DNA of 42,348 bases, from assembly GCA_004431415.1 (NCBI GenBank), contig QPMI01000361.1:1-42348 (forward strand), written 5' to 3'. Under the pieces are notes generated by a model. The model did not search any database, was not told the DNA's origin, and saw only the letters and a program-made list of their open reading frames with translations. Source of the DNA: Cyanophora paradoxa CCMP329. Taxonomy: Eukaryota; Plantae; Glaucophyta. Of this stretch, positions 1-42,348 are shown piece after piece. Each line of letters opens with the position of its first letter. Positions within the stretch are counted from its first letter, which is position 1. A program made the position numbers and the translations under genes.

Positions 1-140
1 CGTCGGCCGGGCGCGGACAGTACTAGTACTATATAGCTAGTACTAGTTATAGGTTTAGAGACAAACACACGAATTCGAAACGCACAGCGCCCGGCGCCGG
101 CCCGCGGCGCCGGCCGCAGTGCCGCCGCACGCGTACGCAC

Positions 141-410
141 CTGTTGTAGCTGCTGCAGCTGGACTTGGGGGTCATCAAGCTGCTGCAGTTTGGCTGGCAC
201 GCCGCGTTCCATGCACTGCTGGAAGAGCTTCTCGTAGAAAAGGTCCTTGGCCTTCGATGGCCCGCCCCGAATTCGAACTTTCGCCACCTCTGCTCGGGCA
301 TAGTCGTTGCAGACGCTAGGACTGAACTTCGGCCGGGGCAGAGGCATCCTGACGTCGACGCGGCGCGGGTTGTGTTGGTGTACCGGTATCTTATCCGATC
401 TGATCGCAAT
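141..410 (-). CDS. Probable internal exon of an unidentified minus-strand gene
   Basis: Stop-free 90-codon frame (IAIRSDKIPVHQHNPRRVDV...AKDLFYEKLFQQCMERGVPAKLQQLDDPQVQLQQLQQ) bounded by a TGCAG acceptor and a GTGCGT donor typical of this window. No family recognised. Confidence 0.35.
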
Positions 411-1177
411 CTGCACGTGCAACGGGCTGTACCCCGGGACGCGTACGTATACGTATACGCTGGCGGCGCCGGCGCCGGCGGCAGCGCACGTGTGTCGCGA
501 TCGGCGGCGCGGGCGAGCTGCAGGCTTAAGCGCGCGGCCGGGCGCGCATTTCTTGCCATGGGCCATGGCCAACTGCAAGTTGATCATCGAATTTATCGAT
601 GATTTGGATCCTGCCAGGCTTTGGCAGGCTGCACTGCAAATTTAACGCCGCGCGTGCGCGCCCGCGCGCGGCCGGCTGCCAGGCTGGCCGCGCCGTCGGA
701 CCGTCGGACGCCGGCCGCGGCCGCGGCCGCCACGCATGCATCATGGCATGCGCACGGCCGCGTAGCTGGCGGGCCAGTGGCGGCGCATGTCGCATGCACA
801 GCGGCAGGCCTAAGCCGCCTAGGCGGCCGCGGCCTAGCTACCGTGGCGCCGCGGCTCAGCGCCGCGGCGCCGCGGCGGCGGCTGCAGCCTAGCGCTAGCG
901 CAAGCCCGGAATTTCGAATTTCGAAGCTGATCATCATATGATCCTAGCAAATGCCGTGATCATGATCTCGCTGACGTACACGTCGACGCGTACGCGCGGC
1001 GCGATCCGCGCGCGCGCCGGCGGATCATCGGATCGTCCTGGCGCAGGCCGCGCAGTGCGCGAGCTCCGGCCGGGACCGAATCTCCTCAATGCAAAATCGA
1101 AAAGAAGCGTGTGGGGGTACGCGGTCGTTTCTCGGCTAGCACAACACACGACGCATATTGCGAGCAAGGGAGCCACG

Positions 1178-4100
1178 ATGCGCGTCGCGGCGATGCCGCC
1201 CGCGTCGCGGACCGCCTTGGACGACGTAGGGAAGATGCTGAAGGTTCGCCACGAGCACCCGCGCTCGCTTGGTCCCCTCCGACTCGCCCGCAGTCGTTGG
1301 TCTCGCAAACAACGGAACCATCGGCCTCGGACTTCAGTTTCTTCTCGTACGCCGAGATTTGGAGGCCTTCAGTGGCCACCCAGGTGCGCTGAGAGCAGCC
1401 GCGTCATCCGAGCTGTCACCGACTCGCGACCGCTCGGGGGCCCACCAGATCGGCGCGGACATGGCGCGCACGTACGAGTATTTGACTTTGGAGCCGGAGC
1501 ACAGCGTTAGACAGCCTTTGGATGAGGCGAGGGTCGCTCGATACCGAGTAGCCGCGCAGCCCGTACGCCTGAGCAAAGGTGTGCATCTCGTCCCCCATTC
1601 GCCCATATATAGCTCGTGATAGTTCTCCTTTGCAGGCGAGGGCATCGCCGGGCGCGCGTGGTTGTTCGAGGAGTACGAGTGTACGCTCTGCCGCGTCCGC
1701 GCGTCCAGAATCTGTCTCCTCTTCCGCTGACGGAGGAGTACGAACCAGGGCTGGTGGATTGCGCGACAATGCCAGGCGTCTGCTGTCCGCTCAACGACGT
1801 GGCGGATCTGGCCGGCTTTCGCTCCGCAGTGCGTCCACATGTGCTCGGGAGCACGCTCGCGTCCGCCCACTCCCCGGCAGCTGGCGGTGCCGTGCTTCAA
1901 CGCGGGAGGGTCTTTGATGGCGGTTTTCGTTCTGTACGCGGCGTTTCCGAGCGAAGAGCCCGCCGGCGTTGTCCGCGCAGGTGTCCGATGCGGACGCCCG
2001 CGCGCCAACCCGGGAGCCGCCTCTGACGCCTCCCGCTCATGATGCGCAGTGATCTCGGAGGCGTCGCGGCGATTGGGGAAGGGCTCCATATACATCGGGA
2101 GGCGGAAGCCGCCGCCAGTCTCCGAGCTCACGAGCCCCGCCGTCCTCCAGTATTTGAAGTCCTCGTGCGCTCCCGCGCGCCCCGCGGGCGGCGGTTCCGC
2201 GCAATCTGACATCGCGCCGGCGCCGGGCAGGCCGAACTCGCGTACCCTGGACCAGGTCCGGGGCTTCCTGCAGGCGTGCCCGGCGCTGCCGCTGCTGCGC
2301 AAGTTCGCGGTGGCCGCCGAGGCGCTCGCCGCGTCGGCCGTGCTCGTCGAAGCGTCCCCCGGCACCGTCGGCGCGCCTCGCCCGGCCCGCGTTCCGCGCC
2401 GGGCCGCGCTCACGCCCGCCCCGCAGTGTACGCGGCCGGCGAGGTCGGGAGGGGTACCGCGTACGTCGTCCTGGACGGGCGCGTCGTGATCAACGAGCAG
2501 CCGTCGGGCGCCGGTTCGATCCTGCTCGGGCCCAGTTCCTCGTTCGGGGAATCGGCCCTCTTCTGCCCCTTCCTGCCCCGGATCAGCTCAGCCACCGCGG
2601 GGGAGGCCACGCGACTGAGTCCGCCCCTTTCACCCGCCGTCCCCCCGCACGCCGGCCCGCTCACCGGCGCCCGCGCCCGCGCGCAGTGTGCATCGAGCTC
2701 CACGGAACCGTCCGCGCTCACCTGATGTCCCTGGCCCCCCCCGCCCTTCCCGCGCGGGACGCGTCGGCCGTCCGGCCGGCCGCCGGCGGCCCCTTGCGAG
2801 GTCCGTGTACCCTTCTCCAGCGCGCAATCGCCGCGCCGGGCGCCCGTCCGAGCGGCGCGGCGCGGCGGGCGCAGGCCTGATGGCGGCGCACGTGGCCGGC
2901 TCCTCCTCCGACCTGCTCTCGGCCCTCTCCCTCACCGCGCCGCCCTCGCCGCCCTCCCCCAGCTCCCCCGTGCCCCGCTCCCCGCTCTCAGGCGGCGGCT
3001 CCGACGGCTGGGTGCCCGAGCCGGGCTCCCTCTCCGCGCCCCCGAGGCCCCGGACCGTGAAGGAAGATGAGGAGGCGGTGGAGGAGGAGGAGGAGGAGCA
3101 GGAGCAGGGGAACGGGCAGGCGAACGCGGCCGCGCAGGGCGAGGGCCAAGGCCAGGCGCAGCAGGCGCCGCAGCGCGTCTCGAAGGAGATCAAGATCGAG
3201 TACGACATACTCAAGCGCTGCTTCGCGATGCCGCTGCAGCAGGCGGCAAGGCACCTGGGCGCGTTCCGCGTACCCTCCCTTTCCGGCCCCGCTCAGCTGA
3301 TCGGACCCCTCCGCCTTCGGCGCGCGCAGGCGTGTGCGCAACGACGCTGAAGAGGATATGCAGGACGTACAACATCCCGAGGTGGCCCGGGCGCACGGTG
3401 CGGCGGGCCGGGGGTCCGGGACCCGCCCGGACTCGAACCCGGATTCTGCGCAGGTTCGCAGGGACGAGAAGGCTGCTGCGCGGCGCGGGAGGCACTCCCG
3501 CGAGCGCGAGCGGTCCGCGCAGGGCCAGTCCGACTCGGGGTGCGAGCGCCCCCCGGGCCTCCGGCCCGCCGGGCCGTTCGCGTACCCCCGCTGACGTCCC
3601 TTTCTTCCTCCCAGCGACGGCGCGCGGTCGCCCCGCTCGCTCTCCCCCGGCGTCTCCCCCCCGGGGGGGCAGGGGTACCCCGACGACGACTCGGCTGTCC
3701 CGTCTTCGGCGCGGCCCTCGCCGCACGTCGGACCCCGGGCCCCGTCGTCCGCTGGGGCGGTCCCGGGCTCGAATCTGAAGCGCTCCTCGTCCTTCCAGGG
3801 CCCCGGGGCGCCTCCGGAGCTCGCCCTCGGGCCACCCGGCCCGCCCCGCGTCGTGCGGCGGCCCCCGCCGCTCTCGCCCTCGGCCCTCTCCGCCCCCGCG
3901 CCCCCCGGCCCCAAGTCGGCCTCCTCCTCCACCTCCTCCACCTCCGCCTGCGTCCCGTCCTTCTTCGCCGGCTCGTCCCCGCCGTCGGCGCCGCCGCTCC
4001 GGCGCGCCGCCTCGGCGCAGGCCCTCTCCCGCATCCGGGACACGGTGCTCGCGGAGCTGGGCGCCGCCGCCGGCCCCGCCTCCTCGCCGGCCCCGGCGCC

Positions 4101-4514
4101 CTCTGCCGGCCCCGCCGGCCCTGCTGCCTCCTCCCGCCCCGCCAAGCGCTGCTCCTCCGCCGCATCGCTTCAGAACGCCGCCGGCTCCCCCGCGCCGGCC
4201 GCCGCCGCCGCCGCGCTGCACCCCGCCGGCGGCGGTCGCGGGATCGGATCCCGGCGGAGGACCTTCCACTCGCTGGAGAAGCTCAACGCCGGCGAGTCGC
4301 TCGTGCTCTCCTCGTGCAGCGACGCCGCATCGGTCCCGGGCTCCCGCAGCCGCACGCAGACGCCTCTCTCGGGGTACAACGACTCGGCCGGCGGCTCCTT
4401 CCGGAACGGCAGCGCCGTCGCAGGGACCGCCTCCGCCTCCTCATCCGCCGAGGATGCCCCTCTGAGCAAGCTGCGGCGCACGACCGTCACGCCGCCGGCG
4501 CCGGCGCCGGCCGC

Positions 4515-4580
<66 letters not shown>

Positions 4581-6153
4581 GGCGGCAGCCGAGCCGGCGG
4601 CCGTCGCTGCCGCCGCCGTGAGCTCTCTCCAGCTGGGACCCTGGGGCCTTGGCTCGGTCAGCGAGGACGGCCCGGCACCCCAGGCGAGTCCCCTCTTCCC
4701 TTTCCCTTGCTCCGCGCCGCCCTCCTGACCTCCGGACAGGCGTGGGAGCTGGGCCCCGCCGACGCCGCCGCGTGGGCGCCCGGGAGCCTGGACGTCAACG
4801 CTCTGTCGGCCCGCGACCTCTGGTCCATGATGCAGGCCCGCCGTCGCCCCCGCCCCGCTTCATCTGGCCGCCTCCTCTTCTGCCTCTGCCTCTGAACCTC
4901 GCCGGCGCAGCTGGACCCCGTCGACGAGGCCTCCCTCCTGGCTCTGGACCAGCTCGCGGCGCTCGCGGCGCCGCCCGCGCCGCCCCCCACCCCGGTGCGC
5001 CCTCCCGCCCCCGCCGTGCCCCCGCGCTCTTGACTCGCGCGCCTTCCCCGGCCGGCGCTGCAGGCCCCGCGCCCGCCGGCGGCGGCAGCGGTCAAGCTGG
5101 AGCCGCTGGAGCTCCCGGGGCCGGCCCTGGCCGCCTCCTCCTCCTCCGGCCTCGTTTCGTCGGTGCGGCCGCCGCCCCGCCCGCCGCCGCCGCCCGCCGC
5201 TGTCCGCCGCGGCTTTGCTCAGACGGTTCTCCCCCTCGCAGCTCGAGCTGCCGGGCCCTGGGGCGACGTTATGGGCGCATCCTCCTGCGTCGCCTGGCCC
5301 AGGTGCCGTACCCCCCCCCCCCCCCCCCCCCCCTTCTTCTCACCGCCGGGTCCCCCGCAGCCCCTCGGCAGACGCGACGGGCGTGGCCCGCCCCAAGCCG
5401 ATCGCCGTCCCGGCGCCCCCCGCGCACCCCATCGCCGCCTCCGCCGGCCACAGCCCGTCCTCGGGAGAACGTACCCTCCTCCAGATGGCCCTGGCGGGTA
5501 AGGAGATCACCGTCAAGGCCTCGCTCCGGTACCCCCTCCCCTTCCGCACCCGCCCCCCCGCACTCGTACCCCCCGAACGACCCGCCCGCGCAGGCGCCCC
5601 GACGGCGCTCTCCACTTCGTTCGCGTTCGAGTCTCGGGCGGCACGAAGGTCCAGGTCCGGCCTACCTACCCCGCCCCCGCATCCAAGCGCACCCTTTCAA
5701 ACCCGGGCCCCTCTGACCGGCTTCTTTCGACTTCTTTCGGCGGAGCAGGAGCTGCAGGCGGAGCTGGTGCGGGCGTTCGGGCCTGCGCTCGTGGCCCCCG
5801 GCTCGGGCCTGCGGCTGCGCCACTTTGGCGAGGCGCGGCCGCCCCCCGGGGACCTCGCGGACGATGCTTCCCGCGCCGGCGAACCCCTCGACTCGGACAC
5901 GTGCGCCCCGCTTCTCCGCTCCGCTTCTCTCCGCTCCGCTCCGCTTCCGCGGCTGAGGCGCGGCCCGCGCGCAGCCGGTGGTTCATCGCGGCGGCCAGCA
6001 CGCTCCTGCACGGCCGCGAGGTCCTCCACGTCCACGCCCAGGTTCGAATCCGCCCGGTTCCCCTTTCTTTCTTCCTCGGTCCCTTCCTTCCCCGGCCCGG
6101 CCCGCCCTGACGCGCGCCCTGCGCCGCCCGCTCAGCTCGCGCCGCGGAGCTGA
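1178..6153 (+). CDS. Multi-exon RWP-RK transcription factor, NLP/NIT2-like: GAF, cNMP-binding, RWP-RK, polyQ and C-terminal PB1-like domain
   Basis: Manual splicing from ATG 1178. GAF: YAEIWRP...KGEGIAGRAW...GFRSALAVPCFN..GSLMAVFVLY (~1300-1950). cNMP: AYVVLDGRVVI...FGESALFCPFLPRISSATA (~2430-2610). RWP-RK: IEYDILKRCFAMPLQQAARHLG|VCATTLKRICRTYNIPRWPGRT (3190-3400). Then Q21, and EITVKASLR...ELQAELVRAFG...LRLRHF (PB1-like, weaker). Stop TGA at 6151-6153. Confidence 0.85.
4516..4578 (+). repeat. (CAG)21 pure trinucleotide repeat encoding polyQ
   Basis: Counted directly; lies in frame within ORF 3853-4728 of the RWP-RK gene. Confidence 0.95.
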
Positions 6154-6358
6154 GGCGGGGTGCGATTTCGCTCGCGTTCCGCGATGGTATGCAATTATGA
6201 TCAACACGATTCTTGATTTCGCCGCTCGTTGTTCCCTTTGTAGTGGAGTGATTGCTTATTTGTTTCCTCGTCTGCTCACAATCCCCGCCTGCGGCGCCTG
6301 TACATACGTGCTAGAGCTATACATATCCATGCAGCGTGTTAGCGCTAGCGGACAGGCA

Positions 6359-6378
6359 TCTCTCTCTCTCTCTCTCTC
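6359..6378. repeat. (TC)10 microsatellite
   Basis: Seen directly downstream of the RWP-RK stop codon. Confidence 0.9.
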
Positions 6379-7488
6379 TTTCTCTTGTAGCCTCCTCCTT
6401 GTAAGATTTCCGTCGTGCCCTTGTGATTCTAGACAGATCTCAGATCCTTACCTGCCGGCTCTGTTAAGACGAGTGTACAATAAGACAGTTCGCTTCTATC
6501 CCCTTGTAGTCGTTCCTCGACCTTTGAGATTCGTCGAGATCTCTGCAGAAACAATTATTCCTTTATTACCAACATTTTATGTCAGACTCAGTTTGCACAT
6601 ATCCATCTTCTAGACAGCTGTAGGCAGTCATTTGCAATTGCAGGCCCGGGATGGCTTAGTGGGGCGCGCTTTGATGCCACAGGTTTCGGTTTCCATTTAA
6701 TTCTCAGCTGCAGCTTTCCATAGCTCGTATTCAAATTCGACTTCAGTCTTCAATTCCGCTCGTTTCAAAACATACGGCGCAGCTTCGAGCGACTGCTCAA
6801 CTTCACAGAAGAATTTCGGTACCGTAGTACATGCACTCTTGCGAGAACATTTATGCAGGCCTTTCTTCGATTCGCGTCCGGACGCTAGCTCGCGCTTTCC
6901 TCAGGTCGAGCCTCTCGATCGTAAATTCGCGCCGGTCGCTTCGAATTCCTAGCTGTAGAGTCACTGAGTTCGAATTCATAGCCTGTGTCCGGAGCCTGGT
7001 TTCCGCCCTGTAGAGATGTATGCGGCCAGAAATTGGCCTGGAATACAAGGCTATGCGTGCATGAACAACAGGCCCCCATGGCCAGCTGCAGCTGCAGCCT
7101 GGCAGCAGATACAGAAAACCGTTGGCCATATGCATGGATGGCTTGATCGATAGCCGCCGGCACCCATGACCATGGCGCGGCCCGCACTCACGCGTGCGGT
7201 CCGTCGACGTCACGGAACGGACTCCGGCGAGCTCGAGCTCGAGTCATCTGACTGTTCCCGCCGTGTCGCCGCCCGAATTCATCTGAAGGGGGTACCTAGT
7301 TTGCTGACGTAGGCCAGCAGCTTCTCGAAGTCTCTGACAGAGCAGACCCCGCAACGAAAGGTGAGCGTTCTCACGCTGAATTGGCCATTTCGAAGCACGC
7401 GGGCTCCGAACACAGCTGATTCTGCGCCCTCGCGCACCTTTCCCCAGACAATCCGCTCCGACCAGTGCAACTTGACAACTTCGCTCCC

Positions 7489-8738
7489 ATGGAGACCATC
7501 TCCAACTTCTTCACGGGCAACCGTGGGCCCCGCTTCTCCGCGGATGCCGTGTTCAGCACAAAGCCGCTCACCGAGCCCGTGCGGGCCCACCTTATGCGTG
7601 TCTACTCCACTCTCGCGGCGTGCCTCCTCTCTGCGGCCCTTGGCTCCATGTCCTTCGTGAAGGTTCGCGGGCCTCCGGCTTTTTTCTGACCCATCGACCG
7701 CCGTTCGAATCTGCCATGCCATCGCCACGATTAGGCTCGCTCTCGTGCTGCCATGGGCTTTACGGCAGCGGCTTCCGGAATCCGGCTTCCCCGCGTCCTT
7801 CGACCTTATCCGGTGTTCGGAACGTGATCCTTGACGCGCAGTTCGGCTTCGGCGGCGGCGCGGCAGCAGCTCTGGGGTCTCTATTCTCGATGCTCTATCT
7901 CGCATTCACGCCCTACATGCCCGGCAACGTCCAGCAGCAGCAGAAGCGCACTCTGGCGCTCATGGTGGTGCGTTCCTGGTTCCCCGCGTCGATCGCGGCC
8001 GGGCTTCTCCGCCTGGCCATCACACGACGCGTAGCTAACGCTGCTTCTCGCGGCCACGTTCGCAGATGGCGTTCTTCCACGGCAGCAACCTGGGCCCGCT
8101 CATCCTCATGAGCCTCTACGTCGACCCGATGATCATTGTGACCGCGCTCATCGCCACGACGGCGATCTTCGTCTGCTTCTCCGGCGCCGCGATCTACGCG
8201 AAGCGCCGGGAGTACCTGTACCTCGGCGGCGTCCTGAGCAGCGCGCTGATGGTCATGTGCATCACGAGCCTGCTGAACATGTTCTTCCGCATCCGCATCA
8301 TCTACGAGGTGCGGCGCGCGGGGGGCGCGCTGCTCGCCGCGCGCCCGGTGTCGAGCGCCCGCCTCGCAGATGGAGCTGTATGCGGGCCTCCTGATCTTCT
8401 GCGGGTACATCCTGTTCGACAGCCAGCTCATCATCGAGAAGGCGTTCGCCGGCAACCACGACGAGGTCAGCCGCGCCCCGCGCGCATCCGCCGCGTTCCG
8501 CGCCCCGCGCCCCGCGCCGACGCGCCGCGCGCCCCCGCAGGTGTCCCAGGCCCTCGAGCTCTTCCTTGACCTGGTCCAGATCTTCGTGCGCATCCTCATC
8601 ATCCTGCTCAAGAACAAGGAGAAGGTGGGCGCCGCCCGCGGCGGATTACTTTAACCCATCGTGCGCGGACCCTGACCCGCCCGCCCGCCCGCGCAGGAGC
8701 GCCAGGAAAAAAACCAGCGCGACTCTCGCCGCCGCTAA
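7489..8738 (+). CDS. BI-1: Bax inhibitor-1 (TMBIM6 family), multi-exon
   Basis: METISNFF...VRAHLMRVYSTLAACLLSAALGS; GSNLGPLI..DPMIIVTALIATTAIFVCFSGAAIYAKRREYLYLGGVLSS; ELYAGLLIFCGYILFDSQLIIEKA; ALELFLDLVQIFVRILIILLKNKEK|ERQEKNQRDSRRR*. All introns are GT-AG. Likely 5'UTR intron at 7361-7465. Confidence 0.95.
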
Positions 8739-9093
8739 GCGCGTAAGCGCGGCGCCGGCGAGAAGCCAGCATCCTGAACGCCTATGTGCATTCTTCTCCG
8801 TCGAGCATTCTGACACGTACTAGCGTGCATAGCGTAGCTCTTGTGGATACTTGTACTATGTAACCTGAATGGGAACACTGGGGTATTTCATGCAATCTCA
8901 ACCAATTCGTGCACTGCTTTCTCGCGCGCCCCTCCGAGGCTCGGCCCCGGGCCCCGGGGCTGCCCCGGCGCGCGGCGTCTCGGGAATGCAAATGAAATGC
9001 ATATGTATCGATCTGGATATTCTTACACCTTGATCGCGCCTATCGGCCTATGACGGCGACGTCGGACACGCGGGCGGCGGGCGGCGGGCTAGC

Positions 9094-12000
9094 CTAGCCG
9101 GCGGTCGCCTGGAGGGCCGGCTGCATGCCGAGCTGCGCCTGCATCGCCTCGATCCGTCGGAGGAGGTCCCGAGAGCGCGGCGTGAGGACCCTGCGCGCGC
9201 GGGGCGCCCGGCGGTCAGCGGGGGAAAGAAAGGCGAGGGGGGTACGAGGGTGGTGGCGCACAGCCCGGAGGACGAGTCGCCGGAGCCGTGCTGGCGGCGC
9301 TTGGGGGAAGGGGAGCGGGAGGAGGGAAGGGGCTGGGAAGGCGTCCCGCTGGGGGCCGGGAGGGCCGGCGGGGGCGGAGCGGCGGGGGCGGCGCCTTCGG
9401 GAGGGGGCGCCAGCCGGCGGCGGATGTCGTCGCTGCGCCGGAACGTGAGCGGGAGGGGCGCCGAGGACCGGCCGCGGGGAGTAAGCTCAAAGGGGGTACC
9501 GGAGGCGCTCGATCTCGGCCTCCACAGAGTCGCGGCGGGCGGAGGCGTCGCCGTCGGCGTCGCTGGAGCCGCTGGAGGCGGCGATGGGCGCGGGGGCGCT
9601 CAGGTCCGAGGCCGCCGCCACGCTCGAGAGGCCCGGCGACAGGGCGCCGAGGGGCGTCGGGCCCGCCCGCCCCGCCGACGCGCCCCGCAGCGCGCTCCGC
9701 ACCGCCGCGCCGCCCTCGCGCGCCGTCCGGCGGGCCCGCGGCGCGTGCGGCGAGCGCTGCGCGTGCGGCTCGGACGGGCCCGAGAGGGCGGCGGCGGCGA
9801 TGGGCGCCGCGGGGCCGGAGAAGGCCGTCGGGGGGCGCGAGAGGGCCTCGGAGGAGGCGTGGGAGGAGAGGAGGGCGCCCCCGCGGGCGCGCCCCCCGCC
9901 GCCCTCGCGGTCGCGATCACGATCACGATCGCGATCGAAGCCGGCGTCGCCGGGCCCGCCGGGGGACGAGATCGTCGTCCCCGTGGAGTGCCCGCCCCGG
10001 TCCCGGTCCCGGTCCGGGCCCGCGCTGAGCTCGACCAGGAACGACGAGCCGGAGGGCCCGCCCCCGACGGCCTCCAGCCCGGCGCCGGCGCCGGCCCCGG
10101 CGCCCTCGGAGCGCCTGCTCTCCTCCATCAGCTGCACCTGGTACTCCAGCTTCCTGTGGCGCGCAGTACCCGTCAGCGCCCCGCCGCTCGGCCCGGCCCC
10201 GTACCCCTCCCCGCTCGCCTCAGGGACGCATCCTTCTCGAGCGAGTCGTCCTCGAGCCGGTTGCGCTCCTCGCGCGCCCGCGCCAGCTCCTGCTGCGCGT
10301 CCACCAGCTGTACCCCCCACGCCGTCAGGAAAGAGCGCGTGCTTGTACCCCCGCGCCGCCGCCCGCCCGCGGCACCTGCTTCTGGAGCTCCCGGATGCGC
10401 AGGTCCCGAAGCTCGATCGTCTGCACCAGCGTCGCGTTCGCGACCGTCACCTGTGGGGAGGGGAGGGGTACAGGGTCAGCTCCGTGTGAAGAGGGGTACG
10501 GCGCTGTGCGGGGAGGGGGTACGCGGCGCGCCTTCCGCTGCAGGTCGATGAGGGCGGCCTCCTGCTCCGCCTTCTCGCGCGTCAGGCGGCCCTCCGCCGC
10601 GTCCTGTGGGGTACCCGTGCTCAGGAGACGAAGGGGGGTACGCGATCCGATCCGATCCGGTCGGAGAATGGGGGTACCTTGACGTCGAGGAGGCGGCGGA
10701 GCTCGCCGGCGATCTCGAAGCTCTGTGCCAGCTTCTCCTGCCGCTCCTGCAGGCGAGCGGGTGAGCGGGCAGGCGGTCGAAGAAAACGAGAGCGCTCTCT
10801 TCTCTTCCGGCGCACCTGCAGGGCGCGCTCGAGGCGCTCGCGCTCGTCCTTGGCCCGCCGCTCCGACCGCTCCAGCTCCGCCTGCTTCTCTGCGGGGCGG
10901 GGGGCAAGGAAGCTCAGCCGCCCCGCCCCGTTTTTCGTAGGGCCGGGCGGGCGGACCCTCGAGGACGGCGCGGAGCTGGTAGAGCGCCTGCTCGGCGCTC
11001 TGCCGCTCCAGCAAGCTGTGCACCGCCTGCGCCCGCCCGCGCGTGAGGCGCGCCCCGCGGCCCGCACGAGCCCCGAATCGGAAGTTAATGGCTATAAGTC
11101 GCATAGTGTTAACGTTGTGCGTGGCAGACTGCCCAAAGACAGCGACCGCCGCACCTGCGACGTCGCCTCGTCCTGGCGCGCCGAGGTGGCCTCCGAGAGG
11201 CGCGCCACCTGCCCCGGCCCGGCGTTAGAGGAGGATGGGGGGGGGGAGAGGAGAGGGGGGGGTACGCGCCTCGGACTGGAGCTCGCGCTCGCGGGCCTCG
11301 CGGCGCTCGAGCTCGCCCCGCAGCGCGTGCTCGACCATCGCCGACTCCTCCAGCGACTTCCCGAGGCCCTCCTGCGCGGCGCGGGCGGGCGCGTGAGGCG
11401 TGAGGCGTGCGCGGAGAGGAGTGTGGCGCGGGAGGGAGGGAGGGGGCCGCACGATCTGGCGCCGGGCCTCGGAGTGGGCCTGCTGGGCCCGCGCCAGGTC
11501 CGCGTTGAGCGCGTGCACCCGCTCGAAGAGCCGGACCTGAGATAGGCGTCAAGAAAGGACCGCCGAGACGAAACAAAGCAAAAACAAAGACGCGCCTGCT
11601 CCAGGTCGCTGTTGACGAGGCGCGCCTCGAGCGCATCCGCGCGCGCCCGCTGGTCCTCCCCTTCCCGAACCGCCTGAGGGATGAAAGGGGGGCGGATGAG
11701 CGAAAGGGACGGAAGGGATGGAAGGGCACGCTCGCCTGCTCGCGCTGCTCGCGGGAGCGCTGGCGGAGGGCGTCCCGCCACTCGCCGAGCGCCGCCCGCC
11801 GCGACTCGCACGCGCGCCGCGCGCAGAGGCTCGCCACGACCCGCTCGGCGGCGCGCCGGGAGCGGCTCCAGTGGAGCCACGCGCGGAAGGCCGACGCGGC
11901 GCGCCGCCTCTCGAAGACGCGGCTGAGCGCGGCCGCCCGCAGCCCGCTGTGCGCGTACTCTGCGGCCGCCGGGGGGAGCTCGTGAGCCGGGCCGGCCTCT

Positions 12001-15000
12001 CGCAGAGGCGGCGGGCGCACGCTTGGCGAAGATGACGAAGGCCTGCCAGCGGGCCCAGGCGGCCCGCTGGACCTCGCCCTCCGACTCGCGCCCCGCCCGG
12101 ATCGCCCGGTGCTGCGCTCGCTCGGGTGAGCCCGGGCCTCTCTTCTTCTTCTTCTGGGGAGGGGCGGGGAGGTGGCGGGGACGGGCGCGCCTCCACCGCG
12201 ACGAACTTGCGCCAGGCGTAGAGGGACCGCACGAGCAGGCGGCGCCCGTGGCGGCCCTCGGCGGCCGAGCGCGCCTCGTGCAGCCGCTGCTTGCGCGCGT
12301 GGAAGCGCCGCCACGCCGCGAAGCCGCGCCGCAGCCGCGAGCGGTCGCACGCCGCCTCCGCGGCCTCCAGCATGCGCTGGCGGCGGCGGGGCGCGCCGGC
12401 CGCGTACAGGCGCCACGCCGCCCACGCCCGCAGCTTGGAGTGGTAGCCGGCGAAGTCGTCCGCGACGCGCCGGAGCGCCGCGTAGGCGTGCCAGGCGCGG
12501 AAGGCCTCGGCGGCGACCTCGGCCAGCCTGCGGCGCGCGGCCAGACGCCCGCGCACGCCGAGGCGCATGGCGCCGGCCCAGCGCCGGAAGCAGCGCGCGA
12601 GCAGGTGCTCGCGCCCCTCGGCGGCCGCCGCGCGTTTGATCCGCCGCCGCTCCCGCTGCAGCGCGGCGCCGTCCCGCAGGCGGCGGAGGAAGCGGCGCGC
12701 CGTCGTCTGCGCCCAGAACGACTCGGCGATCTCCTCCGCGCGCGTCCGCTCGTCCATGATCCTGCGCCCGCGCCGGCCCCGGCCCCGCTCGGCGGCCCGC
12801 GCTCGACGGGGCCAGGGCCCGGGTGCGGACGGGGGACCTCACCTGAGCTCCATGTGCAGGTGCTCGGCCTTGCGCCGCGCGTACTCTGATTCGTTCGCGA
12901 CGCGCGCCGCCTCCGCCTTCGCCTCCTGCGGGGACGTCAGCGGCTGCGGCGGCGGCGGCGGCGGCCGGCGCGGCGCTTTTTAAGGAGGGCGGAGCGCACG
13001 TTGAGGGCGTCGAGGAGGCGCTGGCGCTCGCGGGCGGACTCGTCGAGCTGCGCGGCCATCGCCTCGCGCTGCTCCTGGAGCGCCCGCGCCGCCGCCACCT
13101 CCGCCATCAGCGCGTCCAGCTCCGCCTCGAAGCTCTGCACGTTCTCCTCGTTCTGCCGGCCCCGCGTCGGCCGCGCCCCAGGCGGACGGATGGAGGGAGG
13201 GAGGGAGGGAAGGGACGAGGGCCCGCCGCCGGCCCCGCGCCGCCCCGCGCCGCCCCGCGCCGCACCTGGCGCTTGTACTCCTTGAGCTTCTCCTGGAGCT
13301 GGCCGTTCATCTCGAGGAGGCGGGCCGCGGCCTCCTCGCGGTCGGCCGCCTCGCCACGGAGCCGCTCGATCTGCTCCCGCAGCGCCTCCACCTCCTCCTC
13401 GACGCGCAGGCGGGCCTTCATGTACGCCGTACCCATCTTCACGCCGTCCACCCCGGAGCCCGCCACGCGGGGCGCCTTCGGCAGCACGCGGGCCGCCGCG
13501 CCGCCGCCGCCGCCGCCTCCGCCTCCGCCGCCTCCGCCTCCGCTGCTGGGGCCTGAGGGCCGCGAGAATGGAAGCCGATGGGGACGGCCACGCGTGGGGC
13601 TGCCCGGCGGGGCCGACGCGGCGGCGGTCGACTGCTTGCCGGGGGAGGGGTGGCCCACGGAGGGCGCCCGCGCTGGCGGCTCTGCGGGGCGCGAACTCAG
13701 AAAATCAGACCCCGCTTTCGCGGCGGGGCCGTCCGGGCGCACCGGGGTACTCGTCGTCCTCGGGGCCGCTGGGGCGTCGTGGCGGGCGGTGGGAACGGGC
13801 GCGGGGCCGGCGGGGCCCTCGTCCTCGCCCGCCCCCGCCGCCGAGGGGCCGGCGGCGCCCGACGGGCCAGCCATCGAGGTGTCCGCCGACGAGGTCCCAC
13901 GCGAGGCGGGCGGCGAGGGCCGCGGGATCCGGCTCGGGCCCGCCCCGCCCCGCTCCCGCCCCGCCCCCGCGGCCGGGGAGGGGCCCCGGCCAGGCGGCTG
14001 CGGCGCGCCGGGCGAGGCGTGCCGGCGGCCGCCGGGCCCGCCCGAGGAACCCGGCGGCGGCGGCGGCGGCGGCCTGGGCCCGAACCAGGCCGCCTCCTCG
14101 CCCGGCTGCTCCGAGAGCAGCAGCAGCTGCTTCTGCGGCGGCGCTCAGGAGCAGCAGGAGGCGGCGAGGGGAGCGCCTGCGGCCGGCGCGCCTGGAGCAC
14201 GGCGATCTTGCGCTGGTACTCGATCGCCTGCGCGTCGTAGTCCCCGCGGAAGTCTTCCAGAAGCTGCGGGCGGGGCGGGTTGGCCAGAGCCGGGGGGCGC
14301 GGGGCGCGGGGCGCGGCCTGCGCCCGGTGGGCGCTTGCCTGGCCGATGGTGGTGCGGAACTCCTGGATGACAGCCTCTCGTTCCATCCGCCGGTTCGCCT
14401 GCGTGCGGGCCTGCGGAGGACGGCCGCTCAGGCGGCGCGGGAGCGGCGCGGGCGCGGCGGGGCGCACGTCCGCCTCGCGCAGCTCGTGGATGCGGGCGCG
14501 GGGGTTGTAGAGGGCCAGCTTCTGCTGCACGCGGCCGGCCTCCTGTACCTGCGCGCGGCTCAGCGGGGCGCCGGGCAGGCGTCCCCCGATCCATCGGCCG
14601 CTCGCCTGCTCCTCGAGGGCGCTGAGGCGCTTGGAGACAGCGTTCTGCACGCCCAGCATGACCTCGGCGTACGCTTCGTCCCACGCCTCCGGAGAGTTCT
14701 TTGGCTTGACTTTCGAGACCTGCAGCGCCTGACGCGGGCGTGGGCGGGCGATCCTGTGCGCGCGCCGCGCGGCGCGGCGAGGCCGGCGGCGGCGCACCGG
14801 GTCGGCGTCGAGCTGCTTCGAGAGCGTGCGGTACTGCTGCAGGTTGTAAGCCCGCCGCGCCTCCGTGCGCATGAAGTTGTGGATCCGCTCCCGCTCGCTA
14901 TGTGAGGGCTCTGGGTCAAGGAGCGCGCAGCGCGGTAGGAAGAAATTCCGGGCCGGGAAAAGGAAGGCGCGGGGCAAAGGATATCATCGACGTATCGCTC

Positions 15001-16136
15001 GTAGTCGCAGACGTGCAGGAAGAGGTTCACGTTGAACGGCACGTACGCCGGCGGGTCCAGCCGGCTCAGGACGCCGAGCTTTCCGTTGACCGCCACCCGC
15101 AGCTCGCTGTGCATCTTCACGCGGGCGACGGCCTGCAACGCGCGCGGGCGGAGCGGTCCCGGGTCAGCTGCGGCGCGCTGGCAGGAGGGCGGCGCATGTC
15201 GCGAACCCATTCGATCTTGCGGCGCATGCACTCGTTGCTGACAAGCATCGAAAGCATAGTCTCTTCCTTCTTCACGATCACGTCGGCCTGCTTCCTTTCC
15301 GCGGGCGTGATCTCCTGCATTCGAGCGCCGCGTCAGCGCCAAGGTCCGAGGGCGCGAGCGGGCGCAGGCGCGGAGCTCGCCTTGCTGTCCAGAATGGAAA
15401 GCTGAGGCAAGATGCTTATGACGCGGGCCCTGTAGTACGGGATTTGGCACACGGGGTTGGCGTCCAGGTTCAGATTGTGCAGCCGGGTCGCAGCTTTGAG
15501 CGCGTTGAGCTGGGCAACATCGGAGATCTGCCGCGGATACGATTCAACCATCGGAAGCATCTCCAGCCAACGCCGACGGGCGCCACGCACGCAGTTGTTC
15601 GCCAGGGAGACGGTCCGAACGCTGCGGAACTGCTGGATGCCACGCAGGCTCACGAGGCTGTTGTTGCTCAGGTACAAGGTCTCCGCTGATTGGTACTTTT
15701 CCGGCAGCGTGTCGATCTGCCCGGCGTCAGCTCGGCTCAGTCCTCGCGGCGGCCAGCCACGGACCTCGGTGATGTACTTCTCGACGCAGCTGATCTTGTT
15801 GGGGTCGAAGGACCCTGGCTGCTGCCTGAACACCTGGCTGAGCTGTTCGAGGGCTCGGGGATCAGCCTGCGCGGAGGTGCTGGCGGCTCGCTCAAACCTT
15901 GAACGGCTCAGTCCTGCGCTTCACAGCTGCGGGGCGTGGGCCATCCGACTTCGACGAGGGAGAGCGCGGAGAGACGCTCCTACGCCCTGCGGTGCCAGGC
16001 GACGAGGAGCGCTCCTGCGGGTGGTGTTAGCTGCGAGGTGCCGAGCGGCTCGGGGCTCGGCTGTGCGATGTACCGACTTGCGCCTCTGCAAGGAGACGTA
16101 GGAGGCGGCCGCGCCGCCGTCCCTCGTCGCCTTCAT
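9094..16136 (-). CDS. Large multi-exon protein with N-terminal LRR plus LRRcap, coiled coils and Sfi1-like repeats (putative basal-body/centriole protein)
   Basis: LYLSNNSLVSL..IQQFRSVRTVSLANNC|I...LHNLNLDANPVCQIPYYRARVISILPQLSILD (15380-15720). Long E/R/Q/A-rich coiled-coil exons. Repeats such as HLLARCFRRW, AFRAWHAY, RGFAAWRRF, RSLYAWRKF (11730-12760). Last exon ends ...QPALQATAG* at 9094. Start codon tentative. Confidence 0.75.
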
Positions 16137-16294
16137 CGAACTCGCGCAGCCAGCTCAAAATTTCGAGGGGTACAGGTCGCTCAAACCGGCATCGTCGGGC
16201 AACTTCCTGCGGGACTCCAGCAGCTCTCCGTACATTCGGCAGAGCGCAGAAGAAGCACCTGGTGTCAACGACGAGCGCGTCGGGAGGCGAGGCG

Positions 16295-18688
16295 ATGGAG
16301 GCACCGAACGCTGCAGGTGCGCCGTTGCAAACGCTGCTGCAGCTGCGACAGTTGCCTAGAGTAACGGAATCGGCCGCAGCCGGCGGGAGCAGCGCGGTCG
16401 GGAAGAGCAGAGATTCTGGCGGTTTGAGTGTGGGCGGGTCAGAGGGAGCTGCCGCCGTCGGCCGCAAGCGAAAGGGCGGCAGGATCGCCCGGCCAGACAG
16501 GACTCCCGAGAGCACCGGTGGCGGATCGTCCAGCAATGAGTCCGGCAGCGGGCACTCCGCTTTAGAGGCGGACGCCGTCTCGCCAGCTGCCTGCAGGCCT
16601 GTGCTCTTCGGTGCGACCGCTCTGCGCCCCTCGAAGCGATGCCGTGTGCCCCTGACAGCGCCCGATGCGCCCCAGAGGACAATCTCATGACGCGAAGCGC
16701 TCGCACGGCGAGGCAAGCGGCCGTCGAACACGCCGCTGCACCCGTCCCGTATCCGCCGCGGGAAGCGAAGGGCTGGGACCGGAAGGTTCGGATCGGCGGC
16801 CCGGGCCCCATCCCTTCCAGCCTGCCATCCGGCGTGGCCACGGCGCTCCGGCGGGCAGAGATGGCTCTGGAGGCGGCAGGGGCGGTCCTGCTGTCGTCGG
16901 AGTCGGAAGCAGACGGCATGTGGACGCAGCGCACCGGGCGGGAGGGCAGCCCCGCGGGACAGCTGCCGCCGCTCCGCCCCGTCGACGCCAGCAGCCCCTC
17001 GGCCTCTGCCTCGGCCTCGGCCCCGACGGACTCGCTCGCGTCGCAGAGCCCGAACAGACCGTCCTCCATTCCGCGGCTTGGCCTCCCCGCCTCCCCGTCG
17101 CGGCCGTCCCCCGCGCACCCGCCCGCTGCGCGCGCGCCGTCCCGAACCTCGGCAGCCGCCGCGCCGGCGACCCCGCCGACGTCCTCGACCGACGACGAAG
17201 ACCCGCTGCCAGCGCCGGCGGCGGCGGGGGGGGCGCCCGCGACGCCGGAGAGCGCGCGGCAGCTGAAGGGCTCGCCCCTTCTCGAGACGCCCGACCTCCC
17301 GAAGCGCAAGTTCAACACCGTCGCGTCCCGGCCCTCGCGCGAGATCCCCCGCATTCCGCTCTCGTTCAACTCAACCCCGGCGGCCGCGGCGCCGGCCCCC
17401 GGCGCGGCCGGCACGGTGGCGGCGCCGCCGCAGCCCCCGCGGGACAAGGCGGGGCGGAGCAACAGCAAGAAGCTGCCCGAGGACGAGCCGGGGACGCTGG
17501 CGGCGATCGCAGACAAGGAGGCGGAGATCGTGACGATGCGGGGGCGCCTCGGGCGGTTCCAGACCGAGCTGGCGCACCGGGAGCAGAGCATGTCAGTGCC
17601 TTTCTTTCTTTCCTCCCTCTCTTCTTTCCTTCCTTCCTCCTTTCTTTTTGACGACGGTCCGCGCGCCCCGCAGGTACGAGCAGCGCGCCATGGAGCGCGA
17701 GCTCGGCATCGAGGACGACGACGAGGACGAGGCGAGCACGCGGTCCCTGCCGGCCGAGGCGGCCGCGGCCGCGGCCGGAGGAGGCTCGACGGCCTCGCCG
17801 GCGCCTGTCGGGCCCGTCCCGCGGAGGGGCGCCGCGAGGCGGGAGTTTTGGCGGAGGTCCGAGGAGGAGCTGCGCCGCTTCCGGTGCGCTCGCCGCGCCC
17901 GCCCGCCCCGCCCCGCCCCGCCCCGCTCCGGCTAAGTGCGAGCGGCGGGCAGGCGCGTCATCTCGGAGGAGCAGACGCAGATCGAGCAGCGGGAGAAGGA
18001 CCTCCTCCTGCTGCGGGCGCACCTGCGGCGCCTGCAGTCGGGCGGGCAGCCGCGCAGCCGGCGGCGCGCCCCGCCGGAGCTCGTCGCGCGCGCCGGCGAC
18101 ACGGCCGCCGGCGGCGGCGGCGGCGCCTCGTCGTCGGCCCTCTCGCCCGAGGAGCGGGAGCGTGCCGCCCTGGAGGAGGACGTCGTCCGCCGGGCGAAGG
18201 CGGCCATGCAGCCGGGCCGGACCGCCGACGCCGCCGGGGGCGGCCCCGGCTTCCCCGGAGGAGGAGGAATCGACCCCGCCGCCTTCCTCCCGACCATGCG
18301 GTCCGTCCGCCCCTGCCCCCTCCCCCGCCCCCTCCTCTCTTCGGTCCGCGGCTGACTGGGCAGAGGGGGGAACAGGAACATCGCGGAGTCCGAGGAGCGG
18401 GTGGGGACGCTGGCGTGGCTCGCGCGGCAGGCGCGGGAGCAGCAGGGGCGCCGCCCCAGCGACGACTGGCGCGGGGGCGGCCCCGGCGGCGCGCGCCGCC
18501 CCGGCGGCCTCCTCGCGTGGTTTTTCGGCTGCTTCCGCTGCTTCAACGCGGCGCCCAGCTACGCGAGCGGCTCCCCGGAGGGCATGGGCCTCCCGCCCCC
18601 GGCCTCCCCGACCCGCCTCGCCCTCGCCGGCTCGGGCGCCAGCTCGCCCGAGCCCCAGCCCCAGCCCCAGCCCCAGCCCCAGCCCTAG
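16295..18688 (+). CDS. Uncharacterised multi-exon protein with low-complexity N-terminus, coiled coil and C-terminal (PQ)n tail
   Basis: ATG 16295; intron 16610-16674 joins VLF to EDNLMTRS. Coiled segments IADKEAEIVTMRGRLGRFQTELAHREQ and EEQTQIEQREKDLLLLRAHLRRL. C-terminus LLAWFFGCFRCF...PEPQPQPQPQPQP*. Confidence 0.7.
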
Positions 18689-19559
18689 GGCTGCTCCCGC
18701 CCGCCCGCCCTTGTCCTCTCTCTTCTCCCGGCCCTGGCTCGATGCTTTCCTTTTCTTGTGTGTTCTTTCCCTTTTTTCCGGACTTTTCTGGGTGTGGTGC
18801 TTATCTCTATCCATCCTTGAGGGTCTTCTCTTTTAGCTGTGGCAGTTTATGAAGGCTCCGAATTCGATTCAACAGTTTTGTCTAGGTCTGGGCGGGCCCT
18901 GTATCTGAGCTGCCCCCGGGATCTTTCGATTGTGCTTTTTTCTCTGTGTCCGAGCTTGTGAAATCGATTTCCGCACGCGAGATTCGTGGCCACGGCTCAG
19001 CGAGGTCCAAGAGCTCGAGGAAGCGGCTGCCCTCTCCAGGTTGCCGGGCTTCGAATTCGAAGCGCCCCAACACGTTCTCCATGGCCCGAAAACCGGACGT
19101 CGACGCAAACCAAGAAGAATTCGACCGTTAACGACAGAATGGTGATGAAAAGCGACTAGGAATGCCATTTGAATGACTCAGTGGCTAGAGGCCTCATGAT
19201 CAGAGCTCGAGTCACGCCCAGCAAGCTCGCTCGATCGCGATCTCGAGCTCGCGGCCGGCAACGTTAACGTTCGAATTCGCGCAACGAATTCGAAGTCAAT
19301 TGAAACATTCGCTCGATCCTGGCAGCAAAGAATTCGAAGCCAATTAATTTGTTTGTATTGAATTACCCGGGACCGGCCACAGTCTCTAGACACCACTGTC
19401 ACACCAGCACTCATGATCAGTGACTGCGGCGGCTGCTCAGCTGCAGGGGGCACAGGGATAGCAGAAGCACAATAACTAGGACAAGAGCACGCATCGAAGA
19501 ACAACATGTACACGAAGAACTTGAAGAGCCAATTGCAAAACCGACAAATAAAGAATCTA

Positions 19560-22397
19560 TTAATATTGGCTCCTAGGCCAGAAGAACGGGTGGTGATACG
19601 TTCCAGATGGGGTCTCGACCACCGCCCTCGGGAAGGCGGCCAGGACGAGCTCCATCACGATTTCCACAGCCTTTTCCAGCCGCTCGCCGCCGAGCCTCCC
19701 GCCGGGCCGGAGCACGAAGAAGCAGCTGGGGCTGTCGAAGGCGCGGGCGGCCGCGAGGCGGCGCAGCGGCTCGAGCAGCTTCGATGCCCCCCGCTCAACA
19801 CTGCTGACCATGAACGGCACGATGAGGCCCGAGATCACTTTAAGGCTGGGGCAGGCGATGACGGCATCCACCGCCTCGGCGATGGGGACGGGCTCCCAGA
19901 GCGTGTCGGGGACACCGGGCTCGACCAGCTCCAGCCGTGCCAGGCGCCCGCAGGCGGCCAGCGCCCGAGCCGCGTCCCCCTTGAGGACCGCCGCCCCGAC
20001 GCCGAGCTCGACGAACGCCGGCGCCGCCGCGCGAAGCAGCTCCGCGAGCGCCGCGTCCACGCCCGCCTCGTCCTCCGTGACTGCACGGCCGCGGCGAGCG
20101 AGAGCGAGATTTAGAGTGAGGGGGAGCGGGTCGAGGCGGGTTGCAATGTAATTGCGATGCACTATATAGCTAGTGCTTGAATCTTAATCTCAGAAAGCAG
20201 CGGGTCGCGGCGGTTTGCAATGTAATTAATTTGGCGGCACGATCGCGAGTGCTTGAATTTTAATCTCAGAAAGCAGCTTGCACGCACAAATCTTGAGGTG
20301 AAGTTCGGCGAGAGAGTGCACGCAGAGCTCTGTGGCGGAGCGGGCGAGGCAGCGGAGGTGCGCCGGGCCGAGGCGCCCCGCGTAAAAGAGGTTGAGGTCG
20401 AGAATGCGGAGCCGGTGCAGCCCGGCGAGGGTCTCGTGGTCGCCCCGCGCGAGCCAGTCCGGCGGCTCGGGCCGCCAGCGCGAGTCAAGCCGGTCAGGGT
20501 ACCCCAGCTTGTCGACCAGACGCAGCTCCCGCAGCCGCGGGCAGGCGGCGAGGGCGGAGAACGCTTCTCCGCGCGCAATTCCTCCCGCGAGCACGACCAG
20601 GGAGGGCCCCGCGGCGCGAAGCAGCTCCGCGAGCGCAGAGTCGACTTCGGGCTTCGATTCGTCGTCCAGATTCATGAACGCTGCGAGGAATTCGAATTGA
20701 GTATTTCTAGAAATATTTCCAGAGAATGCGCAAAGCGAATCACGCACGGTTGCCGACGCCGAGGCGGCAGTTGAATTCGACCAGGTTGCGCCCGCAGAGG
20801 GCGGGGAGGGGGCGGGCGATGGCCCGGATGTGATTGACGTCTTTGCTTTGGAAGTGAATATTGAGGTCGAGCTTGCGGAGCCGCTGCATGCCCGCCAGAT
20901 ACTCGTCGAGGCGGGACAGCGGCTTTGCCGGGCCGAGGGCCTTCGCGGTGCCTTCCCCCTCCTCCTGGCTCTGCCCCTCGGAGTTTTCGTCGTCGTCGTC
21001 GTCGTCGAAGGCCTAGGTGAACATTAACGTCGCAGGTTCAGCATGAGCATATAAAGTACGTTATGCGATATATATGATACAAATTAAATCGAATAGGCGA
21101 ACATAGAAATCCATATCGACGTTGAGCTCCAGCGCCTCGAGAGAGGTGAGGTGGCGCAGAGAGGGCAGGTCCGCGATGTCGAACTCCGGATCAAATCCAC
21201 CGCAGCTGCGCACGTGCACGCCGCAGGAGAATTATAGGTCGGACGGCAGCTGCATGCAGCTGCTGTGCACGCAGCAGATTTGAAATGAATTGAAGGGGGC
21301 GCATATGCATGCGCACAAATTTATCGTCAGTTTCCGCAGGCGTGCGGCGGCGGGGCCCGCCGCGAAGACGTCGAAGCCGCTCGCGGGTCCGCGGTCGTCG
21401 CCCTCGTGCAGTTCCGTGGCCGACACGTCCAGCTCCTCAAGCGCCGAGTGCAAGGCGAGGCCGGCGAGCGTTGCACAGTCGCCGAACCGAAGGACGGCGC
21501 AGCGTAGCGCGGGCAGCGCGGCCGGAATGGCGGAGGCGACATTGTCCAGCAGGTAGGGCAGTTCCAGCCGCTCGAGGCGCGGGAAGCGGGACAGCAGCTG
21601 CACAAGTCCATCGTAAGCCTGCAGCTCGCACGCAAACGTGCTCCATTTTAGCTGGACGCTGACGCTCCTGAGCGAGTGGCGGCTGCCGCCCTCCGCCTCG
21701 GGGCTGCTTAGCGGGTCGAGAATGGCTGCGAGGAAGCGCCCGATCTCCTCATTCACCGGCAGGCGTGTTTCTAGGACGCACGCCTCGAATTTTCGCTTCA
21801 TTGTGAAGCTCATGTCGAGCGCAAGAGAGACGCTGCCGACGCTGCCGCCGCTCCCGCTGGACGCTGAGCAGGCGGAAAACAGGGCCGAGATGGCTTCGAG
21901 ACTTTTTTCGCACACTGGACGCTGGCCATCGTCATCGATCCAGGTGATCAATTCGATCGCGGCGCCGGCGGCCAGCGTGATGCGAGGCGCTTGCACACGT
22001 GCGCCCCTCGAGCTCCTCTGGCGCGGCTGATCATGAGCGAAGCGCGCTGCTGCCATGGCCAGCTGGAGCTTATCGACAGTGTCCGCCTTGAGCCGCAGCG
22101 CCGGCGCCCGGCCACGCCGCCACGCGATCGACCGCCGCGCGCATCGCCCTGCTCGCCGGCCGCAGGCTCCGCCACGCCTCGACGAGCCCGAGCCGCAGCA
22201 GCACCGCCTCCAGCGCGTCCGGGTGCAGCGCTTCGAGCGCCGAGAGCTCGGCCGCATGCGCAGGCGCACCGCCCGCGGCGTATCTGATCGTGTACATGTG
22301 GGCCACACACATGTACATCAGTGCCGAAATGGAGCGCGCATCGCCGCGCGCACGTCGGAGATTCTTTACGAAGCCGCTTGGATCGTCTCCTCTCCAT
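19560..22397 (-). CDS. F-box-like plus RNI-type LRR protein with one apparent frameshift (possible pseudogene or sequence error)
   Basis: LEALHPDALEAVLLRLGLVEAWRSLRPASRAMRAAVD (F-box-like). LRR units FPRLERLEL, HSALEELDV, LTSLEALEL, CPRLRELRL, LHRLRILDL. Frame changes near 22100-22115 with no plausible intron. Confidence 0.65.
20125..20277. repeat. Imperfect tandem duplication, ~75 bp unit x2, inside the F-box/LRR gene
   Basis: AGCGGGTCG..GCAATGTAATT..AGTGCTTGAAT(C/T)TTAATCTCAGAAAGC occurs twice, starting at 20125 and 20199. Confidence 0.85.
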
Positions 22398-22522
22398 GAT
22401 TCGCGGTCGCTGCTGCGGAATGCGCGAATTCGAATGAGTGCCGGAGTGCGCGGGCCCGCGCGCGCGCGGGCTGGTCGCGCATACGTGTACGCTCGAAGAA
22501 GCATGCACGGGGCTCGCACCGA

Positions 22523-22643
22523 GGCGGGAGTCGCAGGGTGCAATTGTTGTGCTGATTTTTGCGGCGCCGGGAGCTCGAGTCGCGATCGCAGGCGGGAGTC
22601 GCAGGGCCCGGGGTGCGCGCGATTGCTATGCTGATTTTTGCGG
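22523..22643. repeat. Short imperfect tandem duplication
   Basis: GGCGGGAGTCGCAGGG...TGCTGATTTTTGCGG at 22523-22564 and 22591-22643; the second copy has extra palindromic bases. Confidence 0.8.
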
Positions 22644-22790
22644 GGTTTCACGCTGCGTTTCAAACGTTTTCCTCAAGCTAGATCTAGAGCTATGGCTGCT
22701 TTGTTTCGCGCTGCATTTTCCTCAAGCCTCCCGGGGCTAGCGCTGGCCATGGACCCGGCTGGTCACGCGAATTAATTATAAGCGCGCGAA

Positions 22791-23031
22791 CACAGCTCGT
22801 TTTTTTTACCGGGCGACCCGACACGGCCGAATATCCGGTTTCGTTAAATTCCCCTCGGGTATTCGGAATTCCCCGGCGCAAGCTAGTGCATTCTACCCGG
22901 TAGCTTGCCGGCTACAACGTCCTGCAGCGCGACTAGCCGGCGTGCATCGGGTGAAAAGTTATCGCGATCGCCGGCTACCCTTGCCCATAGCCGGGCCGTG
23001 TTGGGTCGATTAGGAAAAAAAACGAGCTGTG
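22791..23031. mobile_element. 241 bp MITE with CACAG termini, ~38 bp imperfect TIRs and 3 bp GAA TSD (CACTA/CMC-like)
   Basis: Left end CACAGCTCGTTTTTTTT..CGACCCGACACGGCC; right end GGCCGTGTTGGGTCG..AAAAAAAACGAGCTGTG. GAA at 22788-22790 and 23032-23034. Confidence 0.8.
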
Positions 23032-23371
23032 GAAGAAGCTACGGGAGGCGCCGGGTTTCGCGCGGTTTCGCGATCGATATATCGCACTGCAATCATTGAA
23101 TCCCTAGGCCTTAAATAGATCCCCGCGCGAATTTCCCTCATGATCAGCTAAAGCTAGCTCGAGCTCGCGATTGATAGATCGATTAATGCATGTGCGCCGT
23201 ATACATGTAAGTACGCATGCGAATACGCGCCGCGGCGTGTCGCGGCGTCTCTATTCGATTCGAATTCATGCATGCGCATATTGTTCGAATTCGCTTTAAC
23301 TTTCCCGGGTCCAAGTTTGATTTGCACGTTATTTTCTTTAATTTCAGCTGAGCGCCTATAATTCACACACT

Positions 23372-23512
23372 ATATAGCTCTAGCTGTCTCGATGTTGAAG
23401 CTCGAATCCATATCTAGCCCTACTAGGCTATACCTACCGGGCCCGGTGACAGCCTATCTCAGAGCTGTCGCGATATCGATCCGCTAGCGCCCGCTCGCTT
23501 CATGATCAAGAG
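23372..23512. repeat. Degenerate third copy of amine-oxidase 3' flank (paralogous to ~37360-37473)
   Basis: TAGCTCTAGCTGTCTC.ATGTTGAAG...ATCTAGCCCTA...TCTCAGAGCT...GATATCGATCCGCTAGCGCCCGCTCGCTTCA, with palindromic insertions relative to the other copies. Confidence 0.85.
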
Positions 23513-23625
23513 AGATCTCCGGTCCGCGAATTTCCCATGATTCGTGTTCGAACTCGGAATTGTTTTCGTGATCACAGATTCCTGAGCGTGTGTATAGTTC
23601 AGAGCAATATAGCTAGCTCTAGCTG

Positions 23626-26177
23626 ATACGCATAAGATTCCGGTACCCCGGAAAATTGCGCGAAGGCCCGCGAGCGAGTAAGCCGGCGCAGTGGGGCTTC
23701 CCCAACGAGGGTGCCTGCTAGCACTGCACGTGGCCGGTCCCAAAACTCGCGGCGCCGACGCCCAACGACCAGCACAGCCCGAACGCGCAAAGTAGGTCCG
23801 CCGGGCGGGCAGCGACAGCCGCAGCGACACCACAGACACCTAGAAGAGCAGCTGCGCCCCTGTTGGCGCCGCGACTCGCGCCAGCTCCCGCGGTAACGTG
23901 TTTAAACGGGCCGGTCCCCGCCGCCTTCTCCTGCCACTCCGAGCGCGCCCGAGAGACGCCACACAACATCTAGAGCCAACATACGCTCGTTTAAGCTCCC
24001 GTCCTCGCTCCGCCCGCCTTCCCGCCAACGCATGCCACCCGCGCATGCGCGGCTCGCCTGAGCTCACGCCCACAGCGCACGACGTACAACTCGACTCGAC
24101 TCCGCGCAGTCGGACGCGCGGCTCCGCCAACGCACCCGGCTCCGCTGCCGCCGATCATGCGGGACCCTCCCCGCGCCCGTCGCTCACGCCCTCCGCCCGC
24201 GCCCCTCCTCCACGAACCTTGACGCCGGCCCCGTACTGCCACAGAGCATGCCGGCGCCAGCGGCCCGTGCGCGGGGCCGCCCGCGCCAGCACGACACTCA
24301 AGAACCACGGGGCCGCGTCCCCCCGCTCACTTGGCTCTCCGTGACGCGTGCGCAACGCTCGCAGGCCTCTGGCGGGACGCGGAGCAAGCGCCCCAAGACG
24401 CGGCGGTGGACAGAGCCCCGAGCTGTGATGCCGCCTCTGCTGGCGCCGCTGGCGCCGGCATGCAAGCCGACGACCCCTACGTATACCCGGGCGCATGAGC
24501 ACTTAAACGCTCGCCCAGCTACCACCGCGGGGTCTGAGCCAGACGGCGCTCGCCTGCCTCAGGGCCCGGCCTCGCCGGGACCCGCCCTCGTGGGGTCCGA
24601 GCCTGATGGCGCTCGCCCACTATCGGACCCGGAATCCCCGGGCTCCGTCGAAGACTTCCCAGCGGCGGACAGTGCGTCCCCGGCAGTCGCTGCCAGGCCC
24701 CGCGCCGCCCGCCCCTCATGCCCGCCGGCGCCGGCCCCTCTCCCACGAGGCGACTGGTCCCCTTGACACCCCCCCGATGCAAGCCTCCTATACGGTCGGC
24801 GAGCTTGAGGGGCGCCTGCGATATCGATATACACACGAATAAGCCGGCCCCCGTCTGCTTTAGGAGGCCCTTAAAAGCTTGGCCCCCTAGTGGAGCAATT
24901 CGAAAGATTTTAACTGCACGAGGGAGCTGGGCACCCTCGCTCGAGCTCGAACTTGCATGCCAGTGCACAGGCCTGTAGCAGCCATTATGCAAATCTCTCA
25001 GAGTCTAAACGTTTAACAAGAGAACTAGGACAGGGTCCGCGTACGGTATATATACACTGCATGCGTACAAGCGCATAGCTAGCTATATAGGCCCTTGCGC
25101 TCATGATCATTTGCATATATATAGCTATAGGGGGCAGCCGCGGCGGCCGCAGCCGCCGCGGCCGCCCCCACCGTTGCCGCCCCCGCCGCCACCGCTGCCG
25201 CCGCTGCCGCTGCCGCCGCCGCCGTCGCCGCCGCCGCGCCGCCACCCCGGCGCCGGCCGCCGCTCCCGCGCCCGCCCCGGGCCCGGCCCCCGCCCCCGGC
25301 CCCGGGCCGGCCACCATCTCGCTCACCAACCACCAGGCGGCCCAGCGCGTGCTGGCCGAGCTCACCTCGGCCCTCGGGGGCCCCGCCGCCATCGAGGCCC
25401 TCCTGGCCGGCCGCCGGGCGGCCGCCGCCGACAACGCGGCAGCGTAGACCTCCCCTCTCTTTCCGATCTCAAAGGCCTCGGCCCTTTCACCCTTTCGGCA
25501 TCAGTTTTCTTTTCACCTTTCCCTCATTACAATCCGCGGTAGCATGACTACCGAAGAAGGGGGCCTCATGACGAGCCCACCGCCCCCCTCTCTGAGTTAG
25601 ATAGCTCCATGAAGCAATGTCACCTCCCTACCCCGCCCCCGCGTAAAGCCCTGCCCACTTGCGGGCCCGCCCCCCCCCTAAAGCTTTTCCCCCGGCCCAG
25701 AAGCTAGCGACAGACTAGCCCCACGGCCGGTACCCCCGCCACGCCCCTCTGTCCCCCGACCACACTAGGGCGCCTACCCCGCCCGTCACCGACCGCCCCC
25801 GCACTGCGCAATGTCTCTTACCAGGACCACATAATCCCCGCGCCCCACACGCAATAAAAATAAGGGGGCGCGCCCGCTACCCTAGCCCGCGCCGCCCCCA
25901 CCCCCCTCCCCACCCCTCTCCCTCGCCCGATAAGATTAGCCCCCTCGGCGCCGAAGTCCACGCACCTACACTCAAGATCACGACAAGCGACCCCCTACCA
26001 CGCCTCCCCCCCACAAGAGAAACGCTCAGCTGTAGCGTCGAAGCGCCTATCCCTGTGTTCCGGCCTCAGGTTATGCTCTGACCCAGAGTTCGGCCATTTC
26101 CGAACCGGTAGTGCGTACGATAATGTTACTGAACAAATACAATCGCCACCGCCCTTGATATGGGCTTTGTGAAAAAA
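23626..26177 (+). mobile_element. 2.55 kb non-autonomous, non-LTR-type retroelement insertion with A-tail and 15 bp TSD
   Basis: AGCTAGCTCTAGCTG at 23611-23625 and 26178-26192; the uninterrupted empty site is at 37362-37376. The 3' end reads ...GGGCTTTGTG-AAAAAA. No RT or endonuclease motifs recognised; degenerate Pro/Ala-rich ORF pieces at 24248-24766 and ending 25447. Confidence 0.85.
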
Positions 26178-26282
26178 AGCTAGCTCTAGCTGTCTCTACG
26201 TTGAAGGTCGATCTAGCCCTATAACTACCCCTGTCTCAGAGCTCAAAAATTCCGGATATCGATCCGCTAGCGCCCGCTCGCT

Positions 26283-26366
26283 TCAAGAGGGGCGCCGGGT
26301 GCCGAGGGCGGCGAGGAGGCGCCGCGTCTCGCGCTCGCCGGACTGCAGCGCCGCGTGCGTCGTACC
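26283..26366 (-). pseudogene. Orphan duplicate of the last exon of the amine oxidase gene
   Basis: [27 protein letters not shown] versus [27 protein letters not shown] at 37467-37550. The acceptor is retained but upstream exons are absent. Confidence 0.85.
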
Positions 26367-26499
26367 CTGCCGCACCCCGCCCCACCCGCGAGGGGGGTAA
26401 GGAAGAGGGGTAGGGGTACCCCCCTCCCGCCGTTCTATTTTAAGCGTTCGAACGCGTTTTAAGCGGCTACCCCCCTCCCGCTCGAACGCGTTCGACCGC

Positions 26500-26923
26500 T
26501 TCCGGCGGCTGTGCCGCCGCCGCGCCCGCCCCCTGGCCCTCGCCGACACCCTCCAGCGCGGTCCGCCGCCCGCCCTCCCTCGGCCTCCGCTCAGGGGCGC
26601 AGGGACGGGCCGGAGCTTCCCGCGCTTTAGGGACGGCTTTAAGCATCGAGGCCCCCCGGGCCCTCGCCCCTCCCTCTCCCACACCGAGGTACTTCTTTTG
26701 CTTCCTTGTTGAGTCCGCTCGAGCTCTGACCTGATTTGATCGCAGGTCGCACGCCACCTGAACGGGCCGATCGACCAGGCGCGCCTTGCAATTGTGCCAG
26801 CGCCTTAAAAAAGCTTCCTCAGAGCTCTCTGAAGCCGCTGCAGAGCGTGGAGAACTGGCGGACGAAGTGGTGCACATCTCGGCCCTGGATCCCCTCAGTG
26901 ACTCAGTGAGGGGCCGCAGGTAA
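26500..26923 (+). pseudogene. Possible 3' fragment of another spliced gene, 5' part missing
   Basis: Using local donor/acceptor consensus it splices to PLALADTLQRG|AQGRAGASRALGTALSIE|VARHLNGPIDQ|SVENWRTKW*. Requires two GC donors; no start found. Confidence 0.35.
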
Positions 26924-27388
26924 GACCGCTACCGGCGGCTGATCGTTGGCATCCTTTGAGGCGCCCGCCGTGCCGCGCCCAATACCCGGCCTTTGCTTGC
27001 AGTTAAAGTGCTTTACTGCAACTGAGCGAGAGGTGCCTTGTACTACTACAACTTAGCCGAAAACGGAACGAAAAGGGGCCTTGAAAGGCTGCCCTCTGTG
27101 CTTGAACGCGAGCTATGCTAACATTGTCTGAAAAGTCAGAGGAATCCGTACATAGATTCCTCTGCAAGATTGACGCGGTCAAGGATACTTCAAACTGCGA
27201 TAGATCCCAGAAGCGTTCACCAATACGTATACGCCATCTGATTCTAACCAAGCGGCGAGATGATCCTACCGCGACAAAAACGTTTATCAAATTGTTATTC
27301 GGGTTTAACTAAAATACTAAACTAGGCGACGAATTTGCAGGCGACAACCAGGCCTGAGGCGCTAAGCTGAAGCAATTGATCATGAAGT

Positions 27389-30300
27389 CTAAAGGAAAAC
27401 AACGCTTCCTGGCTTGTCTTCAGCAGCCTTCCTGTGCGCCAGGGACCCCAAACCGGCGGCTGCCAGCGAGTTGATGTTGACGATGTGCGAGCTGGACGCG
27501 TGGGGCTGCAAGGTCTGAGACGTCCGCAGCCCGCTTGCCTGGGGCCTCCGCTGCTGGGTGACCTGGACCGCAACGACCGCAGCCGCGAGGACGGCGATGC
27601 CAGCGGCGATGGCAATCGCGATGCCCGCGATCGCCCCGCCGGAGAGTCCCGTCGAGGCGCCCGCCGCGGCGGCTTGGTGCGGCGCGATGGCGCTTGAGAG
27701 CGTCCCGAGGGGCGGCGGAACGCTGGACATCAGCGCGAACTGCGCAGGGTCGGAATTCCGATTGAATGTCGCAAGGCAAAGCGGCGCCGCACCGGCGTGA
27801 GGTGGGGGCAGGAGGCGGCATAAAGACTTCCGGAAGGAGATGCCGCGCTGCACACTCGCCACTCCCGCGCAGTCGTGTTAAAATAAACGAGGGAGACGGA
27901 GTAGCCCGAGGCGATCGTGACGCCTTCCAGCGGAACCAGCAAGAAGCCCACGCCGGAGGGGAACTGGGTGATGGCGGCGGCCTTGCCGGCGGCGAGGCCC
28001 GTCGCCGCCACGTCGAGCACGGCGGAGACGATGGCGAATCCGGTCGGCGGCTCTGGGTAGCGGAAGGGGTCGAACACCTTGACCAGCACCTGGTAGTCCG
28101 ACACAAAAGCGTCCGTCGGAAACGAAATCTAACGAAAGATCAGCAAAGCGCATGCAAGGTTCTCTGCAGACGTTCCTATCACGCACGCTCGCTCCAGCAG
28201 CTCCGTCCAAGGCGCTGAGTGCGAGCACCTGACGCTTCTTGGCCGCCCCCGTGCACACCTGCAATTCAAATGAATCAATTGACCGGGCGGCACGCGGACT
28301 CCTGAGCAACGGAAAACCAGCAGTCTCACCTTGTAACCCGTCATGTACTTGTCGCGATTGGTGTCATTCGACCGCTCCTGCTTGCCGCAAGGCGTTGCGC
28401 TGTCCTTCAGAGCAATCTGCGGGATTGATTGAGGAAGACGCCGGGCAAGAATACCAGAATACCAAGCAAAGACGCAGGGATTGCAGGCTCTGAATTAATA
28501 TTCGCACCTGGGCGGCAGCGGCGTTCAAAGTCGCAGAGACAGCCCCCCTGATAGAAGCAGCAGCGGCAGATGCAGGAGGCAGAGCTGTCAAAAGCGCCGA
28601 GAGACTCCGCTGCAGGCTCTAGACAAATTAAACATCAAGGTCATTGCAAGAAAACCCGTCAGGCAGCTGCAGGATGCACCTTTTCGTCGCTTTCCACTGC
28701 CGCTGATGCCAGTAGGTCCTGCTCTGCACGTCAACAAGGGCCGAAACCCGGATTTGACAACTCAACAAATTCACACCGGATTTGGATTCGCATCCACAAC
28801 TTCCATCAGCAGATCTGAAGCCTGGATGACGGCTGCCTCCTGCGCGACGTCGACGGTATACGCTATAAGCTGCGGTGCCTGCAGAACGAATCCGACATGT
28901 CCATTAACGCACCGTCAGGGCACTCGTCGTGGCCGCGACCGGAGCGATCGATGAGAAGACGTTCAGCAGCGCCGCTGCCACCTGTCCGATGACGTGATTA
29001 CGCGGCTCCTTCGTTTCACCTCTTCTATGGGCGCACCTTGGGATCATACAGGACGATCTCGGTTGAGCTCACAGCCGTAATGGTTAGACTAGACACCGCC
29101 TGGCGAACCGTGTTGTTAATTAGAGAATCGTATATCTCAAGACGAGAAAAGATAGCGCGCACGTCGACAGCTCTCACCATGACCGACGAGAACAGAGCAA
29201 AAGCCGCCTGTGCCTCATCGCCGGAACTGCTCTGCACAAGCCGCCTGCGCAACGGCTTGCCGCTGGCCCTGCTGTATTGCTCTATGACTTCATCTATCAG
29301 AGCGTTGATTCGCATCACTTTCGTTAGGTAGTCTGCGTTGCTCTGTTCCAAAGACTCAGTTTCGAACCATCGCTTATCAAGATGGAACCACTTACGACAA
29401 GGATAGAATTTAGCTGCGTGTTGTACGCCCCCCCAGATGCCTGTACGTCCATGAAAATGCATCCAATCGGTTAGTTATCGGTTGCGGTTAGAGATAACTA
29501 ATTATATAACCGATAAAGAGTTATCATGCACCATGAAGTTAGAGATTGCATGTTCTAAACCCAAGCTTGGCGACCGATCGCGACTCGGGCTGGGCAACGG
29601 GCTGGGTGGCGGGCTGGGCGACGGGCTCGGGCTGGGCGAGGGGCTCGGACTGCGCGATGGGCTCGGGCTGGGCGACGGGCTCGGGCTGGGCGAAGTCGAC
29701 GGGGTGGGCGATGGGCTGGGCGACGGGCTGGGCGACGGGCTCGGGCTGGCTGACGCGCTCGGGCTGGGCGATGGGCTGGGTGATGGGCTGGGCGATGGGC
29801 TGGGCGAGGGGCGCAGGCTGGGCGACGGGCTCGGGCTGGGCGACGGGCTGGGCGATGGCCTCGGGCTGGGTGACGGGCTGGGCGATGGGCTGAGCGACGG
29901 GCTGGGCGACGGGCTCGGGTTGGCTGACGCGCTCGGGCTGGGCGACGGGCTGGGTGACGGGCTGGGCGACGGGCTGGGCGATAGGCTCGGGCTGGGCGAC
30001 GGGCTCGGGGTAGGACCGACGTGCGATGCGCTGGTCGTGAAGGAGACGGAGACGGAAGAGCTGACTCCGACGGCGTTTGCGGTCGTGACGTTGCAGGTGT
30101 AGGTCGTCTCGGGGCGCAGGGGGACCTGCACAAATGAACGCAGGACACTAAGGAACGCAGCTGCGTGCGCTGTTCGAAGGGAGCTCGAAGGGCGGACCTT
30201 CACGATGCATGACGTTTCCGATCCTGTAAGCGGGGCTGTGAAGGCGTACGGGAGGGTCGACGGAAGCCCCGGAAAGTGGTCCGCGTAGCCGTAGCGAAGC

Positions 30301-33300
30301 CGGGCCCAAACCTCGACGTTGGCGACCTCCGCGTTCGACAGCTCGCGGCCGTAGACGAGGACGAAGGAGCACTGCCATGACGACGACTCTCCGGATTTTC
30401 CATAATTGACCGAGATCCGGTCCGCTGTCGTTGCAGCTTTCTCAGGAGCTGTAGTCCGTTCGATGCCGTTGGCCCTGTACGAGCGGAGGCGGTCTACACT
30501 GAGAAGCCACGTGTTGAGCCGAGAGGCGCCGTTTGCATTGCCATTGTCTGGTGTAATCCAGCCATCGACGTGGTGAGCCACCCCATAGAACTGGTCCCAG
30601 TGGCCTGAGAGCCAAACCCTGGTGACGCCATCGATAATCCGGCCTTTTGCAGAGCGAGCCAGGCAGGCGTGCACGAGCGTGTAGGCTGTCGTGCTGGTGT
30701 TCATCACAGACTCCGGAATTTGAACGCCGGCGCTCTCATCACCCTGGAGCACGGGCACCCCGCTGGCTGTGGTCGTCGTAATAATACCCCGCTTCACGGT
30801 CGCGTGCCGGCCGTTGCCGCTGAGGTCGTTCCACTGCGAGCCTGTCCACGAGGTCCCGTCGTACCAGCCCGCGATGGACGAGGCGTTCGGCGGCCTGGCG
30901 GCGGTGCTGCCGCCCGTCGGCATGATGCACGAGACGGTGGCGCTCTGCAGCCAATTGGACGGGTCGAGGCCGGTGAGGTTGAGCTGGAAGAAGCCATCCT
31001 CAGCCAGCGTGGGGCCGGAGACGTCGAAGGGCAAGGGAGGCTTCAGCCCGGTCACAAACACGAGCTGCTGCAAAGGAGACGTTCCAGCGGCGTTGCTGAT
31101 CGAAACATTGCATGCGTAAGCGGTGAATGAATCCTGCGATGACCGATGAGCGTGAGAAGCATCGAGATAATATTAATGGAAGTCCGCCAGGTCCTCGAGT
31201 GGACTGCGCACCAAGACCAGAGGAACTGCGGCAGAGGTAGACCCCGCAGCAATCGAGGCTTCTCCGGAGAGCACAGTACCCGCGCTTGGTACGTGGTCAT
31301 CCGTGGTCACGCAGGATGCGTACGCGTCGGTGGCAGCCTCTGCCGAGATCAGCCCATCGATTCGAATGTGCAGCGTGCCGTTGACATTTTCAAGCGGCAC
31401 GCCGCTCGCTCCACCGGCGGGATACGAAACAGCAAAGTTGAACGGGGGCGATGCGCTGGTCGTGAAGGAGACGGAGACGGAAGAGCTGACTCCGACGGCG
31501 TTTGCGGTCGTGACGTTGCAGGTGTAGGTCGTCTCGGGGCGCAGGGGGACCTGCACAAATGAACGCAGGACACTAAGGAACGCAGCTGCTTGCGCTGTTC
31601 GCAGGGTCAGAGAGCTCGAAGGGCGGACCTTCACGATGCATGACGTTTCCGATCCTGTAAGCGGGGCTGTGAAGGCGTACGGGAGGGTCGACGGAAGCCC
31701 TGGAAAGTGGTCCGCGTAGCCGTAGCGAAGCCGGGCCCAAACCTCGACGTTGGCGACCTCCGCGTTCGACAGCTCGCGGTCGTAGACGAGGACGAAGGAG
31801 CACTGCCATGACGACGACTCTCCGGATTTTCCATAATTGACCGAGATCCGGTCCGCTGTCGTTGCAGCTTTCTCAGGAGCTGTAGTCCGTTCGATGCCGT
31901 TGGCCCTGTACGAGCGGAGGCGGTCTACACTGAGAAGCCACGTGTTGAGCCGAGAGGCGCCGTTTGCATTGCCATTGTCTGGTGTAATCCAGCCATTGAC
32001 GTGGTAAGCTACCCCATAGAACTGGTCCCAGTGGCCTGAGAGCCAAACCCTGGTGACGCCATCGATAATCCGGCCTTTTGCAGAGCGAGCCAGGCAGGCG
32101 TGCACGAGCGTGTAGGCTGTCGTGCTGGTGTTCATCACAGACTCCGGAATTTGAACGCCGGCGCTCTCATCACCCTGCAGGAAGAGGACTCCGCTGGCGT
32201 CTGCTGCTGTCGAAATGGCGCCGTTCCGCTTCACGGTCGCGTGCCGGCCGTTGCCGCTGAGGTCGCTCCACTGCTGGTGGACTGTGTCCCACGAGGCTCC
32301 GTCGTACCAGCCCGCGATGGACGAGGCGTACGGCGGCCTGGCGGCGGGGTCGCCGTCGGGCATGCTGCACGAGACGGTGGCCTTTTGTAGCTGGTCGGCG
32401 GGGTCGAGGCCGGTGAGGTTGAACTGAAATAGGCCGTCCTGGTTGAGCACAGGGTCGGACACGGACAAGGCCACCGACGGCTGCCCGGTCACAAACACGA
32501 GCTGCTGCAAAGGAGACGTTCCAGCGGCGTTGCTGATCGAAACATTGCATGCGTAAGCGGTGAATGAATCCTGCGATGACCGATGAGCGTGAGAAGCATC
32601 GAGATAATATTAATGGAAGTCCGCCAGGTCCTCGAGTGGACTGCGCACCAAGACCAGAGGAACTGCGGCAGAGGTAGACCCCGCAGCAATCGAGGCTTCT
32701 CCGGAGAGCACAGTACCCGCGCTTGGTACGTGGTCATCCGTGGTCACGCAGGATGCGTACGCGTCGGTGGCAGCCTCTGCCGAGATCAGCCATCGATTCG
32801 AATGTGCAGCGTGCCGTTGACATTTTCAAGCGGCACGCCGCTCGCTCCACCGGCGGGATACGAAACAGCAAAGTTGAACGGGGGCGATGCGCTGGTCGTG
32901 AAGGAGACGGAGACGGAAGAGCTGACTCCGACGGCGTTTGCGGTCGTGACGTTGCAGGTGTAGGTCGTCTCGGGGCGCAGGGGGACCTGCACAAATGAAC
33001 GCAGGACACTAAGGAACGCAGCTGCTTGCGCTGTTCGCAGGGTCAGAGAGCTCGAAGGGCGGACCTTCACGATGCATGACGTTTCCGATCCTGTAAGCGG
33101 GGCTGTGAAGGCGTACGGGAGGGTCGACGGAAGCCCCGGAAAGTGGTCCGCGTAGCCGTAGCGAAGCCGGGCCCAAACCTCGACGTTGGCGACCTCCGCG
33201 TTCGACAGCTCGCGATCGTAGACGAGGACGAAGGAGCACTGCCATGACGACGACTCTCCGGATTTTCCATAATTGACCGAGATCCGGTCCGCTGTCGTTG

Positions 33301-34027
33301 CAGCTTTCTCAGGAGCTGTAGTCCGTTCGATGCCGTTGGCCCTGTACGAGCGGAGGCGGTCTACACTGAGAAGCCACGTGTTGAGCCGAGAGGCGCCGTT
33401 TGCATTGCTATTGTCTGGTGTAATCCAGCCATCGACGTGGTGAGCCACCCCATAGAACTGGTCCCAGTGGCCTGAGAGCCAAACCCTGGTGACGCCATCG
33501 ATAATCCGGCCTTTTGCAGAGCGAGCCAGGCAGGCGTGCACGAGCGTGTAGGCTGTCGTGCTGGTGTTCATCACAGACTCCGGAATTTGAACGCCGGCGC
33601 TCTCATCACCCTGCAGGAAGAGGACTCCGCTGGCGTCTGCTGCTGTCGAAATGGCGCCGTTCCGCTTCACGGTCGCGTGCCGGCCGTTGCCGCTGAGGTC
33701 GCTCCACTGCTGGTGGACTGTGTCCCACGAGGCTCCGTCGTACCAGCCCGCGATGGACGAGGCGTACGGCGGCCTGGCGGCGGGGTTGCCGTCGGGCATG
33801 CTGCACGAGACGGTGGCCTTCTGCAGGTTTGCGGTAGTGTCGAGGTCGGAGAGCGTGAACTCGAAGAGGCCACCCTGGCCCAGCGTCGGGCCCGACACGG
33901 AGAAGGCCGCCGACGACTGCAACAACAGCATGCAGAGAGCTGTAGCGAAGAAGAGCATTACAACGTCAACGGTTCCGTTCGCGCAGCCGCAGCCGCGCGA
34001 ACGTTGCGTTCGCCGCGACGTCGACAT
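27389..34027 (-). CDS. Single-pass cell-surface adhesion-receptor-like protein: signal peptide, 5 FN3-like domains (3 with inserted LamG/ConA-like domain), (SP)n stalk, RRRL motif, GAIN/GPS-like region, TM helix
   Basis: Signal [18 protein letters not shown]. LamG-like [15 protein letters not shown]...YDRELS.AEV..VE. FN3 ends [20 protein letters not shown] and [48 protein letters not shown]|FALM across intron 27740-27792. [30 protein letters not shown]. One 1 bp frameshift at ~32790. Confidence 0.8.
29584..30010 (-). repeat. (Ser-Pro)n coding minisatellite (extensin/HRGP-like stalk)
   Basis: GGGCTG/GGCGAC/GGGCTC hexamer array on + strand; reads SPSPSP... in ORF 29502-31073. Confidence 0.95.
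30025..33900 (-). repeat. Intragenic tandem repeat, ~1437 bp period, about 2.7 copies including introns
   Basis: Identical ORF-track peptides at 31052 and 32489 (offset 1437). LamG cores and introns are near-identical in all three copies. Confidence 0.95.
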
Positions 34028-34624
34028 CTGCCGCGAGCAGCTCAGATTCTGCGCGCGTGGTAGCAGCATTTGCAACTCTAGGACCTAGATCTGGCGACTC
34101 AGTGGCGAGCCGCGACCGCGGACGACTGCACGCGTACGTACTGAGTTCAGCGCACTCAGTATGACTGCGGCAGCTGGTAGATCCTTGCGTAGCTCCCGCA
34201 CTGCGCCTGCGGCGCAGCTGTGAGCACGTCGTCTGAGCCGCATGCGTTGAGCCGCATGCGTTACGCGTACGATGTCTGAGCCTCGGAGCGCTCCTCTCTC
34301 GAGCAGAGTCGAGCTCAAGTCCTCGCTGCATGCATATGCGCTCAGCCGGAGCTCGAGCTCAACGCCGCGGGCTGAACTTCGGAAGCCGAGGCCCGCTGAA
34401 CTTGGCTATAGATCCGATGACCGGGCGGCGGGCGCATGTGGTCGACAACTTGCAAGCCTTCTGAAGAGCGGCCACTTGCGCCGGCAAGGTGGCGGAGCCC
34501 GGAGCCTCGGAGGGAGCCTCGCCGAGTCGGAGGGGCGACTCTCAAGCCTAGCTAGATCTAGAGTCTCAGGCTCGGAGTACTAGTCTCAGCCGAGTCTCAC
34601 AGGGGCCGGGCGGCTGAGGAGCGG

Positions 34625-35704
34625 CTCAGGAGTCAGGACTAGATCAGGAGCCAGGAGTCAGGAGTCAGGACTCAGGAGTCAGGACTCGAGCTCAGGCCCC
34701 AGGGGTCAGCCTGGCAGGAGCTGGCCTAGCTGGCGGCTGCTGCTGGCCCAGGCTGAGGGGCCGCGCGCGCCCCCGTCGCCGGGCCGTCGGGACTCGGGAG
34801 TCGGGACTCGGGAGTCGGACCCCCAGGCGCCGGCATATGCATGCGCAGGCAGCGCAGTTACGCCGTTAGTACTGTAGAATGCAAAACTTAATTAGTCTGA
34901 AATATTTATTAGTCCGGGGTTTTGGCCGCTTTATTACCAAGTAAATATTTATCACTTGGCGCTGAGAGCTTTATTAGCGGCCTTTAGCAGGGGGTGCCCC
35001 CCGCCCCCAAACCCCCCACGGCCCACCGTGGCACGGGCCACGCACATACACTGCGCTCAAAGAAGCTTAAGCGCGGAGAAGAAGGGCGCCGACGAGCTTA
35101 AAGGGTGTACCCCCTCTTCGATTCGCAGCACTACTTAATTTATTACTCTAAAATCTTTATTAGAGCGGCCTTGCAACTTTAGTAATAACATATATATATC
35201 AATAGCGAAATGTCGTACTTGTACGTCGGACCGTGCACGTGTTCGAATTCGGTACTTTCTGCGAACCGACAGCTCTGTCCACTGTCCACTGCAGCTGTCC
35301 AGAGTCCAGACTCACAGTTCAGTGTCCACCTGGCACGCGCGAAGCTAATCATCATGCATATGAATCCTGATATGATTCAATGATTGGTGACTTGAGTTTC
35401 GGCCGACGCGTATACGTAGTACTAGTACTACGGTAGTACTAGTAGTCGCGTTACTCGCGTTACTAAGTTACTAGTACTGGAGTCGCGTACGGTCCACGGA
35501 ACTTCGGAACTTGGGTGACCGACGCACCGACTCTCTCAGTGACGTCGACCGTCGGAGACGGTCGGACCGTCGGGAGTCCGACGGTCCGACGGTCGGGACT
35601 CGGGACTCGGGAGTCGGCCCGGGGACTCGGGACTCGGGAGTCGGGACTCGGGACTCGGGAGTCGGGAGTCGGGACTCAAGAGTCGACGTCGGGACTCGGG
35701 ACTC
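34625..35704. repeat. Heptamer arrays built on GA(C/G)TC: AGGA(C/G)TC at 34625-34690, GGGA(C/G)TC at 34789-34816 and 35595-35704
   Basis: Seen directly; embedded in palindrome-rich DNA. Confidence 0.85.
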
Positions 35705-36575
35705 AGAGAGTCAGAGTCACTCAGTTAACGTTAACGTTACTACCGTAGTACTGATACTACGGTACTGAACGTTACAGACTCTGAGACAGTAACAGACTCC
35801 GAGACTCACTGTAAGTTCACAGTCTAAGTGATCATGACTCAGTGACGGCCGCGGAAGCTGCTTTTGCAATGCCATCATTAATATTGTCATGCATGATGCA
35901 TGATGCTCAGGCGGCTACTCACAGACTGAGAGTCACAGTAACTCACTGATGAGTCACTGACTCATTATTGACGAGGTCGCGAACAGATTGATATCCGATC
36001 GCGCCGGTCCGCGCAAACAGCAGACCGTGATTCGCGATTCGCGCGCGCCGATTCGCGCCTCATTGGGACGTGCCGCGGTGCAAAATTCACTACAATTCAC
36101 TGCAAAAATTCACTGAGAATCATATATATTATTATATAATTATGTATGCGCATACAGTACTGCTTAATTTGCGTTATTTACTTTTTTTGGTGAATTACTG
36201 GCCACATGGGGGGCTGCGCAGGGGGCATAGAGACAAATTAAAAAGCAAAATAACTAAGACAAGATCTAGAGCACGAAGAAAGATAAGACAAAGAGCCAAA
36301 GTCGACAATTGCAATAAAAGAGGAAAGGCACACAGAGGCAGATCGAAAAGAGACGAGAATTCGAAGCGAACCAAACCGAGCAGATCGATATCTAGGGAGT
36401 CCGACGGTCGTAGCAGGGACAGCGCATGCGCATGCATATGCATGCATGCGCAAGCGCAGCTACTAATTATATTTATAACGGCGCCATTACAATTACAGTT
36501 ATTACCTCGTTTTATTCCTCGTTTTACAGTAATTGGTTACTAGTCATTTTCTGGTTATTACAGTAGTCATTACTC

Positions 36576-36740
36576 AACTTTTCAACTTTTCCAAGTTGGC
36601 AAAGTGGACCGTCGACCTTTTCAACTTTTCCAAGTTGGCAAAGTGTCCCGGCCGGGCCGGCCCCCATGAGCCGGCGGCTCTGATCAACTTTGTCATCACT
36701 CAGTGACTTAATTTATCAACTTTGGCAACTTTTGTCCCGG
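36576..36740. repeat. CAACTTT-based direct repeat cluster
   Basis: CTTTTCAACTTTT(T)CCAAGTTGGCAAAGTG twice (36578-36645) plus ATCAACTTTG variants at 36703-36735. Confidence 0.75.
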
Positions 36741-37272
36741 CCCCCGGGCCGCGCGCGGGCCGCCGCGGCTGCATCAGCCTGCATGCGGGCCGCGCGCCCG
36801 GCGCCGACGTCGACTCGGCGGCGGAGTCGGCGCCGACTCGGCGCCGAGTCGCCGCCGACTCGGCGGTAGGGTTGCCGCTTACACTTACACTCCCCTCACA
36901 TAAGTCACTTAACTAGTACCTACCCCCCTACAACATGTCGAAAACGACCTAATTCGACCCAAAACCGACCCAAAAACGATGTAACAGGAATTTTCGCGCT
37001 TTTCTGTCAGTTATCTCGTCTGGAATTAATATTGAGGCATCGGAGTCTGTAAGGGGGTCTCATGGTTCATGGGGTCATGCTTTCGAGGGTCTCGAACTGC
37101 TCTAACTTCGGACCAGCGTTGTTACATCGAATGCACAGGTTGAGGTCAGAGACGATCTTTCCTGCAGATTCAAAGCTGTTTCGTCGCTCTCCTACCCCGA
37201 CTTACGGCCCACTTGAAACCCGTGAAACGCACTCTTATCCGCGAAACTTTTATCCGGGGTTTCGCGGGGTTC

Positions 37273-37571
37273 AGATCTCCGGTCCGCGTTTCCCATGATA
37301 AGTGTTCGAATTGTTTTCGTGATCACAGATTCCTGAGCGTGTGTATAGTTCAGAGCAATATAGCTAGCTCTAGCTGTCTCTATGTTGAAGGTCGATCTAG
37401 CCCTATAACTACCCCTGTCTCAGAGCTCAAAAATTCCGGATATCGATCCGCTAGCGCCCGCTCGCTTCAAGAGGGGCGCCGGGTGCCGAGGGCTGTGAGG
37501 AGGCGCCGCGCCTCGCGCTCGCCGGACTGCAGCGCCGCGTGCGTCGTGCCCTGCCGCACCCCGCCCCGCCC
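37273..37571. repeat. Right (source) copy of the ~300 bp direct repeat: amine-oxidase last exon and 3' flank, including the empty retroelement target site
   Basis: Matches 23513-23625 plus 26193-26386. Confidence 0.9.
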
Positions 37572-40500
37572 CGCCCCGCCCCGTCAGCCCCAAAGGGCGC
37601 GCGCGATCGCGAGGCTATCTAGATCTAATTCTAGATCATACATAGGGCCGGGCGGGCGGGGGCGGACGAGGTTGGCGCAGTCGGTGTGCTCGCCGGCAAA
37701 CAGCAGGCGCCCCGCCGGCCGCGCGAGCTCCGCAAAGTCCTCGGCCCCGCACCCCGCCGGCACGTGCGTGTAGCTGCGCGGGGCGAGGCGGAGGGCGGAG
37801 GGCGGGGGGCGGGGGGCGGTGAGGTGAGGCGGGTCTGGGGGAGTGGAGCAGCGGATACATAAGAAACGTGGCAGCGTGCCTGCCGCAGGCTTCTCGAGCT
37901 CGTATTTATCTATCTTAGAAGCGCTCCTCTCTCAGGCCGAGCTCCTTATTTTGGAGCTCTTTATTCTAGGCAGGGGCCTAAGAAGGCGACGCGCCTGCCG
38001 CAGGCGAGGGGGTCGCTCTTCCAGCGCGTCACGGCCACCGCCACCGGGTCGGGCGCCTGCGCGGAAGAGGGGTCAGAGGAGGCCGGGGCCGGGCCGGGCG
38101 GCCGAGGCGGGCATACATATTGTCAACTAGCTGGATTTAATCGAAGTTAGAGCTCGAGGGGGCGCGCGGGGCGGGGCGGGGCGCACGTCGGGGCCGTAGA
38201 TGGTGCGGAGGACGCGCATCGCGAGGCCCGCCACCGTCGCGTCGTCGTGCATCTGCGAGGGGGGCGGCACGCGGCTCGTTTGTGTGGGCGGGAGAGGGGA
38301 CGGAGAGGGGTAAGAGGGTAGGAGTGGGGCGGGGGGGGGGGAGAGAGAGGGAATGGGGGGAGGGGAGTGGGGGTAGTAGTAGCTGTAGGCGTGGGAGATA
38401 CTTGAAATTAAAAAGGTGGCGAAGCTGGAGTAGGTGGGAGTACAAAAAGGAGTTGAAGGAAGAGTGGGAGGGGGGGGGGGCAGAGGGGGAGGGCAGGGGG
38501 TGCACCTCGAGGCTCTCGGCGAAGGCGCCCCAGTTGAAGGCCACCAGCACCGCCGCCCCGGGCACCACCTGCGCCCGCGCCGCGTTTGAGACTGGGCTGC
38601 TCAGCGGCTAAAGGAAACGCTATGAGACTAGACGCAGAGTTTGGGCTGCGAAGGGGAACGCTGAAGGGGGCGAGGGAGCGGGACCTTGTTGAAGCACAGG
38701 AAGGCCGAGAAGCGGCCGGGCTCCTCCCCGCAGTACGCTGCGCAGGCCCCTCGGCGTCGGCGCCGGCGCCGGGCGACGCGAGGGGCGGGACGGGCGGTAG
38801 GAAGGATGGGGCCTGGAATCTAGTTCGGTCCCTTGTCGCCGCCGATTGGATCCAGGCCCAGATTGGCGCGGGCCCAGAGGGCCCAGAGGGCCCTTTACGC
38901 CGAGTAAGAAGCCCAGAGGGGGGATCTGAATCCAGATCTAGATCGAGGCTCGATCTAGAAGGCAGAGGGAGTAGATCCAGATCTAGGTTGGCTCGGCCCC
39001 GCGCCGCCGGCTCCGGAGCCCGAGCTCTGGCTCGCGGCGCACAGAGCCATTCGGCGCGGGGGTCCCAGAAGACGCGGGGGAACGCCAGCGCCAGCTTGTC
39101 CAGCGTCCCTGCCGATAAACGTTACTGGGCGTCACCAGATGAGATAATAGTGCGCAAAGCGTTTGTAAATAGCGAGTCGATAAGCGAGTCGATAACGATA
39201 ATAATTTTTAGGGCGCCAAGTGTGGTCGAAGCTTGGCTGGTATCAAAAGCGGAGACTATCTACAGATAGAGAAAGATCTAGAGAGCGGATGGTACTAAAG
39301 GCGGACCGAAGCCGACGGCGGCGACGGCGCGGCGCTTGGGCGTTTATGAGCTCTTATAAAAGCGAAGTCGGTAGAGAATTCGATAACAAAAACAGATAAC
39401 AGAAACGGATTAAAAACCGGTATTCGAATTCGAAGATAGAGAAAGAGGGCGGACCGAAGCCGACGGCGGCGATGGCGCGGCGCTTGGCCTCGGGCAGGGG
39501 CGGCTCGAAGGCGACGCGGGCCTCCTTCAGCACACCCAGCGGCAGCGTGCACTGCAAGATCGAGTCAGAGCGAGGCAAAGGGCGCGCCAGAACTTGGAAC
39601 GCCGAGGGGCGTCGGGCGCGGGCGGGGCAGCGCATGTGCAAGGGGAGCGAGGCTAGCGCTCAAGTGAGGCTCGAGGGGTAGTCGGTTATCGGAGGAGGCC
39701 CAAGTGAGGCGACCGGATCCGGAGATCTAGAGTGCCGGAGGCATGCGCAGGGCGGGGCGGGGCGGGGCGCGCACGATGGCCCAGTCGCACTCGTACGCCT
39801 CGCCCGCCGCCGTCTCCACACACGCGCCGGCCTCCCCGTACCGTATCCTGCGAACGAAGCTCAGGTGAGCAGGAACGAAGCTCAGGTGATAGGCCGGGGC
39901 GGGGGCGGGGAGCCGGGATGGAAAGCGGCCACGCCGGAATCGAACCTGGAGACGGTGACGCCCAGTCGCACGTCCAGGCCCCTCGCCAGGCGCTCGACGA
40001 GCGCCCTGCAGCGAGGAGAGGTCGGAGGGAGGGGGTACATGCGCGGTCGATGGAGAAAGCCGGAGGGTCCGTACCCGTATCCCGAGGCGATGTAGGGGTG
40101 CTCCCCGCCCGTGTGCCCCGGCTGCAGCTTGTCCAGCTCGTACTGCGTACCCCGAGCCGACTTAGGAAAGCGGGGGTACAGGAAGGGGCAGCGGGGTACG
40201 GGCGCGCGTTAAGGGCCGAGAGGGACGGCAGGTCGGCCCCGTTGAAGCCCTGCGGGGCCGGGGCCGTCGGAGGGAGGAGAAGGGGTAGGGAGGCGTACCC
40301 CCCAGCCAAACGAAACGGTACCCCCCCGTGACGCGCACCTGGACGTGGTTGACTTCGAGCTGGACGACCTTTCGCTCGAGGGACGAGAGGCCGGCCGCCT
40401 CCACCGCCGCCGGGAGCGTCTCGGCGAGGCTCAGGCGCGCCCCGGCCTCGCCCATGCCTGCCTCTCGTTCGGGGGTACCGAGAAAGATCGCCGGGGAGGG

Positions 40501-41086
40501 AGTACGCGTACCCCTCACGCGCGCGTCGTGGCCGGCCAGGATCGCCTCCCACTTCGCGCGCGCCGCGACCTCGACCTGCGCATGCGGGCGGGCGGCTCAG
40601 ATCAGGATCGGCGGCGCGCGGCGCGGCGCGCGCTGGTCCGCGGCGCAGGCGCGCGCGCGCCTCGGGAGGGATGCAAGCGCCGTCCGCGTCGTACACAGCG
40701 CTCTCCTCCGGCGCCTCCTTCGAGTAGTGCAGCGTCGCGCCGGCCTCCTGTCAATCGGGGCGCTCATGATCAGTGAGGGCGAATACCGAAGGCGCGGGCT
40801 GGTCGTTCGAGAGACGCGCCTTTGCGAGCTGCACCATCGGGTTCCCTTCTTCGCCGTGGATCCAGCTGGCGCCGAGGTCGCAGGGCGCGGGCGCTCCGCC
40901 GGCGCCGGGGAGCGTGGCGGTCAGCACGCGGCCGCCGATGCGGTCGCGCGCCTCCAGAACGACCACGTCGTCCACCCCGGCGTCCCGCAGCCGCCGCGCC
41001 GCCGCGAGGCCCGAGAAGCCCGCGCCCACAACGACGACCGCGTGCCGCCGCCGCTGCGGGGGCTCCGCCGCCGCCGAACCGTTCAT
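37467..41086 (-). CDS. Flavin-containing amine oxidase (polyamine oxidase/LSD1-like family), multi-exon
   Basis: [40 protein letters not shown]; [27 protein letters not shown]|[14 protein letters not shown]; [16 protein letters not shown]; [14 protein letters not shown]. Confidence 0.92.
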
Positions 41087-41309
41087 AAGCGCTACAGCTG
41101 CGCGCCCGGCGCGCTTGCGGGTGCCCTCGCCGCTGTCCGCAATCGCGCTCCGCCGATCAAGTGCAGCGCGCGCGGCCCCTCTCGTGCGTGGGAGCTGGTG
41201 CTTCTCAGATAGTCACGGTAGCGCGCGATGACAGCGCTGGCCAAGGCAAACAAGCGCTGGCCGGGAAGTGACTAGATTCGCACTGTACCCGGGCCGGCGC
41301 GTCGCCAAC

Positions 41310-42348
41310 ATGGTGCGGCGCTCCCGGCCGCCCGGCGCACGCGGAGCCGCTCAAATCTTGCGAACAGGCGGCGTTCGAGGAGCTCGGGGTCATGCCGGAG
41401 ATCATCCGGGCCGTCGAGGAGATGGGCTGGATGTGAGGCGCCCCCGGCGGGCCCGATCGGCGCGCGCTCACACATTCGACACGCAGGCTGCCGACGCCCG
41501 TACAGGCCGAGGCCGTGCCGCTCATCCTCGGCGGAGGCGACGTCGCAGTGGTGCGCGGCTTCGTGTGAGTCGCCCGCGGCACCCTCCGACGCTCCGCGCG
41601 TCGCGTGCAGGCCGCAGAGACCGGCAGCGGGAAGACTGGCGTACGCAGAGTCCACTCTGGGCGCTCGGGCCTCAGCCGCTCACCCCGCGCTGCAGGCTTT
41701 CGCGCTCCCAATCCTGCAGGTCGTCCACGAGACGCTGCGCGAGGAGGCGATGTCCGGAGGAGCCTCTGGCTCGAAAGGAGGCGCCGCGACCGGTCCGCCC
41801 GCCCCTCGGCTGGCTTCTGCTTTCCGCCCCGCGCGCTGACCCGCGGCCCGCGCCCCCGCAGCCGCCGCGGAGCAGCAGATGGCACTGAACGTGGAGGATC
41901 GGGACCCGCAGATGGCGATCAGCGGGGACGGCCTCAGCTGCCAGTCCCGAGCCGAGAAGGCCTGGCAGGGCTGCCGCGCCAACTTCGGCGTCCGCGCCGG
42001 TGCGCCCCGTGGCGTACCCCCCGGGCGGCCGCGTACCCCTCCAACACCTCTTCGCGCAGGGAAGCATTACTACGAGGCTACCGTGATGGACGACGGCCTC
42101 TGCCGCGTCGGCTGGCGCGTACCCCCCTCATTGTGTTCGTGAATGCCGTACCCCCCGCCTGACACCGTACCCTCAGGTCCTCGGCGTCTGCGAGCAGGGA
42201 ACTGGGTACCGACAAGATGGGCTTCGGGTGCCGCGCCCGGCCCGCTTCGCCCACGGTACCCCCGTAGCCGACTCGGGTACCCCTCTCCCGCTCAGGTTCG
42301 GAGGGACGGGAAAGAAGAGCAACAACAAGCAGTTCGACACGTGCGTCC
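41310..42348 (+). CDS. DDX1: DEAD-box RNA helicase DDX1 with SPRY insertion, 5' part (runs off window)
   Basis: M|AAFEELGVMPEIIRAVEEMGW|LPTPVQAEAVPLILGGGDV..|AAETGSGKTG|AFALPILQVVHETL; SPRY region CQSRAEKAWQGCRA..GKHYYEATVMDDGLCRVGW..LGTDKMGFG|FGGTGKKS. First coding exon is the ATG alone. Confidence 0.95.

What the first reader, a model, noticed from the sequence alone, without database searches (positions are those of the whole stretch)
1178..6153. NLP-like transcription factor with a cyclic-nucleotide-binding domain between GAF and RWP-RK
Seen: one spliced gene encodes GAF, cNMP-binding, RWP-RK, Q21 and a PB1-like C-terminus. The cNMP phosphate-binding cassette (FGESAL...PR.SSATA) keeps the Glu and Arg. 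Known: land-plant NLPs are GAF-region/RWP-RK/PB1 nitrate regulators, and Chlamydomonas NIT2 is GAF/polyQ/RWP-RK without PB1. I know of no RWP-RK protein with a cNMP domain. Inference: a eukaryotic one-component regulator, CRP-like in logic, integrating a GAF ligand with cAMP/cGMP, and relevant to the origin of NLPs.
Basis: partly seen in the sequence, partly recalled or inferred. Interest (0 to 1): 0.8.

Follow-up and report, generated by a model that had tools for sequence, protein, structure and literature searches.

The report
RWP-RK regulator carrying a cyclic-nucleotide-binding domain
A single, expressed 23-exon gene of a very GC-rich eukaryote (probably a green alga) encodes a nitrate-regulator-type (RWP-RK) transcription factor. 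Just before its DNA-binding domain sits an intact-looking cAMP/cGMP-binding domain, a combination I could not find described and which suggests direct cyclic-nucleotide control of gene expression.

Summary
The core observation holds. Spliced RNA contigs from three studies, laid on 601-6500, give a 23-exon gene, 1178-6153 (+), of about 1161 aa. All 22 introns are 50-94 nt, GT/GC..AG and phase-consistent. One RNA contig carries the N-terminal exons, the three cNMP-domain exons and the RWP-RK exons together.

The cNMP domain has three independent supports on its core exon alone:
- Pfam PF00027, E 1.1e-4.
- PDB matches to a Euglena PKA regulatory subunit and M. tuberculosis CRP, with the phosphate-binding cassette aligned.
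- 29 of 30 ESM-Atlas feature hits are cNMP_binding.

FGE...PR.SSATA keeps Glu and Arg, at E. coli-CRP spacing as I recall it.

RWP-RK is split by an intron, 15.2 + 39.3 bits (motif RWPGRT). Q21 is exact.

The GAF-like and PB1-like parts gave no profile or PDB hit exon by exon; they rest on by-eye likeness only. The PB1-like frame is kept only because transcripts carry one more C at 5256-5258 than the window.

No relatives were found, but the collections lack this organism, so that says little. No paper joins RWP-RK with a cNMP domain.

Verdict: real; a new variant of a known kind (NLP/NIT2-like factor plus a CNB sensor). Ligand binding and function are untested. The joined protein was never searched or folded.

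The parts
1178..6153 (+). Whole coding region, 23 exons: 1178-1243, 1294-1383, 1449-1578, 1636-1680, 1749-1828, 1881-1980, 2050-2164, 2231-2370, 2427-2618, 2687-2800, 2875-3258, 3330-3397, 3454-3539, 3615-4683, 4740-4835, 4911-4994, 5064-5162, 5242-5302, 5361-5528, 5594-5654, 5749-5900, 5975-6041, 6136-6153 (stop 6151-6153). About 1161 aa with the transcripts' extra C.
   Evidence: Spliced RNA contigs. Splice-site and phase checks. GC3 0.905. Fourteen joints are listed directly. The joints 2800/2875, 3258/3330, 3397/3454, 3539/3615 and 5302/5361 follow exactly from contig-coordinate arithmetic. The three 5' exons are inferred from splice sites, an open frame and the contig length upstream of 1634.
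1294..2164 (+). N-terminal region (about aa 23-208) that looks like the NLP/NIT2 N-terminal 'GAF-like' region: AEIWRPS, YRVAAQPVRLS, GEGIAGRAW, LAVPCFNAGGSLMAVFVLY.
   Evidence: By-eye likeness to land-plant NLP motifs recalled from memory. No Pfam or PDB hit exon by exon. Untested as a domain.
2231..2800 (+). Cyclic-nucleotide-binding (CNB) domain on three exons (2231-2370, 2427-2618, 2687-2800), about aa 215-340.
   Evidence: PF00027 E 1.1e-4 on the middle exon. PDB matches to PKA-R and CRP. Atlas 29/30. The first exon aligns colinearly to a two-CNB protein (P0005 151-182) just before the middle exon's match (194-229).
2543..2599 (+). Phosphate-binding cassette FGESALFCPFLPRISSATA, with Glu at 2549-2551 and Arg at 2579-2581.
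   Evidence: Read directly from the sequence. Aligned to [24 protein letters not shown] of M. tuberculosis CRP. Invariant F, G, E, A, L, P, R with both CNB domains of P0005. Unique in the window, 0 in 200 shuffles.
3061..3110 (+). Acidic run (EDEEAVEEEEEEQEQ) between the CNB domain and RWP-RK.
   Evidence: Translation. AGG/GAG tandem repeat.
3195..3397 (+). RWP-RK DNA-binding domain, split by the GC-AG intron 3259-3329. The motif reads RWPGRT (3380-3397).
   Evidence: PF02042: profile 2-22, 15.2 bits, and profile 24-44, 39.3 bits, E 6.2e-10.
3615..4683 (+). Large exon encoding a 356-aa Ala/Ser/Pro/Gly-rich, probably disordered region.
   Evidence: Composition A67 S61 P53 G35 Q28 of 356. Covered by RNA contigs 3614-4482 and 4620-4680.
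4516..4578 (+). Q21 tract: 21 perfect CAG codons.
5256..5258 (+). C-run where the RNA contigs of three studies have four C and the window has three. The extra C keeps the reading frame.
   Evidence: table 5c (15 letters CTCGAGCTGCCGGGC between 5162 and 5256). Phase arithmetic.
5500..6150 (+). PB1-like C-terminus on five exons: KEITVKASL / RPDGALHFVRVRVSGGTKVQ / ELQAELVRAF...LRLRHFGEA...LDSD / RWFIAAASTLLHGREVLHVHAQ / LAPRS.
   Evidence: By-eye likeness only: a Lys in I-T-V-K-A-S, an acidic D-S-D-x-R-W stretch, and a final hydrophobic strand. No Pfam or PDB hit exon by exon.

Best explanation
Shown: 1178-6153 (+) is one transcribed, 23-exon gene for a protein of about 1161 aa. Its domain order is: NLP/NIT2-like N-terminus, cyclic-nucleotide-binding (CNB) domain, acidic linker, RWP-RK DNA-binding domain, long disordered Ala/Ser/Pro region with Q21, and a PB1-like tail. 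The CNB domain keeps the cassette residues that hold the ribose 2'-OH (Glu) and the cyclic phosphate (Arg), and the Gly-rich turn before them. Inferred: the protein is a transcription factor whose activity is set directly by cAMP or cGMP binding to the CNB domain, through DNA binding, oligomerisation or nuclear retention. In logic this is a eukaryotic counterpart of bacterial CRP, with the sensor N-terminal to the DNA-binding domain in one chain. RWP-RK factors of the NLP/NIT2 type control nitrate assimilation, and in Chlamydomonas cGMP represses those genes through an unknown effector. The most likely role is therefore cyclic-nucleotide input into nitrogen-responsive transcription. Nucleotide specificity cannot be read from the sequence: the residue after the Arg is Ile, neither the Thr of cGMP-selective nor the Ala of PKA-type cassettes (types recalled from memory).
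For: The gene model and a single transcript contig spanning the CNB and RWP-RK exons come from two studies, with a third study showing the same joints. Phases and splice sites are consistent. The coding signature is GC3 0.905. CNB evidence: PF00027 E 1.1e-4 on one exon; PDB PKA-R E 8.5e-5 and CRP E 3.4e-4 with the cassette aligned; Atlas 29/30 cNMP_binding; colinear match of the preceding exon; cassette unique in the window versus shuffles. RWP-RK: 39.3 bits, above the cut-off, plus a colinear first half. [quoted passage not shown] First-reader notes say this genome has several class III cyclases and a cyclase-PDE fusion; I did not check them.
Against: No ligand-binding or DNA-binding data exist. 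The Pfam score of the CNB exon alone (22.5 bits) is under the gathering score (27.5), and the joined domain was not scored. The cassette has one extra residue compared with most CNB domains and Ile after the Arg. The RWP-RK motif is RWPGRT, not RWPxRK. No orthologue was found in any other organism, so conservation of the fusion is unknown. GAF-like and PB1-like identities are unverified. No nitrogen-assimilation gene was recognised next to it. RWP-RK factors in algae also govern mating rather than nitrogen use.
Confidence: 0.6

Rival explanations
1. Same gene and architecture, but the CNB-like domain no longer binds a cyclic nucleotide. It would serve as a dimerisation or regulatory module, like the CNB-homology domains of KCNH/KAT channels. 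Or it would bind another small molecule, as some CRP/FNR-family sensors do (2-oxoglutarate in NtcA, haem in CooA).
For: The score is below the Pfam gathering threshold for the exon. There is a one-residue insertion in the cassette relative to M. tuberculosis CRP, and Ile follows the Arg. A 2-oxoglutarate sensor would also make sense for a nitrogen regulator (my own knowledge of NtcA).
Against: Ligand-free CNB-homology domains and NtcA lack the FGE...PR pair. Here Gly-Glu and Pro-Arg, the two contacts that define cNMP binding, are both kept, and the best solved relatives are true cAMP binders (PKA-R, CRP).
Confidence: 0.22
2. A cyclic-nucleotide-gated RWP-RK factor that controls sexual or gametic differentiation rather than nitrate assimilation. 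This would follow the MID/VSR1/RKD branch of the family, with cAMP as the mating signal.
For: RWP-RK factors MID and VSR1 control gametic differentiation in volvocine algae (PMC10629530, listed). cAMP signals mating in Chlamydomonas (my own knowledge). No nitrogen gene was found beside the locus.
Against: The size, the N-terminal NLP-like motifs, the Gln tract and the PB1-like tail look like NLP/NIT2 rather than the short MID/RKD type. That likeness is by eye only.
Confidence: 0.2
3. Two neighbouring genes (a GAF-cNMP protein and an RWP-RK protein) joined by a chimeric transcript assembly or read-through.
For: Contigs, not single reads, were laid, and the tool warns that a contig across two genes shows no single transcript.
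Against: There is no stop codon, no intergenic gap and no extra start. The exons follow each other at 50-94-nt introns with matching phases all the way. The same contig structure appears in two studies, and its joints in a third.
Confidence: 0.03
4. The gene is decaying in the sequenced strain: the missing C at 5256-5258 is real and the PB1-like tail is lost by frameshift.
For: Read literally, the window shifts frame after 5258 and reads a different, Arg/Pro-rich tail past 6153.
Against: RNA contigs of three studies are otherwise letter-identical to the window and carry the extra C (tables 3, 5c, 8). An assembly slip in a GC-rich run next to a 23-nt poly-C tract is more likely. The DNA run X12 does not cover the place.
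Confidence: 0.07

Closest known systems
Land-plant NIN-like proteins (e.g. Arabidopsis NLP7)
   Same: RWP-RK DNA-binding domain in the middle of a protein of about 1000 aa. NLP-like N-terminal motifs and a PB1-like C-terminus (both by eye only). NLPs are defined as GAF + RWP-RK + PB1 (PMC9310391). An NLP with PB1 is reported in a few green algae such as Micromonas pusilla (PMC8200828).
   Different: A CNB domain sits between the N-terminal region and RWP-RK. The motif is RWPGRT instead of RWPxRK. There is a very long disordered region with Q21. The PB1-like tail has a long insertion in the acidic (OPCA) part and gives no Pfam hit.
Chlamydomonas NIT2
   Same: An algal regulator with GAF, a Gln-rich tract and RWP-RK, essential for nitrate-assimilation genes (PMC4620153).
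   Different: NIT2 is described without a CNB domain. cGMP was only guessed to act through its GAF domain (PMC4620153). Here a canonical cNMP-binding module is present.
Bacterial CRP/FNR family (E. coli CRP, M. tuberculosis Rv3676)
   Same: A CNB sensor N-terminal to a DNA-binding domain in one chain. The cassette aligns residue by residue with M. tuberculosis CRP. The Glu-to-Arg spacing equals that of E. coli CRP (from memory).
   Different: The DNA-binding domain is RWP-RK, not a winged helix-turn-helix. The protein is five times longer and eukaryotic, and the domain is encoded on three spliced exons. It works like CRP in logic but is not a member of that family.
Eukaryotic CNB effectors (PKA regulatory subunit, PKG, Epac, CNG/HCN channels)
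   Same: The same sensor domain. The best solved match is the Euglena PKA regulatory subunit (6rsx).
   Different: Those act through kinases, exchange factors or channels. None carries a DNA-binding domain.

Membership tests
Cyclic-nucleotide-binding domain (Pfam PF00027, CAP/CNB fold) | Profile match to the beta-barrel | tested here: met
   Exon 2429-2617 alone: E 1.1e-4, 22.5 bits, profile 12-73/89. The score is below the gathering score of 27.5, but only two thirds of the profile lie in this exon. PDB PKA-R E 8.5e-5 and CRP E 3.4e-4. Atlas 29/30.
Cyclic-nucleotide-binding domain (Pfam PF00027, CAP/CNB fold) | Phosphate-binding cassette with Gly-Glu and (Pro-)Arg | tested here: met
   FGESALFCPFLPRISSATA at 2543-2599. 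F, G, E, A, L, P and R are invariant against both CNB domains of P0005 and aligned to M. tuberculosis CRP.
Cyclic-nucleotide-binding domain (Pfam PF00027, CAP/CNB fold) | Complete domain (N-terminal helix and strand 1 before, strand 8 and hinge helices after) | tested here: inconclusive
   The preceding exon aligns colinearly to P0005 151-182 (E 0.064). The following exon gave no alignment. The joined domain was not scored. A fold of the core exon alone was too poor to use (pLDDT 48.8).
Cyclic-nucleotide-binding domain (Pfam PF00027, CAP/CNB fold) | Binds cAMP or cGMP | not testable with these tools
   Needs a binding assay.
RWP-RK domain (Pfam PF02042) | Profile match above the curated cut-off | tested here: met
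   Second half 39.3 bits (cut-off 29.3), E 6.2e-10. First half 15.2 bits on the preceding exon, colinear (profile 2-22, then 24-44).
RWP-RK domain (Pfam PF02042) | [quoted passage not shown] | tested here: inconclusive
   The sequence reads R-W-P-G-R-T (3380-3397): five of six positions, with the final Lys replaced by Thr.
NIN-like proteins (NLP) | N-terminal GAF(-like) domain | tested here: inconclusive
   No Pfam or PDB hit on any N-terminal exon. The exons are 14-43 aa and could not be joined. There is only by-eye likeness of four motifs to NLPs recalled from memory.
NIN-like proteins (NLP) | C-terminal PB1 domain with conserved Lys and acidic OPCA motif (K867, D909/D911/E913 in AtNLP7; PMC8200828) | tested here: inconclusive
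   No PB1 hit exon by exon. By eye there is a Lys in ITVKAS and an acidic LDSDTRW stretch, with an insertion of about 20 residues before it.
NIN-like proteins (NLP) | Central RWP-RK domain | tested here: met
CRP/FNR transcription factors | C-terminal winged helix-turn-helix DNA-binding domain | tested here: not met
   The only DNA-binding domain found is RWP-RK. The likeness to CRP is therefore in logic, not membership.

The most novel reading that the evidence does not exclude
This is the first eukaryotic transcription factor gated directly by a cyclic nucleotide. An NLP/NIT2-type RWP-RK factor reads cGMP or cAMP through its own CNB domain. That would supply the missing effector between the NO/ammonium-cyclase-cGMP cascade and nitrate-assimilation genes in green algae.
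Probability: 0.3. Interest if true: 0.85.

Novelty: new variant of a known kind. Interest (0 to 1): 0.65.

Why it matters
In eukaryotes, cyclic nucleotides are known to reach genes only indirectly, through kinases, exchange factors or channels. The direct 'sensor fused to DNA-binding domain' solution is regarded as bacterial (CRP). A CNB domain inside an RWP-RK factor would be a eukaryotic one-component version of that solution.

It also bears on an open point in algal nitrogen signalling. cGMP made by NO-activated cyclases represses nitrate-assimilation genes in Chlamydomonas. How it does so is stated to be unknown, and the NIT2 GAF domain has been offered only as a guess (PMC4620153; PMC5912763).

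This gene makes the question testable: a defined domain, two defined cassette residues to mutate, and a defined DNA-binding domain. The weight is limited because the fusion is so far seen in one organism and no function is shown.

Tried and rejected
1. Exhaustive HMMER search of 1.84 billion representatives with the CNB core exon. It gave five weak hits. Four are repeat proteins without a CNB domain and one is a bacterial-type two-CNB protein (P0005). There was no self hit and no orthologue.

2. Word-index protein searches with the 356-aa exon and with the stop-free stretch holding the second RWP-RK half. Both were blank. Full-length relatives (about 1000 aa) are out of reach of the length filter for any single exon.

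3. Two metagenome scans, with the CNB exon and the RWP-RK first half. There was no relative. Since not even the window's own protein is in these collections, the blanks say little about how rare the fusion is.

4. ESM Atlas with the RWP-RK exon gave no usable hit.

5. Pfam and PDB searches on every GAF-like and PB1-like exon, and on the first and third CNB exons, gave nothing. The exons are too short.

6. AlphaFold2 of the 63-aa CNB core exon with a three-row alignment gave pLDDT 48.8, so it was not used.

7. Pfam on ten long stop-free stretches elsewhere in the window, to look for nitrogen-assimilation neighbours, gave no hit.

8. The NIT2 paper PMC2174885 is not held.

9. All searches were exon by exon, by reference.


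Full report
WHAT IS THERE

The window is very GC-rich: 65-79% in 1-kb bins around the gene. Long stop-free stretches therefore occur in all six frames, and ORF lists alone say nothing here.

I searched for sequencing runs that hold 1178-6153. I then laid the contigs of four of them on 601-6500.
- X1, X4 and X14 come from three studies. Their contigs skip short GT..AG or GC..AG segments, so they are assembled RNA.
- X12 carries unspliced contigs (for example 853-2311), so it is DNA.

GENE MODEL

I shifted each reported joint to its canonical splice site and tracked codon phase exon by exon. This gives 23 exons from the ATG at 1178 to the stop at 6151-6153.
- The 22 introns are 50-94 nt.
- Four of them are GC-AG (donors at 2371, 3259, 4684, 4836).
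- No stop codon occurs in frame.
- The protein is about 1161 aa.

Fourteen joints are listed directly. Five more follow exactly from the contig coordinates in table 8: 2800/2875, 3258/3330, 3397/3454, 3539/3615 and 5302/5361. For example, 154 contig letters lie between the pieces ending at 3257 and starting at 3614. That equals 1 + 68 + 86 minus the one ambiguous G.

The first three exons are the least certain part. They are inferred from splice sites, an open frame and the 319 contig letters upstream of 1634. That arithmetic puts the contig start near 1143, so 1178 is its first ATG.

Base composition by codon position supports the frames. GC1 is 0.72, GC2 0.61 and GC3 0.905 overall. The three cNMP exons have GC3 of 0.96, 0.90 and 0.89.

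ONE TRANSCRIPT OR TWO?

X1 record 1 (2570 nt) and X4 record 17 (2561 nt) each run from about 1143 to beyond 4482. Each therefore joins the N-terminal exons, the three cNMP exons and the RWP-RK exons.

A second contig (X1 record 2, X4 record 18, X14 record 15) runs from inside the CAG repeat to beyond 6500. The break falls in the perfect (CAG)21 tract (4516-4578), which short-read assemblers cannot cross. The genomic frame is open from 3615 to 4683.

A ONE-BASE DISCREPANCY

Between 5162 and 5256 the RNA contigs of all three studies carry the 15 letters CTCGAGCTGCCGGGC (table 5c). The window has CTCGAGCTGCCGGG followed by CCC (5242-5258). The transcripts therefore have four C where the window has three.
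- With four C, exon 5242-5302 hands two bases to exon 5361-5528, and the frame runs into KEITVKASL and on to the stop at 6153.
- With three C, the frame shifts into an Arg/Pro-rich reading that passes 6153.

The contigs otherwise show no differing letter (table 3). The place lies in GC-rich sequence 53 nt before a 23-nt poly-C tract. A slip in the assembly is therefore the likelier cause. The DNA run does not cover the place.

THE cNMP-BINDING DOMAIN

The middle exon (2429-2617, 63 aa) gave these results on its own:
- Pfam cNMP_binding at E 1.1e-4, 22.5 bits, profile positions 12-73 of 89. One search gave E 2.3e-4 on the wider stop-free stretch.
- PDB: the Euglena PKA regulatory subunit 6rsx at E 8.5e-5. 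Four entries of M. tuberculosis CRP at E 3.4e-4 to 4.1e-4. Further CRP/FNR proteins follow, then PKG and yeast PKA-R at the weak end.
- ESM-Atlas feature search: 29 of 30 hits are cNMP_binding clusters, with a top score of 0.96.

In the CRP alignment, our LGPSSSFGESALFCPFLPRISSATA pairs with [24 protein letters not shown]. The Gly-Glu and Pro-Arg pairs are in place, with one extra residue between them. As I recall, that gives the Glu-to-Arg spacing of E. coli CRP.

A strict cassette pattern is found once in the six-frame translation of the 42-kb window and never in 200 block shuffles.

The preceding exon aligns to a two-CNB protein (P0005, Pfam E 4.3e-40). Its match at residues 151-182 lies immediately before the middle exon's match at 194-229. 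The order is therefore right for a full domain.

The following exon gave nothing on its own.

The exon-only Pfam score lies below the gathering threshold. The joined domain was not scored. That is the main technical gap.

OTHER DOMAINS

RWP-RK is clear. The first half is on exon 2875-3258 (profile 2-22, 15.2 bits). The second half is on exon 3330-3397 (profile 24-44, 39.3 bits, E 6.2e-10). [quoted passage not shown]

An acidic run precedes the domain. A basic stretch follows it, and then a 356-aa Ala/Ser/Pro/Gly-rich exon with Q21.

For the 'GAF' N-terminus and the 'PB1-like' tail I obtained no hit in Pfam or the PDB from any exon.

By eye, against NLP sequences I recall, some motifs resemble the NLP N-terminal region:
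- AEIWRPS
- YRVAAQPVRLS
- GEGIAGRAW
- LAVPCFNAGGSLMAVFVLY

Others resemble a PB1 with its Lys and an interrupted acidic motif:
- ITVKAS
- ALHFVRVRVSGG..ELQAELVRAF
- LRLRHF
- LDSDTRWFIAA
- VLHVHA

These are leads, not tests.

RELATIVES AND LITERATURE

No relative was retrieved.
- The exhaustive representative search gave only five weak hits and no self hit.
- Two word-index searches were blank.
- Two metagenome scans were blank.

Even the window's own protein is absent from these collections. The length filter also excludes 1000-aa proteins for any single exon. Absence here is therefore weak evidence of rarity.

In the paper library no article links RWP-RK with a cyclic-nucleotide-binding domain in one protein.

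Relevant background from papers:
- NLPs are defined as GAF + RWP-RK + PB1 (PMC9310391).
- NLP genes with PB1 survive in a few green algae such as Micromonas pusilla (PMC8200828).
- The NO-CYG56-cGMP cascade represses NIA1 and AMT1.1 (PMC5912763).

First-reader notes on other windows of this genome mention several class III cyclases and a cyclase-phosphodiesterase fusion. I did not check them.

SURROUNDINGS

Downstream on the same strand lies a Bax-inhibitor-1 gene (a piece at 8039-8566 gives PF01027, E 4.2e-14). No nitrogen-assimilation gene was recognised in the window. The domain is encoded on three spliced exons with the local composition, so it is not a recent intronless bacterial insert.

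HOW IT MOST LIKELY WORKS

Shown: there is one polypeptide with a CNB domain whose contact residues are intact, placed about 120 residues before an RWP-RK DNA-binding domain.

Inferred: cAMP or cGMP binding changes DNA binding, oligomerisation (perhaps with the PB1-like tail) or nuclear residence. This would give CRP-like one-component control of transcription, most likely of nitrogen-responsive genes (confidence 0.6).

Rivals:
- A CNB-like module that binds another ligand or none (0.22).
- The same switch used for the sexual programme that other algal RWP-RK factors control (0.2).
- A decaying tail (0.07).
- A chimeric contig (0.03).

VERDICT

It is unverified for GAF and PB1.

The gene is a new variant of a known kind, an NLP/NIT2-like RWP-RK factor with an added CNB sensor. 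It works like CRP but is not a member of that family.

Interest is 0.65. A specialist in algal nitrogen or cyclic-nucleotide signalling would find it surprising, and it makes an open question testable. It is known so far from one organism and without functional data.

Noticed in passing
window 5256-5258: RNA contigs of three studies have CCCC where the window has CCC. As written, the window frameshifts the last 155 codons of the gene. This is probably an assembly slip.
   Followed up: partly
window 5311-5333: A perfect 23-nt poly-C tract lies inside intron 5303-5360. DNA-run contigs (X12) thin out around it.
   Followed up: no
window 2371, 3259, 4684, 4836: Four of the 22 introns use GC-AG rather than GT-AG. 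All introns are only 50-94 nt. This is an unusually high GC-AG share.
   Followed up: partly
window 3380-3397: The RWP-RK signature reads RWPGRT: the final Lys of the family motif is Thr.
   Followed up: no
window 7465-8566 (+): The downstream neighbour is a spliced Bax-inhibitor-1 (TMBIM) gene (PF01027 E 4.2e-14 on the piece 8039-8566).
   Followed up: partly
window 6154-6500 and beyond: The RNA contig that ends the gene runs at least 559 nt past 6500, to about 7060 if unspliced. That suggests a 3' UTR of roughly 900 nt in lower-GC DNA (53% in 6001-7000).
   Followed up: no
window 9000-19000: Long stop-free stretches of 500-770 aa in several overlapping frames on both strands gave no Pfam hit (three + strand stretches at 9034-10548, 12847-14367 and 16540-18849 were scanned). 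In this GC range ORF length is no evidence of a gene.
   Followed up: partly
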